In this document: in pieces, positions 1 to 64,000 of the stretch
How the letters are laid out: each line of letters starts with the position of its first letter
Position numbering within the stretch: the first letter of the stretch is position 1
Sequence record: MF402939
Source of the DNA: Escherichia phage OSYSP
DNA: 64,000 nucleotides
Strand: one strand, 5' to 3'
The notes under the pieces: generated by a model
What the model saw: the letters and a program-made list of their open reading frames with translations, nothing else
The model's database searches: none
What the model was told of the DNA's origin: nothing
Translations under genes and position numbers: made by a program

Positions 1-159
1 ATGTGGGAAGACTGTCCAATACTTCTTGCGGTTGTTCTTCACACGTTGCCGATGGTGACGTCTTAATGCTCGATCCACACATTTCTCCTAAAACTTGAGA
101 GATAAATGGAGTTTGCTCGACTACCTTGCGTAGCTGGGAGAAATCGTACCCAAACCCCA

Positions 160-528
160 TTATATCGCCTGAGTAAATGTACGACTAATAACGTCGTTCT
201 GTTGTTCACGCGTCAATGCGTTAAATCGAACAGCATAGCCAGAGACACGGATGGTCAACTGAGGATATTTTTCAGGATGTTTCTGTGCATCCAAAAGCTG
301 ATCACGGCTTAACACATTGACATTTAGGTGCTGACCACCCTCGACTTGAGGAACCACTTCCACATCTACAATGCGAAAGGCCTCAGAGTCAAAGTGAGGT
401 GTGATACCTTCTAGATCTTCAACTAGAACTTTCTGTTTAAGTTCACCATCTTTAGAATATAGTTGAATGATCTGATTGTTATGAACAATGTTAATTACGC
501 CAGACTTAAGACTTTGATATGCTTTCAT
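160..528 (-). CDS. GrcA/YfiD-like autonomous glycyl-radical cofactor protein
   Basis: 122-aa ORF; C-terminal half carries the glycyl-radical domain signature [11 protein letters not shown]...[20 protein letters not shown]...TFT as in E. coli GrcA and pyruvate formate-lyase C-terminus; GGGAGA just upstream of ATG. Confidence 0.8.
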
Positions 529-898
529 TAGATCTCCCTGATGTTAGAATTTGGCTCAGCTTTTTGTTAACCCAGAAGCAAGATAAAAACTGGAAGGCAG
601 GCTTGCTTATTATCTAATCACTAGATACTGTTGGGGGTGCTAGCATTCCGGTGAGATTGATGGTCTCGATTAGATAAATAAGCACTGGAACTTTGATTTT
701 AACGTTGCGATCTTCCAGGTCTGTTGCAACTACGTGATTGCTCACGCTAAGACAATGGCTATCTAAAGTCTTAGCTTCTACATTTATACTCCTGGGTAGC
801 ATGGAGTTGCAGTCTACTTCCTGCTGTCACGCCCGGCCATTTATAGAATGTGGACTCTCTTCTCAGCAGGATCTGGTACAATGACCTGATCCTCTGTT

Positions 899-974
899 TG
901 GTAGTTAGTAGTGGATTTGAACCACTGTAGTCGCTCCGTATGAAGGAGGTGCATAACCGCTCTGCCAACTAACT
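899..974 (-). tRNA. tRNA, anticodon CAT (Met or Ile2)
   Basis: Cloverleaf folded by eye: acceptor AGTTAGT/ACTAACT, T-arm AGTGG-TTCAAAT-CCACT, anticodon loop TTCATAC, encoded CCA. Confidence 0.55.
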
Positions 975-980
975 ATAATT

Positions 981-1056
981 TGGTACTCCGACTTGGGATC
1001 GAACCAAGATTTGACGATTATCGGTCGCCTGTTCTAACCTGTTGAACTATCAGAGC
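981..1056 (-). tRNA. tRNA-Ile (anticodon GAT)
   Basis: Acceptor GCTCTGA/TCGGAGT (two G-U pairs), D-arm GTTC..GAAC, anticodon arm GGCGA-CCGATAA-TCGTC, T-arm CTTGG-TTCGATC-CCAAG, CCA encoded; position 33 is C. Confidence 0.55.
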
Positions 1057-1057
1057 A

Positions 1058-1351
1058 TTACATCATTTCATCTAAGTAAGAGGTATACTGGTATTTAGCT
1101 TCCCCAGTTTTATCTACTTCGACTTCTGTTCTAGGTACTTTTCGTACCAGACCATGAATCATTTTGTACTGAATAGCCTTAGATGGTTCGTGATCTTTTG
1201 GAAATACTTGTTTAACCGTTACTACTTTGAATCCTTCACGAGGAGTTAGCACAACAACTTGATCACCTTCTTTAATTTTCCAGGACTCAGGAAATTCGTA
1301 AGTGTAGCGTTGACCACCAGTTTGGAACACGACAGAAAGATAACGTTTCAT
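1058..1351 (-). CDS. hypothetical protein (97 aa)
   Basis: ORF track; AAGGGA Shine-Dalgarno upstream; sits between tRNA genes, downstream of a consensus promoter. Confidence 0.6.
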   Translation of the reverse strand: MKRYLSVVFQTGGQRYTYEFPESWKIKEGDQVVVLTPREGFKVVTVKQVFPKDHEPSKAIQYKMIHGLVRKVPRTEVEVDKTGEAKYQYTSYLDEMM

Positions 1352-1381
1352 TTGGTTTCCCTTTCATTAATTTATATAAAT

Positions 1382-1410
1382 ATTATAACAAGAAATAAGA
1401 GAGAAGGCAA
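1382..1410 (-). promoter_or_regulatory. sigma70-type early promoter (TTGCCT-17-TATAAT)
   Basis: Read on minus strand; AT-rich upstream region; member of the repeated promoter family in this window. Confidence 0.6.
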
Positions 1411-1425
1411 ATGAATTTTTAAATT

Positions 1426-1500
1426 TGGTGCTCCCACCAGGAATCGAACCCGGTTCAGATGCTTACAAGGCAACTGCATCGCCAGCAATGCTTTAGGAGC
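1426..1500 (-). tRNA. tRNA-Thr (anticodon TGT)
   Basis: Acceptor GCTCCTA/TGGGAGC, anticodon loop CTTGTAA, T-arm CCGGG-TTCGATT-CCTGG, CCA encoded. Confidence 0.6.
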
Positions 1501-1667
1501 AATAAACCCGTTATTTCAACGGGATTTCTTTTTCAAATATAGGGGACTTATCAGACATTACTGTCATAGCCAACTGCTGTAGAAATTCGAATGAGAGTTT
1601 TAAACGTTCTTCTCCTAACTCAACCTCAACGCACTTCATTCGTTTATCTACTTTTAGCTTTAGATTA

Positions 1668-1889
1668 TCAGCCATCTTCGGATTCTCTTTGCTCAGCTAT
1701 TGCTAGCCAGTCTGGTAAAAGAAACTTCGTACGAAATTCTTCATATGTTTCTTCTGGATGAAAGCTATAGCCTTGTTTTTCATCATTTAATAAAACCGAA
1801 CCATCTTCTTGCTCATAAGCTCGGTATGTTTCACCAATAATTAAAACTCGTCTATTAGGATTTTTATTACGAAACTCAAAAACGTCCAT
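1668..1889 (-). CDS. hypothetical protein (73 aa)
   Basis: ORF track; AAGGA SD upstream. Confidence 0.55.
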   Translation of the reverse strand: MDVFEFRNKNPNRRVLIIGETYRAYEQEDGSVLLNDEKQGYSFHPEETYEEFRTKFLLPDWLAIAEQRESEDG

Positions 1890-1904
1890 AACGTTTCCTT
1901 AAAT

Positions 1905-1979
1905 TGGTGCGGGATACGAGAGTCGAACTCGTGTCTACTGGTTGGAAGCCAGTTATTCTAGCCACTGAACTAATCACGC
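1905..1979 (-). tRNA. tRNA-Gly (anticodon TCC)
   Basis: Anticodon arm ACTGG-CTTCCAA-CCAGT, D-arm GTTC-AGTGGCTA-GAAT, CCA encoded; one acceptor mismatch. Confidence 0.6.
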
Positions 1980-1985
1980 ATAAAT

Positions 1986-2061
1986 TGGCTGGAGAAGGAG
2001 GAATCGAACCTACCATTAACGGAGTCAAAGGCCGTTGTGCTAACCATTACACTACTCTCCA
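1986..2061 (-). tRNA. tRNA-Gln (anticodon TTG)
   Basis: Acceptor starts U1 (TGGAGAG/TTCTCCA) with discriminator G as in bacterial tRNA-Gln; anticodon loop CTTTGAC; CCA encoded. Confidence 0.6.
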
Positions 2062-2067
2062 AGTATT

Positions 2068-2143
2068 TGGCTGGGATGCCACGGATCGAACGTGGGACCT
2101 TCGGAGTCAGAGGCCGACGATCTGCCAATTGATCTACATCCCA
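2068..2143 (-). tRNA. tRNA-Gln (anticodon CTG)
   Basis: Acceptor TGGGATG/CATCCCA, anticodon loop CTCTGAC, T-arm CCACG-TTCGATC-CGTGG, discriminator G, CCA encoded. Confidence 0.6.
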
Positions 2144-2156
2144 ATAATTCTTTACT

Positions 2157-2351
2157 CTACGGAAATAGAGTAACTGGCTCAGGTTCTTCAAGGCGCTTAC
2201 CTTCATGATCTACTCGAATGACTCCGCATCCTTCGCAAACCACAACTGCACCATAACCTTCTTTGACTTCGGCTTCTGTAATCAGACCAGCTAAGTCACC
2301 AGTATCTTTACCCCACATATCAATGGAGCATTGTTTGCAGAAATCAGCCAT
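2157..2351 (-). CDS. small zinc-ribbon-like protein (64 aa, CxxC...CxxC)
   Basis: ORF track; two CxxC pairs; AGGA upstream. Confidence 0.55.
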   Translation of the reverse strand: MADFCKQCSIDMWGKDTGDLAGLITEAEVKEGYGAVVVCEGCGVIRVDHEGKRLEEPEPVTLFP

Positions 2352-2376
2352 ATTTTATTTCCTATTTAAGTTAATT

Positions 2377-2453
2377 TGGGGTGGCTAGTGGAATTCGAAT
2401 CCACATAGGCCTGATTCACAATCAGGATCATTAACCAATTATGATATAGCCAC
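2377..2453 (-). tRNA. tRNA-His (anticodon GTG)
   Basis: Acceptor GTGGCTA/TAGCCAC, anticodon arm CCTGA-TTGTGAA-TCAGG, T-arm GTGGA-TTCGAAT-TCCAC, discriminator C, CCA encoded. Confidence 0.7.
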
Positions 2454-2820
2454 AATTGAAAACTCGCAGGGTTAGCGAAACCATCCTCAATTAGCATGTT
2501 CTAGAATACTAATCAAGTTATCTCCTATTGCACGCAGCTCAAGACGAGTACGAATTTTCAATTGTGGCGGCTCTCAGAAACTCTTCTATTCTAGCCTCAG
2601 AAGCTTACCCCCGAACGCATGTCGGGAAAGTCTTTCCAAGCGCATCAAATAGCACCGTTACACTTTGAGCCATTGATGTATCAAGGAATAGAAGGACTTG
2701 AACCTTCATGAGTTAGACCATTTAACTCAACCGCTTTTAAGGTATATTTCTAGGAGTGGATGTTCCTAGTAAACCTATTGGGCAGTCCCGTCTACCAATT
2801 CCGGCATATTCCAAGAATTT

Positions 2821-3003
2821 TTATAAACCAGCGGAAGCCTCATTTAAAGCATCAACAATAGCCTGTTGTTGAGTCCATCCTCTACCAGTAGAATTAACGT
2901 GTGGAAGATATACTTCCCAATAACCGTCTTCTAGTAAGGTTATTTGTGCACTAAACTCTGTGCCATCAGTTAGTGTAACCTTCACAGTTTTCGTTAAAGA
3001 CAT
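2821..3003 (-). CDS. hypothetical protein (60 aa)
   Basis: ORF track only; weak SD. Confidence 0.4.
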   Translation of the reverse strand: MSLTKTVKVTLTDGTEFSAQITLLEDGYWEVYLPHVNSTGRGWTQQQAIVDALNEASAGL

Positions 3004-3019
3004 ATATTACCCTATAAGT

Positions 3020-3109
3020 TGGCAGAAGATAATGGAGTCGAACCATCACCGTATCACTACAGCGGGCTGGTTTTCAAGACCAGTTACGTACCACTACGTC
3101 CTATCTTCT
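3020..3109 (-). tRNA. tRNA-Ser (anticodon TGA), type II
   Basis: Acceptor AGAAGAT/ATCTTCT, anticodon arm CTGGT-CTTGAAA-ACCAG, long variable arm, CCA encoded. Confidence 0.6.
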
Positions 3110-3122
3110 AGTATTTATTATA

Positions 3123-3470
3123 CTAATAGTCACTCGTACTAGTGAAGTTTTCTACTTTTCCACAGATTTTACAAGTCCTACGATGATAATAGGTAATTTT
3201 TACTTTAGACCAGCCATCGTGATCATTACCTAGGTTTTCTGTTACTCCCCAAGTATGAGAACACTCATTTTCAATTTGCTTAGTAAGAGCGTTATAGCGA
3301 GTATAAAACTCCTCCTGAGCAATAGCAAATTCTTTCTGTAGTTTATCACGAGCAATAATAGCACGTTCCAGATATGTTAAATCAGGCATTCCAGCTTTTT
3401 CAGCTGCATCTATAATCTTATCTTCATCTAAAGATGCTAAAAACTCTAGAGCTTTATCTTTTGCTAGCAT
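3123..3470 (-). CDS. hypothetical protein (115 aa) with C-terminal zinc-ribbon-like motif
   Basis: ORF track; GAGGT SD; C-terminal C..H...CKICG. Confidence 0.6.
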   Translation of the reverse strand: MLAKDKALEFLASLDEDKIIDAAEKAGMPDLTYLERAIIARDKLQKEFAIAQEEFYTRYNALTKQIENECSHTWGVTENLGNDHDGWSKVKITYYHRRTCKICGKVENFTSTSDY

Positions 3471-3489
3471 TATTATTACCTCAATTGTT

Positions 3490-3580
3490 TGGCGGAAGAG
3501 GAGAGATTTGAACTCTCAAGCCGTTTTACCAGTCAGCCACTTTCCAAGCGGTTTTCGTCGCCAATTCGATTTGCTCTTCC
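3490..3580 (-). tRNA. tRNA-Ser (anticodon GGA), type II
   Basis: Acceptor GGAAGAG/CTCTTCC, T-arm GAGAG-TTCAAAT-CTCTC, anticodon loop TTGGAAA with 4-bp stem, long variable arm, CCA encoded. Confidence 0.5.
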
Positions 3581-3692
3581 AATAATAAGATGATGCCTCT
3601 ATCACACCAGGCAGTTACGCCTCGCTGGGATTCGAACCCATTAAAACAGCTCAACCGAGATAGTAGGTTTAATTTACTCTGACCATCAAATT

Positions 3693-3769
3693 TGGTGCGT
3701 GACAAGGGATTCGAACCCTCAAAACCCGACTTCTAAGGACGGTATGTATGCCAATTCCATCAATCACGC
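3693..3769 (-). tRNA. tRNA, anticodon TAG (Leu CUA reader?) with short variable arm
   Basis: Acceptor GCGTGAT/GTCACGC, anticodon arm CCGTC-CTTAGAA-GTCGG, T-arm GAGGG-TTCGAAT-CCCTT, discriminator A, CCA encoded; 77 nt, not the type II length expected for Leu. Confidence 0.45.
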
Positions 3770-3774
3770 GTATT

Positions 3775-3853
3775 TGGTGGAGGATAACGAATTCGAATCG
3801 TTCTGATGTCCTCGGTGCAAGCGAGGTGTCCACCCCTAGCAGACCCATCCCCC
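3775..3853 (-). tRNA. tRNA-Ala (anticodon TGC)
   Basis: Acceptor GGGGGAT/ATCCTCC with G3-U70 pair (Ala identity), anticodon arm CCTCG-CTTGCAC-CGAGG, T-arm AACGA-TTCGAAT-TCGTT, CCA encoded. Confidence 0.65.
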
Positions 3854-4092
3854 AAATTCTTTAGTTTACTAAGGCTATTAGCTCGGCGTAACTACAGCAC
3901 CTTCGCTTCGAGCGGAAGGAACCGCGTCATCTCGCAAACCCGATACACTATTCAGTTGCCGTTGAATCTAGTGGACTAATCTAGAACTTCTCCCGAATCG
4001 TAGGGATCGTGCTTTTTGGCAGCCAGTCCTAGGTCGAGCTAATACCTTAGTGAACTATGATGGGGATTTCTCCCCTATCAATTAATATAAAT

Positions 4093-4121
4093 ATTATAAC
4101 AAGAAATTAAGCATTAAGCAA
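4093..4121 (-). promoter_or_regulatory. sigma70-type promoter (TTGCTT-17-TATAAT) driving leftward transcription into ORF-free region 3854-4092
   Basis: Consensus hexamers with 17-nt spacer on minus strand; overlaps stop of CDS 4114-4473. Confidence 0.6.
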
Positions 4122-4473
4122 GTACATTTTTGCAGATTTCTTGTAGTTCCTTTACATCACGAACGTAAAGGTAGTCTGAACTTCCAGAGTGCATACTTTG
4201 CATAAACACACCCTCATCTGGCGCAGCATCCTTCAAAGTAATTCCTAACCAAAAAGCGGCAAAACGAGGTGTTACCTCACCTTGACTTGCCTTGAATACA
4301 TCGGCTTCTGTGATCTCCTGACCAGTAGAAAGTCCCATATACGGTACGTTCAGATCAATATCTTTGTAGAATTCAGCTAGGTCTTGTTCGAAGTCCCAAC
4401 CTTTAGAGATAGCGAACTCTATTGTTACATGACCGAAATAGCCTTGAACCTTGCTTGATAATTGCATTTGCAA
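4114..4473 (-). CDS. hypothetical protein (119 aa)
   Basis: ORF track; AAGGA SD. Confidence 0.6.
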   Translation of the reverse strand: MQMQLSSKVQGYFGHVTIEFAISKGWDFEQDLAEFYKDIDLNVPYMGLSTGQEITEADVFKASQGEVTPRFAAFWLGITLKDAAPDEGVFMQSMHSGSSDYLYVRDVKELQEICKNVLA

Positions 4474-4492
4474 TTCCTTATTTTGAGTTAAT

Positions 4493-4566
4493 TGGTACTC
4501 GGTGATAGAATCGAACTATCGCAACCGCCGTGTAAAGACGGGGTTCTCCCATTAAACTAACCGAGC
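4493..4566 (-). tRNA. tRNA-Val (anticodon TAC)
   Basis: Acceptor GCTCGGT/ACCGAGT, anticodon arm CCGTC-TTTACAC-GGCGG, T-arm GATAG-TTCGATT-CTATC, CCA encoded. Confidence 0.6.
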
Positions 4567-4699
4567 AAAAGATTTGCTACTAAAAATGCTTCGAACAGAA
4601 ATTCACAAAATCCCGCTAAAAACATACCTATTGTAAAATCGGCAGAAAATACATAGGAATCTTTTATTTTCTGCTTCATTAAGTAAAACCAGATAGTCA

Positions 4700-5017
4700 T
4701 TAAAATCTCTCCATTCTAAAGCCAATGAAGTAAGGTGCATTACACGGAACATGCTTAAGATCTTTAAGGGTAATTTTACGTCCTAAGCGTCGTTCCATAC
4801 AAGTGAAACATAGAACAATATCTTTGGGCTGCTCTTTTCTTATCTGATCCCAGACCCAATCTTCAACCATACACATTTCATGGTATTGTTCACAGTCTCG
4901 ACAATAATGACACTGATGTTCTGGTACTTTTTGATTTTTAATACACAGTTCAGTAAAGCGTTTTCCGGCTCTGCCAGACATTTCTGATATTGTTTCTAGA
5001 ACTTTGTTAATATTCAT
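4700..5017 (-). CDS. cysteine/histidine-rich hypothetical protein (105 aa)
   Basis: ORF track; AAGGA SD; multiple CxxC/HxxC motifs. Confidence 0.6.
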   Translation of the reverse strand: MNINKVLETISEMSGRAGKRFTELCIKNQKVPEHQCHYCRDCEQYHEMCMVEDWVWDQIRKEQPKDIVLCFTCMERRLGRKITLKDLKHVPCNAPYFIGFRMERF

Positions 5018-5034
5018 AACAAATTCCTTTAAAT

Positions 5035-5113
5035 TGGTAGATCGCCTGGGACTCGAACCCAGAACCTTCCGATTAAAAGTCGGATGCTACTAAACCTATT
5101 GAGCTAGCGATCT
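5035..5113 (-). tRNA. tRNA-Lys (anticodon TTT)
   Basis: Acceptor AGATCGC/GCGATCT, anticodon arm TCCGA-CTTTTAA-TCGGA, T-arm CTGGG-TTCGAGT-CCCAG, CCA encoded. Confidence 0.6.
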
Positions 5114-5114
5114 A

Positions 5115-5282
5115 TTAATAACCATTGTATACTTCTTTAATAGAGTGAACTTTCAAGTAAGGGTGATTAGTACTAAACTCTACCATTACTTCATCCCAAT
5201 TTTTACCATAATGAGCAAGTAAGGATTTTGATGTATTCTTACCTAAACGTTTGTCACTTACTACTAATCGAAATACTTTCAT
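5115..5282 (-). CDS. small hypothetical protein (55 aa)
   Basis: Not in ORF track (under 60 aa); ATG preceded by GAGGA at 7-nt spacing; fills gap between two tRNAs. Confidence 0.4.
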   Translation of the reverse strand: MKVFRLVVSDKRLGKNTSKSLLAHYGKNWDEVMVEFSTNHPYLKVHSIKEVYNGY

Positions 5283-5302
5283 TTCGAAATCCTCTATTAA
5301 AG

Positions 5303-5380
5303 TGGAAGCGGGTGCAGGAATCGAACCTACCTCTTTCTAGCTTATGAGACTAGCGATCTCTACCAGAGATCTAACCCGCA
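5303..5380 (-). tRNA. tRNA, anticodon CAT (Met or Ile2)
   Basis: Anticodon arm CTAGT-CTCATAA-GCTAG, T-arm GTAGG-TTCGATT-CCTGC, CCA encoded; position 1-72 is T-T. Confidence 0.55.
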
Positions 5381-5386
5381 ATTGTT

Positions 5387-5464
5387 TGGTCTCCGTGGGA
5401 GGATTTGAACCCCCGACCCTATCGCCCCAAACGAAACGCTCTGGCCAAACTGAGCTACACGGAG
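5387..5464 (-). tRNA. tRNA-Pro (anticodon TGG)
   Basis: Acceptor CTCCGTG/CACGGAG, D-arm GCTC..GAGC, anticodon loop TTTGGGG, T-arm GGGGG-TTCAAAT-CCTCC, CCA encoded. Confidence 0.55.
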
Positions 5465-5468
5465 AATA

Positions 5469-5627
5469 TTATTTCTTTAACCACAGCAAAGATAAGCCCA
5501 GCATACTAAAACCGCTAACTAATCCGATACATTTTTCTTCTATAGTAAGAGTATCTAGATTAAATGCTGTTATAGCTATTGGCATACACCATAATGCCAT
5601 AAAAACTTGAGCTATCTTGTGTTTCAT
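5469..5627 (-). CDS. small hydrophobic peptide (52 aa, likely membrane)
   Basis: Not in ORF track; ATG with AAGGA SD immediately downstream of promoter 5660-5688; translation MKHKIAQVFMALWCMPIAITAF... is hydrophobic. Confidence 0.4.
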   Translation of the reverse strand: MKHKIAQVFMALWCMPIAITAFNLDTLTIEEKCIGLVSGFSMLGLSLLWLKK

Positions 5628-5659
5628 TTTGCTTTCCTTCTCTTCACTTTATAAAATAT

Positions 5660-5688
5660 ATTATACAGAGAATTAAGCAGAATAGCAA
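5660..5688 (-). promoter_or_regulatory. sigma70-type early promoter (TTGCTA-17-TATAAT)
   Basis: Consensus hexamers on minus strand with AT-rich upstream element. Confidence 0.65.
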
Positions 5689-5999
5689 ATGAATTTTTAA
5701 TAAATTTACTTATTGTGTAGGCCACCTGGAGGCTATGAACCCCACGGCTGACAAAGAAGTTTGCGAGACCTCTCTTAAATGCCAGAATAGACCCGCCTAT
5801 CTATCGGAACCTACTCAATAAGTAAACTTTCGTTTACTTACGCCCCGTTAGAGGGACTTTAGCGACTAGAACCGGCCGGAAACTTTATCGCCTTGTTTAT
5901 TAAGAAGTCCGTTCTCTAGGAAGCAGAAATCTAAATTTGGTGGAGTTTGGGAGACTACGTGTTACTTCCTCTGTCCGAAGTAGGACAGTGCTTAACCGT

Positions 6000-6191
6000 T
6001 TAGCTGAACCCCTTTAAATATTTATACGTTTTATCTAACAACTCTTGTTTAGAGATTATACCATCACGATATTCAGTAATAAAATTATCTATGTTGGAGT
6101 CCTTTGATACAACGTTATCAGATAGCTCTGTGAATTTATTTGCTAAAAGATCTAATTCTTTGTAATTCACAAAACCTCCAGAATATGTCAT
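6000..6191 (-). CDS. hypothetical protein (63 aa)
   Basis: ORF track; no clear SD. Confidence 0.35.
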   Translation of the reverse strand: MTYSGGFVNYKELDLLANKFTELSDNVVSKDSNIDNFITEYRDGIISKQELLDKTYKYLKGFS

Positions 6192-6431
6192 TCTAGTCAG
6201 GACTTGAACCTGCTATCACTTGTGCGGACTTACGAGAACCATTCTTTCACTCGAATCGAACGAGCTTCTGCCCTAGCCAAGCTGGTTTCCCCATCAACCA
6301 CGCTAGAATGTTTGATTGTTTTCAGTGCAAGAGTCCGAGTCTTGGACACGACCGCTTCGCAAATACATAGGCAGCTTATCATGAGTCGGCACTTCCGAAT
6401 TGCTAGCTCCGTGTTCTGCACTGAAATTTTG

Positions 6432-6779
6432 TTAATTTAATAGTAAAGTACGATCTACTTCACCATTAATTGTTCGGCATTCTTCTGGGATTGCCGGTGT
6501 AGTCTTATATTCCCACCATTCAGAACCATCATATTCACCACGTTCTAACCAAGTTCCATCGGTAAACCATACGTTACCATAAAGCAATTGTCCGCCGAAA
6601 CCAGAATCATATTTAAAGTCTAGATTATCTAGAAAATCTTCAATATCTTTTTCTGTATAACCTACGGGTAATACCCAAACTTCTTTATCCCCATAATAAC
6701 CGAATTCTATCTTAATACACTTAACTTCAGAATTAGTATTCTTTAGGGCAAGTAACAATTCTTCTTTAGCATTAATCAT
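6432..6779 (-). CDS. hypothetical protein (115 aa)
   Basis: ORF track; weak SD. Confidence 0.55.
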   Translation of the reverse strand: MINAKEELLLALKNTNSEVKCIKIEFGYYGDKEVWVLPVGYTEKDIEDFLDNLDFKYDSGFGGQLLYGNVWFTDGTWLERGEYDGSEWWEYKTTPAIPEECRTINGEVDRTLLLN

Positions 6780-6805
6780 AGCGTATTTCTCGTGCTAGTT
6801 TAGTT

Positions 6806-6882
6806 TGGCGCGACCGATGGGATTCGAACCCACATTCTCTCCCGTGACAGGGGAGTACCATTACCAAGCCAGCCCCGGTCGC
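6806..6882 (-). tRNA. tRNA-Asp (anticodon GTC)
   Basis: Acceptor GCGACCG/CGGTCGC, anticodon arm CTCCC-CTGTCAC-GGGAG, T-arm GTGGG-TTCGAAT-CCCAT, discriminator G, CCA encoded. Confidence 0.7.
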
Positions 6883-6891
6883 ATAATTCAT

Positions 6892-7077
6892 TTACTCAGC
6901 TTTGAGTTTTTCAATAGCTGCATTAAGTTCCTTAAGAAACTCTTTTCGTACATTAAGACGATTAAGACTTACTAGTATATCATGTTTAAGTTCTTCGATG
7001 TATTTCTTCTCAACTTCAATATTGTTGATAGTGCTATCACGATGAACTTCTAGCTGTGCAATTACATTCTTGGACAT
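6892..7077 (-). CDS. hypothetical protein (61 aa, predicted coiled coil)
   Basis: ORF track; GAGGA SD. Confidence 0.5.
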   Translation of the reverse strand: MSKNVIAQLEVHRDSTINNIEVEKKYIEELKHDILVSLNRLNVRKEFLKELNAAIEKLKAE

Positions 7078-7104
7078 GCTTGTTTCCTCAGTTATTAATG
7101 AAAA

Positions 7105-7177
7105 TGGTATCTGTGGCTGAATTCGATGTCAGCAATGATAGCTGGTTGGCTACCGGTTTACTTAACTCTACACAGAA
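7105..7177 (-). tRNA. tRNA-like element, non-canonical (possible TCA-containing anticodon loop)
   Basis: 3' CACAGAT-A-CCA pairs with 5' TTCTGTG; stem CAGC/GCTG flanks loop TATCATT; D-arm and T-loop are atypical. Confidence 0.3.
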
Positions 7178-7179
7178 TT

Positions 7180-7262
7180 TGGCGGGCCGTGTAGGATTCG
7201 AACCTACGTTGTCTTTCGACATGGATTAACAGTCCACCGCCAAACCGCTTGGCTAACGACCC
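7180..7262 (-). tRNA. tRNA, anticodon GTT (Asn-type anticodon arm) with extended variable hairpin
   Basis: Acceptor GGGTCGT/ACGGCCC, D-arm GCCA-AGCGGTT-TGGC, anticodon arm GTGGA-CTGTTAA-TCCAT, 13-nt variable hairpin GTCGAAAGAC, T-arm GTAGG-TTCGAAT-CCTAC, CCA encoded. Confidence 0.55.
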
Positions 7263-7269
7263 TAAAATT

Positions 7270-7345
7270 TGGACGACCGCATGAGATTTGAACTCACATA
7301 AAAAGGATTTGCAATCCTTCGCCTAAGCCATTCAGCCAACGGTCG
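7270..7345 (-). tRNA. tRNA-Cys (anticodon GCA)
   Basis: Acceptor CGACCGT/GCGGTCG, anticodon arm AAGGA-TTGCAAA-TCCTT, T-arm GTGAG-TTCAAAT-CTCAT, CCA encoded. Confidence 0.65.
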
Positions 7346-7523
7346 ATTTATCTTGTTTTTCGAGATCTTCAAATTCTAAATCATTGAAGTTCCCTAGAGT
7401 ACGTGTATAGAACCCGTCTCCTGAGTCATAGCCTGATTTAGCACAATCACACATTTTAAATTCACGAAGATGTGTGAAGACATGTTCAGAACCACAACAC
7501 TTAAATATAACTAATCGTTTCAT
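7332..7523 (-). CDS. hypothetical Cys-containing protein (63 aa)
   Basis: ORF track; start overlaps stop of upstream ORF; last codons overlap the 5' end of tRNA-Cys. Confidence 0.45.
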   Translation of the reverse strand: MKRLVIFKCCGSEHVFTHLREFKMCDCAKSGYDSGDGFYTRTLGNFNDLEFEDLEKQDKSTVG

Positions 7524-7760
7524 TTACTCTCCAGTAGGATTATCTAAGGTATACTGAGTAGCTACTCCAGCTACATCTAGCAGACTTCCCATATTCCTAA
7601 TAACTCTAGAGATTGCGTCACCTTCGGCAGTTTCTGTAAACACCTTAAGTCTTAAGAAATCGCCACCACCATCCATACCAGAGAAAATATTTAGTAAGCG
7701 AAGCATTACCAACTTACGTTCATTCAATTCTTGTTCTGTCATGTTGCTTCTCCAGTTCAA
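7524..7760 (-). CDS. hypothetical protein (78 aa)
   Basis: ORF track; GGAGA SD. Confidence 0.6.
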   Translation of the reverse strand: MNWRSNMTEQELNERKLVMLRLLNIFSGMDGGGDFLRLKVFTETAEGDAISRVIRNMGSLLDVAGVATQYTLDNPTGE

Positions 7761-7792
7761 TTTATGTAATTATTATATAGAACTTTTGGAAA

Positions 7793-8065
7793 CTAAGCAA
7801 CTACATTTTTTAAGAATTTGATGCCTTTCTTTTTCTTCTTATATTTCCACGTTAATGGATTTTGTCGATTATGAACGCTTGAGATCTTTGTCTCGTCAAA
7901 GTTCTTCAATATCATGTAATCACAGGATAATTGTTCTAGTGGAATGTGATCACCGTCAAAAGCGTATACATAAGGCTGTTGACTAGCACGATAATGATAG
8001 ACTTTGTTAATTCTACGTTTCAGCGACTTATCCGCGCAGTAAATAAAGAAGTTTTCAGGATGCAT
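7793..8065 (-). CDS. hypothetical protein (about 90 aa)
   Basis: ORF track ORF 7793-8080 trimmed to internal ATG (MHPENFF...) that has AGGAG at 6-nt spacing; the first ATG abuts the tRNA 3' end. Confidence 0.5.
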   Translation of the reverse strand: MHPENFFIYCADKSLKRRINKVYHYRASQQPYVYAFDGDHIPLEQLSCDYMILKNFDETKISSVHNRQNPLTWKYKKKKKGIKFLKNVVA

Positions 8066-8082
8066 CAGCATCTCCTTCAATT

Positions 8083-8157
8083 TGGTGCACCCTGTTCGAA
8101 TTGAACGAACCTCTCAAGCTCTTCAGGCAAGCGCTAATCCATCTCAGCTAAAGGTGC
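8083..8157 (-). tRNA. tRNA, probable anticodon GAA (Phe?), weak anticodon stem
   Basis: Acceptor GCACCTT/AGGGTGC, T-arm GTTCG-TTCAATT-CGAAC, loop CTGAAGA at standard positions 32-38 but stem has two T-T mismatches; CCA encoded. Confidence 0.4.
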
Positions 8158-8163
8158 AAATTT

Positions 8164-8234
8164 TGGCAGGGGTAAAGGTATTCGAAACCTTTTCATGGGT
8201 TTTGGAGGCCCATTTGCAACCTATGCGTACCCCA
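8164..8234 (-). tRNA. tRNA-Trp (anticodon CCA), compact D-arm
   Basis: T-arm AAGGT-TTCGAAT-ACCTT, anticodon arm TGGGC-CTCCAAA-ACCCA, 3' TACCCCT-G-CCA; T1-T72 mismatch. Confidence 0.45.
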
Positions 8235-8243
8235 ATTGTTAAT

Positions 8244-8318
8244 TGGCACACCCACGGAGAATTGAACTCCGATTCTCAGATTGAAATCCTGATGTCCTAG
8301 CCATTAGACGATAGGTGC
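8244..8318 (-). tRNA. tRNA-Glu (anticodon TTC)
   Basis: Acceptor GCACCTA/TGGGTGT (G-U pairs), anticodon arm TCAGG-ATTTCAA-TCTGA, T-arm CGGAG-TTCAATT-CTCCG, CCA encoded. Confidence 0.6.
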
Positions 8319-8326
8319 ATTAAATT

Positions 8327-8414
8327 TGGTGGGCGTTAATGGAGTCGAACCACTCGAGTCGCAATGACCAGGGATTTACAATCCCCTCCGCTACCACTTA
8401 CGGAATAAACGCCC
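8327..8414 (-). tRNA. tRNA-Tyr (anticodon GTA), type II
   Basis: Acceptor GGGCGTT/AACGCCC, anticodon arm GGGGA-TTGTAAA-TCCCT, long variable arm, T-arm TGG-TTCGACT-CCA, CCA encoded. Confidence 0.7.
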
Positions 8415-8542
8415 ATATTTAGAAGCATTCAAATACTTGTTTAAACACTTTTAAATATGTTTCCAAATTAGATAACTATTATATCAAGTTTTAAGGCACT
8501 GAGCAAGTCAGATTTTGAAGAACTTGCTCAGTGCTGTATTAG

Positions 8543-8818
8543 TTAGTCGAACTTAGGAGTGACAATTAAAGAGAATGGGAGTTCGAAAACTTCTTCACCC
8601 TCATTACTAACAGTAACTACACGACCTTTAAGTTCAGACATTGAAATATCAATATCAGCTTTTGCATCTGGAGCCATTCCAGCTTCAACACATTTAGCTT
8701 TAACTTCCGGAAGGAGTTCTACATCGTAGAAATAAAGCCATTCAATCTCACCTTCCCAGCCTTCCCAGGATTTACAGATTGCACTTTCAATACCAGTTGC
8801 TATAACACGATTTTGCAT
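8543..8818 (-). CDS. hypothetical protein (91 aa)
   Basis: ORF track; AGGAG SD; followed on minus strand by a 13-bp-stem hairpin (about 8470-8515). Confidence 0.6.
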   Translation of the reverse strand: MQNRVIATGIESAICKSWEGWEGEIEWLYFYDVELLPEVKAKCVEAGMAPDAKADIDISMSELKGRVVTVSNEGEEVFELPFSLIVTPKFD

Positions 8819-8908
8819 TCGTTAACTCCTTCATCAATTTATATAACTATTATATCAGAAATTTAAAGTAAAAGGCAAGTACATTTTTAAAAATTCTGTT
8901 CGGAGGAG

Positions 8909-9115
8909 CTAAACTCCAGATTCTTCGGCCAAGTCTAGACTAATAAGAGTTATAGCCATAATTGCTGCACCGTGTTCTTTTTCTCCGGTGTTTTTAGCAG
9001 AGCCTATAATATCCTTAATCTGTTCGTAATAACTTTTTACTTCTTGTTCAATGCCTGCCTCGGCTATCATGCCTTTAGTCATGAATCGTTGCATGGTAAT
9101 TTCAGGATTAGCCAT
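8909..9115 (-). CDS. hypothetical protein (68 aa)
   Basis: ORF track; ATG overlaps stop of upstream small ORF (ATGGCTAA). Confidence 0.55.
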   Translation of the reverse strand: MANPEITMQRFMTKGMIAEAGIEQEVKSYYEQIKDIIGSAKNTGEKEHGAAIMAITLISLDLAEESGV

Positions 9116-9275
9116 GTTGTTTCTCCAGTTTCATTTTTAATAGTTTACAGATGAAATCAACGTCTTCATCTGTGCCTAAGTCTCTATCTTCAAGGGTCGC
9201 CTTGAAGTTTTTCGTCAATTCCATAAGGATGACTTCCCTAGAACGACGTGTTGGTGGCGGAGGAGGTCTATACAT
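9108..9275 (-). CDS. small proline-rich hypothetical protein (55 aa)
   Basis: Not in ORF track; ATG with AAGGA SD; stop overlaps next start; translation MYRPPPPPTRRSREV... Confidence 0.4.
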   Translation of the reverse strand: MYRPPPPPTRRSREVILMELTKNFKATLEDRDLGTDEDVDFICKLLKMKLEKQHG

Positions 9276-9290
9276 CTTAATTCCTTAATT

Positions 9291-9367
9291 TGGTAGGGGT
9301 GGTGGGATTCGAACCCACAAAACCTGAATTTTAAGTCCAGTACCTATGCCAATTCGATTACACCCCC
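9291..9367 (-). tRNA. tRNA, anticodon TAA (Leu UUA reader?) with short variable arm
   Basis: Acceptor GGGGGTG/CACCCCT, anticodon arm CTGGA-CTTAAAA-TTCAG, T-arm GTGGG-TTCGAAT-CCCAC, discriminator A, CCA encoded; 77 nt. Confidence 0.45.
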
Positions 9368-9474
9368 ATGTAATCAGTTTATTAGTTGATACATATTATA
9401 GCCTAAAGAAAACCCTACTACTAATCCTACGAACCAACCAATATAATAATCTTTTAATTTCACGGGTGTCAACC

Positions 9475-9654
9475 TCATTCAATATCTAGAGAAATACCAC
9501 AGGTAGGATTAATGCCTGTGCCTTTGCACGTAGGACAAACCCAGATATTACAGAATGTATCCCCTGCTTCTGCATCAGAACTTTCTCCAACTCCTAGACA
9601 GTCAGGACAGGCACATTCTTCTAGCTCTTGCTTGAGTTCTTGAAACTTAGACAT
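9475..9654 (-). CDS. small zinc-ribbon protein (59 aa, two CxxC pairs)
   Basis: Not in ORF track; ATG with AAGGA SD; translation MSKFQELKQELEECACPDCLG...CPTCKGTG. Confidence 0.45.
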   Translation of the reverse strand: MSKFQELKQELEECACPDCLGVGESSDAEAGDTFCNIWVCPTCKGTGINPTCGISLDIE

Positions 9655-9663
9655 ATAGTTTCC

Positions 9664-9852
9664 TTATTCAATTACTTTTGAGGCTTCAAGGGAGTCGATA
9701 TAGTGTACGTTTTCTACCATAATCATATAATCTGCCACTTTATCCATAGCCTGAACTTCAGAGGTAGCCCTGGCTAACCTATATCCTTTTTTATATTCAT
9801 CCGGGTATTCCCTATCTGGAATAAACACAACACAAACTAGGTATAGTTCCAC
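9664..9852 (-). CDS. hypothetical protein (62 aa)
   Basis: ORF track. Confidence 0.45.
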   Translation of the reverse strand: MELYLVCVVFIPDREYPDEYKKGYRLARATSEVQAMDKVADYMIMVENVHYIDSLEASKVIE

Positions 9853-9873
9853 TTGTAACCTCTCTAATCAAGA

Positions 9874-9951
9874 TGGTGGCTCCCCGAGGATTCGAACCTA
9901 CGTACCTTCCGGTTATGAGCCGGGTGCTCATACCATATGAGCTTGAGAACC
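9874..9951 (-). tRNA. tRNA, anticodon CAT, initiator-like anticodon arm
   Basis: Acceptor GGTTCTC/GGGAGCC, anticodon arm CCGG-CTCATAA-CCGG followed by GAAGG as in initiator tRNA; T-stem imperfect; CCA encoded. Confidence 0.45.
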
Positions 9952-9957
9952 AGAATT

Positions 9958-10046
9958 TGGCGGAAGAAGTGGGAATCGAACCCACAAGGCTATATTTCAA
10001 ACCGACAGATTAGCAATCTGCTGCAATACCGTTATGCTATTCTTCC
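9958..10046 (-). tRNA. tRNA-Ser (anticodon GCT), type II
   Basis: Acceptor GGAAGAA/TTCTTCC, anticodon arm GCAGA-TTGCTAA-TCTGT, long variable arm, T-arm GTGGG-TTCGATT-CCCAC, CCA encoded. Confidence 0.65.
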
Positions 10047-10067
10047 GAATTTATAAGATATATTATA

Positions 10068-10586
10068 TTAGAAATTTAGCTTCATAGCAAGAAAATTTTT
10101 CAAGTTTTCGGTAGACATCTCATCCACATCTACAGGAGAAACAAATCCATTTAATTGTCTAGCAAATTTTTCACCAGCAGGATCATTATCCCCAACAGCT
10201 ACCAATTTAAAAGGTAGTAATTTCAATTGCTTTAACAACGCTTTTCCTGGAGAAGAACCCAACATTGCCAGGGCTGGATAACCAGCGTTATGTAATGCTA
10301 CTGCCTTAAATACAGATTCAGCAATCAATACTACTTTTTCATCCCCAGTGAGGGTTTCTAGCCCCCATACACACTGTGTAGTAGAATAAGTAAAATATCT
10401 AGCTTCAAAGGGGCACTTACCATGACCTTTTGGAGCAGAAGGATTATACGTCTGATAGCCTCTCAACATCCCAGAGAAGTCATACAATGGGACTGTTAGC
10501 CATCCTTCCGGACTTAACCAGCAATGATACTTATCTGTATCAAACCCTCTAGATAAGAGATGTTCTGTTAGTTCATCAACAGTCAT
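10068..10586 (-). CDS. small Toprim-domain protein (about 172 aa)
   Basis: Start moved to ATG (MTVDEL...) after GAGAGAGG SD, because the first ATG of track ORF 10068-10637 lies inside the promoter; motifs IAESV...GSS...LVAVGDNDPAGEKFA match a Toprim fold. Confidence 0.6.
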   Translation of the reverse strand: MTVDELTEHLLSRGFDTDKYHCWLSPEGWLTVPLYDFSGMLRGYQTYNPSAPKGHGKCPFEARYFTYSTTQCVWGLETLTGDEKVVLIAESVFKAVALHNAGYPALAMLGSSPGKALLKQLKLLPFKLVAVGDNDPAGEKFARQLNGFVSPVDVDEMSTENLKNFLAMKLNF

Positions 10587-10616
10587 ATTAGATTCCTCTC
10601 TCAAATTTATAAATAT

Positions 10617-10645
10617 ATTATACAGAGAATTTAGCATTCAAGCAA
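10617..10645 (-). promoter_or_regulatory. sigma70-type early promoter (TTGCTT-17-TATAAT) with downstream ATAAATTTGAGAGAGG box
   Basis: Consensus hexamers and conserved downstream element on minus strand. Confidence 0.65.
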
Positions 10646-10761
10646 TTGAATTTTTTAACTTTTTAGAGGAAAATCATAGGATGCTTAAGGGTAGCAGGTA
10701 AGTGATCAGGACCGAAATTTGTGACCCCACTAAAAATCTGGGGGCAATTTTTAAAGACCCC

Positions 10762-10790
10762 TTGACATTTTCGCCGGGGTAATGTAAAGT
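10762..10790 (+). promoter_or_regulatory. sigma70-type promoter (TTGACA-17-TAAAGT) for the plus-strand low-complexity cassette
   Basis: Perfect -35 hexamer, 17-nt spacer, 4/6 -10; about 60 nt upstream of AGGAGG-ATG at 10853. Confidence 0.55.
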
Positions 10791-10852
10791 ATATGTTATG
10801 GATGAGTGATCAAAGAGACACACATTTTCTATATACTAGGAGGTGTCAAAAA

Positions 10853-11833
10853 ATGACAGAAGAAGTAGCTAAGAGTCCTGAAACCGTCGCTAGCGTAGCA
10901 GCAGAACTGCATCGTCACGAGGAATCAGATAAGAAAAAGTGGGAGAAAGTCAAAGCCTACGAGGAAAAACATCGTGAACACGATGAAGATGATGAAGAAG
11001 ATGACGATGATGAACATTGTCATAAATATGGAAAACATAAAATGCAAGAACCAGTAAACGTATTTACTAACGGCTTCCCTGGCATGGGTGCATTCCCAGC
11101 TAACGCAAGTGCTTTCGGTGGAGAAGGTATGGGTCTATTCGGAGCTATCCTAATCGGTGCTCTATTAACAGGCGGATTTGGTGGTTTTGGTGGTTTTGGT
11201 CGCGGTGCTGGCGTTGCCGCTGAAGGGACTGCTGTGGACGCGATCCTTTCTAACCAAGATACTGCAAGTATTCTAGCTGCAATCAATACTACTCGTACAG
11301 AAGCTAACCAGGGCACTGGGGCTGTTCTAAGCGCAGTAAACGGTGTGGGAGCTGCTCAAGCTGCTAGCACTCAGCAAGTTCTGACTACTGTCTACGGTAC
11401 AGGTGCTAATCTGTCAAACCAGATCTGTGCTGAAACTCGTAACGTTATTCAGGGTCAGTTCGATCTTTCTCGTCAGATGGATCAATCTTTCGCTGCTAAC
11501 CAGATAGCACGTGCTCAAGATAAGTTTGACTCTGCTCAGATTGCTTTCCAGCAGTCTATTCAGACTAACAACCAGTTCGCCGCTGTTCAGGCTCAGATGT
11601 GTGCTAACCAGAACGCTATCGAACGTCAGCTTGCTGAATGTTGCTGTGAGCTTCAGACTGCGATCGCTGGTGTAACTACTGCGCGTATTCAGGACGAACT
11701 GAATGAATGCCGTCTGCGTGAAGCAATCGCTCAAGGTAGTGGTGCAAATGGTCAGGTAATCAACCAAATCGCTGTAAGTCTTGGTGCTATCACTCAGACT
11801 CTGGCTGGTCTGCAGGCTAAACTGCCGGCTTAA
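10853..11833 (+). CDS. low-complexity protein (326 aa): acidic/His-rich N-terminus, Gly-rich hydrophobic segment, Ala/Gln/Asn-rich C-terminal domain
   Basis: Start set at ATG after AGGAGG (9-nt spacing) rather than track start 10793; segments EDDEEDDDDEHCHKYGKHK, GLFGAILIGALLTGGFGGFGGFGRGAG and CCC triplet; ctg/cgt/gct-biased codons; opposite strand to neighbours. Confidence 0.7.
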   Translation: MTEEVAKSPETVASVAAELHRHEESDKKKWEKVKAYEEKHREHDEDDEEDDDDEHCHKYGKHKMQEPVNVFTNGFPGMGAFPANASAFGGEGMGLFGAILIGALLTGGFGGFGGFGRGAGVAAEGTAVDAILSNQDTASILAAINTTRTEANQGTGAVLSAVNGVGAAQAASTQQVLTTVYGTGANLSNQICAETRNVIQGQFDLSRQMDQSFAANQIARAQDKFDSAQIAFQQSIQTNNQFAAVQAQMCANQNAIERQLAECCCELQTAIAGVTTARIQDELNECRLREAIAQGSGANGQVINQIAVSLGAITQTLAGLQAKLPA

Positions 11834-11854
11834 AATTAAGGGGAGGAGCCCATT

Positions 11855-12271
11855 ATGAGTAAATATGGTTTTGTAAACAACGGATTTAATCAACAAATGG
11901 GCTCCCAGCAGCCCGTTCCGGGTCTGGATAATCCTTACCTACAACAGTTGCAACAGCGTTTAGCAGAAGCTCAACAGATGCAGCAACAACTCCAGCAAAA
12001 CCCTGGAAGTGTGAGTCCTATGCAAATGATGCAGCAAATGAGCGGGCAGTCGCAAATGCCTCAACAAATGCAGCAACAGGTGCCTCAGCAGCAAGTTCAG
12101 CAACAAACCCAACAACCGCAGGTTTCTGCGGAAGGACAGGCAGTACTAGCCCTTTTCGAAGATTTCGCAAAGACAGAGGATGGGAAACAGCTTGTATCAC
12201 TTATGGGTAAGTTTAATAGCTTCTGCCAAAGCCAAGTTGCAAAAGCTCAAAATGGTGATAATAACTCCTAA
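11855..12271 (+). CDS. glutamine-rich low-complexity protein (138 aa)
   Basis: ORF track; AAGGGGAGGAG SD; long Q/M-rich tracts (QQMQQQLQQ...QQMQQQVPQQQVQQQTQQPQ). Confidence 0.65.
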   Translation: MSKYGFVNNGFNQQMGSQQPVPGLDNPYLQQLQQRLAEAQQMQQQLQQNPGSVSPMQMMQQMSGQSQMPQQMQQQVPQQQVQQQTQQPQVSAEGQAVLALFEDFAKTEDGKQLVSLMGKFNSFCQSQVAKAQNGDNNS

Positions 12272-12280
12272 GGAGGAATT

Positions 12281-12475
12281 ATGTGTTGCAGAAAATCTGT
12301 TTCGTGCTGCCCAATGCCTGTAGCACGTTGTTGCTCTCCAGCAATGTTTACACAAATACCGGCGTTCAATCCCTTTGCCTTTAAGCCTATTCTTATCCTG
12401 CCCCCTAGAGTAGATTTTCAGTCAAGATTGGCCTCCCGTATGGGTGGTTGCTGTAACAAGAGTATATGGTTCTAA
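12281..12475 (+). CDS. small cysteine-rich protein (64 aa; CC doublets)
   Basis: ORF track; AAGGAGG SD; MCCRKSVSCCPMPVARCCSP...GGCCNKS; followed by an intrinsic terminator. Confidence 0.55.
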   Translation: MCCRKSVSCCPMPVARCCSPAMFTQIPAFNPFAFKPILILPPRVDFQSRLASRMGGCCNKSIWF

Positions 12476-12490
12476 AGAACCAAACAATAA

Positions 12491-12526
12491 AGCCCCTAGT
12501 CGAAAGACTTAGGGGCTTTTTCTTTT
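12491..12526 (+). terminator. rho-independent terminator ending the plus-strand cassette
   Basis: Hairpin AGCCCCTAG-loop-CTAGGGGCT followed by a T-run. Confidence 0.7.
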
Positions 12527-12536
12527 GCCTTAAATA

Positions 12537-12571
12537 CAGAAAAGCCCGCGCTCTCGGAGAAAACGCGGGCT
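12537..12571 (-). terminator. rho-independent terminator after the SPFH gene
   Basis: Hairpin GCCCGCG-loop-CGCGGGC followed by TTTT on minus strand; convergent with the previous terminator. Confidence 0.6.
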
Positions 12572-12595
12572 TAGTTCGAAGATTACGTGTAACTA

Positions 12596-13543
12596 TTACT
12601 TGTTACGCATATCCATGATCATTTGACCATCATAGCCAGTGCCAACTACAGTCTGAGGTACACCACCTTGATATTTCTGAGCACGAATCATCTCAACTTC
12701 CAGTTGTTTCCAACGAATCATCTCAGGAGTAATGGTACGTTGCAGTGCGGCGTTAGCTTCAGCTTCTTTCTTAGCTGCGTACAGTTTAGCATCTGCGTCA
12801 CGTTCATTAGCAATAGCTTGGTTATTGCGAGCTTCACGATCTGCTTCTGCTTGTTTAACTTTTTGCTGTGCTTCCTGTTCAACGCGGGCAAGTTCAGCTT
12901 TCGCAGCGTTAACTTGCTCTTCACGAACTTTGGTATTCTGTACCTGTTCCATGATTACCGGTGGCAAAGTAATATCTTGAAGAAACACCTGCTTAACTGT
13001 GTAACCATATGGGCGTGCATACTCTTCAACTTCCTGTTGAATTGCAGTTTGCAATTGAGCCTGAATTTTAGCATCAAACAAATCTTGTGCTTTAGGTACA
13101 GACTTACCAAACTCACAAATAGTAGATAGTAATTTTTCAGTTACATATTTGTCTAACGCTTGATCCTGAGTACCTGCATTAATACGGTTAATCGGTGCCT
13201 TAGAACCATCAAACTGCAACATAACAGTCAGATCAACAGTGGATTTAAACTTATCCTGACTAGGAACCTGAAGTTTATCTAATTTTACAGCAATATCTTT
13301 TGTACTAAAAGTATCGAAAGATGCAAACGGGTTTACAATATGGAAACCAGGTAATACTGGATTAGGGTCTACTTTACCCAGGAATGTTTGAGTTTTAACC
13401 GTACCATCAGAAACAATAGTATATGAATTAAAAGCTAGGATTAAACCTGCTAAACCAACTACAGCACCAATACCCCAACGTTTAATAGTGCGAATTACTT
13501 TTTGCTCAGAAGTCAGTTCTTTCATATTTTTAGTATTAAACAT
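12596..13543 (-). CDS. SPFH/band-7 (HflK/HflC-like) membrane protein
   Basis: 315 aa; N-terminal hydrophobic helix (IGAVVGLAGLILAF), then SPFH-like core and long Ala/Glu/Gln-rich coiled coil; AAGGA SD. Confidence 0.6.
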   Translation of the reverse strand: MFNTKNMKELTSEQKVIRTIKRWGIGAVVGLAGLILAFNSYTIVSDGTVKTQTFLGKVDPNPVLPGFHIVNPFASFDTFSTKDIAVKLDKLQVPSQDKFKSTVDLTVMLQFDGSKAPINRINAGTQDQALDKYVTEKLLSTICEFGKSVPKAQDLFDAKIQAQLQTAIQQEVEEYARPYGYTVKQVFLQDITLPPVIMEQVQNTKVREEQVNAAKAELARVEQEAQQKVKQAEADREARNNQAIANERDADAKLYAAKKEAEANAALQRTITPEMIRWKQLEVEMIRAQKYQGGVPQTVVGTGYDGQMIMDMRNK

Positions 13544-13580
13544 ATATTTCCTTTGTTTTAGTTACAGTTAATAAAATTGA

Positions 13581-13652
13581 CCGAGGTGACAGGATTCGAA
13601 CCTGCATAAAGGAATTTAGAAGACTCCTGCCTCTCCCTTAGACTACACCCCG
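13581..13652 (-). tRNA. tRNA-Arg (anticodon TCT), CCA not encoded
   Basis: Acceptor CGGGGTG/CACCTCG, anticodon arm GGAGT-CTTCTAA-ATTCC, T-arm GCAGG-TTCGAAT-CCTGT. Confidence 0.55.
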
Positions 13653-14152
13653 TTTAAGTATTTTTAAGAACTCTCGTAAAAACTCTTAAAAATACAGACG
13701 ATACCGGGAGAGTCATAAGTCTCACTCATTAAGTATTTCAAGACAAAATACAGTAACGTCTATTATTTTCCAGTTTAAGTCAGGGTGACTTAGTGGTTAT
13801 GTCCTGCGGTATATTGAGGACTCGGTTAGGCTTGGGGTCATGACTTCCCGCCTTTTGCTGCTACTCAACAGGAGTTATCGCGAATTACCTGTGCTATTGT
13901 GCACCATTAGTGACATCTCTCATGTCAGCATTTCCCACTTTGTGGATAGCTTGAAAAACTACTCCGATATGGAGAAAGAACTTCACTATCCTAGAATACC
14001 TTCTAAAGTTCTTCTTTAGCCTGGACATAGTTAAATCGTAATAAAACTATTCAGCAGACTGGTTGGTTAGTCTGGAACCAACTACCGCGTGGTTTAGGCA
14101 GTGCGCAACTAACCTCGGAAGCTTTTACGTTAAAAGCATCAGTTATCCAGTT

Positions 14153-14230
14153 CTTACCGACCGTAGGATTCGAACCTACATCTTCCACCAGTTACGGCTT
14201 GATAATACCAATTATACTAGGACGGCAGTG
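14153..14230 (-). tRNA. tRNA-like element, non-canonical (no foldable anticodon stem)
   Basis: T-arm GTAGG-TTCGAAT-CCTAC, D-loop-like AATTGGTA, acceptor GCCGTCC/GGTCGGT with one mismatch; no anticodon arm can be formed. Confidence 0.3.
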
Positions 14231-14449
14231 TTACTACATAAGTGATTTCCACACCCCACTATTTATAAATTAGAGAAGAGTTTAGGGGAGAGGTTTCAGA
14301 CGCCTCATTTTACACGTTCTAGCCACTAACCGGGATTGCCGCCCCCTGTGTACTAGTTTTACAACTAACCCACCGACTCTATTCAATGCGCTCCGGTTGG
14401 GATTCTGCACTCAGCGTAATCGGCTCGCTGTTCCCTAATTTATGAATAT

Positions 14450-14478
14450 ATTATACAGAATTTATAAGCATTTAGCAA
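14450..14478 (-). promoter_or_regulatory. sigma70-type early promoter (TTGCTA-17-TATAAT)
   Basis: Consensus hexamers on minus strand. Confidence 0.6.
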
Positions 14479-14486
14479 ATAAATTT

Positions 14487-14930
14487 TTAATTAAATTCGC
14501 CAGCAATCTGAGCAGCAGTACCACCATCATAACGCCCGGGAAATTCTTCCTTAATCGCTTTCATCAGCATACCTTTTGTAATTCCAGGGTTTAGCTTAAC
14601 TAATTCTGCAAAGTATTTACGAATCTCAGTATCAGATAACTGAGGAGGCAGATACTCCTGCAACCACTTATTTAGAATGTATTCATACTGAGCGGACTGC
14701 AAGCTATAACTATCAAGATCTTGACCATGAAGTTTAGCTTTCATCTGGTTAATGCTTTTTAGTTGAGCTTTGAGATAAGACACAAATTGTTCAGAAGTGA
14801 TGAAATCTTTATCAATACGCTGAAGATCCCCGATTATGGTCTGATAGCTTTTAGCGACTTCTTTATCAGAACCATTAAACTTAGAATCCTGCAAAGCTCT
14901 ACGCAAAACATCTAAAATATTCTCTTCCAT
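14487..14930 (-). CDS. GatB/YqeY-domain-like protein (147 aa)
   Basis: ORF track; size and motifs (GITKGMLMKAIKEEFPGRYDGGTAAQIAGE) resemble YqeY-family proteins; start overlaps stop of upstream small ORF. Confidence 0.5.
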   Translation of the reverse strand: MEENILDVLRRALQDSKFNGSDKEVAKSYQTIIGDLQRIDKDFITSEQFVSYLKAQLKSINQMKAKLHGQDLDSYSLQSAQYEYILNKWLQEYLPPQLSDTEIRKYFAELVKLNPGITKGMLMKAIKEEFPGRYDGGTAAQIAGEFN

Positions 14931-15100
14931 TATTTCATTCCTAACGCTTGGTTAAAAGATTGTTCTGTCATAACTGCTGAGACTTTGGCGAAATCAAACT
15001 TTTTAGGGTTCGTAGTGATCTCAGCAACGTTAGAAGTTTTAACAGTTTTCGTAGTACGAAAACCGCGAGTGTTAACACCAATAATTACAACTGATTTCAT
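14930..15100 (-). CDS. small hypothetical protein (56 aa)
   Basis: Not in ORF track; ATG with GAGGA SD downstream of promoter 15132-15160; stop TAA overlaps next ATG. Confidence 0.4.
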   Translation of the reverse strand: MKSVVIIGVNTRGFRTTKTVKTSNVAEITTNPKKFDFAKVSAVMTEQSFNQALGMK

Positions 15101-15131
15101 ATTTCGCTTCCTCTCATTAATTTATGGAAGT

Positions 15132-15160
15132 ATTATACGGAAATTTAAGTATTTAAGCAA
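15132..15160 (-). promoter_or_regulatory. sigma70-type promoter (TTGCTT-17-TATAAT)
   Basis: Consensus hexamers on minus strand. Confidence 0.6.
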
Positions 15161-15168
15161 GTAAATTT

Positions 15169-15636
15169 TTAAGTTTTAGTGACAACAGGTTTATAAAACG
15201 TATGTCCCTTAATCTTAGTTGTTTTCTTAAACTTCTTTGTCCAGTAAGGTTTATCTTTACCACTATGGAAGTATAGTGCTCCATATGTAGGATCTTGTGG
15301 TAAATCAACGTAGTATATCACTCTAGCTAAATTCTTAGCGGTTTGCCAAGCCTCATCAGTTTTATCAACTTTTGGTCTCTTAGATACCCAAGAGAACTGG
15401 TTAGACTGATATACTACTTTACAGTAGGAATCTGGGAATTTACCGGAGTTTACACGGTTTTTAGTAACGTGTGCAATCGCCGTCATTCCCTTTATGCCCT
15501 CACCACGACTTTCGAAATAGATATTTTTAGCAATGCAATCTATTTCTTTTGCATCGTGCGATGCCTGACTACTAAAGCTGAAGGTAAGGGCAGCTACTAA
15601 AAGCAAAGCTGCCTTCATTCTTTTTACTCCTGCCAA
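15169..15636 (-). CDS. secreted cell-wall hydrolase, SleB/CwlJ-like domain, with signal peptide
   Basis: 155 aa; N-terminal signal peptide (MKAALLLVAALTFSFSSQA); core resembles the SleB/Hydrolase_2 family; start overlaps upstream gene. Confidence 0.55.
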   Translation of the reverse strand: MAGVKRMKAALLLVAALTFSFSSQASHDAKEIDCIAKNIYFESRGEGIKGMTAIAHVTKNRVNSGKFPDSYCKVVYQSNQFSWVSKRPKVDKTDEAWQTAKNLARVIYYVDLPQDPTYGALYFHSGKDKPYWTKKFKKTTKIKGHTFYKPVVTKT

Positions 15637-15941
15637 TCATATTCAACACGATTGGGGTTTTCTTTGTACCCTAAGTCAAGCAAATCATTACGCATATGTT
15701 GCTTAGCTACTGGGTTCGAGGTTACTAGTACCACTTTCTTTGGTCTCTGCCCAAATTCTAAGAGTAAACGAAGAATTTGATAACCTTCCATACCATCTAC
15801 AGCCAAGTCATTATCCATATAAACGAAGTGGCCTGTGGTATCAGTTTTATTCAGAAACTCTACAGCGGCTTCTGGGGTTCGAATGATAATGTCCATTCCG
15901 TGAAGATTACGCACATCATCAATCAAAATATGAAAAGTCAT
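15624..15941 (-). CDS. stand-alone receiver (CheY-like REC) domain-like protein
   Basis: 105 aa; HILIDDV...VYMDNDL...DGMEGYQILR...VVLVTSNP pattern resembles a response-regulator receiver fold; GAGG SD. Confidence 0.45.
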   Translation of the reverse strand: MTFHILIDDVRNLHGMDIIIRTPEAAVEFLNKTDTTGHFVYMDNDLAVDGMEGYQILRLLLEFGQRPKKVVLVTSNPVAKQHMRNDLLDLGYKENPNRVEYDWQE

Positions 15942-15971
15942 AATAGCCTCGTTTCATCAATTTAAAAATAT

Positions 15972-16000
15972 ATTATACAGATAACTTAATAAATTAGCAA
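15972..16000 (-). promoter_or_regulatory. sigma70-type promoter (TTGCTA-17-TATAAT)
   Basis: Consensus hexamers on minus strand upstream of the receiver/hydrolase/YqeY operon. Confidence 0.6.
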
Positions 16001-16383
16001 ATACATTTTTAAATTGTGAAACTAGTAAACCGATAAACAGCCTAGAGGCGCCACAGGCCATATCTTATGAGCCATGTACCTTTGATCTAGGGTTTGAATC
16101 ATCAACGAATACTTTGCATCTTTTAGCTTTAGAAGTTTAGAAGTTTGAGTTCTTTAAACTTTTCAGCTTTCATACTTAAATGTTGATCTTTGAAGTTGTG
16201 TCGGTAATATCAACGACGCTTTGTTCTTACGTGTCAGCTTAAAAGGCTGGTGTAATAAACATAATCTCCAATAGATTATACTTTATAGTATGGTCAGCGG
16301 TCTTATTTAACCTCGTATTTCAACCGCTGCTGCGAGGTAAGATGCTTGGGCTTTCGTCTACCGATTTACTAGCTTTTAAATTA

Positions 16384-17022
16384 TTACTCTACTTCAATAA
16401 AGGTAGAGGCGTTAGACTCGGACAGAACAAAGTCAACATTTGTTGCAAAGTCCTGGTATTCCTCGTCATGCTGCTTAATCAGCTTCTCCAGTTCCAGCGG
16501 ATCAATCAAGAATGGAGTATTCTTGAGTTCTAGCAGATTGAGCTGCATTTTAACTTCATCTTCGGAAGTTTTCTTATCGCGGGTAGCCATGCTATCCTGC
16601 AAACGCTCATATTTAGCATCAAACTGTGCTTTCTGCGTATTAAACTTAACCGTAGCGGCATGGAACTGCTTACGCATGTTAGCCAACAGCTGAGCTTTAA
16701 GCTCCATAGAACGCTTAGCTTCAATTGCTTCCGCAACAGTCATCTTACGAGAGCCAATCTCAACGATTGTTTCCGCATTGCTCTTAATCAGAGCAGCTTT
16801 GATACAATCACGCTGGGACATCATATCTAGGAGAGATTGGAAATCTGCCTTAATACGAGCAGATAGATCGTCTACTTCGATTGCAGCGCCAACTACAACC
16901 TTATTTTTATCCTTACCTTCACCAACAGCGATCAGAAGCTGTTGTTCAGTAGCTTTACGGATTTTAGCTTCCAGAGATTTGATAGTTGCCAGAGCGCGAG
17001 TTTTAGAAATACGAGTAGTCAT
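16384..17022 (-). CDS. hypothetical protein (212 aa)
   Basis: ORF track; AAGGA SD. Confidence 0.65.
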   Translation of the reverse strand: MTTRISKTRALATIKSLEAKIRKATEQQLLIAVGEGKDKNKVVVGAAIEVDDLSARIKADFQSLLDMMSQRDCIKAALIKSNAETIVEIGSRKMTVAEAIEAKRSMELKAQLLANMRKQFHAATVKFNTQKAQFDAKYERLQDSMATRDKKTSEDEVKMQLNLLELKNTPFLIDPLELEKLIKQHDEEYQDFATNVDFVLSESNASTFIEVE

Positions 17023-17075
17023 TATTTGCTTCCTTATATGAAGTTTGAGATTTGAATTTGTTTAAATTTGATCTA

Positions 17076-17258
17076 TTACAGACCAATTGCCAGCAGAGTG
17101 CGCAGAACAGTATCATTACTGTTATCAATTTTAGGATTAGCACGATTTAACAGATCAAAGATTTTCTGGATACCTGATTGACGTTCAGCCATACGACGGA
17201 TACCCAGATTACGAGTAGCTTTCTTACCATTTTTACGAACATTTTTAGATACTGGCAT
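17076..17258 (-). CDS. small basic hypothetical protein (60 aa)
   Basis: ORF track; AAGGA SD; downstream of promoter 17299-17327. Confidence 0.5.
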   Translation of the reverse strand: MPVSKNVRKNGKKATRNLGIRRMAERQSGIQKIFDLLNRANPKIDNSNDTVLRTLLAIGL

Positions 17259-17298
17259 ATTTGTTTTCCTTTTATTGTTTTCTCAAATTTATGAATAT

Positions 17299-17327
17299 AT
17301 TATACAGAATTTTGGAGCCGGAAGCAA
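17299..17327 (-). promoter_or_regulatory. sigma70-type promoter (TTGCTT-17-TATAAT)
   Basis: Consensus hexamers on minus strand. Confidence 0.6.
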
Positions 17328-17328
17328 A

Positions 17329-18030
17329 TCAAATTTTCATTTTTTCGATCATAGCTGCAACACAATAGCTTTCAACTAAGGCATCAAATGCAGGATCATG
17401 CTTAACCGGATAGATCCCATAACGAATGGTGTCCATCTTCTCCATTTTAGCTATTGCCCAGCTAATACCTTCGGTCTCTAGAGCCTTATAACTGTATCCA
17501 GCTTGCATCCAGAGATTACGAAGAGATCGAACATTACCCAAATTCCAGAATTTCCACGGAACTACCTCTTCATTGGTTCCAGCATGGAACGTGTTTGCAG
17601 AGTATATAGTCATATCAAACTCTGGGCCATTGCCATAATACAAAGCATTTTCGCCTAGAGCCAACTCCATAATATTTTGAGTCATAGAGAAGGCAGCATA
17701 GTTTGAGCCTAATTTATTAGTGCAATGATGTTTACCATTTTGGAAGGCAATCAGTTTTGGATTACGTTCCTTCATAGCTTCCATAATGTGAATAGCAGAC
17801 GGGCTATTTTTAGCTTGATCCATCCAGAATGCTAGAGTAGATGCTGTAACTTTGGCACCAGAATTAAGCTGATCCTGCACATCCAAAGTAACAAATACTA
17901 AGTCAGGGTCTTTATCAATCCCATGCATAGCCACAAAAGCGAAAGAAGGCATTGCAATATGAGTAGTACCACAATCTCCTGGAGTTCCTAGAGATTCAAT
18001 ATCTAGCATACCAAATGGTTTTACTTTCAT
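17329..18030 (-). CDS. DEDDh-type 3'-5' exonuclease-like protein
   Basis: 233 aa; MLDIESLG (Exo I D-x-E) and HDPAFDALVESY (Exo III H-x4-D) motifs; AAGGA SD. Confidence 0.5.
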   Translation of the reverse strand: MKVKPFGMLDIESLGTPGDCGTTHIAMPSFAFVAMHGIDKDPDLVFVTLDVQDQLNSGAKVTASTLAFWMDQAKNSPSAIHIMEAMKERNPKLIAFQNGKHHCTNKLGSNYAAFSMTQNIMELALGENALYYGNGPEFDMTIYSANTFHAGTNEEVVPWKFWNLGNVRSLRNLWMQAGYSYKALETEGISWAIAKMEKMDTIRYGIYPVKHDPAFDALVESYCVAAMIEKMKI

Positions 18031-18058
18031 AACTTATCCTTTATTGTGTAGAAAACTA

Positions 18059-18295
18059 TTAAAGAGCTGTCTCTTTAATAGACTCCCACTTCTTGGGGTC
18101 TTTAAAACCAGGAAGCATATCCTCACTGACATCCCAGTTCTCTTCCATAGAGAAGTCGGGCCATTCATTCCAGCTACCTTCCAGCTCTTCATAACAGGTA
18201 TCTATTACCTCATGACTAGAAAGTCGTGTATAATCCCTAGCTGACTTATGTGTGCTAGCACGGTTAAAATCATTCTTTGCTACAAAATTACGCAT
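18059..18295 (-). CDS. hypothetical acidic protein (78 aa)
   Basis: ORF track; GGAGA SD. Confidence 0.55.
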   Translation of the reverse strand: MRNFVAKNDFNRASTHKSARDYTRLSSHEVIDTCYEELEGSWNEWPDFSMEENWDVSEDMLPGFKDPKKWESIKETAL

Positions 18296-18336
18296 AGTTT
18301 CTCCAAATAAGAGGGGCTTTCGCCCCCTGATTTAAA

Positions 18337-18552
18337 TTACTTGCCCAGCAGTTTAAGGATATTTTCCATAATAGTTTGGGCAGATTTTTCACTCTTGTTG
18401 GTTTCAGCCAACTTTAAAGCGAGTTCTTCCTGCTGTTTCTGAATATCCGCAGCAATTTTTTGATCAGCCTCAATACGAGCTTGAAGCTCATCAGTGATAG
18501 TGGTAAAGGAAGCAACGATTTCAGTAACGGAACGTGGTTTCTTAGAGAACAT
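18337..18552 (-). CDS. hypothetical protein (71 aa, coiled coil)
   Basis: ORF track; AAGGA SD. Confidence 0.55.
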   Translation of the reverse strand: MFSKKPRSVTEIVASFTTITDELQARIEADQKIAADIQKQQEELALKLAETNKSEKSAQTIMENILKLLGK

Positions 18553-18616
18553 AAAAAATATCCTTGATTAGTTAGAGAATCAGTAGATTGTAGGGGCTCT
18601 CGCCCCTATTTATCTA

Positions 18617-19132
18617 TTACTTCGCTTTACGCTTGCGAGCTGGTTTAGCAGATTTACGAGCAGAATCACCCGTGAACTTAATACCTACACCGTAACACAG
18701 AGCACGAACATTATCCTTGCTATATTCTACGCCAAAGATATTTGGCTTAACAGAACCAAACTGGCCACGAGTATCACGCAGTACATCTGCCGTTGGTTTA
18801 CGCTTCTGGTTAACTGCTTTCTCATAGTCTTTCATGGCCATGCCATTACGAGAGAACAATTCAGCTCCAGCATTGAAACTCAGTGTTACTGAAACAGATT
18901 TGTGGCCATAACCCTGTACATAGGTCACAAGGCGGGCTACAGAACGAGTAGCATTCTTAGCCTTCGGCTTTTGACGAATCGGAGCCGGACGATTCAGTGC
19001 CTGTGCAGCTTGAGCATCAGTAGGGTGCTTGCGCAGGTGGCGTTCCAGACGAGCTTTGCGGTTAGCCTCAGTCTGCGGGAAAGTTTTAACTGTAGTAGCT
19101 GCTTGAGTTTTTGCGTTTTTCTGCTTAGCCAT
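18617..19132 (-). CDS. basic hypothetical protein (171 aa), possible nucleic-acid binding
   Basis: ORF track; Lys/Arg-rich termini; AAGGA SD. Confidence 0.6.
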   Translation of the reverse strand: MAKQKNAKTQAATTVKTFPQTEANRKARLERHLRKHPTDAQAAQALNRPAPIRQKPKAKNATRSVARLVTYVQGYGHKSVSVTLSFNAGAELFSRNGMAMKDYEKAVNQKRKPTADVLRDTRGQFGSVKPNIFGVEYSKDNVRALCYGVGIKFTGDSARKSAKPARKRKAK

Positions 19133-19170
19133 TATTTGTTTTCCTTTTTGTTTATCAATTTATGAAGTAT

Positions 19171-19199
19171 ATTATACGAGAATTTGAAGCGTTTAGCAA
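19171..19199 (-). promoter_or_regulatory. sigma70-type promoter (TTGCTA-17-TATAAT)
   Basis: Consensus hexamers on minus strand. Confidence 0.6.
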
Positions 19200-19207
19200 A
19201 TGAATTT

Positions 19208-19657
19208 TTAATTTATTAACTGTAATCTTCTTTTAATTTCAGACCTTACCTGCATCAAAAGAACTCCCAAAGTATTATCCCCGATGCCTCGGCAAACACC
19301 CCAATATGTATCTCCCCAGGTATTTCCTTCAATCAAAGTTGCACTTTCTGTTGCTAACAGTTTATCTCTCAAATCAGGGATTGCAAACTTTAACCGTAAA
19401 AGCTCTAGCATTACATCATCTTTTACCTTATCCCAGTCAGAGCGTAGAGTTAATTTACGTCCTCTACGTTTAGCAACTCCTGCATTCAGGGAGCGTAGTA
19501 CATGAGCTACATCATCTTTTTGGTCGGATTTTATAGCCTGAAAAGCATGTTCTACAGTATCAGCATGCCATATTTCATTTAGATATTCGAAAGTAATTGG
19601 TGATAAATAAAAGTTAGATAAGAAACTATAAGCACCTTTAAATTCAGTAATCTTCAT
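19208..19657 (-). CDS. NADAR (YbiA-like, DUF1768) domain protein
   Basis: 149 aa; matches YbiA pattern: YSFLSNFY, W..DTVEHAFQAIK, KRRGRK, LL.LKF, LLAT....LIEGN..GD.YWG...G.G.N.LG.LLM.VR. Confidence 0.75.
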   Translation of the reverse strand: MKITEFKGAYSFLSNFYLSPITFEYLNEIWHADTVEHAFQAIKSDQKDDVAHVLRSLNAGVAKRRGRKLTLRSDWDKVKDDVMLELLRLKFAIPDLRDKLLATESATLIEGNTWGDTYWGVCRGIGDNTLGVLLMQVRSEIKRRLQLIN

Positions 19658-19938
19658 TTTTTACGCCCCGCATCTTTAGCCTCTTCGGCTGTATAGATAT
19701 ACTGATAAGCCCCTTTGGAGTAGGCTGGAGCAGTACACATTTTCTTACGCTCAATCTCTTCTTGAGCTTTTCTTTCGCGTTCAGCTAATTCTTCATCCAG
19801 ATAAACTAAACGTTGTTCTGGAGGAGGTGGAAGACGTGTTTCTGGCTCACCAATATTAGCCTTTCTTATTTGACGAGGTGATTGTGCACGTTTTCTCAAC
19901 GGTTTAAATCCTAATGAATTTGAGTTATAAATTCGCAT
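19654..19938 (-). CDS. hypothetical protein (94 aa)
   Basis: ORF track; GAGGAGG SD; translationally coupled to NADAR gene (ATGA overlap). Confidence 0.6.
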   Translation of the reverse strand: MRIYNSNSLGFKPLRKRAQSPRQIRKANIGEPETRLPPPPEQRLVYLDEELAERERKAQEEIERKKMCTAPAYSKGAYQYIYTAEEAKDAGRKK

Positions 19939-20014
19939 AAAGCCCTCCTCACTTTCAATACGAATATTATACTAAATTAGAGGGCTTTAAGCAAGAAGAT
20001 TTTTAATTTATTTA

Positions 20015-20491
20015 TCACATCTCGGCCATTTCAGCTTCAGTAATAACTGTGTTACACAGTGCATCTACAGCTTCATTACCACTAATACCAGAATGTCCTT
20101 TAACCTTAATAAAGGTAGGATTAGTATTATGAAAGTTGATATACTGCTGTGTTAATTTAAATGCTTCCTGCCAAAGTTCTAGATTAAGAGGAACTTCACC
20201 ATCTGCTTTCTTCCAGCCTTTCCTTTGCCAAGAAAACATCCAACTTTCCATACCATTTTTGCAATAAGCAGAGTCAGTATAGATAACAATTGGTCTATTA
20301 TCTTTTTTAACGGACCAACGTAGAGCTTCTACAATAGCTGTGAGTTCCATCTCATTATTTGTAGTTTTAGGACTATAACCAGATTTAGAGCCTAAACGAT
20401 CGTCGTTATCATCATAGACAATAAAACCCCAAGCACCTGGGCCTGGGTTAGACTTACAAGCACCATCTGTGTAAATGTGGAAAACCGACAT
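20015..20491 (-). CDS. rnhA: ribonuclease H (RNase HI family)
   Basis: 158 aa; IYTDGAC..NPGPG, ELTAI, TDS.Y, W...W...GWK, GHSG...NE.VD motifs. Confidence 0.85.
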   Translation of the reverse strand: MSVFHIYTDGACKSNPGPGAWGFIVYDDNDDRLGSKSGYSPKTTNNEMELTAIVEALRWSVKKDNRPIVIYTDSAYCKNGMESWMFSWQRKGWKKADGEVPLNLELWQEAFKLTQQYINFHNTNPTFIKVKGHSGISGNEAVDALCNTVITEAEMAEM

Positions 20492-20691
20492 TATTTTTCA
20501 CCTTCTGTTATCTCTTTAGTTTTTGACTGGGTAGGAGGCTTGGGTTTTATAGCCTCTAACTCTCTATCCAGAAATTCCTCTATTGCTCTATCTACAAAAT
20601 AATCATATGGTAAATGATAATATTCTGATAGAGTAAGAAGTTTGAGTTCTTGCTTTTCTGTTAAATAAACTTTCTTTCTAAAGAGTCCCAT
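20491..20691 (-). CDS. hypothetical protein (66 aa)
   Basis: ORF track; GGAGA SD; coupled to rnh. Confidence 0.55.
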   Translation of the reverse strand: MGLFRKKVYLTEKQELKLLTLSEYYHLPYDYFVDRAIEEFLDRELEAIKPKPPTQSKTKEITEGEK

Positions 20692-20785
20692 ATGTGTATC
20701 TCCAATTTATAAAATATATTATATTTAAATTTCACTAAATAAGCAAATGAAATTTAAATATAATAGCCCCGAAGGGCTATTTGAG

Positions 20786-21625
20786 TTAAGAAGACATCTT
20801 AGCTTTAAGAGCTGGGTGAGGGTCGTACCCCTCTAAATGGAATGACCAAGCTGCCGTATTATTTTCTAATAAATCGTAAAGATCTACAAACTCTGGCATT
20901 ACTAGAGTTGGCAGAGGGCGTGGCTTGCGTTTTACCTGTTCTTCTACCTGTTCCATGTGGTCATTATAGATATGAGTATCACCGCCGCTAAAGATAAGAT
21001 AACGAGGTTTTAATCCTGTCAGTTTTGCTAATATATGCGTTAATAAAGCATAACTAGCAATATTGAAAGGTAAACCGAGGAAACAATCCACAGAGCGTTG
21101 TGTCCATTTAAGATCTAGGTATCCATCGTTACTTACATAGCACTGGAAGCCGTAGTGACAAGGTGGTAATGCCATTTTATCAAGTTCAGCTACGTTCCAT
21201 GCAGAAACTAGATGTCTGCGGCCATGGGGATTATTCTTGAGTCCTTCAATAAGCTCTAGAATCTGATCTCGCCCACCAAAGTTACGCCACTGTTTACCAT
21301 ATACCGGTCCTAGATTACCCTTATCATACCCCATACTTATAGCTTGGTCTTCATAATTTGGAGTCCAGATGGTCCACTGTCCTTCGTCACGCCCAAATGT
21401 GAATACACGTAGATCATGAAGATTTGTGGAACCAGACAAGAACCATAAAAGTTCTCCTACTACTGATTTCCAGGCCAGGCGTTTAGTAGTTACAGCCGGG
21501 AACCCTTCACGTAGATCGAACTTAGCATAGGAATCAAAAATTGAAACTGTGCCTGTTCCTGTACGGTCATTACGGGGTTCACCTAATAAAATTACATCTG
21601 TCAAAATTTTTAAGTATTGTTGCAT
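20786..21625 (-). CDS. thyA: thymidylate synthase
   Basis: 279 aa; ThyA signatures (LAWKSVVGELLWFLSG, active-site PPCH, FQCYV, FLGLPFNIASYALL). Confidence 0.9.
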   Translation of the reverse strand: MQQYLKILTDVILLGEPRNDRTGTGTVSIFDSYAKFDLREGFPAVTTKRLAWKSVVGELLWFLSGSTNLHDLRVFTFGRDEGQWTIWTPNYEDQAISMGYDKGNLGPVYGKQWRNFGGRDQILELIEGLKNNPHGRRHLVSAWNVAELDKMALPPCHYGFQCYVSNDGYLDLKWTQRSVDCFLGLPFNIASYALLTHILAKLTGLKPRYLIFSGGDTHIYNDHMEQVEEQVKRKPRPLPTLVMPEFVDLYDLLENNTAAWSFHLEGYDPHPALKAKMSS

Positions 21626-22158
21626 TAATAAGTAACCAATTCCTGTACAAATCGCAGGCTGTTATCACTGTTTGCGCCAACTGCATAGACTAATCGAGTG
21701 GATTCATAGTTATAATCCAGTATCATACTATCTAAGTGTATATCTGCCTCTAGCTTCTGTTCGCTAAAGATTGTAGATACAAAAGCACTTTCTATATGCC
21801 CATGTTGGTACATTTCTAGAAGAAGATTAGCTCCACCTAGAACTACTGTTTGCTGATCTTTTAGAAAAGTAGGTAATGTATCACCTATCATTGATATGGG
21901 AGTGTAAATATCATGCGTAATATCGTCTGGCAATGGACGATCAGCACGAATAAATAGGTCAGAAGCTCCAATCATACGTTCCCTAACGGCATATGGAAGA
22001 GCTAAATAAGTACCTGCCCCAATAATAATATTATCAGGATTTAGTACATCTAATTGTGAATAAAAAGCATCTAGTTCTTCTTTAAAAGAACCCCAGGGAA
22101 GTTTACCACGGAGGCCGAACTCCCCATTCGGCCCAACTGCATACATTGCTGTAATCAT
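21625..22158 (-). CDS. dihydrofolate reductase-like protein
   Basis: 177 aa; N-terminal MITAMYAVGPNGEFG...LPW pattern; sits between thyA and nrdB as in T5-like phages. Confidence 0.65.
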   Translation of the reverse strand: MITAMYAVGPNGEFGLRGKLPWGSFKEELDAFYSQLDVLNPDNIIIGAGTYLALPYAVRERMIGASDLFIRADRPLPDDITHDIYTPISMIGDTLPTFLKDQQTVVLGGANLLLEMYQHGHIESAFVSTIFSEQKLEADIHLDSMILDYNYESTRLVYAVGANSDNSLRFVQELVTY

Positions 22159-23300
22159 AGGAAATCTCCAAATTCATTGCCCAGATCTTTCAGAGTATCA
22201 GTAGAGGTCTCAGTTACCTGACCTACACGGTAGGCTGCACCAATCTGGATTTCTTGTGGAGCAGGCTGTAGGGAAGTAGTATCCAACCAGTTCATGATCC
22301 ACGGAATAGGGTTTTTGGTGATTACTGGTAAGTGATTAGGCCATTCTACACCAATGTGCATAAATGCATTACGCCCCACAAAGTACAAGTATTCTTCTAG
22401 AAGTTCTGCATTCAAACCAATCAGACTACGACCTTTGAAAATGAAATGACCCCATTCAATTTCAGTTTTCAGAGTTTTCAGAAGCTGTGCTGGTGCTTTA
22501 GCCACTGCTTCATCTACCAGATCTTTGTCAAACTGCTGGAACATAATCTGGATGATTGTTTTAGACATCTGCGTGTGAAGGGCCTCATCCTTAGCAATCA
22601 ACTGCAGATTTTTAGCAATACCTTGCAGGATATCGTTCTCTGCTAACGCAAAGGTACATGCAAAGGATGCGTAGAATTGCATTGCTTCTAGACCGTAGAT
22701 TGCAAAATAAGCATCTAACAGTTTAGCCTGAGTTTCACGCTTAACTTCAGGGAACTCAGTTTCTGGGTATGTATTGTCACCACGATGATCACGTACTGCG
22801 ATGAAATACTGACCTAACTGATACAGTTCATCGAACAGTTCAACAGAATCTGCGATACGTGCGAATGCTTCTTGGTTTTTGGTTACAGAATCAATAAATT
22901 CTGCTGGATCAGTCAGCACATTACGAATAATATTGCTATAGGCACGGCTATGCAGGTCTTCGAAGTAGCTCCACTGCTTTAGCATTCCTTCCAATTCTGG
23001 ACGACTTACAAGTGGCATAATAGCTGCTTCAGGAGCACGACTGATAAAGGAATCTGTTTGGGTCTGCCATGCTAAGTTCAGGAGTGTAATTTCCTGAATT
23101 TCACGTGGGAGGTTAGGCCATTGTTTCTTATCTGCTTCCAGACTGATTTCAGTTTCAGTCCAAAATTGAGAGCGTTGCAGAAGTGCCAGACGCTCTAATT
23201 CTGGATGTGCTACACGCACATAATCTGCGATACCTAGAGAATCGCCCAGGAAAAGATCAGCGTTAGTATGATCCCAATTCAGGTTTAGTAAAGTAGTCAT
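22155..23300 (-). CDS. nrdB: ribonucleotide reductase class Ia beta subunit
   Basis: 381 aa; ferritin-like di-iron radical protein pattern; directly downstream of nrdA. Confidence 0.8.
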   Translation of the reverse strand: MTTLLNLNWDHTNADLFLGDSLGIADYVRVAHPELERLALLQRSQFWTETEISLEADKKQWPNLPREIQEITLLNLAWQTQTDSFISRAPEAAIMPLVSRPELEGMLKQWSYFEDLHSRAYSNIIRNVLTDPAEFIDSVTKNQEAFARIADSVELFDELYQLGQYFIAVRDHRGDNTYPETEFPEVKRETQAKLLDAYFAIYGLEAMQFYASFACTFALAENDILQGIAKNLQLIAKDEALHTQMSKTIIQIMFQQFDKDLVDEAVAKAPAQLLKTLKTEIEWGHFIFKGRSLIGLNAELLEEYLYFVGRNAFMHIGVEWPNHLPVITKNPIPWIMNWLDTTSLQPAPQEIQIGAAYRVGQVTETSTDTLKDLGNEFGDFL

Positions 23301-23407
23301 TGATTTTCCTCTTTCTCACTATTTCAGGAATATTATAGCAAATCAGGTAGCGATTAGCAAGTAAAATTTCAAAGAAAAAGGAGACCCGAAGATCTCCTTG
23401 TTTTTTA

Positions 23408-25738
23408 TTATAGCTGGCAACCACCAGAAGCACAACCCGCTGCTTCTTCTCCAGCACCTCCACCATTTGCGGTATTGAAGTTAGCATAATACCAAGTTTT
23501 CCACCCATACTTAACAGCAGTCATGAAATCACGAACTACTACTGGGCCAGGAATAATTTCATTCTCAAACTTGGTGTAGTCATAGTACATATTCGTGCTG
23601 ATAGACTGACTGAAGAATTTCTGCATAGTTGCTACCCATTTGATCCACTCGATACGATCTACATCATAAGCCAATTTATAGCTCATTAACGTTTCCCAAT
23701 CGGTTGCACCTGGAGCAATTGCAATTACTTTATTTACTGCACTACCTTTGATAGATACAATCTTACGAGGTGGTTCGATAGAGTTAGTAACACCTAACAG
23801 AACAGAAGAACTTTCTCCCGGCATCTGAGCAGTCAGAACAGAGTTACGCATACCATATTTCAGAATATCTGCACGCAGAGACTCCCAATCCATTTCTAGA
23901 CCTACGGATACCAGTTCATCAACAGTTTTCTTGTACGTGTCGATTACCAGAATTCCTTTAGATGGTTTAGTACGATCAAACCACTCACATGCGCCCTGTT
24001 CTTTAGCCAGGCGTACGGAGGCTTTATGCAGGAAGTAAGATAGTTTTTCAGCCTCACGGTGGATCCAGTTACGAGCTTCAATACCTTCGTAAGCCAGACC
24101 TTCTGCTGCCATTGCACCTGCTGCGTTCATTAGTCCAATACCAACATTACGACGTTTCTTAGCTGTATATTCCATAGTTGGGAACGGATAATCCTGAATT
24201 TCAATAATTGTATCAACGAATTTCAGAAGGATATAGCAAGTTTTTTCCCACTCAGCCAGAGATTCCATGCGCCCAAGTACAACACCACCTAAGTTACACA
24301 GAGATACTTCACCAATATCCTCCGGCTTCATTTGATCAAGCTGCTCTTTTGTCTTGTACAGCTCTGTAATGTGATGGAACGGGCGTGTAGGCTGAGTAAT
24401 CTCAACACAAAGGTTTGTCATACGGATCGGATCAAGGAAGTTACCGTGACGATTAGATTCCCCGATGTGATGAGCATACATACGTCCTGTTTCCATTCGG
24501 ATACGTAGCCAAGTATCTAGGATTTCTTTTGCAGAGACTTTAGGAGCTGCTGGAACTGTTTTTCCTTCGTGGTCGATCTTTGTAAGAGATGCCACACGTT
24601 TCTCCGCTGCCACGTAGGTTTCTTCAAATTTGGCCTCGTCATCACTATAAAACGCTTCATGAACTTCTGGAGCATAGAAGTATGACATTAGCGTAATATC
24701 TTCGTTTTTAAGATAACGTTTTAACAAAAGATTGTTAAAGCTCAGAGAATAATCCATCTTATCGATTTTATTCTCATCTGTAGCACGTTGTTGCTTAACC
24801 TGCATCAATTGAATGATTTCAGGGTCGAAGTACGGATAAGACACTGTGGCAGAACCACCACGAGTTTGCTGGGTATTGGCCTTTACTGAGCGGTCAATGT
24901 GTCGATAATATGGCAGTTTTCCGGAATGCGGGAATGCCCCATTTCGCACCGGATCAGCAATTGATCGGCTTTCAAGATGATACCCGATTCCCGCCCTGGC
25001 TGCGACCATTTTGAAGACGATGTGCTCGGCGGTGTCGATTGAATCCAACGTGTCAGTGGAATCCACGAGGCAGCAACTAGCAAATCCACGGTCACTAGAG
25101 CGCAGACCAACCAGTGGCGGCGTAGGAACGTTGATTTTGTGGAGTGACATTGCGTTGTAGAGGTCGATTGCATCTAGAATTGTCCAGTTAGGTTGAGATA
25201 GCATCGCCATTGCCATACCCATGTAGGCAAACTGCGGAGTTTCATAAATTTCACCAGTGGCTATGTTACGACGGGAATACTTATCAAAGAACTGCTTCAG
25301 TCCACCACTAGTAAAAAGTCGGTCACGATCATGGTCGATAACCTGATTCAGAGCTTCAAATTGCTCATCGGTAATCCATGCACTCATGTCTTCCCATGCA
25401 CCTACGCTAACCATATGGTCATGGAAGAAGCGTAGAGAAGGTGGTTCGAAAGAGTCATAAAGGCGCTTACGCATTTGCGCAAGACGTAATTCCTTTGCTG
25501 GCACATCGTATGCTGGATTATCTTTAATAAGACTTTCAGCAGCTTTAATTAATGCATCCATCAGAGTGTCGGAATCTACAACCCCTTTAGGCAGAGTTTT
25601 TTGAGCAGCCATAGTAATGGCTGACCAACTTACATCAACTGTTTTGCAACCATACTCTGCCCAACCATTGAGTTTTTCAGGAGCAAAGTCTTCTACAGTA
25701 CCGTCACGTTTAATTACTTTTTCAATGCGATGGCTCAT
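23408..25738 (-). CDS. nrdA: ribonucleotide reductase class Ia alpha subunit
   Basis: Start set at ATG (MSHRIEKVIKRDG, ATP-cone) with AAGGA SD; the longer track ORF (to 25843) would start upstream of the apparent promoter; C-terminal Cys pair. Confidence 0.85.
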   Translation of the reverse strand: MSHRIEKVIKRDGTVEDFAPEKLNGWAEYGCKTVDVSWSAITMAAQKTLPKGVVDSDTLMDALIKAAESLIKDNPAYDVPAKELRLAQMRKRLYDSFEPPSLRFFHDHMVSVGAWEDMSAWITDEQFEALNQVIDHDRDRLFTSGGLKQFFDKYSRRNIATGEIYETPQFAYMGMAMAMLSQPNWTILDAIDLYNAMSLHKINVPTPPLVGLRSSDRGFASCCLVDSTDTLDSIDTAEHIVFKMVAARAGIGYHLESRSIADPVRNGAFPHSGKLPYYRHIDRSVKANTQQTRGGSATVSYPYFDPEIIQLMQVKQQRATDENKIDKMDYSLSFNNLLLKRYLKNEDITLMSYFYAPEVHEAFYSDDEAKFEETYVAAEKRVASLTKIDHEGKTVPAAPKVSAKEILDTWLRIRMETGRMYAHHIGESNRHGNFLDPIRMTNLCVEITQPTRPFHHITELYKTKEQLDQMKPEDIGEVSLCNLGGVVLGRMESLAEWEKTCYILLKFVDTIIEIQDYPFPTMEYTAKKRRNVGIGLMNAAGAMAAEGLAYEGIEARNWIHREAEKLSYFLHKASVRLAKEQGACEWFDRTKPSKGILVIDTYKKTVDELVSVGLEMDWESLRADILKYGMRNSVLTAQMPGESSSVLLGVTNSIEPPRKIVSIKGSAVNKVIAIAPGATDWETLMSYKLAYDVDRIEWIKWVATMQKFFSQSISTNMYYDYTKFENEIIPGPVVVRDFMTAVKYGWKTWYYANFNTANGGGAGEEAAGCASGGCQL

Positions 25739-25820
25739 TTGGCTTTCCTTTTTATAGTTATCAGGATTTAGGAAATAGTTTACTTTATTCTCAGTCATTT
25801 GGCAAATAAAATTTTCTGAT

Positions 25821-25856
25821 AGAAAAGGCCCGAGTATTTTCATACCCAGGCCTTAT
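25821..25856 (-). terminator. rho-independent terminator upstream of nrdA
   Basis: 10-bp stem (two G-U) plus T-run on minus strand after stop of CDS 25860-26102. Confidence 0.45.
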
Positions 25857-25859
25857 GTA

Positions 25860-26102
25860 TTACCAGTCTAGCTTTTTAGCTTGTTCAATTACTTTAGCTC
25901 TAGCTACTTCTTTTAATAGAATATCTATGGAAGTGCTTAGCTCATTATAGTTGAACGGTTTATTCGGATTTGAGGTTACAATTTTCCACGCTAGGGTAGT
26001 CTTAGGACTTTCTTCCCCTTCCTTACGTGTAATCATATTAGCAGCACTCAGTGAAGTACGATGTATTTTAGTTTTACGGTGTAGGTGTACGACGTTTCCC
26101 AT
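25860..26102 (-). CDS. hypothetical protein (80 aa)
   Basis: Track ORF 25860-26171 trimmed to ATG located 1 nt after phoH stop. Confidence 0.5.
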   Translation of the reverse strand: MGNVVHLHRKTKIHRTSLSAANMITRKEGEESPKTTLAWKIVTSNPNKPFNYNELSTSIDILLKEVARAKVIEQAKKLDW

Positions 26103-26103
26103 A

Positions 26104-26865
26104 TTACACCTTCCCCATGTCTTTAAAAATATCGTAGAATGCTTTAGACTCAGCAGAACGAACGTTATCAATCAATTCGATCATTGAGAATGGAGCATTT
26201 TCATATTTCTCATAAACTTCCATAAGAAGTGCTAGACCTGAGTCACCTTTAATGTCTTTCTGAGCTATATCTCCGCAGATAATTAAACGGCAGTCTTGTC
26301 CCACACGAGTTAGGAGACAAACCATTGCCTCAACGGAAATATTCTGAGCTTCATCGACAATTACATAGGAGTTGTTGAAAGTTCTGCCACGAGCATGTTC
26401 TATAGCCAAAAATTTAATTTTCTGACGTTCGACATATCCCTTATAGGCATGATCACCGATGGCCCATTTCATACCATCAGCTATTGGCTCCAACCAAGGC
26501 TCTAGCTTTTCTGCTAGATCACCAGGAAGCATACCAAGAGACTTACCTAGAGGTTCATTAGGACGTACGAGAATCACTTGCTCAATATCTGAGTGAATGT
26601 CTACGAGTTCCTGAGCTGCAAGAACGGACGGGATAAAGGTTTTACCGGTACCTGGCTCACCGATGCCCACAGTCACTGTGTTGTTCTTGATCATATTGAT
26701 ATATGATTTTTGCTCTCGGTTTTTACCTACTAGGGATTTAGCAACTGGGTTAGCGTAATCATTAGAAAAATCAGCCTGAATTACGTTATTCTCATATTTG
26801 TTGCCACGCTTTCTTGAACCATTGCGGTTCTCTCTTTTTTGACGTGCTTTTCCCATAAATAACAC
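26104..26865 (-). CDS. phoH: PhoH-like ATPase
   Basis: 253 aa; Walker A GEPGTGKT and PhoH-like core; AGGAG SD. Confidence 0.85.
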   Translation of the reverse strand: MLFMGKARQKRENRNGSRKRGNKYENNVIQADFSNDYANPVAKSLVGKNREQKSYINMIKNNTVTVGIGEPGTGKTFIPSVLAAQELVDIHSDIEQVILVRPNEPLGKSLGMLPGDLAEKLEPWLEPIADGMKWAIGDHAYKGYVERQKIKFLAIEHARGRTFNNSYVIVDEAQNISVEAMVCLLTRVGQDCRLIICGDIAQKDIKGDSGLALLMEVYEKYENAPFSMIELIDNVRSAESKAFYDIFKDMGKV

Positions 26866-26929
26866 TCCTATAGTGTACTTCGCTAACAGAGGATCAACAA
26901 AAAGATCTTGTTTATCAACTTACAAATAT

Positions 26930-26958
26930 ATTATACCAGTATATGCAGTAAAAAGCAA
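26930..26958 (-). promoter_or_regulatory. sigma70-type early promoter (TTGCTT-17-TATAAT) for phoH-nrd operon
   Basis: Perfect hexamers on minus strand; divergent control region 26866-27226 also holds promoters near 27004-27032 (+) and 27060-27090 (-). Confidence 0.7.
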
Positions 26959-27168
26959 CTACAATTTTAAATAAGCCTATGATATTGCATTTAAATAAAA
27001 AATTTGCTTGCTTTTAATGGGAAATGTATGATATTAGATAATCATTTTATATCGCGTACATAGGCGCGTGATTATACTATTTTAAGTACAAAATAGCAAA
27101 TAAATTTTTTAACAATTTGCTAACCTTTTAGCACAGATCAAAATACAATATCTAAGAGAAAAATTATA

Positions 27169-27198
27169 TTGACATTTGCCCTTGAATAAGCTATAATA
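27169..27198 (+). promoter_or_regulatory. sigma70 promoter (TTGACA-18-TATAAT) for nrdD
   Basis: Perfect -35 and -10 hexamers. Confidence 0.7.
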
Positions 27199-27226
27199 GT
27201 AGTCTTAGTTAGAGAAGGAGAGTATA

Positions 27227-29101
27227 ATGAATCGCAATGATGAACTAAAATACAAGGAAATGCAGTCCTTGATTAGAAACTGCAAAGAAATTATTGAGGG
27301 TTCTGCTGATGAAGAGCTTCTCTTTAATAATGCGAATAAACCCTCTGAGCGTTTCCCTACACAAAGGGATATGCTTGCAGGGGAATTGAGTAAATATCTG
27401 ATTCTAGAAGAAATGCCAATTCAGATTCGAAATGCTCATATGATTGGTGATATTCACTTTCATGATGCTGATTACGCTGCTTTAGGCATGACTAACTGTT
27501 GTCTAGTAGCCCTGGAAGATATGTTGAAAAATGGTATGAAAGTTGGTAATGCTGAAATTAGCACTCCAAATTCTATTACTACTGCGGCTGCTATTACAGC
27601 TCAGATTATCACACAGGTTAGCTCCCATCAGTATGGTGGTACTTCTGTAGACCGATTAGATGAAGTATTGGCTCCTTATGTTCGTAAGTCTTACGATAAG
27701 AATCATGCGTTTGCAAAACGTTGGACTAAGGACGAAGCCAAAGCATCAGTAATGGCTACGGAGATGACTGAAAAAGAAGTCTATGATGCTTGTCAGGGTC
27801 TAGAGTATGAAATCAATACGATGTTCAACTCTAATGGTCAGAGTCCATTTATTACCTTTGGTTTTGGTCTAGGAACTTCTTGGGAATCACGTCTAGTACA
27901 GAAAGCAATACTGAAAGTACGTATGGATGGCCTAGGCATCAATAAACGTACAGCTATCTTTCCTAAACTGGTGTTTGTTCTGCGCGATGGCGTAAATATG
28001 AAGCCAGGAGATGTTAATTATGACATCAAGAAGTTAGCTATGAAATGTACTGCTGAACGTATGTATCCAGACTATATCAGCTATGATAAGGTTGTGGAAG
28101 TTACTGGTGACTATAAAGTTTCTATGGGCTGCCGTTCATTCCTAGCTGCTGCAGAAGATGGTGAAACTGCCGGTCGTAATAACTTAGGTGTTGTTTCTGT
28201 AAACTTGCCTAGAATTGCTATCGAAGCTGAAGGGAATATTGATCTATTCTTTGATTTGCTTGAGTTACGTGTGGATACAGCGTTAAAAGCATTGGAGTGG
28301 AGGGTTGATCGCTTAAAATACATTCAAGCTAAAGCCGCACCCATCCTCTATATGTCAGGAGCCTTTGGATTACGCTTAGGGCCTGATGAGTATGTATTCG
28401 ATCATTTCTATAACCGTGCTTCTGTATCTCTGGGGTATATTGGTTGCCATGAAATGCTACAGTTCATGTTTGGCAAAGATGTAGATACAATGTCAGATAC
28501 CTGTATTAAGTTTGTACAACGTGTTCTACAGTATATGCGGGATAGAGTGGATCAGAAGAAGGAAGAGACTCAGTTAGGCTATAGTCTGTATGCTACACCA
28601 TCTGAATCCTTATGTGATCGTTTCTGTCGTTTAGATCGTGAATATTTTCCAGAGCATGAAGATATTCTTGGTAAAGGTTACTACACTAACTCACACCACC
28701 TCGATGTGGAGCGTAAGGTTGCTCCAAACGTGAAGTTTGACTATGAATCTAATTTTACTCCAATTGCATCTGGTGGGTGTATTTCCTACGTGGAATTACC
28801 AGACATGAAACGATTCCCAGATGCACTGGAATGGGTTATTAACTATGCTGCTAGTAAGGTTCATTACTTCGGTATTAATACTCCAGTGGATTCCTGTGGT
28901 AAATGTGGATTCTTAGGTGAAACAGTAGCATCCGAAGATGGATTCAAGTGCCCTATCTGTGGTAATCATGACCCTGAAACTCTTGAAGTAACTCGTCGAG
29001 TTTGTGGGTATCTTGGAAATCCAGGCGCTCGTCCATTTAACCCAGGCAAACAACATGAGGTTATGGGCAGGGTGAAACATCAGGATATTCGAGCTAAATA
29101 A
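27227..29101 (+). CDS. nrdD: anaerobic ribonucleoside-triphosphate reductase (class III)
   Basis: 624 aa; C-terminal glycyl-radical motif RVCGYLG and preceding Cys cluster (CGKCGF...CPICG); AAGGAGAG SD. Confidence 0.85.
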   Translation: MNRNDELKYKEMQSLIRNCKEIIEGSADEELLFNNANKPSERFPTQRDMLAGELSKYLILEEMPIQIRNAHMIGDIHFHDADYAALGMTNCCLVALEDMLKNGMKVGNAEISTPNSITTAAAITAQIITQVSSHQYGGTSVDRLDEVLAPYVRKSYDKNHAFAKRWTKDEAKASVMATEMTEKEVYDACQGLEYEINTMFNSNGQSPFITFGFGLGTSWESRLVQKAILKVRMDGLGINKRTAIFPKLVFVLRDGVNMKPGDVNYDIKKLAMKCTAERMYPDYISYDKVVEVTGDYKVSMGCRSFLAAAEDGETAGRNNLGVVSVNLPRIAIEAEGNIDLFFDLLELRVDTALKALEWRVDRLKYIQAKAAPILYMSGAFGLRLGPDEYVFDHFYNRASVSLGYIGCHEMLQFMFGKDVDTMSDTCIKFVQRVLQYMRDRVDQKKEETQLGYSLYATPSESLCDRFCRLDREYFPEHEDILGKGYYTNSHHLDVERKVAPNVKFDYESNFTPIASGGCISYVELPDMKRFPDALEWVINYAASKVHYFGINTPVDSCGKCGFLGETVASEDGFKCPICGNHDPETLEVTRRVCGYLGNPGARPFNPGKQHEVMGRVKHQDIRAK

Positions 29102-29108
29102 GCTAATC

Positions 29109-29142
29109 AGCCAGGTTGCTAGTCGACCTGGCTTTTATTTTA
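29109..29142 (+). terminator. rho-independent terminator after nrdD
   Basis: 8-bp stem AGCCAGGT/ACCTGGCT followed by TTTTATTTTATTT. Confidence 0.65.
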
Positions 29143-29143
29143 T

Positions 29144-29172
29144 TTGCTTTCAGCTAAAAATTTATGTATAAT
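29144..29172 (+). promoter_or_regulatory. sigma70 promoter (TTGCTT-17-TATAAT) with downstream ATAAATTTGAGGGGAG box
   Basis: Consensus hexamers. Confidence 0.65.
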
Positions 29173-29200
29173 AGATTTATAAATTTGAGGGGAGAAAGAT

Positions 29201-29482
29201 ATGAGCGAATTGCTTCCGAAAGTAGATGTTTCTCATCTTGGAGAGCCTAGTGAAGAACGTAAGGCTCTTGATTGGTTGGGTGGATTTGATTATCGTCGTG
29301 TTGTTGCAACATGGAATGATAAGAAAGTTAAGAAGTTTCGGGTACATTATGTAGGTAAAGACAAGTGGCTCTGGATTGATTATGAAGAATCGAAGGGGTC
29401 TACTAAGGCTGTGAAAATTTATTGTATGTATGGGTATTATTATGCTCACTGTGACAAGAATGAATTTACAGTACAGAACTAA
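29201..29482 (+). CDS. hypothetical protein (93 aa)
   Basis: ORF track; GAGGGGAG SD. Confidence 0.6.
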   Translation: MSELLPKVDVSHLGEPSEERKALDWLGGFDYRRVVATWNDKKVKKFRVHYVGKDKWLWIDYEESKGSTKAVKIYCMYGYYYAHCDKNEFTVQN

Positions 29483-29491
29483 GGAACAAGA

Positions 29492-29698
29492 ATGAAAAAC
29501 GTAAAACACCTTAAATATCGCTTAATTTACAACGGACGTATGGAAACAGAAGATCTGGCCCAATTAGCTATTAATTCTAATGAGGTTACAGTGCGTGCAC
29601 TGGCAATTGAAAAGTTGCGTGCTTCTTATGAAAGTCGTATTATGGAATTAGAGGAGAAACTTTATGGCATTCTCGAAGCCGATGCTACCCGGCAGTGA
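29492..29698 (+). CDS. hypothetical protein (68 aa)
   Basis: ORF track; AAGGA SD. Confidence 0.5.
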   Translation: MKNVKHLKYRLIYNGRMETEDLAQLAINSNEVTVRALAIEKLRASYESRIMELEEKLYGILEADATRQ

Positions 29699-29885
29699 TT
29701 TAAACACCGCTTTGGAAAACGCACTAATGCAGCACTGGGAAACTGGTTATAAGGATGGTGTTGAATCCTGCGCTACTATGCTAGAAGTTATTGCTAGTAC
29801 CTTAGTGGAGAAAGGTAATAAAGAATTGGCTGAGCTATTAGACAGTATTGGGCAAAACTTTAGAGAACAGGTGAAAAATGCGTAG
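29664..29885 (+). CDS. hypothetical protein (73 aa)
   Basis: ORF track; GAGGAG SD; overlaps previous ORF by 35 nt. Confidence 0.45.
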   Translation: MAFSKPMLPGSDLNTALENALMQHWETGYKDGVESCATMLEVIASTLVEKGNKELAELLDSIGQNFREQVKNA

Positions 29886-30702
29886 ATTAATTATTATCAG
29901 TGGTGCAGGTTTGAGTGTTGAAAGCGGTGTACGAGCCTTCCGTACTGATACTGCTAGTGGTAAAGCATTGTGGGATGATTATGATTTAGAAGAGGTATGT
30001 AGTATTCATGCCTTTCGTGGTAACTTTTATCATAAAACCCATATGTTTTACAACAAGCGACGTGAAGAGCTAAAAACTGTTGAGCCTAACCTTGCGCATC
30101 TTCGTATTGGTGAGTGGTATAAGAAATATCCGGGTCAAGTAGTAAATTTGACTACTAACGTTGATGACCTTATTGAGCGTGCTGGTGTTCCCCATAATGA
30201 TATTCTCCACATTCATGGATACTTAAAGGAGGTTGTTGTAGCTGATAGCTACAATAGTAGTAATAAACGAATTATTGATGTTGGGTATAACTCTATTGAT
30301 CCGGATGATTATAAATGGGTTAAACCTAATGTAATCTTCTTTGGGGAGCATGCTCCAGCGTACGCAGAAATGTACAATATTTTTGATGGTATTACCAGTC
30401 AAGATATGGTCGTTGTAGTTGGTTGCTCTAACCAAGTAATTAACTTCTACTGGGAATTATTCCCTGTTCTTAACCGTACTGCTGCGAAACTTATGGTGGT
30501 TAACTACTACGATAGTGCCCTAGCGGCAGAACCAGGTTATCAAGGTATGACTCGTAGTGAGATGTACCAGTTGGAAGAACGCGGTATCCCCTACTGGAGT
30601 AAAGGTGCGGTAGATGCTTTCAGTGATCCTGGTTTTATTGCTCGTGTAGAAGCTCATCTAGAGGGTAGACCTTATATGCCGGGAAAACAGATATGTCCAT
30701 AG
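29878..30702 (+). CDS. Sir2 (sirtuin)-like NAD-binding protein
   Basis: 274 aa; N-terminal IISGAGLSVESGVRAFR matches the sirtuin GAGxS..SGIP.FR NAD-binding motif; TTNVDDL and HIHG motifs; no zinc-binding Cys pairs seen. Confidence 0.6.
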   Translation: MRRLIIISGAGLSVESGVRAFRTDTASGKALWDDYDLEEVCSIHAFRGNFYHKTHMFYNKRREELKTVEPNLAHLRIGEWYKKYPGQVVNLTTNVDDLIERAGVPHNDILHIHGYLKEVVVADSYNSSNKRIIDVGYNSIDPDDYKWVKPNVIFFGEHAPAYAEMYNIFDGITSQDMVVVVGCSNQVINFYWELFPVLNRTAAKLMVVNYYDSALAAEPGYQGMTRSEMYQLEERGIPYWSKGAVDAFSDPGFIARVEAHLEGRPYMPGKQICP

Positions 30703-30875
30703 TTAAATCTGTGTATACACATCCAGATGATATATTTGTATGGGCGGATGGTAGTTGGTGCTATCGATGTGAGTTATGGGAAATGGACTATAAATCTGAT
30801 GACTATGGTGTCATATATGTTGATACGGTTGAGTATGATACGTTCTTAGAAAGGGACAAAAATGGAAATAAGTAA
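30693..30875 (+). CDS. hypothetical protein (60 aa)
   Basis: ORF track; overlaps both neighbours by a few nt. Confidence 0.4.
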   Translation: MSIVKSVYTHPDDIFVWADGSWCYRCELWEMDYKSDDYGVIYVDTVEYDTFLERDKNGNK

Positions 30876-31368
30876 TACTCCAATTATTTTTCTAGATATT
30901 GATGGGGTGCTCAACTCGAGCATCTCCCATCACCATGCACCTGATGATGAAAAGATTTTCTTTGGAAGTGACTGGGTTTTTAAACCGCTTCTCAAGGCTT
31001 TTCAGGACTTTATTCGTCCTTCCCCAATAATGATTGTTGGGGTATCTTCATGGTTCTCTGTCAGGAATGAGATGGAGAACGTTCAGATTATGACCGGATT
31101 AGATCTTATCGATCGTTTTCTTGGTACAACGGATTTTACTGGTGGTGGGCTATCTAGGGGTAATTCTGTTCTTCGCTTCGTTGAAAAACACAAGCTCAAA
31201 CATTGGTGTGTGCTGGATGATGCTGGTGCTATGATGTATCAGTATCCAACGGTTATAGTCAATGGTAGAACTGGAATAAATCTTCAAGATTTAAGAGCTG
31301 TTAGCTATATGTTAGAATTTAGTCCAGATCTTGAAATGTGTAAAGCCCTACAACAATTTAAGGTGTAA
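30862..31368 (+). CDS. HAD-superfamily phosphatase-like protein (possible deoxynucleotide monophosphatase)
   Basis: 168 aa; N-terminal FLDIDGVL motif (DxDx(T/V) nucleophile) typical of HAD hydrolases. Confidence 0.55.
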   Translation: MEISNTPIIFLDIDGVLNSSISHHHAPDDEKIFFGSDWVFKPLLKAFQDFIRPSPIMIVGVSSWFSVRNEMENVQIMTGLDLIDRFLGTTDFTGGGLSRGNSVLRFVEKHKLKHWCVLDDAGAMMYQYPTVIVNGRTGINLQDLRAVSYMLEFSPDLEMCKALQQFKV

Positions 31369-31370
31369 AT

Positions 31371-31799
31371 ATGTTCAATAATGTATTCTCTAAAGAGGCT
31401 AACCCGATATTGGTTAATTTTTGGCGTACTCTTCCAGCCAACCTGTACAATGAGGCTATTAATGCTCTGAAAATATGGTGTGAGAATAATGAAATCTCCT
31501 TTGCTTTTAAAGGCGAGATTGAGGAGGCTCCCTGTATTGGTTTAATTGTGCAGGTGGAGGATGGTCTTGAAGAGATTGTCGGCTGGAAAGAGTTGGATGA
31601 AATGGGCTTGGTTTTTGCGTTAAACTATAAGCTATTTATGCCCAATAAACACCGTATTGTTGTTAACTATAAAACCAATGAATCTCCTGGTTTTCAAGTT
31701 AATGAACGGTATGGTTGGTCTTACTCACCAGAAGAAGTAAATGATGGTATCCAAAAACTTCGTCGTTTTGGTTATCAAATTCCGGGTTTAACCGCCTAA
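31371..31799 (+). CDS. hypothetical protein, paralog A (142 aa)
   Basis: ORF track; AAGGTG SD; shares PCIG...W.ELD.MGL..ALN..LF.P motif with next ORF. Confidence 0.6.
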   Translation: MFNNVFSKEANPILVNFWRTLPANLYNEAINALKIWCENNEISFAFKGEIEEAPCIGLIVQVEDGLEEIVGWKELDEMGLVFALNYKLFMPNKHRIVVNYKTNESPGFQVNERYGWSYSPEEVNDGIQKLRRFGYQIPGLTA

Positions 31800-31808
31800 G
31801 GGGGCACA

Positions 31809-32207
31809 ATGGAACAAGTATATTGGCGTCAGATTGATCCTAGTTTGGTGAAGCGTGCGGAGAAGCTGCTACAACGTTGGTTGGGGGTAAGACAAGCCTC
31901 CTTCACTTTTCCGGAGCAGCAAATAGACGATCCCTGTATTGGTGTTTTCCTATCAGGCTACGCTAGGGAATGGGAATGGGAATTGGATTGGAATGAGTTG
32001 TCTGCTATGGGTTTAATTGTTGCCCTAAATTTCTCTTTGTTCCATCCACGTGGTTTGGCTATATGTCGTATGCCTGATGATGGTTGTTCACCCCATCTTT
32101 TACAGGTGGAAGATGATATTTGGGAGTACACTCCAGATATTCTCAAAGAAGCTAAAGAACAGTTAAACCATGTTGGGATCTATGTTCCAGGCTTGAATGA
32201 TGAATGA
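31809..32207 (+). CDS. hypothetical protein, paralog B (132 aa)
   Basis: ORF track; AAGGGGG SD; similar to preceding ORF. Confidence 0.6.
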   Translation: MEQVYWRQIDPSLVKRAEKLLQRWLGVRQASFTFPEQQIDDPCIGVFLSGYAREWEWELDWNELSAMGLIVALNFSLFHPRGLAICRMPDDGCSPHLLQVEDDIWEYTPDILKEAKEQLNHVGIYVPGLNDE

Positions 32208-32231
32208 TTTTTATTAGCTGAACTCTGATTA

Positions 32232-32256
32232 CCGAGTCATTTTGGCTCGGTTTTAT
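32232..32256 (+). terminator. possible intrinsic terminator
   Basis: CCGAG-loop-CTCGG hairpin followed by TTTTAT. Confidence 0.35.
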
Positions 32257-32298
32257 CCGTACTCAAGACCAATGATAGCACCATCCGGAAAATTTTAC

Positions 32299-32327
32299 TT
32301 GCAGGATGCCCAAAATCTTGATATAAT
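32299..32327 (+). promoter_or_regulatory. sigma70 promoter (TTGCAG-17-TATAAT, extended -10 TGATATAAT)
   Basis: Hexamers read directly; followed by about 500 nt of ORF-free leader. Confidence 0.6.
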
Positions 32328-32826
32328 ATTTATATTGAATTGAGAGACATTAGTAAAAATTGATTTTGCTAATTTTTCTTGTTTACAATCCGCGATACGG
32401 AACAGTTAGGCTGCCCCATTAAGGGTTGTTTTAACTGTTACGTGTTAGTTTTTAAACAAATAATTAATAGAATACTTAGCGATCTGCGTCCCGTAGGAAC
32501 CCTGGTAAGGCCTCGAAGCAACCTAGATAGAGGTGGTTGTGAAGTGAGACGGGAGGAGTGAAAAACTCCGAGACGTGATTCTGTAAGTTATATTGCATCT
32601 AGTATGAGCTAGTATATGAAGCATTAGGTGAGCAAATCTGGCTTAGCGGCCATCCTCAAGGATTTGTGCGGTATAGCAAAGCAGCAGCGCAGCGTGAAAG
32701 TGGAAGTTGCCACCCCACTTCAGTATTTGCGATTAATTTGTTGAGAAATTGACAGTAACAGTTGTTCTATTCTTTCTGAATAGTCCTAAAGAAAACTTAT
32801 TTCATTTCCAATACAGGAGTATTGTT

Positions 32827-35616
32827 GTGTTTTCAATCCTACAAGGTCATGCAGGATTTCATCGCGATTTAGCCACAGGCAATTGGCGAGAAGTTAAGGC
32901 AGAAGATTATCTTTTTGCTAAAAGATTTTCCTCAAAGCATCCTGAAGGTAAACCAGCTTCAATGCCCTTCAAGTTTGATGTAATTGACGAAGTTGATCCT
33001 CAAACCCTAGTAGAAATGCTTCCTCTTATGAGACGTTTAACGTCTGATCCTCATATCGTTGCGGTACGAGGTAGATGTCTTGCACCTAAAAATAATGTGC
33101 GACGTAAGAAGGGCAACTTTAATGTATCTAATCCAAGTCATATAATCGCAATGGATGTGGATGGTATTGTAGATACAGGAGGTTGTAACAAGTTTGATCT
33201 TGTTGGCATGGCGCGTCATATTATTAGGATGTTGAATAGTATTAGTGAGGATATGTTTCCTCTTGATGCAGGGTTTATTGCTCATGCATCGTCTTCGGCT
33301 GGACTAAAACCAGGTATCCGAATGCATTTAATACTAGAATCTAATGTTAAAGTTACACAGGGTCAGATCAAGTTCTTATTTACATCTATCAACGAAAGTA
33401 GTAGACAAAAGTATGGTTTTGATATTGCCGACTTAGCTTATTACTCTTCAGTACAGCTCCACTATTTTGCAGATCCTTTATTTATTGATGGTATAGTTGA
33501 TCCGTTTAAAGCGGAGGATGCTTCACGTCTGGTATTTGTTAAGGGTTCTAAAGTAAATTTACCTAATAATCTAGTTGACTATGAAACAACTAGAGGGGAG
33601 TTTAAAGAGGAATTCTACTCTTTACTCGATCAAATTAAAGGTAAAAAAGCTGCCTCTGATAAAGTAGAAGAAACCATCAGCGAGTTAGAGGAAGCTGAGG
33701 ATGGTGTATATCTACGTATTATTCCTAAACTCTATCACCGAGCACTAGAGGATGGTGTAGATTTTGGTTGGCTAGAGAAGGAGATCCGCCCAGCTTTATC
33801 TGAGTATATTGCAACTAAAGATAATAGTCGTAATATTCAGGATTATTTTAATAACGGTCGAAAACAGGCTCTGAAAGCATTTGTTAATAATTCTAAACGT
33901 GATATACCTGATGTTTTAAAAGGTATTCCACTTAAAAAGCTAGAAACTAACTCTCTAGAAACAGATAATTTCTTGAAATTAAACACTGTGCCACCAGAAG
34001 GTTATATGACTTTTGTAAAAGCAAGTCTAGGTACAGGTAAAACCACGGCGGTTGTGCGTTGGTTAGATTCAGGAGTTATTAAAGGTAATTTCTTAGCAAT
34101 TACCAATACTAGGGCACTGGTGTCTTCAAATGCCAAGAAATTTAGTGCAGGACAATATGATAAGTCTGTAGATATGCTTAATTTTAAGCGTGGTGCTATT
34201 GACCGTATGTCCACAACTATCCACTCTTTACATAAGTTTAAGAGTTTTATTGGTCAAATTGATGCAATCTTTATCGATGAATGTGATGCAGTAATGAATG
34301 ACCTATTATTCGCCCCGGTTGTTAAGCAACGTCGTGAGTGTATTCAGGTTCTTCGTGATATTCTTGCAACTGCAAAAATCATTATACTATCCGATGGTGA
34401 TATTAGTGCGGAAACAATTGAAGCATATGGTTCTTTGATTGAGTTCGATAAACCAGTTGCATTCTATAATCATCACCGTAAGATGCTGTCAAAAGCCCAC
34501 GCTTATGAGTTTCCAGATGAATCCAGTATTTGGGTTGCACTTCAGACTTCTCTAGAGATGGGGGAGAAATCTATTCTAGTATCTGATTGTGGCCCTGATG
34601 AGCTGAATGAGAAGGGTATGGCACTGCGTCGTAACACGGGTGCGTTAGTTAAGGAAATCCATTCAAACTCTACCTCAGATGTGGATATTCGACGTATTCT
34701 GGATTATACAACTAATGAGCTAATTGATCAACAAATTGATTGCTTATTATGTAGTCCATCCGTAACGAGCGGTGTTGACTTCAACTATTTTGATAACGTA
34801 TTCGTTATTACTAGAACCAGTAATCAAGCGCCAAACATGCGTTTTCAAGCAATCAGGCGCGACCGTGGTGCTCAGAATATCTATTATTTTATTGATAAAT
34901 CCACTAGTGGGTTCTCTGCAGGTTCTGAACAATATAATATTGATGAAGGTTGGCTGGAGTTAGCACAGCAATTATACGCACGTCGTAGAGAGCTGGAATC
35001 TAGAAACTATACTAGTACCTTACGGTATTACTTGCTTGATCAGGGTGCAACTATTGATATTTTCAGCGAAAGCTGGGGAACTATTGAAGGTGCTGGTAAA
35101 GAATATACAGAAGAGCGAATCAAAGCTATTCTGCATTCAACTCCAGATTATTGTGCCCCACGTCATGCAGATGCATATGAAGCTAAACTACTTCTTGTTC
35201 GCTATTATCATCTTGAGTCTATTAAAGATGTAACAGTTGAGCATGTTGAACAATATATCAAAGATAAACCGAATGATCGAGCTGCATTCTTCCATAAGAT
35301 GCACGAGATGTTCTGGGAAGATATTAAAAAGTGTTCAAATGTGACCATTAAACCATTCATAGAGGCTCTGAAAGGTAAGAAGAAAGACTTCTTCCTTAAA
35401 ACAGGTCAGAGTGCTAACCCAAAATATGCTAGAATGTATCTTGGTATGATGGGTATTGGTAAGGATATGAACACTGAAAATATCGTAGACTGGTATAGAA
35501 CCTATTGTAAAATCGAGTGTATGCCAATTCCATATAAGTTCATGACTGACGAGGAAAAACATATGCACGATGAAGCAATGTCAGAGCTAGGTGCTAGAAA
35601 TGACAGTGAAGAATAA
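32827..35616 (+). CDS. large DExD-box NTPase/helicase-like protein (putative replication origin-binding type)
   Basis: Walker A LGTGKTT, Walker B IFIDECD, downstream CSPSVTSGVDF; start tentatively GTG at 32827 after AGGAG (track start is ATG 32749). Confidence 0.7.
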   Translation: MFSILQGHAGFHRDLATGNWREVKAEDYLFAKRFSSKHPEGKPASMPFKFDVIDEVDPQTLVEMLPLMRRLTSDPHIVAVRGRCLAPKNNVRRKKGNFNVSNPSHIIAMDVDGIVDTGGCNKFDLVGMARHIIRMLNSISEDMFPLDAGFIAHASSSAGLKPGIRMHLILESNVKVTQGQIKFLFTSINESSRQKYGFDIADLAYYSSVQLHYFADPLFIDGIVDPFKAEDASRLVFVKGSKVNLPNNLVDYETTRGEFKEEFYSLLDQIKGKKAASDKVEETISELEEAEDGVYLRIIPKLYHRALEDGVDFGWLEKEIRPALSEYIATKDNSRNIQDYFNNGRKQALKAFVNNSKRDIPDVLKGIPLKKLETNSLETDNFLKLNTVPPEGYMTFVKASLGTGKTTAVVRWLDSGVIKGNFLAITNTRALVSSNAKKFSAGQYDKSVDMLNFKRGAIDRMSTTIHSLHKFKSFIGQIDAIFIDECDAVMNDLLFAPVVKQRRECIQVLRDILATAKIIILSDGDISAETIEAYGSLIEFDKPVAFYNHHRKMLSKAHAYEFPDESSIWVALQTSLEMGEKSILVSDCGPDELNEKGMALRRNTGALVKEIHSNSTSDVDIRRILDYTTNELIDQQIDCLLCSPSVTSGVDFNYFDNVFVITRTSNQAPNMRFQAIRRDRGAQNIYYFIDKSTSGFSAGSEQYNIDEGWLELAQQLYARRRELESRNYTSTLRYYLLDQGATIDIFSESWGTIEGAGKEYTEERIKAILHSTPDYCAPRHADAYEAKLLLVRYYHLESIKDVTVEHVEQYIKDKPNDRAAFFHKMHEMFWEDIKKCSNVTIKPFIEALKGKKKDFFLKTGQSANPKYARMYLGMMGIGKDMNTENIVDWYRTYCKIECMPIPYKFMTDEEKHMHDEAMSELGARNDSEE

Positions 35617-35833
35617 AAAATGGGAAACAAGGAAGTTTCCAGTAAAAGAACGTAAAGTTCCTGTTTATGATACTTCGGAAAAGCTATGTAGGGTGGTACC
35701 GCACAGATTAGCTGGCATCCCTAACATATCCGAATGGTTACTTAAACAACGGAGGACTAACGTATCTCTTCGCATAGGGTTTGAGTTAGATAAAGTATAT
35801 GCTGAACTTTCTTCTTTGCTCAAAGAATCATAA
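35600..35833 (+). CDS. hypothetical basic protein (about 77 aa)
   Basis: Track ORF 35591-35833 trimmed to ATG with AGGTG SD; overlaps end of helicase gene. Confidence 0.4.
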   Translation: MTVKNKKWETRKFPVKERKVPVYDTSEKLCRVVPHRLAGIPNISEWLLKQRRTNVSLRIGFELDKVYAELSSLLKES

Positions 35834-35842
35834 AAAATTTAT

Positions 35843-35871
35843 TTGCTTTCAGGAAAATTTTTCTGTATAAT
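35843..35871 (+). promoter_or_regulatory. sigma70 promoter (TTGCTT-17-TATAAT) with ATAAATTTGAGAGAGGAG box
   Basis: Consensus hexamers. Confidence 0.65.
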
Positions 35872-35902
35872 AGATTCATAAATTTGAGAGAGGAGTTTAA
35901 AT

Positions 35903-36607
35903 ATGGCTGGTTCTCACAGAAAGAAACATATCCATGAAATCCCGGATGAAGTCTTTAAAAAAGTTATAGAGCATCTGGAGAACGGTGGTACTAAGAAAGC
36001 AGCATGTGAAATGCTAGGCGTATCATCCAATCCAACTATGGAAAGGATGATTGAAGAGTGGCAAGACCGCCAGATTCAAGTTGCCGAAATGAAGAAAAAG
36101 AAACGTGGTACACTCATTGAAGGTATTGAGTTGGCCAACGTTATTGAACAGTATCTATCTGGCGATTCTTTTGAAGAGATTGCCGATCGTAATTACCGCT
36201 CTGTAGCAATGGTTAAATCTGTTCTGGAACGCTATGGTGCTCTGCTTCGTTTGAATGATATTGTAGATCCATTGAGTCCTCCAATTATTCCTGACGATGC
36301 TGTGGCAGAAGAATTTGAGGTAGGTGAGCTTGTTTGGGTTCCTGGATACCAGTGTATCGGTGAAATCAAAAAAGCAATGGATAACCCTGTTGGTTGTTAC
36401 CGTGTATGGCTCTTATCAGAAGGCAAACAACAGAACGTTCATTATATGAATTATGAGCTGGCTTCTGTTAAACACCTGGAAAAGCTAGGGGTTGATGTAA
36501 AGTCTCTGGGGTACAAATGGTCCCGGGAAGAAGTTATCACACTGATTAACGAAGCTGTTAAGGCTGCCTTGAAACTTGATAAAGATAAAGGAAAACGCCG
36601 TGAGTAG
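35903..36607 (+). CDS. putative DNA-binding protein with helix-turn-helix motifs
   Basis: 234 aa; HTH-like GGTKKAACEMLGVSSNPTMERMI and a second sigma-region-4-like segment; GAGAGGAG SD. Confidence 0.6.
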   Translation: MAGSHRKKHIHEIPDEVFKKVIEHLENGGTKKAACEMLGVSSNPTMERMIEEWQDRQIQVAEMKKKKRGTLIEGIELANVIEQYLSGDSFEEIADRNYRSVAMVKSVLERYGALLRLNDIVDPLSPPIIPDDAVAEEFEVGELVWVPGYQCIGEIKKAMDNPVGCYRVWLLSEGKQQNVHYMNYELASVKHLEKLGVDVKSLGYKWSREEVITLINEAVKAALKLDKDKGKRRE

Positions 36608-36851
36608 ACTAACTGATTTACTTAAAGATGGGGAAGTAAAAACGCTATATCGTAGAAGCTGGGATAACGATAATTACGGCTTAGTGTTACTAACTTTAGA
36701 TGCTGACTCGGATGTAGCTACTCAACATACCTGGGTAGCCGGTAACTATCCATATAGCGAGGCTGTTTCATTAACAGTATGCGAAGCTATTGCAGATGAT
36801 TGGGAGGTTGCCAGCATCGATGATATGCGTGCTGTTGGCCTGCTGGAGTAA
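36600..36851 (+). CDS. hypothetical protein (about 83 aa)
   Basis: Track ORF 36576-36851 trimmed to GTG after AAAGGA SD; overlaps stop of upstream gene. Confidence 0.45.
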   Translation: MSRLTDLLKDGEVKTLYRRSWDNDNYGLVLLTLDADSDVATQHTWVAGNYPYSEAVSLTVCEAIADDWEVASIDDMRAVGLLE

Positions 36852-36954
36852 CTACTTAAAAATTTCAGTTGCTTAATCCTACAATTCTTGATATAATATT
36901 CTCATAGTTTGAAAGAACTATTCTGTTTAATTCTTAATTAAGGAAATATAAAAT

Positions 36955-37365
36955 ATGACTACTCCAACTCAGTGGACTGATGAACTGTTCGAAAAAATGT
37001 CTTCCGAATACGTTGCTCGTATGGAGCAATTCCCAGAGGATGAACGTCCGGGTGTTAGCATGGAAATTGTTAGCGAAATTGCCCAGGAAAATGGTGTAAC
37101 TCCGAACGGTTTTCGTATGAAGCTGACTAAAGCAGGTTTGTATATCAAGAAAGCTGCTGGTTCTACTTCTAAATCTAGCGCATCTACTGGAGAAAAAGCT
37201 TCCGGTGGTTCTCGTACCTCCAAAGCCCAAGCTCATGCTGATCTTCGTTCAGCATTCTCTGATGCTGGCTTAGCGCCAGATTTTCTGGATGATGCAATTA
37301 TCGACAAACTGACCGGTAAAGCGGCTGCTCATCTGGCAGAAGCAATCCGAGCTATCACTAAGTAA
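36955..37365 (+). CDS. hypothetical protein (136 aa) with Ser/Thr/Ala-rich linker
   Basis: ORF track; AAGGA SD; ctg/cgt/gct-biased codons. Confidence 0.65.
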   Translation: MTTPTQWTDELFEKMSSEYVARMEQFPEDERPGVSMEIVSEIAQENGVTPNGFRMKLTKAGLYIKKAAGSTSKSSASTGEKASGGSRTSKAQAHADLRSAFSDAGLAPDFLDDAIIDKLTGKAAAHLAEAIRAITK

Positions 37366-37401
37366 TTTTAGATAAATCCACCAACAAAAGGAACTATAGC
37401 T

Positions 37402-37698
37402 ATGACTAAAGCTGAAATTATTGCACAGTGCGAAAAATTTGGTGAGTTTTATCTTCATTACGAGAAACTTCGTCAGAAAGGAACCACGTATCTTCAGGGT
37501 ACAATGGAATTTGATCCGGCCCAAGATAAATATCTGGCTGAGCGTATTAAACGCGAACGTATTCGTAAAGCGAAAGATGATGAAATCCTTGTCTTCTCTC
37601 GTACTAATGATAGCTTCCGTTTTATTCCTGTCGAGAAAGTTCGTCGTGTGACTAGCCTCCAATCAGAGTTAGATCGTGCTTCTCCAGTAGGCCGATAA
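37402..37698 (+). CDS. hypothetical protein (98 aa)
   Basis: ORF track; AAAGGA SD. Confidence 0.65.
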   Translation: MTKAEIIAQCEKFGEFYLHYEKLRQKGTTYLQGTMEFDPAQDKYLAERIKRERIRKAKDDEILVFSRTNDSFRFIPVEKVRRVTSLQSELDRASPVGR

Positions 37699-37748
37699 GA
37701 AAACAATTAGCCCCTATATGGGGCTTTTTGTGTATTTGGGATATGTAA

Positions 37749-38057
37749 ATGAGCGAACAGGTAAATCAAAACTATGAAGGACACGTTGATGACCAGTCCA
37801 TCATACTTTGGGAGAAGGAGGGGGAACAAGTAAGATTAACAGTATCTGAATTTCGTGGGAATCTATACATGGGTATTCGTTACTGGCTTCTTGATATTAA
37901 TGATGAGTGGTTTCCAACGAAATCTGGCTTCTCTTTTCCTTACACCCTAGAAACAACATCACAGCTTTTCTATGCGTTTACACAGATTCTTAGCGAATCT
38001 GAGGTTTTACATGAAGTACAGAAACGAGCTGAAGAACTCAAAGCCAAGAATGCCTAG
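37749..38057 (+). CDS. hypothetical protein (102 aa)
   Basis: ORF track; followed by terminator. Confidence 0.6.
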   Translation: MSEQVNQNYEGHVDDQSIILWEKEGEQVRLTVSEFRGNLYMGIRYWLLDINDEWFPTKSGFSFPYTLETTSQLFYAFTQILSESEVLHEVQKRAEELKAKNA

Positions 38058-38073
38058 TTCTTGGCTTTTTCTT
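38042..38073 (+). terminator. rho-independent terminator
   Basis: 9-bp stem AGCCAAGAA/TTCTTGGCT plus TTTTTCTTT. Confidence 0.65.
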
Positions 38074-38084
38074 TATAAATGTAT

Positions 38085-38113
38085 TTGCTTTCAACTCAGT
38101 TTTGTTATATAAT
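38085..38113 (+). promoter_or_regulatory. sigma70 promoter (TTGCTT-17-TATAAT)
   Basis: Consensus hexamers. Confidence 0.65.
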
Positions 38114-38144
38114 ATTTATATAAATTAATGAGAGATATAAATAA

Positions 38145-39116
38145 ATGACTAATGTAAAAGAATTTATTAAACGCTGTCAAGAAGCATATTATCAAGGCAT
38201 GTCTTTAATCTCTGATGAGGAGTATGATCGCCTGGTAAAACGCTTCCCGTTAGAGGAAGAGATCGGGCCTAAGGGTGATATTCCACATCTATATCGTATG
38301 TATTCTTTACAGAAAGTTTACTATAACCGTGGAGATAAACCACCATTCAATCCTTTAGGTCAGGTGGAAACCGATAAGTTAGATGGTTGTGCAATTTCTC
38401 TGCTATATATTAATGGCGAATTTGTTCAAGCACTAACTCGTGGTAATGGTATTCTGGGGAATGATGTCACAAGCAACGTAAGATTGCTGAACATTCCTAA
38501 AAAGATTTCCCAAAAAGTACCTACTCAAATCACTGGTGAAGTTCTAATTACAAAAGAAGTAGAAAATAAACGTAACTTTGCCTCTGGTGCTATTAACCTC
38601 AAAGATAGCGATGCTTTCGTACAACGCATTGGAGAAGGCGGTTTAATCTTTGTTGCTTATGGTATCCAGTGTTCTGCTGAATCTGTAGGTATTACAGAAG
38701 CATATTTAAAAGATATGCTTTGGCTAGAGAATGAGAACTTCTTAACAGTCGTTAATGTGCGTTCCTTTTTTAAATGGATTCCGACGGACGGTAAAGTTGT
38801 TCGTATTAATGACAACAACAAATTCTTCCGCGAAGGCTGGACTAATAAATTCCCTCGTGGAGCATTCGCTATTAAAGAGGATGAAGAAGGCGAGATTACA
38901 ACTCTTACTAAAGTTGAATGGCAGGTAGGGGCTTCTGGTAAAGTAACTCCAGTTGGTTATTTCGAACCGGTAATTATTGATGATGCTACGATTGTTAAAG
39001 CGACTCTTAATAACGTTGATTATATTAACTCTCTCGATCTAGAGATCGGTTGCCAGATTCGAGTGATTCGTGCTGGTGGTGTAATCCCGTGCATAGTAGA
39101 GCGAGTATATGATTAA
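38145..39116 (+). CDS. NAD-dependent DNA ligase, N-terminal adenylation/OB-fold part (split ligase subunit A)
   Basis: 323 aa; adenylation-lysine motif KLDGCA and LigA-like N-terminal pattern; ends before Zn-finger/HhH/BRCT modules. Confidence 0.7.
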   Translation: MTNVKEFIKRCQEAYYQGMSLISDEEYDRLVKRFPLEEEIGPKGDIPHLYRMYSLQKVYYNRGDKPPFNPLGQVETDKLDGCAISLLYINGEFVQALTRGNGILGNDVTSNVRLLNIPKKISQKVPTQITGEVLITKEVENKRNFASGAINLKDSDAFVQRIGEGGLIFVAYGIQCSAESVGITEAYLKDMLWLENENFLTVVNVRSFFKWIPTDGKVVRINDNNKFFREGWTNKFPRGAFAIKEDEEGEITTLTKVEWQVGASGKVTPVGYFEPVIIDDATIVKATLNNVDYINSLDLEIGCQIRVIRAGGVIPCIVERVYD

Positions 39117-39166
39117 TACATAACCCTTTGCTACCCATCTACCATATCGGAATTATAAAGTGGTTA

Positions 39167-39195
39167 TTGACATTTTCGCCGCTTAGGTATATACT
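39167..39195 (+). promoter_or_regulatory. sigma70 promoter (TTGACA-17-TATACT) between ligase parts
   Basis: Hexamers read directly. Confidence 0.55.
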
Positions 39196-39259
39196 ATTAT
39201 CATTCAGTTGAGGGATAGAAAGTTATGGCGAGGGTAAGCAAAGTTAGTTAAAATTGTAG

Positions 39260-39289
39260 TTGCTAAATGCTTAAATACTTGCTATAATA
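39260..39289 (+). promoter_or_regulatory. sigma70 promoter (TTGCTA-18-TATAAT) between ligase parts
   Basis: Consensus hexamers. Confidence 0.6.
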
Positions 39290-39318
39290 TTTATATAAAT
39301 TGATAAGGAAGAAATTTG

Positions 39319-40095
39319 ATGAAAATCGAAATTCCAACACAATGTCCCTCTTGTGGTTCTAAGCTAGATCTTGTCAACGGACAATTATTCTGTCGTAATA
39401 AGTCCAACTGTCCAGCGCAATCAAGTAAGTTAATTGAGAACTTCTGTACAAAAATGAAGTTAAAGGGCTTTGGCCCGAAAACTATTGAAAAGCTGGAGCT
39501 GACTAAGATTTCAGAACTATTTTACCTAACCGAAGAAGATTTGGTTAGAGCCGTGGGTAGCAAGGTTGCCGCTAAGTTAATTAGCGAATTAAATACTAAA
39601 GTTCGTGGAGACATTGACTTTGGTTCAGTTCTCGGTTCTTTAGGAATCCCTCTAATTGGAGAGGTTGCAGCAAAGAAATTGTCCCAAAATTGCACCAGTT
39701 TTCAAGATGTGAGAGCTGATGGCAAAGCTGGAGAAAACTATAAAGCCTGGCTAAATTCCCCACAAGGCAAGGATGTTATCGAATTACCGTGGAAATTCTC
39801 AAATGGTATTAAGGGTGCTAAAGCTGACATCATTACTGATGGTCTAGTAGCCCAACCAAACGGAATAACGGTGTGTATTACCGGATCTTTGCAAGATTTT
39901 GCAAATCGAACGGATGCAACAAACTATTTAGAAGGTCTAGGATACACGGTTAAGAAATCCGTTACCAAAGACGTCAAATACCTAATCTGTGAGGATGAAT
40001 CGAAGCGTTCTTCCTCATCTTATAAGAAAGCCGAAACGAATGGGATAGAAATCCTGTCGATTAAAGAACTATTGGAGAAAAATAATAATGTCTAA
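39319..40095 (+). CDS. NAD-dependent DNA ligase, C-terminal part (Zn-finger, HhH, BRCT-like; split ligase subunit B)
   Basis: Start at ATG after AAGGAAG; N-terminal CPSCGS...C..KSNCP zinc finger as found after the OB-fold in LigA. Confidence 0.65.
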   Translation: MKIEIPTQCPSCGSKLDLVNGQLFCRNKSNCPAQSSKLIENFCTKMKLKGFGPKTIEKLELTKISELFYLTEEDLVRAVGSKVAAKLISELNTKVRGDIDFGSVLGSLGIPLIGEVAAKKLSQNCTSFQDVRADGKAGENYKAWLNSPQGKDVIELPWKFSNGIKGAKADIITDGLVAQPNGITVCITGSLQDFANRTDATNYLEGLGYTVKKSVTKDVKYLICEDESKRSSSSYKKAETNGIEILSIKELLEKNNNV

Positions 40096-40855
40096 ACTGA
40101 ACTGGAACGTAGAAGGTGTAACCGAGTCTCTGAAAGCAAAAGCCACTGCTCTGGGTGTTGCTGTAATCTCTCAAGAACAAGTAGCTGCTATCGCTGCTGA
40201 ACTGGCTGCTGAAACTGGCAAAGACGTTACCGCTCGCTCTGTTGGCTCTAAGCTGCGTAAAGAAGGTTTCGAAGTACAGAAAGCTAACGAAGTACAGAAA
40301 TCTCCGTGGACTCCTGAGCAGGAAGCTGAACTGGTTGATTTCCTGAACGCTCATGCTGGTCAGTATACCTATGCTGAAATCGCTGCTGCTGTAGCTGGTG
40401 GTCAATTTGGTGCTAGGCAGGTACAGGGTAAGATCCTGAGTCTGGAAATGACCGCTTCTGTTAAACCAACTGAAAAAGCAGCTGCTGTTCGTTCCTTCAC
40501 TCCTGATGAAGAAACTGATTTTGTTAATCAGGTTGTTGCTGGTGCTACTATTGAAGCTATCGCTGCTCACTTCGGTCGTAATATCAAGCAGATCCGTGGT
40601 AAAGCTCTGAGCCTGCTTCGTGAAGGTCGTATCGCTGCTATGCCGGTACAGGAAACTTCAAGTGCTAAAACTCGTGAAGATCTGCTAGAAGGTCTGGATC
40701 TGGTTAACATGACCGTTGCTGAGATCGCTGAGAAAACTGGTAAGTCTGAGCGTGGTGTTAAATCTATGTTGTCTCGTCGTGGTCTGGTTGCTAAGGACTA
40801 TGATGGTGCCGCTAAGCGTGCTAAACTGGATGCAAAAGCTGCGGCTGCTGAATAA
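40088..40855 (+). CDS. hypothetical protein (255 aa) with three internal HTH-like repeats
   Basis: ORF track; GGAGAAAAA SD; repeated segments (EIAAAV..., IEAIAAHFGRNIKQIRGKALSLLREGRI, VAEIAEKTGKSERGVKSMLSRRGLV); strongly biased codon usage. Confidence 0.7.
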   Translation: MSKLNWNVEGVTESLKAKATALGVAVISQEQVAAIAAELAAETGKDVTARSVGSKLRKEGFEVQKANEVQKSPWTPEQEAELVDFLNAHAGQYTYAEIAAAVAGGQFGARQVQGKILSLEMTASVKPTEKAAAVRSFTPDEETDFVNQVVAGATIEAIAAHFGRNIKQIRGKALSLLREGRIAAMPVQETSSAKTREDLLEGLDLVNMTVAEIAEKTGKSERGVKSMLSRRGLVAKDYDGAAKRAKLDAKAAAAE

Positions 40856-40874
40856 TCTGGTAAATTAAACCTAA

Positions 40875-40905
40875 GGGGAGGGGGCTATGCTCCTTCCCCT
40901 TTTTG
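40875..40905 (+). terminator. strong rho-independent terminator (10-bp stem, loop CTATG, TTTTT)
   Basis: GGGGAGGGGG-CTATG-CTCCTTCCCC-TTTTT; the first ATG of track ORF 40887 lies in the loop. Confidence 0.7.
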
Positions 40906-40937
40906 CATTTAGAAGGCACGAAAGCGTGCAAAGGAGA

Positions 40938-42410
40938 ATGACCTTGTTTAACGTGCAAGCTGTAGTGTTGAAGATGCTTCTAGCTTCCGAACAGAAGCAA
41001 ATAGCATTGGAAACATTCTCAAAACTGCATAAAGATCATTTTAATGACGCTTTCTCCTCAATTTACCAAGCCGTCCAGAATTATTATAAAAAATATAACA
41101 CAATGCCGTCCATTGACGCACTGATGCTTGAGGCTAATAGGAACGCCCGCCTTTCTCAAGCTCTAGTCGTTTTAGCTAACACTCAAATTCCAGAAGTTAG
41201 CATGGAACAGGCACTTGAAGTCCTAGAGGCCGAGTATACACAGGATTTATTCCTGAAGCTTCTAGAAACAGACGTGCTTCAAGATTTAACAATGCTGGAT
41301 CAGGGAGAAATTCTTAACCGAGTTGCCTCCCTTCACTTAAAATTAGAAGAGAAAGTAACGAATACTGGAAAAGTATTCAACGCAGATAATATGCGTATTT
41401 TCCAGAGAGAAGAAGATACCAAACTGAACTTAATCGCTCTTGGTATTTGTAATGAGTTCGACGCTCAAATTGGTTTAGCTCGCACAGAAACGTTACTGCT
41501 TGGTGGTTGGCGTGGTACTGGTAAATCCATTATCTGTTCAAACATACAGGTTCAGCAATATTTGAATGGGGATATTGCTCCATACTTCTCAATTGAGATG
41601 AAAGAACATGAAGTATTTAGACGTAATCTAGCCATGTTAGCTGGTGTATCAGCACTAGCAATGCGTAATAATACTCTAGAAGGTGCAGCTCTGTTGAGAT
41701 TAGCCAGAACTAGAGCTAGGATGTTTAACGGTGGTGAAGAGCTCTTCGATAACTTCGTTAAACAGTATACAATGGCTAAGATGAGTGATTTCTACGACAT
41801 GGAGAGTAAGCTAATAGAAGGGTATGAGCTACATACTCCTATGATTATTGTTTATGACCCTGAGCTGTCTATTACAACAGTTGACGTAGAATTAAATAAA
41901 TTAGTTGCTAGATATGGGGATAAAGTTACAGTAGCTTTACTGGACTATATTAACCAAACCCGACTTCCAGACTCTAAAACCATTGATATGTATGACTGGA
42001 AAGAACAGATGGTTGTTAGCTCGTCTTTCAAATCTATCTGCCAGAAACATAACGTGGCTGGTGTAGCTCCTTACCAGATTGATCAAGATGGTAGAACACG
42101 TATGTCAAAAGGGATTCTTGATTCCGCAGACATGGCTGCTAATCTTAATGCTGCAAAAGCTGATAATGGTCAAGGTGCTATTATGTTTGACTTCGTTAAG
42201 ACTCGTTCTTCTGATAGCGTGAAGTTTATGCCTAAAATGAACTGGGAAACCCTGCGGATGGATAACACTACCAACCTAGCAATGGAAGATATATCTCAAA
42301 TGGAAGCTGAGTTCGTTATCCCTATTGAGAAGGATAAGCCGGCTCAATCTAAACGTGCTAAGAAAGACAAAGCTGAAAATTCAACAGGTGAACAGGCCAG
42401 CGATATATGA
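40938..42410 (+). CDS. DnaB-like replicative helicase
   Basis: Walker A GGWRGTGKS and RecA-like core; start uncertain (ATG 40938 after AAAGGAGA, or ATG 40887 inside the terminator hairpin). Confidence 0.7.
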   Translation: MTLFNVQAVVLKMLLASEQKQIALETFSKLHKDHFNDAFSSIYQAVQNYYKKYNTMPSIDALMLEANRNARLSQALVVLANTQIPEVSMEQALEVLEAEYTQDLFLKLLETDVLQDLTMLDQGEILNRVASLHLKLEEKVTNTGKVFNADNMRIFQREEDTKLNLIALGICNEFDAQIGLARTETLLLGGWRGTGKSIICSNIQVQQYLNGDIAPYFSIEMKEHEVFRRNLAMLAGVSALAMRNNTLEGAALLRLARTRARMFNGGEELFDNFVKQYTMAKMSDFYDMESKLIEGYELHTPMIIVYDPELSITTVDVELNKLVARYGDKVTVALLDYINQTRLPDSKTIDMYDWKEQMVVSSSFKSICQKHNVAGVAPYQIDQDGRTRMSKGILDSADMAANLNAAKADNGQGAIMFDFVKTRSSDSVKFMPKMNWETLRMDNTTNLAMEDISQMEAEFVIPIEKDKPAQSKRAKKDKAENSTGEQASDI

Positions 42411-43297
42411 GTAGAATAACAGAACTACTTGATCTGAAAGGCATTGAATATAAAGACACAGGTGGGGACATCCTCATCTGTTGTCTCAATCCAGATCATG
42501 ACGATAAACACCCAAGTTTGCGTATTGACCCTGAAACAGGTATTATGCACTGCTTGAGTTGTGGCTTCGGTAAAGGTATACCGAGCATTTACCATTATTT
42601 TAATGAGACTCAGTACCGACAGTCCCCAAGGCTATCGCAAGTACGTAAAAAGATTTCAGAGATTAGGAATGGATCAACGAATCTTGCAATTCCTGAATCT
42701 GCTTACCTTTTCGAAGGTGATTTCCGAGGTATAAGTTCTAAGACCTTGAAGAAATATTTTGCTTTCCAACACCAAGCAGACTGGGAAGGCAGAATTGTAT
42801 TCCCAATCACAGATGCTGTTGGACGCAATATCCTATTTTTGGGTCGTTCTATAAACAGTTCTGCCCCTCCTAAATACTTAGTAAAACCAAAACAAGTTTC
42901 ACCGCCAATTTTTCCTGTACGATATAATACTCCAGTCCTTATTCTAGTTGAAGGCATCTTTGATATGCTGAACCTAGAGGATAATGGTATAGACTATGCT
43001 TCTTGCTGCTTTGGTACACATCAGTTTACTTCGGATAACATTGCAGATAAGTTCAGTCCTTATATTATCGCCGGTGTAAAAGTTGTTGTTATCTTACTAG
43101 ATAATGATGCTTCTGGTAATAAAGCTGCCCAGGCTCTAGCAAAATTAATTCGTACAAAAACACGTTTAACACCTGTAGTTGCTAACTTCTTACTTCCAGA
43201 GGGTAAGGATCCTGGTGATTTAAATAAAGAAGAAGTCGATACGTTAGCAAAACGTATTGAAATTTTAGTTGCTGAATCACTTAAAGATTTGGTATAA
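42407..43297 (+). CDS. DnaG-like DNA primase (zinc-binding plus Toprim)
   Basis: 296 aa; zinc motif CCLNPDHDDKHPS...HCLSCGFGKG; Toprim motifs ILVEGIFDML and LLDNDASGNKAAQ; ATGA overlap with helicase. Confidence 0.8.
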   Translation: MSRITELLDLKGIEYKDTGGDILICCLNPDHDDKHPSLRIDPETGIMHCLSCGFGKGIPSIYHYFNETQYRQSPRLSQVRKKISEIRNGSTNLAIPESAYLFEGDFRGISSKTLKKYFAFQHQADWEGRIVFPITDAVGRNILFLGRSINSSAPPKYLVKPKQVSPPIFPVRYNTPVLILVEGIFDMLNLEDNGIDYASCCFGTHQFTSDNIADKFSPYIIAGVKVVVILLDNDASGNKAAQALAKLIRTKTRLTPVVANFLLPEGKDPGDLNKEEVDTLAKRIEILVAESLKDLV

Positions 43298-43359
43298 TAT
43301 ATTGGTAAGTTAGAGAAGAAACACTGAAGTTATACTTACTTACCAAGAGGAGATTAAAT

Positions 43360-45927
43360 TTGAAAATCGCAGTAGTTGATAAAGCTCTAAATAACACTCG
43401 TTACGATAAACATTTCCAGCTATACGGCGAGGAAGTTGATGTATTCCATATGTGTAACGAGAAGTTGTCCGGTCGTTTGCTCAAAAAGCATATTACTATC
43501 GGGACTCCGGAAAACCCATTTGACCCGAATGATTATGATTTTGTTATACTGGTAGGTGCCGAACCTTTTCTGTACTTTGCAGGTAAGAAAGGTATTGGTG
43601 ATTATACCGGTAAACGTGTAGAGTATAATGGATATGCTAACTGGATTGCTAGTATCAGCCCAGCCCAGTTACACTTTAAACCTGAAATGAAACCAGTTTT
43701 TGATGCAACAGTAGAGAATATCCACGATATTATCAATGGTCGTGAGAAGATTGCAAAAGCTGGTGATTACCGTCCTATTACTGACCCTGACGAGGCAGAA
43801 GAATATATCAAGATGGTGTATAATATGGTTATCGGACCTGTCGCATTCGACTCCGAAACCTCAGCACTATACTGTCGAGATGGTTATCTGCTTGGTGTTT
43901 CTATATCTCACCAAGAGTATCAGGGTGTATATATTGATTCTGATTGTCTCACAGAGGTTGCAGTATATTATCTCCAGAAAATTCTAGATAGTGAAAACCA
44001 CACTATTGTTTTTCACAACTTGAAGTTTGATATGCACTTTTATAAGTACCATCTGGGACTTACTTTTGATAAAGCACATAAAGAACGCAGGCTCCATGAT
44101 ACCATGTTGCAGCACTATGTTCTAGATGAACGTCGTGGTACTCATGGCTTGAAATCTCTAGCAATGAAGTATACCGATATGGGTGACTATGACTTCGAAC
44201 TAGATAAGTTCAAAGATGATTACTGCAAAGCACATAAAATCAAGAAAGAAGATTTCACCTATGATTTAATTCCATTTGATATTATGTGGCCGTATGCTGC
44301 GAAAGATACAGATGCTACTATACGTTTGCACAACTTCTTTTTACCAAAAATTGAGAAGAATGAAAAACTTTGCAGTCTGTACTATGATGTTTTGATGCCT
44401 GGTTGCGTATTCTTGCAACGTGTTGAGGATCGTGGAGTACCTATCTCTATTGATCGTTTGAAAGAAGCTCAGTATCAATTGACCCATAATTTGAATAAAG
44501 CCCGTGAGAAACTGTACACTTATCCAGAAGTTAAACAGCTAGAACAAGGTCAGAATGAAGCATTTAACCCGAACTCTGTTAAGCAACTTCGTGTTCTTCT
44601 GTTCGATTATGTTGGTTTGACTCCAACTGGTAAGTTAACAGATACGGGTGCAGATTCTACAAACGCAGAAGCTCTGAATGAGTTGGCAACCCAGCATCCT
44701 ATTGCTAAAACTCTTCTAGAGATTCGTAAGCTGACTAAGCTGATCTCTACTTATGTTGAGAAGATTCTACTGAGTATTGATGCAGATGGTTGCATTCGTA
44801 CTGGTTTCCATGAACATATGACTACTTCTGGTCGTCTGAGTTCTTCTGGTAAACTGAACCTGCAACAGCTACCTCGTGATGAATCTATTATTAAGGGTTG
44901 TGTAGTTGCACCACCTGGATACCGTGTAATCGCGTGGGACTTAACAACTGCGGAAGTTTACTATGCTGCTGTTCTATCTGGTGATAGAAATATGCAACAA
45001 GTATTTATCAACATGAGAAATGAACCCGATAAATACCCTGACTTCCACTCTAACATCGCCCACATGGTATTTAAATTGCAATGTGAACCTCGTGATGTTA
45101 AGAAGCTGTTCCCAGCTCTACGTCAGGCAGCTAAGGCAATTACCTTTGGTATTTTGTATGGTTCTGGCCCGGCTAAAGTAGCACATTCTGTTAACGAAGC
45201 ATTGCTAGAGCAAGCAGCCAAAACTGGTGAACCGTTTGTTGAATGTACTGTTGCAGATGCTAAAGAGTACATTGAGACTTACTTTAGTCAATTCCCACAG
45301 CTTAAGCGTTGGATTGATAAGTGCCACGATCAGATCAAGAATCATGGGTTTATCTATAGTCACTTTGGTCGTAAACGTCGTCTGCATAATATCCATTCCG
45401 AAGACCGTGGCGTTCAGGGTGAAGAAATTCGTTCTGGATTTAACGCAATCATTCAGTCTGCTTCTTCTGATAGTCTCCTTTTAGGTGCTGTAGATGCAGA
45501 TAATGAGATCATTTCTCTTGGCTTAGAACAAGAGATGAAGATTGTTATGCTGGTTCATGACTCCGTAGTTGCTATTGTTCGCGAGGATTTGATCGACCAG
45601 TACAATGAAATCCTGATTCGTAATATTCAGAAAGACCGTGGTATCAGTATTCCTGGCTGTCCTATTGGTATTGATTCAGATTCTGAAGCTGGAGGTTCTC
45701 GTGACTATTCTTGTGGTAAGATGAAGAAACAGCATCCATCAATTGCTTGTATTGATGATGACGAATATACTCGTTACGTTAAAGAAATGCTACTTGATGC
45801 AGATTTCGAGTATAAGAAATTAGCTGCAATGGATAAAGAACATCCAGACCACAGCAAGTACAAGGATGATAAGTTTATTGCTGTATGTAAAGATCTGGAT
45901 AACGTGAAAAGGATTCTCGGTGCTTAA
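43360..45927 (+). CDS. family A DNA polymerase with 3'-5' exonuclease domain
   Basis: 855 aa; TTG start after GAGGAG; exo motifs FDSETSALY and HNLKFDMHF; pol motifs RQAAKAITFGILYGSGPAKVA and VHDSVV. Confidence 0.85.
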   Translation: MKIAVVDKALNNTRYDKHFQLYGEEVDVFHMCNEKLSGRLLKKHITIGTPENPFDPNDYDFVILVGAEPFLYFAGKKGIGDYTGKRVEYNGYANWIASISPAQLHFKPEMKPVFDATVENIHDIINGREKIAKAGDYRPITDPDEAEEYIKMVYNMVIGPVAFDSETSALYCRDGYLLGVSISHQEYQGVYIDSDCLTEVAVYYLQKILDSENHTIVFHNLKFDMHFYKYHLGLTFDKAHKERRLHDTMLQHYVLDERRGTHGLKSLAMKYTDMGDYDFELDKFKDDYCKAHKIKKEDFTYDLIPFDIMWPYAAKDTDATIRLHNFFLPKIEKNEKLCSLYYDVLMPGCVFLQRVEDRGVPISIDRLKEAQYQLTHNLNKAREKLYTYPEVKQLEQGQNEAFNPNSVKQLRVLLFDYVGLTPTGKLTDTGADSTNAEALNELATQHPIAKTLLEIRKLTKLISTYVEKILLSIDADGCIRTGFHEHMTTSGRLSSSGKLNLQQLPRDESIIKGCVVAPPGYRVIAWDLTTAEVYYAAVLSGDRNMQQVFINMRNEPDKYPDFHSNIAHMVFKLQCEPRDVKKLFPALRQAAKAITFGILYGSGPAKVAHSVNEALLEQAAKTGEPFVECTVADAKEYIETYFSQFPQLKRWIDKCHDQIKNHGFIYSHFGRKRRLHNIHSEDRGVQGEEIRSGFNAIIQSASSDSLLLGAVDADNEIISLGLEQEMKIVMLVHDSVVAIVREDLIDQYNEILIRNIQKDRGISIPGCPIGIDSDSEAGGSRDYSCGKMKKQHPSIACIDDDEYTRYVKEMLLDADFEYKKLAAMDKEHPDHSKYKDDKFIAVCKDLDNVKRILGA

Positions 45928-46417
45928 TTTCAAATTGCCCGTCTATGCGTTACGGGCGTTTGTATCAATTGAGCAAGAAGGTGATTATTCCGTAATTACA
46001 ACAAGGTATAATAAATATGTGCTAGATAACAGGAAGTTGCCTGGCACGTTTTCTCAACGTAGGCTTATTCTATTTGAGAAACGGAAAGAATTACCATACA
46101 AGCTCTACCCTATTAGAGGTAGAATATCAATGTTGTCTCAATTAGTTGGGTCAAAGCGTAGCCAATTTATAGATTCTGATGGAAATCTTATTAACTGGAA
46201 GAAAACTACGTTCTATGATGTTGTCACCTCTAAAGTTTTGCATTCAGCTAGAATTTATAATGGAAAATACCAATGCTATGTGGCTAAAGTCCCTTATCCA
46301 TTTGTATTATCCTATGTTCCAGCTTATATAAGCTATATTCTGGTAAATAATAGCCATGTTATTTATCAAGTCCATCAAGAGGAGCCTGAAATTCCTAGAC
46401 TTAGAATAAAATTATGA
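45920..46417 (+). CDS. hypothetical protein (165 aa)
   Basis: ORF track; GTG start after AAAGGA; overlaps polymerase stop; AT-rich codon usage unlike neighbours. Confidence 0.5.
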   Translation: MLNFKLPVYALRAFVSIEQEGDYSVITTRYNKYVLDNRKLPGTFSQRRLILFEKRKELPYKLYPIRGRISMLSQLVGSKRSQFIDSDGNLINWKKTTFYDVVTSKVLHSARIYNGKYQCYVAKVPYPFVLSYVPAYISYILVNNSHVIYQVHQEEPEIPRLRIKL

Positions 46418-47766
46418 AGGTTGTTATATCTAATAAAGCCTATTTCAAGCCCGATGATGAACTTTGGGATTATTGTAGTAAGCAAACCACTTATCACATA
46501 GAGACAATGACTAGTAAATACCCTATTATGTATAAGAATAGTGGTGTTGTTGCCAAAGAGATTAAGTGGATTCCTATTACGCGTCTGGACTTACTAGATG
46601 CTAAAGGAGTAAAATACGAATTAGTCGATAAACGTACATTAGCTCCGGTAGACATACCAAAACCTAAGTTCAAATTGCGCGAAGAAGATCAACTTCCAAT
46701 ATACGAAGAGTGCGATGATACCTGTATTATTAATGGTAAGCCTGGATTTGGTAAAACTATCCTAGCCCTTGCACTTGCGTATAAATTTGGTCAGAAAACT
46801 TTGGTAATCTGTACGAATACATCCATTCGTGAAATGTGGGCGGCAGAAGTTCGTAAATGGTTTGGGTTTGAACCAGGCATCATAGGTTCTGGGAAATACA
46901 ATATTGATCCACCAATTGTAGTCAGTAATATTCAAACAGTGAATAAACACGCGAATAATCTTTCTAAAGTATTCGGTACTGTTATAGTTGATGAAGTTCA
47001 CCATTGTGTGGCTACAACTTTCACTAACTTCCTAGAAATATCATGTGCTCGCTATAAAATTGGACTATCCGGTACACTAAAACGAAAAGATGGTTTACAA
47101 GTTATGTTCAAAGATTTCTTTGGATATAAGATATTTAGCCCGCCGGTTAATAATACTGTTGCACCTACAATCCATAGGTACTCCGTGCCTGTTGAGCTAT
47201 CAGGAAACCAAAACGTGCCGTGGGCATTACGTGCTAACGATGTGTATAATCATCCTGAATATCGAGAGACTATTATAAACCTAGCACATTTATATGTGAA
47301 TATGGGACATAAAGTACTCATTGTAAGTGATAGAACAGAGTTAATCCAAACAGTACTAGAAGCACTATCTCAGAGAGGAGTCACAACCTATGAGATTATT
47401 GGCGCAACTCACTTAGATGACCGATTAAAAATTCAGGAAGATATAGCAAAAGGTGGGCCTTGTGTGCTTGCAGCAGCTCAAAGTATCTTCTCTGAGGGTA
47501 TTTCCCTTAATGAGCTATCTTGTTTAATAATGGGAAGCCTTATTAATAATGAATCTCTCATTGAACAGCTTGCAGGCCGTGTTCAACGTATTGTCGATGG
47601 TAAACTCGACCCTATTGTTGTAGATCTAATTATGAAAGGTGGCACTGGACTAAGACAGGCTTCTGGACGTATGGCAGTATATCGTAACAACGGGTGGAAA
47701 ACTATTACTATGACTCCGGAGAAAGCAGTTCAATTAGCTAAAATTGCATTTGGCAACAGCTCATAA
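46414..47766 (+). CDS. SF2 (SNF2/DEAD-like) helicase
   Basis: 450 aa; Walker A GKPGFGKT, Walker B VDEVHH, C-terminal helicase motifs; ATGA overlap. Confidence 0.8.
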   Translation: MKVVISNKAYFKPDDELWDYCSKQTTYHIETMTSKYPIMYKNSGVVAKEIKWIPITRLDLLDAKGVKYELVDKRTLAPVDIPKPKFKLREEDQLPIYEECDDTCIINGKPGFGKTILALALAYKFGQKTLVICTNTSIREMWAAEVRKWFGFEPGIIGSGKYNIDPPIVVSNIQTVNKHANNLSKVFGTVIVDEVHHCVATTFTNFLEISCARYKIGLSGTLKRKDGLQVMFKDFFGYKIFSPPVNNTVAPTIHRYSVPVELSGNQNVPWALRANDVYNHPEYRETIINLAHLYVNMGHKVLIVSDRTELIQTVLEALSQRGVTTYEIIGATHLDDRLKIQEDIAKGGPCVLAAAQSIFSEGISLNELSCLIMGSLINNESLIEQLAGRVQRIVDGKLDPIVVDLIMKGGTGLRQASGRMAVYRNNGWKTITMTPEKAVQLAKIAFGNSS

Positions 47767-47778
47767 ATGATGTATAAT
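47749..47778 (+). promoter_or_regulatory. sigma70 promoter (TTGGCA-18-TATAAT)
   Basis: Hexamers at end of helicase gene; downstream ATAAATTTGAGAGAGAG box. Confidence 0.5.
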
Positions 47779-47851
47779 ATATACATAAATTTGAGAGAGA
47801 GAAAGTTTCGGATTGATAAGAAAGTCCGAAGCAGAAAAATAAAAATTTTAG

Positions 47852-47881
47852 TTGCTAAATTCTCTCGAAATCTAGTATAAT
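47852..47881 (+). promoter_or_regulatory. sigma70 promoter (TTGCTA-18-TATAAT)
   Basis: Consensus hexamers; downstream ATAAATTCGAGGAG box. Confidence 0.6.
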
Positions 47882-47988
47882 ATATACATAAATTCGAGGA
47901 GAAAACAAAAATTAAATTCTTCGATTATGAAAAGCTATACTTACTAGCTAGAGGAAATTCCGACCTAATTATTAAGCTATTCAAAAGA

Positions 47989-48273
47989 ATGCTTACGGAG
48001 CCTGATGCTCACCAATTATTGGTCGGTTCCTCATTCATTTTGAATGAATCAACAATAGTTGATAATCCAAATAAATTGTCTAATAGACAACTGGCAGAAT
48101 ATCTAGGAATTTTAAGTCTACGAAATTATGCCGAATACAAGTTTACAAACGATCCTAGTTTGGACATACAATATGTTCCAGTATGGATACCACGTTTAGT
48201 AATCGACACTAACCCACTAATCGCAATTAACAAATCGAAATTAATCTTTAAAGAGGAAATAAAATATGGCTAA
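47989..48273 (+). CDS. hypothetical protein (94 aa), doubtful
   Basis: ORF track only; no SD; overlaps start of next gene. Confidence 0.25.
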   Translation: MLTEPDAHQLLVGSSFILNESTIVDNPNKLSNRQLAEYLGILSLRNYAEYKFTNDPSLDIQYVPVWIPRLVIDTNPLIAINKSKLIFKEEIKYG

Positions 48274-49039
48274 GTCTTGGGGCGAAACTACTGGCGGTTC
48301 TAACGATAAAATCGAATTCCTGAAGTTCAACAACGGTATCACTCGTGTTCGTATCGTTTCTGGTGTTCTTCCACGTTATGTCTATTGGCTGACTAATAAA
48401 GAGGGTAGCGTAGCTCCTTTCGAATGTCTCCGTTTTAACCGTGACAAAGAGAGTTTTGTTCGTGGTAAAGCTGATCCGGTTCATGAGATGGGCTTCTTTG
48501 AGAAAGAGCTGGATAAAGATGGTAATCGCGTTCCGCTGAAACCGAAGAAAAACTATATCGCTTTTGTTATCGACCGTTCTGATAACAAACTGAAAGTAAT
48601 GGAAGTCAAAGCTACTATTCTGAAAGGCATCCAGTCTATCATGAAGCAGTTGAATCTGGCAACTCCGTTTGATATTGATATTTCTATCGAGAAAAAAGGT
48701 AAAGGTTTCGATACTGAGTATGATGTACAGCAGATTGCTGCTATGCAGTTCCAGATTAAGCTGCAAGATCCTAACAGTGCAGAATCTAAGCAATATGCTG
48801 CGGATGTAGATCTGATTGGTGAAGCTATGTGTGACGAAGATGGCGACATCATTAAGTTCGAAAAAGTTCCTTCTCTGGAACAAACTTATCCGGTTCCTAC
48901 CTATGAAGAGCAGAAAGAAGCAATTCAAGCCTTCATGGAAGGTCGTGAGAATAAAGATGATGATGCCAAGTCTGGTAACAGCACTGCTGGTTCCCAGAAA
49001 GGTATTGATCACGAAGCTGCAAGCGATCTGGATGACTAA
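48266..49039 (+). CDS. putative ssDNA-binding protein (acidic C-terminal tail)
   Basis: 257 aa; strong SD AAAGAGGAAA; highly biased codons; acidic C-terminus ...HEAASDLDD typical of phage SSBs; function inferred. Confidence 0.7.
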   Translation: MAKSWGETTGGSNDKIEFLKFNNGITRVRIVSGVLPRYVYWLTNKEGSVAPFECLRFNRDKESFVRGKADPVHEMGFFEKELDKDGNRVPLKPKKNYIAFVIDRSDNKLKVMEVKATILKGIQSIMKQLNLATPFDIDISIEKKGKGFDTEYDVQQIAAMQFQIKLQDPNSAESKQYAADVDLIGEAMCDEDGDIIKFEKVPSLEQTYPVPTYEEQKEAIQAFMEGRENKDDDAKSGNSTAGSQKGIDHEAASDLDD

Positions 49040-49046
49040 TAAATAG

Positions 49047-49070
49047 AGGGGCTTCGGCCCCTTTCTTTTT
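49047..49070 (+). terminator. rho-independent terminator
   Basis: AGGGGC-TTCG-GCCCCT hairpin followed by TTCTTTTT. Confidence 0.7.
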
Positions 49071-49075
49071 AACCA

Positions 49076-50053
49076 ATGAGAATATTATTTAGTGCTGATC
49101 ATCATATCAAACTAGGACAGGATAAAGTTCCAAAGGAATGGCAGAAGCGTCGCTTCCTGATGCTAGGAGAACGGTTAAATGATATATTCCATAATCATAA
49201 CTGTGATCTTCATATTGCTGGTGGTGATATACTTGATGTTGCCGACCCGTCGTCAGAAGAAATAGAACTGCTTGAACAGTTCATGTCAAGACTTGACCAT
49301 CCAGGCAAAATCTTTACTGGAAATCATGAAATGTTAACTAAAACCATTTCGTGTCTATATCATTATGCGGGGGTTATTAATAAAGTAACTAGTGGGAAGT
49401 GGGAAGTAATTACCAAACCATATCGTTCCCCTGAATTTGATATTGTTCCGTATGATGAAATCCATAAGTCTAAGTGGAAACCATCTGAATCAAAACTATG
49501 TTTCACGCATGTTCGTGGTGAAATCCCTCCACATGTAAAACCAGAAATTGATCTAACTAAGTACAACTGTTATGATACTGTAATTGCTGGCGATTTACAT
49601 TCTTATACTAATAGCCAGACTATCGGATCTACTAGACTCCTCTACCCAGGGTCTCCATTAACTACATCGTTCCATAGAGAACGCACAAAAGGTACAAATG
49701 GTTGCTTTATCATTGATACCGACACATTAAAAGTAGAATGGATTGAACTAGGTGATTTACCACAACTGATCCGTAAAACAATCGGAGCAGGTGAAGAGAT
49801 GGAACCTAGTGATTATGATCGTGTAGTCTACGAAGTTACTGGTGACGTTGTTCAATTAAAGTCTATCAAAGACTCTGATTTATTAGATAAGAAGATTAAC
49901 CATCGAGTTACTAAAGATGCTAAGTTAAATCTTGTTGATCTTGATATGTTGGGCGAACTTGAACTTTACTTCCGTGAAGTCGAGAAGCTATCTCAAGGCG
50001 ACATTGATAGAATCTTGGCTAGAGCTGCGAAATATGTCAAAGATTACAATTAA
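49076..50053 (+). CDS. SbcD/Mre11-like nuclease (calcineurin-like phosphoesterase)
   Basis: 325 aa; N-terminal ILFSADHH metallophosphatase motif and later GNHE and GDLH motifs. Confidence 0.75.
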   Translation: MRILFSADHHIKLGQDKVPKEWQKRRFLMLGERLNDIFHNHNCDLHIAGGDILDVADPSSEEIELLEQFMSRLDHPGKIFTGNHEMLTKTISCLYHYAGVINKVTSGKWEVITKPYRSPEFDIVPYDEIHKSKWKPSESKLCFTHVRGEIPPHVKPEIDLTKYNCYDTVIAGDLHSYTNSQTIGSTRLLYPGSPLTTSFHRERTKGTNGCFIIDTDTLKVEWIELGDLPQLIRKTIGAGEEMEPSDYDRVVYEVTGDVVQLKSIKDSDLLDKKINHRVTKDAKLNLVDLDMLGELELYFREVEKLSQGDIDRILARAAKYVKDYN

Positions 50054-51872
50054 GACACTAAAATTTAGTAACGTTATGTCTTACGGTAAGGACATCGTAA
50101 TTCATTTCGATAAGAATCCAGTTACTCAACTAATCGGTGGCAATGGGCTAGGGAAATCTACTATCGCCACGGTTATAGAAGAGCTGTTCTATAATAAGAA
50201 CTCACGTGGTATTAAGAAAGATGCTCTGTTCTCTTGGTCTTCTCCGAAAAAAGAGTATGATATGCACGCTTACTTCTCAAAAGATGAAGATGAGTATGAA
50301 TTGCATAAAGTAGTTAAATCAACTGCTAAGGTTACACTCATTAAGAATGGAGAAGATATTAGTGGGCATACGGCAACCCAAACATATAAGATGATTGAAG
50401 AAATTATGGGGGGTGACTTTCAAACATTCACCAAACTGATTTATCAATCAGTGGGTTCTAATCTAGACTTCCTAAAAGCAACAGATGCAACACGTAAGGC
50501 TTTTCTTGTTAACTTGTTCAATCAAGAGCAATACAAAGAAATGTCAGAAACTATTAAGGCTGACCGTAAAGAAATAGCAAATACCTTAAATAATTTGCAG
50601 GGCCAGATGGCTGTAATTACGAAAATCCTTAATGGAAAAAATAATCTAGGAACTTTGCAGGAACCTGTAGAGGTGCCGGAGTTTGATGAAGAGCCATTAG
50701 CACAAGAACTTACTGAATCGAAAATTAAGGCGGCATTAGCCAAGTCTCAAGAGGCTAATATTACTAAGTTGCGTAATTTGGACAAAGCTGTACAAGTTGC
50801 CGAACAATCTTTCGAACCTTTCAAAAATTTGCCCGCGCCCACCGACCAAAGTGAAGAGATCTCGAGTGTTACGCGTGACCTAACGATTGTGACCTCACGT
50901 GCGAGCGAAGTTAAGAAACGTTATCAGAAGTTCAAGCAAGAGGCTTCAAATACTGAATGCCCTACTTGCGGTACTCATCTGGATACAACTGCTGCCCAAA
51001 AAGCAATGGATATGGCTAGAACAGAATATGATCCTCTGTTCAAAGAGAAGCAATCTCTTGAAGCTAAGCTAGAACAGTTGAAGAAAGAACAACTTGAGTA
51101 CGTTGCGTATACTAGAGCAAAGGATGCTTTGGATAAAGCGGTGGTAGCTAGAGACGAGTTCAAAAATTCAATGAGTGATGCTTCTTTTGAAGAACTCAAT
51201 GTGCAAATCCTACAGGTGCAAATCCGACAATTAGAACAGGAAATCGCTGATGGCCGCTCTAAGGTTGCAATTGCCAAAGAGCATAATGCAAATGTCGAAT
51301 TAGCCAACGCAAAATATAAAGCGAAACTAGAACAGATTGAGAAAGCTGAAGCAGAAATGTCTGAGATTACTTCCAAACTTGATGGAGTAGCCGAAGCTGT
51401 AGCTGATCTTGATATTCTAATTGCTGCTTTGAAAAATCTGGTGGGATATAAACTAGAGCATAGTGTGAAAGTATTCGAAGAATTAATTAATAAATACCTT
51501 TCTATTATGACTGGAGGTAAATTCGCACTTGGATTTGAACTTGATGAAACGAAGTTACAAGTAGTAATCTTCAATGATGGAAATCGTACCAGTATGGAGA
51601 ACTGCTCTACTGGTCAGCAAAGTAGAATTAATCTAGCAACCCTGTTAGCTATTCGTATGCTGTTAACATCTATTAGTAAAGTTAATATTAATCTTCTATT
51701 CCTTGATGAAGTAATTAGCTTTATTGATACGAAAGGACTTGATACTCTCGTTGAACTATTAAATGAGGAAGAAAGTCTAAATTCTATCATTGTTTCTCAT
51801 GGGCATACGCATCCATTAGCTCATAAGATTACTGTCAAAAAAGATGCAGAAGGATTTTCCTACTTAGAATAA
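50034..51872 (+). CDS. SbcC/Rad50-like ATPase
   Basis: Start at ATG (MSKITIKTLKF...) overlapping sbcD-like stop; Walker A GGNGLGKST; long coiled coil; C-terminal LLFLDEVISFID (Walker B/D-loop). Confidence 0.75.
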   Translation: MSKITIKTLKFSNVMSYGKDIVIHFDKNPVTQLIGGNGLGKSTIATVIEELFYNKNSRGIKKDALFSWSSPKKEYDMHAYFSKDEDEYELHKVVKSTAKVTLIKNGEDISGHTATQTYKMIEEIMGGDFQTFTKLIYQSVGSNLDFLKATDATRKAFLVNLFNQEQYKEMSETIKADRKEIANTLNNLQGQMAVITKILNGKNNLGTLQEPVEVPEFDEEPLAQELTESKIKAALAKSQEANITKLRNLDKAVQVAEQSFEPFKNLPAPTDQSEEISSVTRDLTIVTSRASEVKKRYQKFKQEASNTECPTCGTHLDTTAAQKAMDMARTEYDPLFKEKQSLEAKLEQLKKEQLEYVAYTRAKDALDKAVVARDEFKNSMSDASFEELNVQILQVQIRQLEQEIADGRSKVAIAKEHNANVELANAKYKAKLEQIEKAEAEMSEITSKLDGVAEAVADLDILIAALKNLVGYKLEHSVKVFEELINKYLSIMTGGKFALGFELDETKLQVVIFNDGNRTSMENCSTGQQSRINLATLLAIRMLLTSISKVNINLLFLDEVISFIDTKGLDTLVELLNEEESLNSIIVSHGHTHPLAHKITVKKDAEGFSYLE

Positions 51873-51875
51873 AAC

Positions 51876-52358
51876 ATGGCTGTAGATAGTAGAGAGAAAG
51901 GTAAACGTGGTGAATATCAGGTAAGGGATATTCTACGTGAGCGTACAGGTCTTGAGTGGGAACGTGTTCCTGGCTCTGGTGCTTTTGGCCAGAGCCACGG
52001 ACTGAAGGGTGACATCTACCTTCCACCACAAAGCGGACACATTAGTAAATACTGCTTCGAAGTTAAGTGGTATAAAGATGATAATATATCAAGTAATTTA
52101 TTTAATGTTGGTGAATCCACTCTAGAGAAGTGGTGGCAGCAGTGCTCACGTGAAGGTGAGCAGATGAACTCCAAACCTGCATTAATATTCAAAAAAGACA
52201 GAGGACAGTGGTTAATAGCTTTGGATAGCTCAGACCCGATGGTTGACAACTTAATGAGTCGTACCCATATGGTGTTAAATAAGAAAGGCATGGAAATCGT
52301 AATCGGTTTATTTGAGCCGTGGCTACATAATGCATCTGTTGAGGACTTAATTAAATAA
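51876..52358 (+). CDS. PD-(D/E)XK nuclease-like protein (Holliday-junction-resolvase-like)
   Basis: 160 aa; GEYQVRDIL...GSGAFG...GDIYLP...FEVK pattern resembles archaeal Hjc-type nucleases. Confidence 0.55.
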   Translation: MAVDSREKGKRGEYQVRDILRERTGLEWERVPGSGAFGQSHGLKGDIYLPPQSGHISKYCFEVKWYKDDNISSNLFNVGESTLEKWWQQCSREGEQMNSKPALIFKKDRGQWLIALDSSDPMVDNLMSRTHMVLNKKGMEIVIGLFEPWLHNASVEDLIK

Positions 52359-53233
52359 TGAGTAAATCCTGGGGAAAATTTATTGAAGAAGAGGAAGCTG
52401 AAATGGCTTCCCGTCGTAACCTAATGATTGTCGATGGAACTAACTTAGGCTTTCGCTTCAAACATAACAACAGTAAAAAACCATTTGCCTCAAGTTATGT
52501 TTCCACTATTCAATCTTTAGCAAAATCCTACTCCGCAAGAACTACGATTGTTCTAGGTGATAAGGGGAAATCTGTATTTCGTCTAGAACATCTACCAGAG
52601 TATAAAGGTAATCGTGATGAAAAGTATGCACAACGTACAGAAGAAGAGAAAGCACTGGATGAACAGTTCTTTGAGTATTTGAAAGATGCTTTCGAGTTGT
52701 GTGAAACTACATTCCCAACTTTTACCATTCGTGGTGTAGAAGCAGATGATATGGCAGCTTATATTGTTAAACTCATCGGGCATCTTTATGATCACGTTTG
52801 GTTGATTTCTACCGATGGTGACTGGGATACGTTATTAACGGATAAAGTTTCTCGATTTTCTTTTACTACACGTCGTGAGTATCATCTTCGTGATATGTAT
52901 GAACATCATAATGTTGATGATGTTGAGCAGTTTATCTCCCTGAAAGCAATTATGGGTGATCTAGGGGATAATATTCGCGGCGTTGAAGGTATTGGGGCAA
53001 AACGCGGATATAATATTATTCGTGAGTTTGGTAACGTACTAGATATTATTGATCAGCTTCCACTGCCTGGAAAACAGAAATATATACAGAATCTGAATGC
53101 ATCGGAAGAACTGCTTTTCCGAAACTTGATTCTGGTTGATTTACCGACGTATTGTGTAGATGCTATTGCTGCCGCAGGGCAAGATGTATTAGATAAATTT
53201 ACAAAAGATATTTTGGAGATTGCAGGACAATGA
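52358..53233 (+). CDS. flap endonuclease / 5'-3' exonuclease (T5 D15-like)
   Basis: 291 aa; N-terminal LMIVDGTNLGFRF and downstream EADDMAAY, TDGDWD, GVEGIGAKRG motifs of the FEN family. Confidence 0.85.
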   Translation: MSKSWGKFIEEEEAEMASRRNLMIVDGTNLGFRFKHNNSKKPFASSYVSTIQSLAKSYSARTTIVLGDKGKSVFRLEHLPEYKGNRDEKYAQRTEEEKALDEQFFEYLKDAFELCETTFPTFTIRGVEADDMAAYIVKLIGHLYDHVWLISTDGDWDTLLTDKVSRFSFTTRREYHLRDMYEHHNVDDVEQFISLKAIMGDLGDNIRGVEGIGAKRGYNIIREFGNVLDIIDQLPLPGKQKYIQNLNASEELLFRNLILVDLPTYCVDAIAAAGQDVLDKFTKDILEIAGQ

Positions 53234-53676
53234 TTAAAATTAAATTAACTCACCCAGATTGTATGCCTAAGATTGGTTCCGAAGATGCCGCAGGTATGGA
53301 TCTGCGAGCATTCTTTGGTACTAACCCTGCCGCAGATTTACGTGCTATTGCACCAGGCAAATCCTTAATGATTGACACCGGTGTCGCGGTGTCAATTCCG
53401 CGAGGCTGGTTCGGTTTGGTGGTTCCTCGTAGCTCTTTAGGTAAGCGCCATTTGATGATTGCAAACACCGCAGGGGTGATCGACTCAGACTATCGTGGTA
53501 CTATTAAGATGAACCTCTATAATTACGGTTCTGAAATGCAAACTCTGGAGAATTTCGAGAGACTTTGTCAGCTAGTAGTGCTACCACACTATTCAACTCG
53601 TAATTTTGAAATAGTTGACGAACTAGAGGAGACTATTCGTGGAGAAGGTGGATTTGGAAGCTCAGGAAGCAAATAA
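53230..53676 (+). CDS. dut: dUTPase
   Basis: 148 aa; motifs AAGMDLRA, PRSSLG, GVIDSDYRG, C-terminal GGFGSSG. Confidence 0.85.
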   Translation: MIKIKLTHPDCMPKIGSEDAAGMDLRAFFGTNPAADLRAIAPGKSLMIDTGVAVSIPRGWFGLVVPRSSLGKRHLMIANTAGVIDSDYRGTIKMNLYNYGSEMQTLENFERLCQLVVLPHYSTRNFEIVDELEETIRGEGGFGSSGSK

Positions 53677-53896
53677 TTTTACTGATCCTAATATGGTAGG
53701 TATTGATACTAATATGTCGGCTTATCAGATTAAAACTGAACCAGAAAAGTATGTACTGAAAACAGACAAAGAAGGTAATGTTACTTTCTGGGATCCTGAA
53801 GGTTTTGTGGAGCTTTGTACTAATAGTGACAACGAGCATTTAAAAATACTATTAACCATTTATAATCTTGGTATTATAGAAGGTTGTAGAAGCTAG
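53639..53896 (+). CDS. hypothetical protein (85 aa), start uncertain
   Basis: ORF track; GTG start overlapping dut; no convincing SD. Confidence 0.3.
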   Translation: MEKVDLEAQEANNFTDPNMVGIDTNMSAYQIKTEPEKYVLKTDKEGNVTFWDPEGFVELCTNSDNEHLKILLTIYNLGIIEGCRS

Positions 53897-53902
53897 TTAT
53901 AG

Positions 53903-53940
53903 AAAAACCCCAGCGGATTTTGTCCGCTGGGGTTTCTTTT
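53903..53940. terminator. bidirectional rho-independent terminator between convergent early and tail modules
   Basis: CCCCAGCGGA-loop-TCCGCTGGGG hairpin flanked by A-run on the left and T-run on the right. Confidence 0.75.
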
Positions 53941-53953
53941 TACTATGTATACA

Positions 53954-56863
53954 TTATGAGTTATCTGGCTTAATGAGCTCACTCACAAGTTTTTTCAGTT
54001 CGGTTAATTCTTGCTCAAGTTTGTTAACTTTATCAGCTTGATAACGAAATGCACAAGCTAAATCCGCCATAATTACGTTATTATCAAGAGCTAATGTATC
54101 GTCCGCTTTATCAACAACAATTTGACGGTCTACATATTCTTCACCTTCTTCATTAACACCTATAACATCTGCAAAAATATCCCCGCCAGGAATTAATTTT
54201 ACATATTCCGGGTCTATTTTTAGTAGGTCTTGGGCTATTAAACCAAATCGCTGGATGTTGCTTCCATTGTATTTAAACATTGTAGGCAGCCACTGCATAA
54301 CGCGATCATAGCTTTCTTTTCCATCTGTATAAATTATATCATGCTTTAAATCTCTGTCAGAGTTGGCGGCCTTTTGAAAAATGAAATTTCCACTTGATGA
54401 CCATGTAGTTATATCGTTTGATGCTGGCTGAAACTGGAAGTTACAGAAAAAATTGCCATCACCACGAAGCCTTAACGAGCAAAAAGGCCAAGCATTATTT
54501 CCCTGTGGGATAAGACCCCAAGTTGCACGAATTGGATAACCACCAGTTGATTGTGTACCCCATGAAAGTCCAGGCGCCCATCCACCATCATTGTTAGGAA
54601 TAATCTCGCCCCAAACAAGAGCATTACCCCAATAGTTAGGATCATCCCAGCCCATTTGTTGGGTTTTGCCAGTGTATTGGGCGGAATGAGTTCTGCCGTC
54701 AGGGTAAAACTTGTGCATATAGGCCTGTATCCCTGCTTGATACAATTCTATTCCAAAAGATTCAATGTGTGTGTCGCCTCTTCTGATTAAACCAGCGATA
54801 GCGTAATCGTCATACCAATTGTAACGACTTACACCAGTCCATGTGTTTATGGGTGGATTCATGGTTGAAAATAGTTGTGACGCATTGCGTTCATTCCCGT
54901 CTGCATAAATACCAGCCCCCGGAGCTAATGAGATTGATTTTGCTCCTGAAAAAGTACCATTTTCATTAAATTGATAATAGTGAAACAAGTTATTATGAAA
55001 CACACCTATTGTATGTTTTCCTACGCCTACTTGAGTTTCGAAATAAGACTGAGAAGAACCAATATCCTCGCCTTGTGTGTTCTTTAATTTTGAATGGTAT
55101 ATACCTGCGTTTGCAGTATTTGCATTTTCCGTTTCATTTTCAACATTAAGGCTTAGAAATTTTGGTGCATGTTTTTCGCCAAGTCCTATATTGTTTCTAA
55201 TACCATTCGCATCCTTAGCACCCGTACCACCAAATTGAATACCTAGTGGTAGCCATTGATTGGTTGTAGCATCATAAACGCCCCAATGATCCCCACCATC
55301 TGGAATGGTTAGATACTTGTTTTTATTTGGGGAATATAAAACTGTTTCACCAGAAGTCTGAAACAGCCTATCAACTCCTAAATTATATCTAGCACCTTCA
55401 AGTGTATCCGCTCCAGTACCACCAGCAATAATTGATAATGGAAGAGATTCCCATGAGATACCATCACCATTTATGTTTTTCTGGAGTACAATAAGCCCAT
55501 CATCTCGCATAACAAATCTATATAATCTATTATGCGAGTATAAAAAAGTATGAACCCCATCCTGCACAAGTGAGTCTATAAGGAGCGTCTGACGAGAAGC
55601 ATTAATATCCGACAGATCTGAAAGATTATTTTCTTTTAGTAACGATTTACCAATAATACCTTCAGCTTTTCCAGCAGCCACTTCTGCACGTCCAGCGTCG
55701 GTAGATGCGCTTTGTGCGCTACTAGCAGCATTACTAGCTTGTTGCCCGGCCTCAACAGCACTGTTACCCGCTTGTGTAGCGGAAATAGCAGCGGCGTCTT
55801 TTAGCACGGTAGTTTCGGACACAGCGGCATCCTTAATTGCTTGCGTCTCGCTTACTGCACTATCCTTAATAGTCTGTGTGTCAGACTTTAATTTTTCAAC
55901 ATCTGCTTTTAAAGCTGTTGTTTCACCTACAGCGGCATCCTTAATTGCTTGCGTCTCGCTTACTGCACTATCCTTAATAGTCTGTGTGTCAGACTTTAAT
56001 TTTTCAACATCTGCTTTTAAAGCTGTTGTTTCACCTACAGCGCTATCTTTAATTAGTTGAGTATCTGATTTTAGTTGCTCAACATCTGATTTTAAGCCTT
56101 GAATAGTGGTTACTGACTGACTAGCTGAGGTTGCAGAACTAGCTGCGTTAGTCTCACTATCTTTGGCTTTAGTCTCACTAGTTTTAGCATTTGTTTCACT
56201 AGTTTTAGCATTTGTTTCAGAGGTTTTTGCAGCAGACGCTGATGTAGCAGCTTGTGTAGAGAATGTTTCCGCCTCATTCCTAAAACCACTGGAATCCGCA
56301 GCGGAAGCGGCAGCATTAGTCTCACTGATTTTTGCTTTATCTTCACTAATTTTTGCAACAGCAGCAGATGCAGCAGCATTAGTCTCACTGATTTTTGCTT
56401 TATCTTCACTAGCCTTTGCATTAATTTCGCTAGTTTTAGCTTTATCTTCACTAGCCTTTGCATTAATTTCGCTAGTTTTAGCTTTATCTTCACTAGTCTT
56501 TGCATTAGTTTCGGATATTTTAGCTGCTGCAGCGGATTCTGCAGACTTATTGGCTGACGTTGCGGACTGAGTAGCAGAAGTAGCTGATTGGGTAGCCGAT
56601 GCTTCAGAAGCTTCCGCGGAAATCGCAGCTTCCTGTTCAGAATTCTTAGCATTAAGCTCTGAAGTCTTAGCAGCTATTTCAGAATCTTTTGCAGCCGCAG
56701 CAGATTTAGCAGTGGCCTCTATAGAAGATACTAACTCATTAGCAGTAATAGAGCTAATAGAATTTCCAAGAGTTACTGTGTATCTAGGAAATTTACTAGC
56801 AGTAGCTTTAGTATCATCAATATTTAATATTTGTTGTACAATAATCTTAGTAGTTATTGCCAT
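53954..56863 (-). CDS. L-shaped tail-fibre-like protein with repeat array and C-terminal intramolecular chaperone (peptidase S74-like) domain
   Basis: 969 aa; N-terminal Ala/Ser/Glu-rich tandem repeats; C-terminal ...DLKHDIIY...LIAQDL...DLACAFRYQ block resembles auto-cleaving chaperone domains of phage fibres. Confidence 0.75.
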   Translation of the reverse strand: MAITTKIIVQQILNIDDTKATASKFPRYTVTLGNSISSITANELVSSIEATAKSAAAAKDSEIAAKTSELNAKNSEQEAAISAEASEASATQSATSATQSATSANKSAESAAAAKISETNAKTSEDKAKTSEINAKASEDKAKTSEINAKASEDKAKISETNAAASAAVAKISEDKAKISETNAAASAADSSGFRNEAETFSTQAATSASAAKTSETNAKTSETNAKTSETKAKDSETNAASSATSASQSVTTIQGLKSDVEQLKSDTQLIKDSAVGETTALKADVEKLKSDTQTIKDSAVSETQAIKDAAVGETTALKADVEKLKSDTQTIKDSAVSETQAIKDAAVSETTVLKDAAAISATQAGNSAVEAGQQASNAASSAQSASTDAGRAEVAAGKAEGIIGKSLLKENNLSDLSDINASRQTLLIDSLVQDGVHTFLYSHNRLYRFVMRDDGLIVLQKNINGDGISWESLPLSIIAGGTGADTLEGARYNLGVDRLFQTSGETVLYSPNKNKYLTIPDGGDHWGVYDATTNQWLPLGIQFGGTGAKDANGIRNNIGLGEKHAPKFLSLNVENETENANTANAGIYHSKLKNTQGEDIGSSQSYFETQVGVGKHTIGVFHNNLFHYYQFNENGTFSGAKSISLAPGAGIYADGNERNASQLFSTMNPPINTWTGVSRYNWYDDYAIAGLIRRGDTHIESFGIELYQAGIQAYMHKFYPDGRTHSAQYTGKTQQMGWDDPNYWGNALVWGEIIPNNDGGWAPGLSWGTQSTGGYPIRATWGLIPQGNNAWPFCSLRLRGDGNFFCNFQFQPASNDITTWSSSGNFIFQKAANSDRDLKHDIIYTDGKESYDRVMQWLPTMFKYNGSNIQRFGLIAQDLLKIDPEYVKLIPGGDIFADVIGVNEEGEEYVDRQIVVDKADDTLALDNNVIMADLACAFRYQADKVNKLEQELTELKKLVSELIKPDNS
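55821..56096. repeat. tandem 108-bp repeat (about 2.5 copies, 36-aa units) inside tail fibre gene
   Basis: Two identical copies (55821-55928, 55929-56036) plus a diverged third copy. Confidence 0.8.
56174..56215. repeat. tandem 21-bp repeat inside tail fibre gene
   Basis: TCACTAGTTTTAGCATTTGTT x2, then partial copy. Confidence 0.7.
56399..56524. repeat. tandem 42-bp repeat (3 copies, 14-aa units) inside tail fibre gene
   Basis: Two identical 42-bp units (56399-56440, 56441-56482) plus a diverged third. Confidence 0.8.
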
Positions 56864-57285
56864 TATCTAGTTACCCCATCACTGATAAATACTTTACCCT
56901 CCATTATACGAAAAGAACTAATAGCTGATCCTATGACGTCTCGTGTCATAATTATATCATAGTATCCTGCAAAACGTTGGCGAGGGTTATACTTATCTCT
57001 CTCTTTGGTAGCTTTTTCGCCAATATTATCTACTGCCTCTACAGGTAAACTTATAGCTATAGCACCTTGAGCAGCATCAGTAATTTTAGTAGTAAAAGAT
57101 GCCAAAGTTTCCGCATTCTCATCAAGCCCGGCCTTTATAGTACCCCTTAGGGAATACCCTGTTAAGTTAACAGGGGTATTTGTAGGTGGATAAGTACTAT
57201 CATCAACATCTAAGAATTGCATCATTAGACCATAAGGTACTTTCTCATCTATCACTAAGTCTATAACTCTATTTTCAGTACTCAT
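56863..57285 (-). CDS. tail collar-like protein (140 aa; same length and position as T5 p132)
   Basis: ORF track; ATGA overlap with fibre gene; assignment by size and synteny only. Confidence 0.5.
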
Positions 57286-57291
57286 TATTTA

Positions 57292-59364
57292 TTACCTTAT
57301 ATGGATATACCCACTATTTAGGTCTATCTTCATCTTGTAGTATGCCTCAGGATTTCCTGATAACGCAGCGTTCCTATCATAAATGATGTTAACACCGATC
57401 TGAGATAAGAAAGCATTTCCTGCTACAATTTTATCTGCCGTCACCGTCCCGTTAACAATCATGTTTCCGTGGAGAACCATTGCAGGGTTAACCCAACCAG
57501 ACCCGTTCCATTGCCTTGTAAATGCTGATTGTGGGGCATTACTGTTAAATTCAGTTAATACATCATATTTAACTGGAGGAGAACCGAAGTTACTTTGAAA
57601 GAAGGAATTAGCTTGTCCATCATCCCAACCACCTAAACCTGCTATACCTACAGAGTACATCCCAGGACCACGTTGTCCATCATGCCCTATAGTACCTTCA
57701 GTACCACTCCACTGAACCACATCTGACCAGCTAGTACCCTCTAATAACCTATTAGTAACTGGATCAAGTGTACCCGTAGTCGCATAGATATTTTGTGTCA
57801 TATCTGTACGGTTAGGTGGAGTTTTTGACCAACCAGGAGGTGGATAATCTTGTTCTAGTGGTTTAGCAGGTAGAGATGTTGCTAACTTATAAACAAATAC
57901 TGTCTGTTTACCTTGTAAACCAGTTTCAATATCTACGTCACCATTTGGTGTCCCAATTACTACACCACTAGAGATACGCAAGGTAGTACCATCATAACGT
58001 ATCCATTGTGTAGCGTTACCAATGTCTAATTTAGCTTTGGCAGAGGTATTATCCATACCCATCCAAATACCGGAGTTATTATCCCCCCAAGATTTACCTT
58101 GAGTGTAAATTGCTGGGTTATCCTTACCAGATAAGTTAGTCATAATAAAGTTCGCAGCATTAATATCTCTAGTAATTACTTTACCATCAACGTTAACAAC
58201 ACGGTTTATAGGGTCGAAAGAAATAGGTGCTTTTCCTTCTTCATCCAGTAGACCAATGTTAATAGCACCAGTAGCTGCGTCGATTAAGAATGTCTGTCTC
58301 CAGATTTCTCCATCTTTCATGCTACCCTTAATAAAGGCATAATTAACGTCAATACCTGTCTCATTGACAAAGCTATTGTCTAGAGGAGTATCTTCATTCA
58401 ATATAAATGTTACAGGAGCTGATTCTGTTATATCTTGCTTATTTGGTCCCCAGGCAATTGATGATACCTTAAAAGTATGCTCAACTTTCCATGGGAATGA
58501 TATAATCGTTGCAGCTCTAGCAGCCCCAACGTTTATCTTTTGAGCTTTATCCCAGCCAGTCTTAGCGTATTCTTCAGAGTTTATATAAGTAACCAGAAAT
58601 TCACGGACATTAGCACCCGCACCACGTTCCCAGTCCCACTCTATTCTGACATCATATCGTTCCTTACCATCTGCAATTCGTGCAGCTTTAAAGGCAATGT
58701 TAGTAGGTGCAGTAGGTGGTACAAAATTATAAGCTACAGTGAAAACGCTAGGATATTCATAATAACCAGATGAGTCAACTGTAACACCATCTGGCATCGT
58801 AACTTGACCAGATATTCTGATCTTATAGTCGCCAACGGGAACACCACCAAATTTGATAGTAGGTCCCAGCGCGCCTATATAGTATTTAACCCATTCACTA
58901 TCTTCTGATGCAGTACTTTTTAATTCAATAGTGCAGTAACTAGCTTCACCAGTAGTCTCTACAACAACTATTGGAGCACCAACACCAACGTCAACGGGTT
59001 CTGATTCAGATCTTGCTGCAGTAATTATTGGCTTTTCCTTTGTTCTAAAGTTAGTTTCATTAGAGAGGTTTATACCAATTTTTGCATTTAAAAGTTCTGA
59101 GTCGATAATTGAATCATAGAAAGCCCCCTGAACCTGGTAGGTGGTTGAGGGGGTTAAATTATTAATCATTACGAAGAAAGTATCTATACCGGTATAATCA
59201 CGTCTATCTATACTTTCTCCTATTTTTAACCAAAAAGATCTACCAATAACATCATAATCAGTATAAATGGAGTGCTGGACATAAGCCAAAGTATATCCAG
59301 TCATTATACTATTTAAGACCATTTTGGCTGGTGCATTATTTGAAATCATTAAATGGATGCCCAC
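57292..59364 (-). CDS. baseplate/central-fibre protein (T5 pb4-like by size and position)
   Basis: 690-aa ORF between hub and collar genes; assignment by synteny. Confidence 0.6.
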   Translation of the reverse strand: MGIHLMISNNAPAKMVLNSIMTGYTLAYVQHSIYTDYDVIGRSFWLKIGESIDRRDYTGIDTFFVMINNLTPSTTYQVQGAFYDSIIDSELLNAKIGINLSNETNFRTKEKPIITAARSESEPVDVGVGAPIVVVETTGEASYCTIELKSTASEDSEWVKYYIGALGPTIKFGGVPVGDYKIRISGQVTMPDGVTVDSSGYYEYPSVFTVAYNFVPPTAPTNIAFKAARIADGKERYDVRIEWDWERGAGANVREFLVTYINSEEYAKTGWDKAQKINVGAARAATIISFPWKVEHTFKVSSIAWGPNKQDITESAPVTFILNEDTPLDNSFVNETGIDVNYAFIKGSMKDGEIWRQTFLIDAATGAINIGLLDEEGKAPISFDPINRVVNVDGKVITRDINAANFIMTNLSGKDNPAIYTQGKSWGDNNSGIWMGMDNTSAKAKLDIGNATQWIRYDGTTLRISSGVVIGTPNGDVDIETGLQGKQTVFVYKLATSLPAKPLEQDYPPPGWSKTPPNRTDMTQNIYATTGTLDPVTNRLLEGTSWSDVVQWSGTEGTIGHDGQRGPGMYSVGIAGLGGWDDGQANSFFQSNFGSPPVKYDVLTEFNSNAPQSAFTRQWNGSGWVNPAMVLHGNMIVNGTVTADKIVAGNAFLSQIGVNIIYDRNAALSGNPEAYYKMKIDLNSGYIHIR

Positions 59365-62198
59365 TCCACAGACTGTTCTCCATCATCCCCTTCTGCCCTA
59401 ATACGAAAATACAATTTTCTATTTATACCTAGAGCACCGCTGTTCTGGAGAGCAAAGTCTGCCTTATTATATGTTAATAAATAGTCATAAGTATACTGAT
59501 TTTCAATACGTACACTTCTTAACATCCTATTTTGTGAATCGTGTATTTCAAGGGTATAAAATATACTCTCTATTATATCTTCTTCAGGTATTCTATCCCA
59601 GGCTAGTTTCACATCTGGGCCAACAAACTCAGTTACATCTCCAGAAGCAGTATTAGTTACCCTAAAATTAGATACTACACTAAGGTTTTTAGCAGAGTTA
59701 AGTTCTATAGACAGAGTCACCGGGGAACTTCTTCTACCATTAATATCTACTGCCCTTATCTCAAATATAGCCAGACCTGCTGGTTCCCCAATTATTTCTT
59801 GGACCATACGTTCGTTAGGATTGGTCTCTAACTGTTGTATTATGTAAGGTTCGGCATGGCCTGAGTGCACAATAGAGTAGTAAACTACATTATTGGTTAG
59901 ACTCGGAAGCCAGGATAACTCACCATTTTTACCTATAGAGCCTACTAAACCGCCAGGAGTAGGAGTATATTTAAAGTCTCTAGGAGGAAGGACATTGTTA
60001 CTAATATCAGGAATATCATTACCGCTATTATCAACCTGCTCAGAGTTGATGAATACATCCTCTCCATACTCCTGTAAGGTAACATTTATCTTACCCTCTC
60101 TAGAGTTTTCAACCTCATCAACTAGGAAATACTTTTTGTTCCACCCGTAACGGTCATACGTGAATGCAATAGCATCATTGGGTTCAATCCCTATGAACTG
60201 GTATGGTAATGAGAAAGAAAGTGTTCTTGAGTATCTGGATTTCTTAAGTTCTCTATCCGCAAAACTTCTTGCAGTATAGTAGTTAGTAATATTAGCAAAA
60301 GATAGTTGTAATTTTTTATCTAGGTTCTTGTCCTGTTCCTTATACTTGGAATTATAGAATGTAATAGAATTAGTTTTCCAGCTAAGGGCGGGATCTACGA
60401 TAGATGCTTGAACTGAGTTGAATTTATTTCTACCAGTAGTATCTGATAGCTCCAAATCACCGTAAGTATCTAGAAAATTAATCTCTAAGGGAGTATTAGA
60501 GTATTTTTCTACAGTAACCCTATACTGACCAGATAAATTGTTAATAGCCCCACCATAGGACTCTAACAAACCTTGCACATTTTTAAATACTGATTCAGAT
60601 GTATCCAAAATAGTATTCATTTGTACTATTTGTCTATTTTCTGCTAGTGGATCAGTCCACCCAACGTATCTCCAATATGGCTGCCAAGATACCTGATAGG
60701 ATTCATCTATAATATCTAAAATAGCTGCCTCCTGTATTAATTGCTGAAGAGGGAACTGATCAATGGTAATATTAGCGCCATATCTATCAGAGGTTAAGTA
60801 ATCAAGTGTTTGCCAAATACCATTTAAACTAGTACTATTAGCAGTTACTCTACCATCAGAATGATAGACTTTTACTTTTTTACCTTGAATTTCAGCACTA
60901 ACTTCTGGAATCTCAGTCCTATTTTCATTAATAGTGAAGCGCACCACTGCGTATGCAGTATCTAGTAGCTTATATCTAGCATCCCAGTACTCCGGCCCAT
61001 TGCCATTCATATTCTGAAGGTAGAATCCACGTTCTTTAGCTATATCTACTAGTACTTCAGAGGCTGTTTGATCAGATTTTCCGTGATAAGTCCAAATCCT
61101 TATGTCACCATTTCCATCATTATACTTATACTCTTGACCATGGACGGATGGACTACTAGAAGAGGTTCCAGATGCTATCCTCTGCATTGTATCTCCTGCT
61201 ATTTTTTTAGTACCAAAGCAGGTTCTAGCGGAGCTATCATTAGCATCTACGCAGATCATAGGATTATCACCGAAGGAGAAATCAAGAAAACCATCAATCT
61301 CCCCCTCAGCAAAGGCGTATACGACATAAACTATGTTGGGATTGTGTAGTTCTGTATCAGCAAAAATAGGTATTCCAGGAATTTTTTGAACCCCATAAAC
61401 CACCGGTATGTATTTAGCAGCAAGGTTAAAATCTATATCCACTTCCTTAGTGACAGTTTCATAGTATTTTTTAAGGCTGTAGCTTCTAGATAAACCAAAT
61501 AATTTTTTCTTTGATTTTAGCTTGTATCTTTCTTCTTGAACCTGATATTTTGCTAGGATAGAGATACTTTTATTAGAGTGGAAGAAGCCGTAGTCTTCTT
61601 GATACTCTGGTCTTTTAGCACCATTAGATGGTACTAACTGTCCAGCTACAACTTCAAGCCCCCTATGGGAAGCGTCATCAGTATATCTACCATTAACTCT
61701 ATCAAAGTCATAGAATTGGTTAGAACAATTCCAGGTAATTGTAGAGGTTCCTACTCCAGAGGTACTAATGTTATCTTTAATACCCCCTCCAGTAATCCTC
61801 CCCCTAAAATATAGTAAAGGACCATTTGTATCTGGGTCTACTGGCAGAATAGAACCATCTTCAGTAATAATTGCTTGATGAATTGATACGGTTCTATCTA
61901 AGAAGGATACACCATTTTGTACTAGTTTTAGTACTTCATCCTGAGCTGTACCAGTAATAGTAAAAGATAGACTACCAATAGATAAATCTCTATTTTGTTT
62001 ATGTGAGCTAATAGACTTAACTTTACCCGCCTGGTATAAGATGCCATTATATAGTACATCCCTAAAATAATCAGTTAAATAAATAAAAGCAGTACTAGTA
62101 CCAGTAGAGCCAGGTAACTCTAGAGAAATTAGACTAGCAGTTTTTATTCTGCTATTATTTTTTAAGTAGTTTCTAGCACTATCTAGTATTTTTTTCAT
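59349..62198 (-). CDS. baseplate hub protein (T5 pb3-like; 949 aa)
   Basis: 949-aa ORF immediately downstream of Dit-like gene; same length as T5 pb3; assignment by size and synteny. Confidence 0.65.
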   Translation of the reverse strand: MKKILDSARNYLKNNSRIKTASLISLELPGSTGTSTAFIYLTDYFRDVLYNGILYQAGKVKSISSHKQNRDLSIGSLSFTITGTAQDEVLKLVQNGVSFLDRTVSIHQAIITEDGSILPVDPDTNGPLLYFRGRITGGGIKDNISTSGVGTSTITWNCSNQFYDFDRVNGRYTDDASHRGLEVVAGQLVPSNGAKRPEYQEDYGFFHSNKSISILAKYQVQEERYKLKSKKKLFGLSRSYSLKKYYETVTKEVDIDFNLAAKYIPVVYGVQKIPGIPIFADTELHNPNIVYVVYAFAEGEIDGFLDFSFGDNPMICVDANDSSARTCFGTKKIAGDTMQRIASGTSSSSPSVHGQEYKYNDGNGDIRIWTYHGKSDQTASEVLVDIAKERGFYLQNMNGNGPEYWDARYKLLDTAYAVVRFTINENRTEIPEVSAEIQGKKVKVYHSDGRVTANSTSLNGIWQTLDYLTSDRYGANITIDQFPLQQLIQEAAILDIIDESYQVSWQPYWRYVGWTDPLAENRQIVQMNTILDTSESVFKNVQGLLESYGGAINNLSGQYRVTVEKYSNTPLEINFLDTYGDLELSDTTGRNKFNSVQASIVDPALSWKTNSITFYNSKYKEQDKNLDKKLQLSFANITNYYTARSFADRELKKSRYSRTLSFSLPYQFIGIEPNDAIAFTYDRYGWNKKYFLVDEVENSREGKINVTLQEYGEDVFINSEQVDNSGNDIPDISNNVLPPRDFKYTPTPGGLVGSIGKNGELSWLPSLTNNVVYYSIVHSGHAEPYIIQQLETNPNERMVQEIIGEPAGLAIFEIRAVDINGRRSSPVTLSIELNSAKNLSVVSNFRVTNTASGDVTEFVGPDVKLAWDRIPEEDIIESIFYTLEIHDSQNRMLRSVRIENQYTYDYLLTYNKADFALQNSGALGINRKLYFRIRAEGDDGEQSVEWASI

Positions 62199-62809
62199 AA
62201 ACTTTCCCGTAAATTTAATGAGATGCCGGAATATGTTCCGTTATTATTTAATGTAGATCCGAAAGCATCACCATTCATGAGTTTTGTTCTAAACAGTATC
62301 CCATTAAATACTGGTTTTTCAGCTCCAGTAGTCGTTACAAATAAATCAGGGTATACGTTAATAGACCATGAATTACCAGATCTATTAAATGATGTTATTT
62401 TATAAACTTTTGGGTGATTGGATAATTTAAATAAATCACCTGGTTTAGGGATGCCGGTAAGAACACCTTTTGTATCCATAGTAATATTGGAACCTTTTTG
62501 TCCTGCTGGTATATTTACTAAGTTAGTATTGCCCCTAACCCTAAAAGCCTCATACTGAGGTAATATAACATCAATGTAGCCTCCTGTCCTCTTATACTCT
62601 AGAATAAAGGAATCTAGAACACTATATTCATCAGGAAACAATTCTGGGTAAGAAATATTTATACCCCAGTACTGAGCAGATACCTTAACTTCGTTAACTT
62701 TACCATTAGGTAACTCATCACGAATTACTGGGTCATTATCAATCAGGTTAACACTTTCGAATCCTAATCCTGAAAGTTCTGGATTCGTGTATGGGTCTGG
62801 TAATCTCAT
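62195..62809 (-). CDS. distal tail protein (Dit; T5 pb9-like, 204 aa)
   Basis: 204-aa ORF downstream of tape measure gene; size and position as in T5. Confidence 0.6.
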   Translation of the reverse strand: MRLPDPYTNPELSGLGFESVNLIDNDPVIRDELPNGKVNEVKVSAQYWGINISYPELFPDEYSVLDSFILEYKRTGGYIDVILPQYEAFRVRGNTNLVNIPAGQKGSNITMDTKGVLTGIPKPGDLFKLSNHPKVYKITSFNRSGNSWSINVYPDLFVTTTGAEKPVFNGILFRTKLMNGDAFGSTLNNNGTYSGISLNLRESL

Positions 62810-62918
62810 AGTTAATTTCTCCTCTTAGATACAATTATTATAATAGTATTAGAAAATTTTATCAAGAAATTTTTATTTTTCCATATAGAAAAGGAGGACT
62901 CAAAGTCCTCCTCCAGTT

Positions 62919-64000
62919 TTAAGAATTTCCTAGTGTTTTTAGGCTAGCACCATTCTCATTCAGAGCTAGTTCTACTGCATCCCTCAGAGCACCGCTATTA
63001 CTAGAGGCGAACTCTCTAAAACTAGCAGCATCCATAGCACTAATATTCAGGATGATAGGTCTTCCTGAGATTGAATTAGAGGAATTTTTTAACTCATCAT
63101 TAGGTGTAGCTTTCATAGGAATCATAGGTGTAATTACTTCTGTACCATGTTCTCCCATCTGGTAGCTAACCCCTGGGTACATATTACCACCTTCGGCACG
63201 AGGCACAAATGAATTAGCATTACCAATACCTTGATCACCACGTATATAGGATAGTTCCCCAGCGTTAGCAGACATAGATACATCAATGTTCTTCTGACGC
63301 TCTCCAAGAGTTAAATAACTAGTAGTATCCGCTCCAGAATCTGCAATACTTGACATACTAGAGGCAGAGGATGCCTGCGCTAATGCCAGAGCACCTGCTA
63401 ATCCTGCCGCTACCATCAGAGGGATAGAGAACGGGTATGGTACAGCTGTTGCTGCCTGCATAACTGCTACTGCAGTTTGGATGATAATCTGCTTCTTAGC
63501 TGCATCTTGTTGAATCTTCAGCTTTTCAGCTTCTAGCTTCTTCAATTTAGCTTTAGATGCTTCTGATTTACCATCACGTTTCTGCTCCGCTGCGATAGCT
63601 GCATCAATAGCACTAACCTGCTGACTAGTACTGTATTGAATCATAGAAGCCACAGTTTGCATACCAGAAGCAATCAAGGAAGTAGTATCTAGAGATCCCT
63701 GAGAGAACTGAATCATAGCATTAGTTAAGTTACCCATACTTTGTGCTACTGCAGTTGCTTCAGAATTTAGCTCAGATAGCTTAGAGATTGCTTGGTCATA
63801 AGAAGCCATTCTATTTTGCATATCAGCAAAATCTTTATCTTCTCCAGATAATCCCGTTGTAGGAGTGTACACAGCACCTACAGAGGATCCTACCTGTTGT
63901 TGCATTTGAGCATTACGTTGCGCCGTTAAAGCAGACATTTGAGCCCTTGTCTTAGCTATTTCAGCATTCCAGCGCATTTGCTCGTTAGCATTACCTTTGG
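62919..64000 (-). CDS. tape measure protein, C-terminal part (gene continues beyond window end)
   Basis: Open on minus strand to the window edge; Ala/Gln/Ser-rich coiled coil and Gly-rich C-terminus; first gene of the tail module. Confidence 0.65.
   Translation of the reverse strand, partial: KGNANEQMRWNAEIAKTRAQMSALTAQRNAQMQQQVGSSVGAVYTPTTGLSGEDKDFADMQNRMASYDQAISKLSELNSEATAVAQSMGNLTNAMIQFSQGSLDTTSLIASGMQTVASMIQYSTSQQVSAIDAAIAAEQKRDGKSEASKAKLKKLEAEKLKIQQDAAKKQIIIQTAVAVMQAATAVPYPFSIPLMVAAGLAGALALAQASSASSMSSIADSGADTTSYLTLGERQKNIDVSMSANAGELSYIRGDQGIGNANSFVPRAEGGNMYPGVSYQMGEHGTEVITPMIPMKATPNDELKNSSNSISGRPIILNISAMDAASFREFASSNSGALRDAVELALNENGASLKTLGNS

What the first reader, a model, noticed from the sequence alone, without database searches (positions are those of the whole stretch)
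12596..13543. Phage-encoded SPFH/band-7 membrane protein
The 315-aa protein has one N-terminal transmembrane helix, an SPFH-like core and a long charged coiled coil, like HflK/HflC or flotillin-like proteins that scaffold membrane microdomains and regulate FtsH. In a phage this could modulate host membrane proteases or serve in superinfection exclusion.
Basis: partly seen in the sequence, partly recalled or inferred. Interest (0 to 1): 0.4.

Follow-up and report, generated by a model that had tools for sequence, protein, structure and literature searches.

The report
T5 phage SPFH membrane-cage protein (T5.080)
This is a real gene for a prohibitin-like SPFH/band-7 inner-membrane protein, the already-annotated T5.080 of T5-like phages; it is conserved in nature but dispensable in the laboratory, and its role is still unknown.

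Summary
The ORF at 12596-13543 (minus strand, 315 aa) is real. It is the orthologue of phage T5 gene T5.080, about 99% identical. Pfam Band_7 matches at E=5.7e-19. An AlphaFold model (pLDDT 80) aligns over 270-305 columns with full-length SPFH cage protomers: erlin, prohibitin, HflK/C, stomatin, QmcA and flotillin. It has one N-terminal TM helix, an SPFH core, a 76-residue helix and a conserved C-terminal tail.

Refinements found here:
- The common "lipoprotein" label is unsupported; none of 22 members has a lipobox.
- It is not an HflK/C orthologue, has no NfeD partner and no second paralogue.
- Its K/R-rich N-tail predicts a periplasm-facing domain, as in HflK/C.
- It belongs to a narrow subfamily exchanged among unrelated virulent phages (75-80% identity between T5-like and T4-like phages), with chromosomal relatives in Morganellaceae and methylotrophs.
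- It is under strong purifying selection (dN/dS 0.01-0.13), yet it is "Not Fit" in the T5 CRISPRi-ART screen and deleted in the natural isolate NG_S8.

Modulation of FtsH and superinfection exclusion both remain untested speculation.

The parts
12596..13543 (-). CDS for the 315-aa SPFH/band-7 protein, orthologue of T5.080 (stop codon at 12596-12598)
   Evidence: ORF list. Pfam Band_7 E=5.7e-19. PHROG 200 E=2e-85. T5 reference annotation. dN/dS 0.007-0.13.
13478..13543 (-). Codons 1-22: short N-terminal tail rich in K/R (6 K/R), predicted to be cytoplasmic
   Evidence: All 22 family members have a net-positive N-flank. HflK and HflC (periplasmic) also have K/R tails, whereas cytoplasm-facing QmcA has none. 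The orientation is inferred, not shown.
13415..13477 (-). Codons 23-43: the single transmembrane helix (membrane anchor)
   Evidence: Hydropathy scan. Residues 12-38 are helical in the AF2 model.
12962..13414 (-). Codons 44-194: SPFH alpha/beta core, including the invariant VPSQDK motif (res 93-98)
   Evidence: Pfam match. AF2 strands 41-111 and 181-192 and helices 113-179. Invariant columns in alignment A1. Foldseek PDB matches.
12734..12961 (-). Codons 195-270: 76-residue continuous helix, the likely wall (CC1) of an SPFH cage
   Evidence: AF2 helix 195-270 at pLDDT about 80-90. It aligns with the CC1 helices of erlin, PHB and HflK/C. Its length varies among 228 homologues in a 4-4-3 hendecad series.
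12599..12733 (-). Codons 271-315: second short helix plus the conserved C-terminal tail (TITPEM..W..Y.GGVP.TVVG), the likely cap region
   Evidence: Invariant or near-invariant columns T270-T272, W278, Y291, G293, V295, P296. AF2 helix 273-290, then a low-confidence tail, as expected for a segment that folds only in the oligomer.
13547..13553 (-). Shine-Dalgarno AAGGAAA upstream of the ATG
   Evidence: Read directly from the sequence.
12542..12572 (-). Intrinsic terminator after the stop (14-bp stem, 8 G-C pairs, T-run); it corresponds to the bidirectional terminator annotated in T5
   Evidence: Terminator scan. T5 record feature at 39678-39720.
13581..13652 (-). tRNA-Arg(TCT), immediately upstream on the same strand and probably co-transcribed
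   Evidence: ARAGORN. Rfam tRNA 49.3 bits. T5 annotation.
14450..14478 (-). Sigma-70-like promoter TTGCTA-17-TATAAT (10/12), the likely start of the RNAX / tRNA-Arg / SPFH transcription unit
   Evidence: Promoter scan. Its position matches promoter 'P 16-17' in the T5 record. This is a consensus match only.

Best explanation
The gene encodes an accessory inner-membrane protein of the SPFH (stomatin/prohibitin/flotillin/HflKC) superfamily with a prohibitin-like layout. A short positively charged cytoplasmic tail is followed by one TM helix, an SPFH core, a roughly 11-nm helix and a conserved C-terminal tail. It is made from an early, sigma-70-type transcription unit together with tRNA-Arg.

The most likely mechanism is as follows. 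The protein inserts N-in/C-out, so the SPFH domain sits on the periplasmic face, as in HflK/C. There it homo-oligomerises into a ring or dome whose wall is built from the long helices. That dome fences off a patch of inner membrane and whatever client it encloses. By analogy with HflKC-FtsH, prohibitin-m-AAA and QmcA-FtsH, the prime candidate client is the host membrane protease FtsH. The consequence would be altered turnover or protection of membrane proteins during infection.

Shown here: coding gene, SPFH family and fold, single TM helix, no lipobox, no partner gene, strong purifying selection, horizontal spread among phages, and dispensability in the laboratory.

Inferred, with my estimates: periplasmic orientation (about 0.65), homo-oligomeric cage (about 0.7), FtsH as client (about 0.25-0.3).
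For: - Family and fold: Pfam Band_7 E=5.7e-19. AF2 model pLDDT 79.7, matching full-length protomers of erlin1/2 (4.5e-15), PHB1/2, HflK/C, stomatin, QmcA and flotillin over 270-305 columns. Sequence hits to PHB2 and QmcA.
- Anchor and orientation: one TM helix, with a K/R-rich N-flank in all 22 members. The same rule separates HflK/HflC (periplasmic) from QmcA (cytoplasmic).
- Cage wall: the long helix is conserved, and its length classes follow 4-4-3 steps. Fourteen of 19 classes fit 11/3 residues per turn (p=0.014) against 8 of 19 for a heptad.
- Stand-alone module: no NfeD gene and no second SPFH gene in 19 phage loci. T5-like and T4-like phages share 75-80% amino-acid identity, so the protein must act on something common to the hosts rather than on a phage-specific partner.
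- Envelope-related neighbours: antiholin rI, a signal-peptide SleB-type hydrolase and a DUF1190 lipoprotein.
- Early transcription unit.
- Selection: dN/dS 0.007-0.13.
- Accessory status: 'Not Fit' in the T5 CRISPRi-ART screen and an in-frame deletion of residues 19-277 in the isolate NG_S8.
Against: - There is no direct evidence for oligomerisation, orientation or any client.
- The positive-inside rule is a weak predictor for one helix with a short tail.
- The sequence is very far from HflK/HflC, so FtsH-contact residues cannot be transferred.
- No NCBIfam or PADLOC model matches.
- The envelope-related neighbours lie in hyperplastic accessory regions, and the linkage could be chance or co-transfer.
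- The hendecad pattern is only modestly significant, and the sequences are not phylogenetically independent.
- E. coli already has HflKC, QmcA and YqiK, so it is unclear why a phage would need to add another cage.
- The lack of a knock-down phenotype means no function has yet been demonstrated.
Confidence: 0.6

Rival explanations
1. Membrane-integrity or lysis-timing factor. The SPFH assembly stabilises the inner membrane or organises holin/antiholin patches. That would prevent premature depolarisation (from DNA-entry channels, early holin triggering, or membrane-targeting abortive-infection effectors), with no protease involved. The analogy is with flotillin and with PspA-linked SPFH proteins.
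For: In RB43/Slopekvirus-type T4-like phages the gene directly follows the antiholin rI and rI.-1. In T5-likes and three other lineages a periplasmic SleB-type hydrolase lies 1-5 genes away. Aeromonas T4-likes place it next to a DUF1190 lipoprotein and a glutathionylspermidine-synthase-like gene. From my own knowledge, that pair resembles the E. coli yjfM-yjfC genes of a PspA-type operon. Bacterial SPFH proteins linked to the Psp membrane-stress response are documented (PMC8581546). A conditional role would explain the 'Not Fit' laboratory phenotype.
Against: The neighbours lie in plastic regions, and none is conserved across all lineages. T5 is not known for T4-style lysis inhibition. The gene is early, not late. 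No PADLOC or anti-defence signature was found.
Confidence: 0.2
2. Superinfection-exclusion protein. The membrane assembly blocks genome entry of secondary phages at the inner membrane, as T4 Imm does.
For: Early expression, inner-membrane location, accessory status and exchange among unrelated virulent phages fit the general profile of exclusion genes.
Against: No known exclusion protein is an SPFH protein, to my knowledge. From established knowledge, T5 already excludes through Llp acting on FhuA. Chromosomal relatives sit among housekeeping genes in methylotrophs (trpBA-accD-folC), which suggests a general cellular role. The roughly 300-aa cage architecture is far more elaborate than typical exclusion proteins.
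Confidence: 0.1
3. Outer- or inner-membrane lipoprotein, as labelled in the T5 reference record and in PHROG 200.
For: The annotation 'lipoprotein' appears in NC_005859 and in many derived records, and it is the name of PHROG 200.
Against: No lipobox ([LVI][ASTVI][GAS]C) occurs in the first 60 residues of any of 22 family members. The window protein's only Cys is residue 143, and most members have no Cys at all. The hydrophobic segment is preceded by a tail of up to 24 residues and is followed directly by the SPFH core, which is how the membrane anchor sits in other SPFH proteins.
Confidence: 0.02

Closest known systems
Phage T5 gene T5.080 (YP_006908) / PHROG 200, and its orthologues 44RRORF098c, Aeh1ORF064c and RB43ORF139c
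   Same: Same gene. It is 98.7% identical to T5 in the same position: tRNA-Arg upstream, bidirectional terminator downstream. The family is already flagged as SPFH/Band 7 in Nolan et al. 2006 (PMC1524935) and in many GenBank and UniProt entries.
   Different: Nothing of substance. The reference label 'lipoprotein' is not supported by the sequence.
Prohibitin (PHB1/PHB2) and the bacterial prohibitin-like SPFH4 group of Hinderhofer et al. 2009
   Same: Similar length (about 270-315 aa). Both have an N-terminal anchor, an SPFH core, a long CC1 helix and a short C-terminal tail. Both are predicted to face away from the cytoplasm or matrix. PHB2 is the best or second-best sequence hit among solved structures, and PHB1/2 are among the top fold hits.
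   Different: Only 15-18% identity. It is a single gene rather than a PHB1/PHB2 hetero-pair. It is encoded by virulent phages. SPFH4 membership could not be tested directly because no SPFH4 model is available.
E. coli HflK/HflC (the FtsH-enclosing cage)
   Same: Same fold and domain order (7vhq, 7wi3, 9cz2). Both have a K/R N-tail followed by a TM helix, which predicts the same N-in/periplasmic-out topology.
   Different: No significant sequence match: hhalign probability 6% for HflK, and 66% over only 32 columns for HflC. No NCBIfam HflK or HflC hit. There is no paired paralogue, and the protein lacks HflK's long N-terminal extension.
E. coli QmcA-YbbJ (stomatin-type SPFH with an NfeD partner)
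   Same: Best profile-to-sequence hit among solved structures (6.7e-7) and a similar size.
   Different: QmcA has no N-terminal tail and faces the cytoplasm (and the literature). It is encoded next to the NfeD gene ybbJ. No NfeD-like gene accompanies the phage gene.
Erlin1/2 and flotillin cages
   Same: Erlin is the top Foldseek hit (4.5e-15). Flotillin also matches (about 4e-8).
   Different: These are eukaryotic ER and plasma-membrane proteins. Flotillins are more than 400 aa with a long Flot domain and hairpin or lipid anchors. The similarity is at the level of the shared superfamily architecture only.

Membership tests
SPFH / Band 7 superfamily | Match to the Pfam Band_7 (PF01145) profile above the gathering threshold | tested here: met
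   69.3 bits against a threshold of 23.6, E=5.7e-19, residues 52-225. All listed homologues carry PF01145.
SPFH / Band 7 superfamily | SPFH alpha/beta fold followed by a long coiled-coil helix | tested here: met
   AF2 model at pLDDT 79.7. Foldseek hits to erlin, PHB, HflK/C, stomatin, QmcA and flotillin at E 1e-8 to 4.5e-15 over 265-305 columns.
SPFH / Band 7 superfamily | Membrane anchoring near the N-terminus | tested here: met
   A single hydrophobic 19-residue window (KD 1.8-3.0) occurs within the first 45 residues of all 22 members.
SPFH / Band 7 superfamily | Assembly into a large ring or cage oligomer | not testable with these tools
   Only monomer prediction is available. The indirect hint is the hendecad-quantised helix length and the low-confidence but conserved C-tail.
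HflK/HflC (SPFH3) | Sequence membership in the HflK or HflC family models | tested here: not met
   No NCBIfam hit at E<=0.1. hhalign against E. coli HflK gives probability 6%; against HflC, 66% over 32 columns.
HflK/HflC (SPFH3) | Two adjacent paralogous genes forming a hetero-oligomer | tested here: not met
   A single SPFH gene in all 19 phage loci examined and in the chromosomal loci.
HflK/HflC (SPFH3) | Type II topology with a periplasmic SPFH domain | tested here: inconclusive
   Charge bias predicts N-in/C-out, as for HflK/HflC. This is a prediction only.
HflK/HflC (SPFH3) | Physical association with FtsH | not testable with these tools
   Needs co-purification or complex prediction.
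Stomatin / QmcA type (SPFH1) | Operon partner of the NfeD family | tested here: not met
   E. coli qmcA is adjacent to ybbJ. No NfeD Pfam hit was found among the conserved phage neighbours, and the T5 unit contains no other CDS.
Flotillin (SPFH2) | More than 400 aa with an extended flotillin C-terminal domain | tested here: not met
   315 aa. No flotillin-domain Pfam hit. Flotillin structures cover the query, but TM-score normalised to the target is only 0.30-0.36.
Prohibitin-like (PHB / SPFH4) | Closest similarity to prohibitins, about 270-310 aa, N-terminal anchor, domain facing away from the cytoplasm | tested here: inconclusive
   PHB2 scores E=5e-5 and QmcA 6e-5 to 7e-7, so there is no clear preference. 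PHB and erlin are the top fold hits. No SPFH4-specific model is available.
Bacterial lipoprotein (the label in the T5 record and PHROG 200) | Signal peptide ending in a lipobox with an invariant Cys | tested here: not met
   No lipobox in 22 of 22 members. The window protein's only Cys is residue 143.
Known anti-phage defence proteins containing SPFH | Match to a PADLOC model | tested here: not met
   No PADLOC hit at E<=0.1.

The most novel reading that the evidence does not exclude
The most novel reading not excluded is that virulent phages of several unrelated families deploy their own periplasm-facing, homo-oligomeric SPFH cage early in infection. The cage would capture a host inner-membrane client (FtsH, or the holin/antiholin machinery). 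This would reprogramme membrane-protein quality control or lysis timing, or shield the infected cell from membrane-targeting abortive-infection systems. The Morganellaceae chromosomal copies would then be domesticated phage genes. This would be the first assigned function for any viral SPFH protein.
Probability: 0.2. Interest if true: 0.6.

Novelty: already known. Interest (0 to 1): 0.22.

Why it matters
SPFH cages are a current structural-biology topic (HflKC-FtsH, prohibitin, erlin, flotillin and stomatin structures, 2022-2026). No viral SPFH protein has an assigned function, although the fold occurs in many phages and giant viruses. T5.080 is a tractable test case. It lies in a model phage, is non-essential in the laboratory, is strongly constrained in nature and is exchanged among T5-like, T4-like and other virulent phages. 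Finding its client would show what part of inner-membrane physiology these phages need to control. As a scan finding, however, it re-identifies an annotated domain, so it adds little by itself. The practical outputs here are the correction of the 'lipoprotein' label, the predicted periplasmic orientation, and the evidence that the gene is a conditionally useful accessory gene.

Tried and rejected
- NCBIfam and PADLOC scans gave no hits, so there is no equivalog name and no link to a known defence system.
- hhalign of the family profile against single E. coli HflK and HflC sequences gave only short, weak matches. This was not useful for transferring interface residues.
- The afdb50 fold library was unavailable, so the nearest annotated cellular structures could not be listed.
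- I looked for a conserved partner gene (NfeD or a second SPFH) in 19 phage loci and found none.
- I considered and rejected the 'lipoprotein' annotation.
- Literature searches for functional work on phage SPFH proteins or T5.080 found only genome-annotation mentions.
- The phiR2-01 proteogenomics paper does not mention the orthologue g069 in its main text. The CRISPRi-ART preprint supplement lacked the gene, but the published version had it.
- One literature query failed on term length.
- The hendecad test is reported as suggestive only, because the allowed set covers 46% of integers and the sequences are related.
- The neighbour-joining tree has no bootstrap support, so the direction of transfer between phages and Morganellaceae is tentative.

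Full report
**The window and the gene.** The window is a T5-like phage (Tequintavirus). The 3.5 kb around the finding is 97.9% identical to Salmonella phage VSe12 and 96-98% identical to many other T5-like genomes. The first 14 kb carry 23 tRNA genes, which is the tRNA-rich early region of T5. The ORF at 12596-13543 is on the minus strand, starts with ATG and encodes 315 aa. An AAGGA Shine-Dalgarno lies 5 nt upstream of the ATG. A terminator with a 14-bp stem lies just past the stop, at 12572-12542. In the T5 reference record the orthologue is T5.080, labelled "lipoprotein ... contains single transmembrane domain". There it is flanked by tRNA-Arg and the stable "RNAX" upstream and by a bidirectional terminator downstream. 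The window has the same layout:
- a 10/12 sigma-70-like promoter at 14478-14450
- a tRNA-like element at 14155-14226
- tRNA-Arg at 13581-13652
- the SPFH ORF
- the terminator

**Checking the observation.**
- Hydropathy finds a single hydrophobic segment at about residues 23-43 and nothing comparable elsewhere in the protein.
- Pfam Band_7 matches residues 52-225 at 69.3 bits, against a threshold of 23.6 (E=5.7e-19).
- An AlphaFold2 model built on a 22-sequence family alignment has mean pLDDT 79.7. It shows helix 12-38, a beta-rich SPFH core, one continuous helix over residues 195-270, a second helix over 273-290, and a low-confidence C-terminal tail.
- Foldseek against the PDB returns full-length SPFH protomers over 265-305 aligned columns: erlin1/2 (4.5e-15), prohibitin 1/2, HflK/HflC, stomatin, QmcA, flotillin and, more distantly, major vault protein.
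- Sequence searches of solved structures find prohibitin-2 and QmcA.
- The gene is a real coding gene under constraint. tblastn finds it in 724 phage records, and dN/dS among T5-like orthologues is 0.007-0.13 with dS up to about 1.

**What is already known.** The SPFH identification is not new.
- Several GenBank records annotate this orthologue as "SPFH domain protein" or "band 7 family protein".
- Nolan et al. 2006 listed Pfam SPFH hits for the T4-like orthologues 44RRORF098c, Aeh1ORF064c and RB43ORF139c (PMC1524935).
- BFVD holds SPFH-fold proteins from many phages and giant viruses.
- No functional study was found. A 2026 paper states that the reason an SPFH gene is found in a phage genome "remains unclear" (PMC13239085).

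**Refinements from this work.**

1. *The "lipoprotein" label is not supported.* This label is used in the T5 record, PHROG 200 and many derived records. None of 22 family members has a lipobox. The window protein's only cysteine is residue 143.

2. *Subfamily placement.* No NCBIfam model matches, so the HflK and HflC models do not match. The family profile aligns with E. coli HflK and HflC only over short stretches. There is no adjacent paralogue and no NfeD gene, whereas E. coli qmcA sits next to ybbJ. The protein is also too short for a flotillin. It is best described as a stand-alone, prohibitin-like SPFH protein.

3. *Orientation.* All members have an N-terminal tail with 1-6 K/R residues and a near-neutral C-flank. 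Applied to proteins of known topology, the same rule groups this protein with HflK and HflC (periplasmic, K/R tail) and not with QmcA (cytoplasmic, no tail). A periplasm-facing domain is therefore predicted, but this is an inference.

4. *The long helix.* Among 228 homologues its length falls almost entirely into the classes -25, -14, -11, -7, -3, 0, +4, +8, +11, +15, +19, +22, +26 and +30 residues, which is a 4-4-3 series. Fourteen of 19 non-zero classes fit 11/3 residues per turn (p=0.014), against 8 of 19 for a heptad (p=0.56). This is what would be expected if the helix has to keep its faces in register within a parallel helical wall, as in SPFH cages. The sequences are related to one another, so I treat this as suggestive only.

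**Distribution and origin.** An exhaustive profile search finds only 1,895 cluster representatives at E<=1e-3 among 1.84 billion, with 330 at E<=1e-10. The family is therefore a narrow branch of a very large superfamily.
- Close members (55-99% identity) come from several phage groups: T5-like phages; T4-like phages of Klebsiella, Enterobacter, Cronobacter, Citrobacter (RB43, Slopekvirus and Karamvirus types) and Aeromonas; roughly 90-kb Proteus and Salmonella phages; and Vibrio phages.
- T5-like and T4-like proteins share 75-80% identity, although from established knowledge these phage families are otherwise unrelated. That points to recent horizontal exchange of a self-contained module.
- Chromosomal relatives exist in Morganella and Providencia (57-59%) and in methylotrophic Gammaproteobacteria and a few other lineages (30-41%).
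- Their neighbours are ordinary cellular genes: a permease, TetR, ADH and HlyD/ABC genes in Morganella; LysR, a racemase and a bestrophin-like gene in Providencia; trpB-trpA-accD-folC in a Methylophagaceae genome.
- In a neighbour-joining tree the Morganellaceae copies nest inside the phage clade, while the methylotroph copies form a sister clade. This hints at phage-to-chromosome transfer in Morganellaceae, but the tree has no support values.

**Genomic context.** No neighbour is conserved across all lineages. The recurrent neighbours are related to the cell envelope.
- In RB43/Slopekvirus-type phages the gene follows the antiholin rI (PF24205) and rI.-1.
- In T5-likes and three other contigs (L094, L095, L096) a signal-peptide Hydrolase_2 (SleB-type) protein lies nearby. 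A cREC_REC protein accompanies it in the T5-likes and in L096.
- In Aeromonas T4-likes the gene is followed by a pilin-like small membrane protein and a DUF1190 lipoprotein.
- These are plastic accessory regions, so the linkage is weak evidence.

**Dispensability.** The published T5 CRISPRi-ART screen classes T5.080 as "Not Fit" (7 guides; score -4.28; second listed value 0.85; PMC11879866 supplement). The natural Epseptimavirus isolate NG_S8 carries an in-frame deletion that fuses residues 1-18 to 278-315, removing the TM helix, the SPFH core and the long helix. Together with the low dN/dS, this describes a conditionally useful accessory gene.

**Mechanism.** The best-supported account is an early-expressed inner-membrane protein that forms a homo-oligomeric, probably periplasm-facing SPFH cage enclosing a patch of inner membrane. 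By analogy with HflKC-FtsH, prohibitin-m-AAA and QmcA-FtsH (established knowledge; PMC2636767), FtsH is the leading candidate client. Nothing here tests that, and I put it at about 0.25-0.3. The rival readings are:
- membrane stabilisation or lysis timing, about 0.2
- superinfection exclusion, about 0.1
- a true lipoprotein, about 0.02

**Verdict.** The finding is ordinary and already annotated, and the open question is the protein's function. Interest is low to moderate.

Noticed in passing
window 14155-14226 (-), within about 13653-14450: A tRNA-like element scores 35.5 bits on Rfam tRNA (gathering score 29), but ARAGORN missed it. It lies inside the stretch that the T5 record calls 'RNAX, stable RNA with unknown functions', and VSe12 annotates it as a pseudo 'tRNA-OTHER'.
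   Followed up: partly
window 10793-11833 (+) and 11855-12271 (+): Two plus-strand genes converge on the SPFH gene inside an otherwise minus-strand region (T5.077 and T5.078). The first is a 346-aa protein with an acidic N-part, a Gly-rich hydrophobic segment and a Q/A-rich C-part. The second is a 138-aa Q-rich protein. Neither has a Pfam hit, both are 'Not Fit' in CRISPRi-ART, and both are absent from the Epseptimavirus-type locus L087.
   Followed up: partly
window 12281-12475 (+): A 64-aa Cys-rich ORF (MCCRKSVSCCPMPVARCCSP...) corresponding to T5.079. It is a singleton in PHROGs according to the CRISPRi-ART supplement.
   Followed up: no
window 15169-15636 (-) and 15624-15941 (-): T5.083 is a signal-peptide Hydrolase_2 (SleB-type) cell-wall hydrolase (Pfam 3.8e-25). 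It is labelled 'endolysin', although from established knowledge T5's lysis cassette lies elsewhere. T5.084 is a cREC_REC (cyclic-phosphate processing receiver) domain protein. The hydrolase recurs a few genes from the SPFH gene in the unrelated phage contigs L094, L095 and L096, and the hydrolase/cREC_REC pair recurs in L096.
   Followed up: partly
window 14487-14930 (-): The gene annotated 'tRNA amidotransferase' (T5.081) matches only the YqeY-like family, and below threshold (25.4 bits against 27). The enzymatic label therefore looks over-stated.
   Followed up: no
L143 (phage NG_S8, LC788711) 2750-3129: In this natural T5-like isolate the SPFH gene is reduced to a 55-aa in-frame fusion (residues 1-18 joined to 278-315 at a short IR/IRW repeat). 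An unrelated 66-aa ORF sits between tRNA-Arg and the remnant.
   Followed up: yes
L004 (Aeromonas phage 31) 3914-7415; L109-L111: In Aeromonas T4-like phages the SPFH gene is followed by a pilin-like N-methylation-motif protein, a DUF1190 lipoprotein and, about 1.4 kb further on, a glutathionylspermidine-synthase-like gene. From memory, DUF1190 plus a GSP-synthase-like gene resembles the E. coli yjfM-yjfC and ygiB-ygiC pairs linked to PspA-type operons.
   Followed up: no
L018, L010, L032 (chromosomal loci): Chromosomal members of this SPFH subfamily occur in Morganella and Providencia at non-syntenic sites, and directly downstream of trpB-trpA-accD-folC in a Methylophagaceae genome. In a neighbour-joining tree without support values the Morganellaceae copies nest within the phage clade.
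   Followed up: partly
window 1-64000: GC skew changes sign near 27-28 kb and again near 54 kb. This probably tracks switches in the predominant coding strand, but gene orientation around these points was not examined.
   Followed up: no

What the first reader, a model, noticed from the sequence alone, without database searches (positions are those of the whole stretch)
13661..14486. About 800-bp region lacking convincing ORFs, containing a non-canonical tRNA-like element
Between tRNA-Arg and a minus-strand promoter (14450-14478) there is no ORF with a ribosome binding site. At 14153-14230 there are a good T-arm, a D-loop and an acceptor stem but no foldable anticodon arm. Such a long non-coding stretch in a compact phage genome suggests a structured RNA or an origin or packaging-related site.
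Basis: seen in the sequence. Interest (0 to 1): 0.45.

Follow-up and report, generated by a model that had tools for sequence, protein, structure and literature searches.

The report
T5 RNAX: structured RNA with tRNA-like arm
The gene-free stretch is the T5-family "RNAX" gene, a roughly 790-base non-coding RNA whose conserved four-helix core carries a tRNA look-alike with no anticodon; it was annotated twenty years ago, but its structure and function have never been worked out.

Summary
Window 13653-14443 (minus strand) has no conserved ORF. A strong sigma-70 promoter lies at 14478-14450, and a tRNA-like element at 14226-14155 lacks an anticodon arm.

The window is a Tequintavirus (T5-like phage). 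The stretch is the orthologue of rnaX, annotated "RNAX, stable RNA with unknown functions" in T5 and Salmonella phage 5. It is co-transcribed with tRNA-Arg(UCU) and an SPFH gene.

Comparison across Demerecviridae shows a covariation-supported four-way junction of about 175 nt (P1, a long P2 arm, H3, H4). Its joining strands are nearly invariant. The tRNA-like element sits at the tip of P2, beyond an invariant internal loop (AACACU/AAGA).

Its acceptor stem, D arm and T arm are kept by compensatory changes. The anticodon arm is replaced by lineage-specific hairpins. In three lineages a plain hairpin replaces the whole tRNA-like element. So the scaffold is the conserved unit and the tRNA mimic is a swappable module.

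A 5'-terminal helix and a conserved 17-bp 3' hairpin flank the RNA. No Rfam family matches.

An origin or packaging role has no support. Function is unknown. My best guess is a stable decoy or scaffold RNA that engages tRNA-recognising factors. It is moderately interesting as an untested, tractable RNA class in a model phage.

The parts
14450..14478 (-). Sigma-70 promoter (-35 TTGCTA 14478-14473, 17-nt spacer, -10 TATAAT 14455-14450). It corresponds to T5 'promoter P16-17'.
   Evidence: 10 of 12 matches. Annotated in T5 and phage 5. Conserved in all lineages.
13653..14443 (-). RNAX non-coding RNA. The 5' end is predicted at about 14443 (7 nt after the -10); the end equivalent to the phage 5 annotation is 14437. 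The 3' end at 13653 is set by the 5' end of tRNA-Arg.
   Evidence: 99.5% identical to the annotated rnaX of Salmonella phage 5 and 92-99% to T5 rnaX. No coding signature.
14432..14443 (-). P0 helix, 5' strand (AUAAAUUAGGGA). It sequesters the 5' end of the transcript.
   Evidence: Inverted repeat I1. In T5 the same two strands form a simple hairpin. Compensated variants occur in Pantoea AAS21 and Serratia Kamaji.
14277..14431 (-). Variable 5' domain inserted in the loop of P0; it includes the hairpin CAGCG...CGCUG at 14430-14412. T5 lacks it and Epseptimavirus has a different one.
14265..14276 (-). P0 helix, 3' strand (UCUCUAAUUUAU).
14088..14260 (-). Conserved four-way-junction core. P1 14260-14256 pairs with 14092-14088. 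J1/2 GGUGUGGAA 14255-14247. P2a 14246-14243 pairs with 14141-14138. P2b/c 14241-14233 pairs with 14151-14143, with an invariant central G.G mismatch. H3 14137-14121. J3/4 14120-14115. H4 14114-14097. J4/1 UAAA 14096-14093.
   Evidence: Covariation on the trimmed alignment of the junction helices (28 pairs): 89.7% paired against 32-42% for slid controls; 18 pairs changed on both sides against 10.4+-1.6 in shuffles, 0/500. An independent RNAalifold prediction agrees. Anchor-based listing.
14227..14232 (-). 5' strand of the internal loop, AACACU, ending in U(-1) just before G1 of the tRNA-like element. Invariant in the aligned lineages; the only variants seen are AAACAU in phiR201 and AACCCU in Proteus PM135.
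14155..14226 (-). tRNA-like element. Acceptor 14226-14220 pairs with 14162-14156 (G1.U72 and U5.U68 non-Watson-Crick). D arm 14217-14202 (U8, A14, G18G19, A21). A 3-bp hairpin with hexaloop GUAACU at 14198-14187 replaces the anticodon arm. T arm 14179-14163 (GGUUCGAAUCC). Discriminator A at 14155. No CCA is encoded.
   Evidence: Rfam 35.5 bits with the anticodon arm skipped. ARAGORN negative. Compensatory changes in the acceptor, T stem and replacement hairpin.
14152..14154 (-). 3' strand of the internal loop, AGA. Together with discriminator A14155 it forms the invariant AAGA.
14055..14082 (-). Two mutually exclusive hairpins just 3' of the core: GUUGGUU/AACCAAC or CAGACU/AGUCUG.
   Evidence: Read from the sequence; alifold picks the second. 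Little variation is available, so support is weak.
13973..14017 (-). Conserved block C hairpin (AAAGAAGAACUU...AAGUUCUUUCU). Shared with Klebsiella T5-like phages at 83% identity.
13801..13929 (-). Block D: four hairpins (13929-13910, 13904-13891, 13853-13828, 13821-13801). Several pairs are changed on both sides.
   Evidence: Alifold pair table (for example GC/CG and AU/GC at the first hairpin; CG/UA/AU at the last).
13658..13695 (-). E hairpin: a 17-bp A/U-rich stem with a UACG loop, 6 nt upstream of tRNA-Arg. It is the conserved 3' boundary of RNAX in all lineages carrying the extended form. It is a candidate 3'-end protector or RNase III-type processing site.
   Evidence: z = -3.83 on the minus strand; 17 bp there against 12 bp on the plus strand. 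Compensated changes in Eos and Klebsiella phages (U-A to C-G, A-U to G-C, U.G to C-G).
13581..13652 (-). tRNA-Arg(UCU), co-transcribed directly downstream. RNase P cleavage at its 5' end would create the RNAX 3' end.
12542..13543 (-). Rest of the transcription unit: SPFH/Band-7 gene (13543-12596) and an intrinsic terminator (12572-12542).
   Evidence: Pfam Band_7 at 69 bits. Terminator scan. No terminator-like site on the minus strand between the promoter and this point.
14487..14930 (-). YqeY-like gene directly upstream. This neighbour is kept in most lineages.
   Evidence: Profile matches B. subtilis YqeY (1NG6) over its full length, E=0.003. Pfam YqeY 25.4 bits, below the cutoff of 27. PHROG 1460. 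Synteny.

Best explanation
The region is the rnaX gene of a T5-like phage: a non-coding, highly structured RNA of about 790 nt.

Shown:
- It lies between a near-consensus sigma-70 promoter and tRNA-Arg(UCU), with no terminator until after the next gene. RNAX is therefore the 5' part of an RNAX - tRNA-Arg - SPFH primary transcript.
- It has no coding signature.
- Its centre is a four-way junction of about 175 nt (P1, P2a/b/c, H3, H4), supported by compensatory changes across at least nine T5-like lineages. The joining strands and one internal loop are nearly invariant.
- The tRNA-like element forms the tip of the long P2 arm. It keeps a canonical acceptor/T-arm stack and D/T-loop elbow. It has no anticodon loop, no encoded CCA and no free 3' end.
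- In three lineages the tRNA-like element is replaced by a plain hairpin while the scaffold is kept.

Inferred:
- RNase P cutting at tRNA-Arg releases RNAX.
- The 5'-terminal P0 helix and the 17-bp E hairpin at the 3' end protect both ends. This would explain why the T5 annotators call it a stable RNA.

Best guess for function (about 0.35): the junction holds out a rod of roughly 25 bp capped by a tRNA elbow, acting as a decoy or docking scaffold for factors that recognise the upper half of tRNA. Candidates are RNase P, T-loop modification enzymes, tRNA-targeting defence nucleases, and the phage's adjacent YqeY-like protein. The invariant unpaired nucleotides would form the specific fold or binding site.
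For: - Orthology and annotation.
- Promoter and transcription unit.
- Non-coding.
- tRNA-like element without an anticodon arm.
- Covariation of the P2 arm, tRNA-like stems and H3 on the 16-sequence alignment: 30 pairs, 88.4% paired against 36-43% for slid controls, 16 pairs changed on both sides, 0/500 shuffles.
- Covariation of the four junction helices on the trimmed 17-sequence alignment: 28 pairs, 89.7% paired, 18 pairs changed on both sides against 10.4+-1.6, covariation score 0.494 against 0.185.
- RNAalifold independently recovers P2, the tRNA-like stems and H3, and adds P2a.
- P1 covaries: GUGG/CCAC, UACGG/CCGUA, UAGG/CCUA, AUGGG/CCCAU.
- Hairpin-for-tRNA replacement in an Epseptimavirus lineage (L017, L034), Proteus phages (PM135 and Stubb, L047 and L069) and Providencia PSTCR5 (L068).
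- E hairpin compensation and strand asymmetry.
- P0 helix.
- Context: the tRNA region of T5-like phages acts as an anti-defence island (bioRxiv 10.1101/2023.03.15.532788). Large phage RNAs next to tRNA islands, some with tRNAs embedded, are known (GOLLD, ROOL; bioRxiv 10.1101/2024.12.08.627333).
Against: - 'Stable RNA' rests only on the wording of two GenBank records. I found no paper or expression data.
- MFE z-scores are not significant, so all structural evidence is comparative.
- The comparison rests on a few deep lineages plus many near-identical sequences. One change inherited by many sequences is therefore counted many times.
- Alignment A2 was trimmed with sequence anchors: the P2 insert and the H4 interior were removed. 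This could favour the model.
- The decoy or scaffold function is untested. Lineages that swap the tRNA-like arm for a plain hairpin argue that tRNA mimicry is not the essential function.
- YqeY adjacency may reflect nothing more than the conserved gene order of the family. It is missing from the fetched Klebsiella, Eos and Kamaji loci.
Confidence: 0.8

Rival explanations
1. RNAX is a cis-acting leader or riboswitch-like element. The four-way junction senses a ligand, tRNA or protein and controls read-through, processing or stability of the downstream tRNA-Arg and SPFH message.
For: It sits at the 5' end of a transcript with no terminator before the SPFH gene. Invariant junction nucleotides with covarying helices are typical of ligand-binding RNAs. 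Two mutually exclusive hairpins follow the core directly (14082-14055). In Providencia PSTCR5 a ribosome-binding site and ATG follow the core within about 20 nt.
Against: What lies downstream differs between lineages: tRNA-Arg, small CDSs, or a 510-nt CDS. There is no terminator or RBS-sequestering helix tied to the core. In the window about 430 nt of other conserved hairpins separate the core from tRNA-Arg. No riboswitch family matches. The GenBank annotators describe a stable RNA species.
Confidence: 0.12
2. The core is a processing cassette or ribozyme. The invariant loop AACACU|G / AAGA marks a cleavage site, cut by RNase P at U(-1)/G(+1) or by the RNA itself. This would split RNAX into pieces held together by P1 and P2.
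For: U(-1), G(+1) and the discriminator-like A are kept in every variant, including the hairpin replacements. The acceptor/T-arm stack is the RNase P recognition unit (textbook knowledge). Junction nucleotides are invariant.
Against: The 5' leader and 3' trailer are base-paired (P2). No CCA is encoded. The T5 and phage 5 records annotate one RNA of 719-785 nt rather than fragments. No known self-cleaving ribozyme family matches at E<=1.
Confidence: 0.1
3. It is a decaying tRNA pseudogene embedded in neutral intergenic DNA left over from recombination and homing-endonuclease traffic in the tRNA region.
For: The tRNA region of T5-like phages is mosaic, with inserted CDSs. The modules of RNAX are shuffled between lineages (L058, L064). 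Several pipelines label the element tRNA-OTHER or pseudo.
Against: Compensatory double changes occur in 16-18 helix positions across subfamilies, including in the flanks of the 'pseudogene'. The unpaired motifs are invariant. A near-consensus promoter and the conserved terminal helices are kept in the lineages that carry the extended form.
Confidence: 0.03
4. It is a DNA-level element: a replication origin, packaging site or nick site.
For: The stretch is long and free of genes. It has an A/T-rich inverted repeat at 13658-13695.
Against: There are no iterons or tandem repeats. Helices contain G.U pairs that exist only on the minus-strand RNA. T5 annotates its nick site elsewhere. The GC skew shows no inflection here.
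Confidence: 0.02
5. It hides one or more small protein genes, as several GenBank annotations imply.
For: Automatic annotations-60 aa CDSs inside the region in Stokescottia, TrudiGerster, DevonBitter and AAS21.
Against: There is no third-position bias. Frameshifting indels and in-frame stops appear in homologues. The called ORFs differ in strand and position between records.
Confidence: 0.03

Closest known systems
rnaX ('RNAX, stable RNA with unknown functions') of phage T5 (NC_005859, 40848-41566) and Salmonella phage 5 (AJ604531, 12898-13682)
   Same: It is orthologous. It occupies the same slot between promoter P16-17 (just after the yqeY-like gene) and tRNA-Arg(UCU). It is 99.5% identical to phage 5 rnaX and 92-99% to T5 rnaX over the shared parts.
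   Different: The window, like phage 5, carries a domain of about 155 nt (14431-14277) inside the P0 hairpin loop that T5 lacks. The annotation gives only a name and coordinates, with no structure, family or function.
GOLLD (RF01998) and ROOL (RF03087), large ornate phage or prophage RNAs
   Same: They are large (over 500 nt), non-coding and phage-encoded, and lie beside tRNA islands. GOLLD sometimes has tRNAs embedded in its linker. Their function is unknown (bioRxiv 10.1101/2024.12.08.627333; PMC5737381).
   Different: Neither covariance model matches, even at E<=1. The secondary structures differ. Here the embedded element is a tRNA mimic without an anticodon, locked into a helix, not a functional tRNA. 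Oligomerisation is untested.
Canonical tRNA or tRNA pseudogene (RF00005)
   Same: 7-bp acceptor stem, D arm with U8/A14/G18G19/A21, T arm GGUUCGAAUCC. It scores above the Rfam gathering score.
   Different: There is no 5-bp anticodon stem or 7-nt loop in any lineage. The 3' strand continues into helix P2 and no CCA is encoded. Flanks are conserved and covary. In three lineages a plain hairpin takes its place.
Other tRNA mimics lacking an anticodon: the tmRNA tRNA-like domain, bacterial Y RNA (YrlA), mascRNA from MALAT1, and plant-virus 3' tRNA-like structures
   Same: An acceptor/T-arm 'upper half' of tRNA is presented by a larger RNA and recognised by tRNA enzymes (PMC4201824 for YrlA; otherwise my own knowledge).
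   Different: ARAGORN finds no tmRNA. No Rfam match to tmRNA or any other family in the library at E<=1. The topology differs: here the mimic is contiguous and internal, and its acceptor end is extended by a helix rather than free or aminoacylatable.
Small 'stable RNAs' in phage tRNA clusters: T5 RNA1, RNA2 and RNA3 ('tRNA-like stable RNA'), and T4 species 1 and 2 RNAs
   Same: They are co-transcribed with phage tRNAs, partly tRNA-like and of unknown function. Homologues of the T5 set are present in this window.
   Different: Those are 70-170 nt. No sequence similarity to the RNAX core was detected by nhmmer.

Membership tests
T5 rnaX (RNAX) family | Sequence homology to an annotated rnaX | tested here: met
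   99.5% over 834 nt to AJ604531 rnaX. 91.7% and 98.6% to the two shared segments of T5 rnaX.
T5 rnaX (RNAX) family | Position between promoter P16-17 (after the yqeY-like gene) and tRNA-Arg(UCU), on the same strand | tested here: met
T5 rnaX (RNAX) family | Non-coding | tested here: met
   no codon-position bias, with frameshifts and stops in homologues; the control genes behave as coding.
T5 rnaX (RNAX) family | Accumulates as a stable RNA in infected cells | not testable with these tools
   Only the annotation text. No paper was found.
Canonical tRNA (RF00005) | Acceptor stem, D arm and T arm with the conserved tertiary nucleotides | tested here: met
   35.5 bits against a gathering score of 29. 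Compensatory changes in the acceptor and T stems.
Canonical tRNA (RF00005) | Anticodon arm with a 5-bp stem and a 7-nt loop carrying an anticodon | tested here: not met
   The model skips 18 nt and ARAGORN makes no call. Across lineages the arm is a 3-bp stem with hexaloop, a GNRA hairpin, a pentaloop hairpin or a long arm.
Canonical tRNA (RF00005) | A free 3' end that can be processed and carry CCA | tested here: inconclusive
   No CCA is encoded, as is also true of the genuine tRNA-Arg here. The 3' strand continues as AAGA into helix P2, which covaries. Processing cannot be tested.
GOLLD / ROOL large ornate RNAs | Match to the family covariance model | tested here: not met
   No hit at E<=1 in the region or in three other lineages, and none at the gathering score in the whole window.
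GOLLD / ROOL large ornate RNAs | Large phage-encoded non-coding RNA beside a tRNA island | tested here: met
   About 790 nt, at the upstream edge of a cluster of 23-25 tRNA genes.
GOLLD / ROOL large ornate RNAs | RNA-only homo-oligomeric cage | not testable with these tools
   Needs cryo-EM or native gels. Self-complementary H3 loop sequences were examined and are explained by extension of the stem.
tmRNA | tRNA-like domain formed by the 5' and 3' ends, plus a tag reading frame | tested here: not met
   ARAGORN finds no tmRNA. No Rfam tmRNA hit in the region. The mimic is contiguous and internal.
Known riboswitches and self-cleaving ribozymes (Rfam 15) | Match to any family covariance model | tested here: not met
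   The only hit in the RNAX stretch itself is Hrs13 at 19 bits against a cutoff of 52.
Replication origin or packaging site | Iterons or direct repeats, A/T-rich unwinding element, skew inflection | tested here: not met
   No repeat families apart from the similarity between the two T arms. No skew inflection.

The most novel reading that the evidence does not exclude
The RNAX core is a new class of functional RNA specific to T5-like phages. It would be a four-way junction with invariant unpaired nucleotides that acts on its own, by catalysis, ligand binding or RNA-only assembly as in GOLLD and ROOL. It would use the tip of its long arm as a modular display site for a tRNA mimic, for example to trap or misdirect tRNA-recognising host enzymes or defence nucleases.
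Probability: 0.2. Interest if true: 0.85.

Novelty: new member of a known kind. Interest (0 to 1): 0.55.

Why it matters
T5 is a classical and genetically tractable model phage. Its tRNA region is now known to hold anti-defence functions, yet rnaX has remained a bare label since about 2004.

The analysis shows that the label hides a covariation-supported, family-wide RNA fold with invariant junction nucleotides and a swappable tRNA-mimic arm. That makes the question of what large phage RNAs next to tRNA islands do directly testable, by deletion, arm swaps, pull-downs and cryo-EM. It also gives a concrete seed alignment for a new RNA family.

It further flags short 'hypothetical protein' and 'tRNA-OTHER/Sec/Ser/Pro' calls at this locus in many GenBank records (seen in about a dozen of those fetched) as probable artefacts.

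Tried and rejected
- Thermodynamics. MFE z-scores for the whole RNA (-0.68), the core (-0.22) and the tRNA-like element (-0.67) are not significant. Only the E hairpin stands out (-3.83).
- Pseudoknot between J1/2 (GGUGU) and the loop ACACU. Both are near-invariant, and the few variants (PM135 AACCCU, phiR201 AAACAU, 26175I GGUGC) are not compensated. Not supported.
- An alternative local pairing of the P1 5' strand with CGUA/UGUA clashes with the much better supported P2. Rejected.
- Palindromic H3 loops as kissing-dimer signals. They are explained by extension of the stem (for example 7 bp plus a triloop in the window) and are absent from several lineages. Inconclusive, dropped.
- Resemblance to hammerhead (CUGAUG/GAAA), to hairpin-ribozyme loop A (AGAA/AGUC) or to a kink-turn. 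The order of elements or the required G.A pairs do not fit, and no Rfam hit supports them.
- Wider homologue searches. A metagenome pattern scan gave only T5-like phages plus chance hits. Relaxed viral scans added only Proteus and Providencia phages. The Vibrio T5-like phage Chloris has no scaffold in the 6 kb around its tRNA-Arg. More distant YqeY-like genes in other viral contigs are followed by CDSs, not by this RNA.
- Literature. I found no paper on RNAX in the searchable library. Rad, the T5 anti-retron factor, is a TOPRIM protein and not this RNA.
- Iterons and origin signals: none.
- A 15-nt complementarity between RNAX 14293-14279 and the D arm of tRNA-Arg is not conserved, so it is treated as chance.
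Full report
**What the window is.** The 1.1 kb around the finding is 98-100% identical to many Tequintavirus genomes; the best match is Salmonella phage VSe12. The window carries the T5-type tRNA cluster on the minus strand: 23 genes by ARAGORN, plus a tRNA-Ile2 homologue seen by Rfam.

The finding lies between tRNA-Arg(UCU) (13581-13652, minus strand) and a 147-aa gene (14487-14930, minus strand). That gene is a full-length YqeY-like protein. Its profile matches B. subtilis YqeY (1NG6) at E=0.003, Pfam YqeY scores 25.4 bits (just under the cutoff of 27), and it falls in PHROG 1460.

**Checking the observation.**
- No ORF longer than 60 aa overlaps the region. Across diverged homologues the candidate ORFs show no third-codon-position excess (34:75:63, 43:26:32, 97:113:58) and carry 1-nt indels and in-frame stops. 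The two flanking genes give 73:41:215 and 151:44:590.
- The Rfam tRNA model matches 14155-14226(-) at 35.5 bits (gathering score 29). It aligns only the acceptor, D and T arms and skips the 18 nt where the anticodon arm should be. ARAGORN does not call it.
- TTGCTA-17-TATAAT sits at 14478-14450(-).

**It is an annotated but uncharacterised gene.** In T5 RefSeq the homologous slot is misc_RNA rnaX, 'RNAX, stable RNA with unknown functions' (719 nt). It is preceded by 'promoter P16-17' and followed directly by tRNA-Arg. The Salmonella phage 5 record (AJ604531) annotates the same gene at 785 nt and is 99.5% identical to the window, corresponding to window 13653-14437.

No minus-strand terminator-like site occurs until 12572-12542, after the SPFH/Band-7 gene. 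The primary transcript is therefore RNAX - tRNA-Arg - SPFH mRNA. I found no paper on RNAX in the searchable library, and no Rfam 15 family matches it at E<=1.

**Homologues.** blastn finds the region in 531 phage records, with identity classes from 99% down to 60-80%. I fetched representatives of:
- Tequintavirus (window, T5);
- several Epseptimavirus lineages and phiR201;
- Klebsiella Sugarlandvirus;
- phage Eos;
- Pectobacterium DU_PP_V (Mccorquodalevirinae);
- Serratia Kamaji;
- Pantoea AAS21;
- Proteus PM135 and Stubb (Novosibvirus);
- Providencia PSTCR5 and PR1.

The RNA is mosaic. The promoter with the first nucleotides of the transcript, a central block of about 180 nt and a 3' hairpin are shared by nearly all lineages. 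The other blocks come and go. Total length runs from about 0.2 kb (Proteus phages) through 0.72 kb (T5) and 0.79 kb (window) to about 1.6 kb (phiR201).

**The conserved core.** Sequences were extracted with invariant anchors rather than from an alignment. They show the following elements.
- A 9-bp helix (P2b/c) joins the 5' and 3' flanks of the tRNA-like element. In the window it is UUAUGUAGU/ACUGGAUAA. It has an invariant central G.G mismatch and many compensated variants (..AAC/GUU.., ..GAU/AUC.., ..AGC/GCU.., CAC../..GUG, CGCU../..AGCG).
- RNAalifold independently extends it by P2a (AUCA/UGAU, covarying AU/CG and CG/GC).
- P1 closes the domain. It covaries as GUGG/CCAC, UACGG/CCGUA (DU_PP_V), UAGG/CCUA (Kamaji) and AUGGG/CCCAU (Proteus).
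- H3 is a 5-7-bp hairpin with several stem sequences (GCUUUU, GCUUAU, GGUUC, GCGUA, GAUUA).
- H4 is an 18-nt hairpin in the window. In Stitch, Klebsiella and DU_PP_V phages it is a 60-70-nt domain. Its closing pairs covary: GGCAG/CUGCC, GCUG/CAGC, GCGG/CCGC, GCUA/UAGC, GUUG/CAAC.

**Formal counts.**
- On the 16-sequence alignment A1: 30 pairs, 88.4% paired against 36-43% when partners are slid, 16 pairs changed on both sides (shuffles 9.2+-1.6; 0/500).
- On the 17-sequence trimmed alignment A2 of the four junction helices: 28 pairs, 89.7% paired against 32-42%, 18 pairs changed on both sides (10.4+-1.6; 0/500), covariation score 0.494 against 0.185.

Three caveats apply. A2 was trimmed with sequence anchors. 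The sequences fall into a few deep lineages, so inherited changes are counted more than once. The shuffle control ignores phylogeny.

The unpaired strands are almost invariant: J1/2 GGUGYSGAA, J3/4 ..UCGCW, J4/1 YWAAA, and the internal loop AACACU / AAGA.

**The tRNA-like arm.** It sits at the tip of P2, beyond that internal loop.
- The acceptor stem has a non-Watson-Crick first pair (G1.U72 or G1.A72), usually a U5.U68 mismatch (A-U in T5), and compensated changes at 3-70, 4-69 and 7-66.
- The D arm carries U8, A14, G18G19 and A21.
- The T arm (GGUUCRAnUCC) has compensated stem changes.

The place of the anticodon arm is taken by a different small hairpin in each lineage:
- a 3-bp stem with hexaloop GUAACU, which itself covaries (GCC/GGU, GGC/GCC, ACC/GGU);
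- a 4-bp stem with UUCACC;
- CCC-GAGA-GGG;
- a 6-bp stem with a pentaloop;
- a long arm in DevonBitter-type phages.

None has a 7-nt anticodon loop. No CCA is encoded, and the 3' strand runs straight into P2. It is therefore not a decoding tRNA.

An Epseptimavirus lineage (L017, L034), Proteus phages (PM135 and Stubb) and Providencia PSTCR5 keep the whole scaffold. This includes U(-1), G(+1), the mismatched first pair and AAGA. They replace the tRNA-like body with a plain hairpin of 36-46 nt. The scaffold is the conserved unit. The tRNA mimic is a swappable module.

**The ends.** The first 12 nt of the transcript (14443-14432) pair with 14276-14265 to form P0. In T5 the same strands form a simple hairpin. 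The window carries a domain of about 155 nt in its loop. Compensated P0 variants occur in AAS21 and Kamaji.

At the 3' end, 6 nt before tRNA-Arg, lies a 17-bp A/U-rich hairpin with a UACG loop (13695-13658). It is about 90% conserved even in Klebsiella and Pectobacterium phages. It shows compensated changes (U-A to C-G, A-U to G-C, U.G to C-G). It forms 17 bp on the minus-strand RNA but only 12 bp on the plus strand. It is always the 3' boundary of the extended RNAX, whatever follows it, whether tRNA-Arg or an RBS and CDS.

Between the core and this hairpin, several further hairpins show some compensated pairs. Most of the variation there comes from close relatives.

**How it most likely works.**
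Shown:
- a strong promoter;
- a non-coding transcript;
- a conserved junction fold;
- a tRNA upper-half mimic fixed on a long helical arm;
- structured 5' and 3' ends;
- co-transcription with tRNA-Arg.

Inferred:
- RNase P cleavage at tRNA-Arg frees RNAX;
- P0 and the E hairpin shield its ends, which fits the 'stable RNA' label;
- the junction holds out a rod of about 25 bp (P2, acceptor and T stem) ending in a canonical tRNA elbow.

My preferred function, at roughly one chance in three, is a decoy or docking scaffold for factors that read the acceptor/T-arm/elbow of tRNA. Candidates are RNase P, TruB and TrmA, the CCA-adding enzyme, tRNA-directed defence nucleases, and the adjacent YqeY-like protein. 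The GatB tail domain related to YqeY binds the tRNA D-loop (my own knowledge, not tested here).

The yqeY-like gene sits directly upstream in Tequintavirus, Epseptimavirus, phiR201, Hongcheonvirus, Novosibvirus and AAS21, down to 30% protein identity. The same is true in hairpin-variant lineages. It is not seen in the fetched Klebsiella, Eos and Kamaji loci. More distant YqeY-like genes elsewhere lack the RNA. The link may therefore be no more than conserved gene order.

Context fits but proves nothing. The T5 tRNA region behaves as an anti-defence island (bioRxiv 10.1101/2023.03.15.532788). GOLLD and ROOL, which are also large phage RNAs next to tRNA islands and in GOLLD's case sometimes contain tRNAs, form RNA-only cages of unknown function (bioRxiv 10.1101/2024.12.08.627333).

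**Rivals.**
- A cis-regulatory leader (0.12) is suggested by the position and the invariant junction. It is weakened by the variable downstream genes and the lack of an expression platform tied to the core.
- A processing cassette or ribozyme (0.10) is suggested by the conserved U(-1)/G(+1) loop. It is weakened by the paired flanks and by the single-RNA annotation.
- Pseudogene plus junk, a DNA element, or hidden small genes (0.02-0.03 each) are contradicted by covariation, strand-specific G.U pairs, the absence of repeats and the coding test.

**Comparison with known families, and novelty.** By homology and position this is a member of the rnaX family. The one defining feature I could not test is accumulation as a stable RNA.

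It is not a tRNA: the anticodon arm was tested and is absent. It is not tmRNA, GOLLD, ROOL or any Rfam riboswitch or ribozyme: the covariance models were tested and do not match. It resembles GOLLD and ROOL in context and size, and resembles tmRNA, YrlA, mascRNA and viral tRNA-like structures in presenting a tRNA upper half.

The gene is therefore known as a label. The fold, its family-wide distribution and the modular tRNA arm are not described in anything I could search. I file it as a member of a known but uncharacterised kind, with a roughly 0.2 chance that the core is a new class of functional RNA.

**Verdict.** The region is explained by rnaX. Interest is moderate (0.55), as a well-supported and experimentally tractable RNA of unknown function in a model phage.

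Noticed in passing
window 2455-2560, 2565-2671, 2672-2815, 3873-4044, 5714-5814, 6186-6310, 7105-7177 (all minus strand): Homologues (94-100% identical) of all the other T5 'stable RNA' genes (RNAIII, RNAI, RNA1, RNA2H, RNAIV, RNA2, RNA3) are present in the tRNA cluster. No non-tRNA Rfam family matches them. The RNA1 region gives a sub-threshold tRNA hit (2683-2751, 23.9 bits).
   Followed up: partly
window 9874-9951 and 8164-8234 (minus strand): The tRNA-Ile2(CAU) homologue is found by Rfam (40.3 bits) but not by ARAGORN. The T5 tRNA-Trp homologue (98.6% identical) is found by neither at default thresholds. The tRNA count from a single tool is therefore too low.
   Followed up: partly
window 14279-14293 vs 13630-13644: A 15-nt stretch of the RNAX 5' domain is 13/15 complementary to the D-arm region of the co-transcribed tRNA-Arg. 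It lies mostly in the segment T5 lacks and is not conserved in Epseptimavirus, so it is probably chance.
   Followed up: partly
window 14055-14082 (minus strand): Two mutually exclusive hairpins (GUUGGUU/AACCAAC and CAGACU/AGUCUG) lie directly after the 3' strand of P1. This could be a structural switch. Only close relatives share it, so there is no covariation test.
   Followed up: no
L005 (Stitch), L007/L011 (Klebsiella phages) and L013 (DU_PP_V): H4 domain of the RNAX core: In lineages with the long H4 domain, the strands above the closing stem read GAGUAC ... CGAAAY. This resembles a sarcin-ricin/loop-E (AGUA/GAA) motif. The resemblance is recalled from memory and was not tested.
   Followed up: no
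L010 (vaffelhjerte) 2044-2526; L004 and L006 677-1186: Protein-coding genes are inserted at RNAX module boundaries. A 483-nt CDS replaces the P0/5' domain between the promoter and the core. A 510-nt CDS sits between the E hairpin and tRNA-Arg. This points to modular recombination at these junctions.
   Followed up: partly
GenBank records under: The tRNA-like element is variously annotated tRNA-OTHER, tRNA-Sec, tRNA-Ser(ACT) or tRNA-Pro. Short 'hypothetical protein' CDSs are called inside RNAX on either strand. The yqeY-like gene is often named 'recombination-related exonuclease' or 'tRNA amidotransferase'. These look like annotation artefacts.
   Followed up: partly
L058 and L064 (metagenome contigs): Chimeric RNAX cores occur. 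One has T5-type flanks with the Klebsiella-type long-arm tRNA-like element. Another has a 26175I-type tRNA-like element with T5-type H3 and H4. So there is recombination within the element.
   Followed up: no
window 14930-15100 (minus strand): The small gene upstream of the yqeY-like gene matches DUF7616 over its full length (111 bits). Its function is unknown.
   Followed up: no
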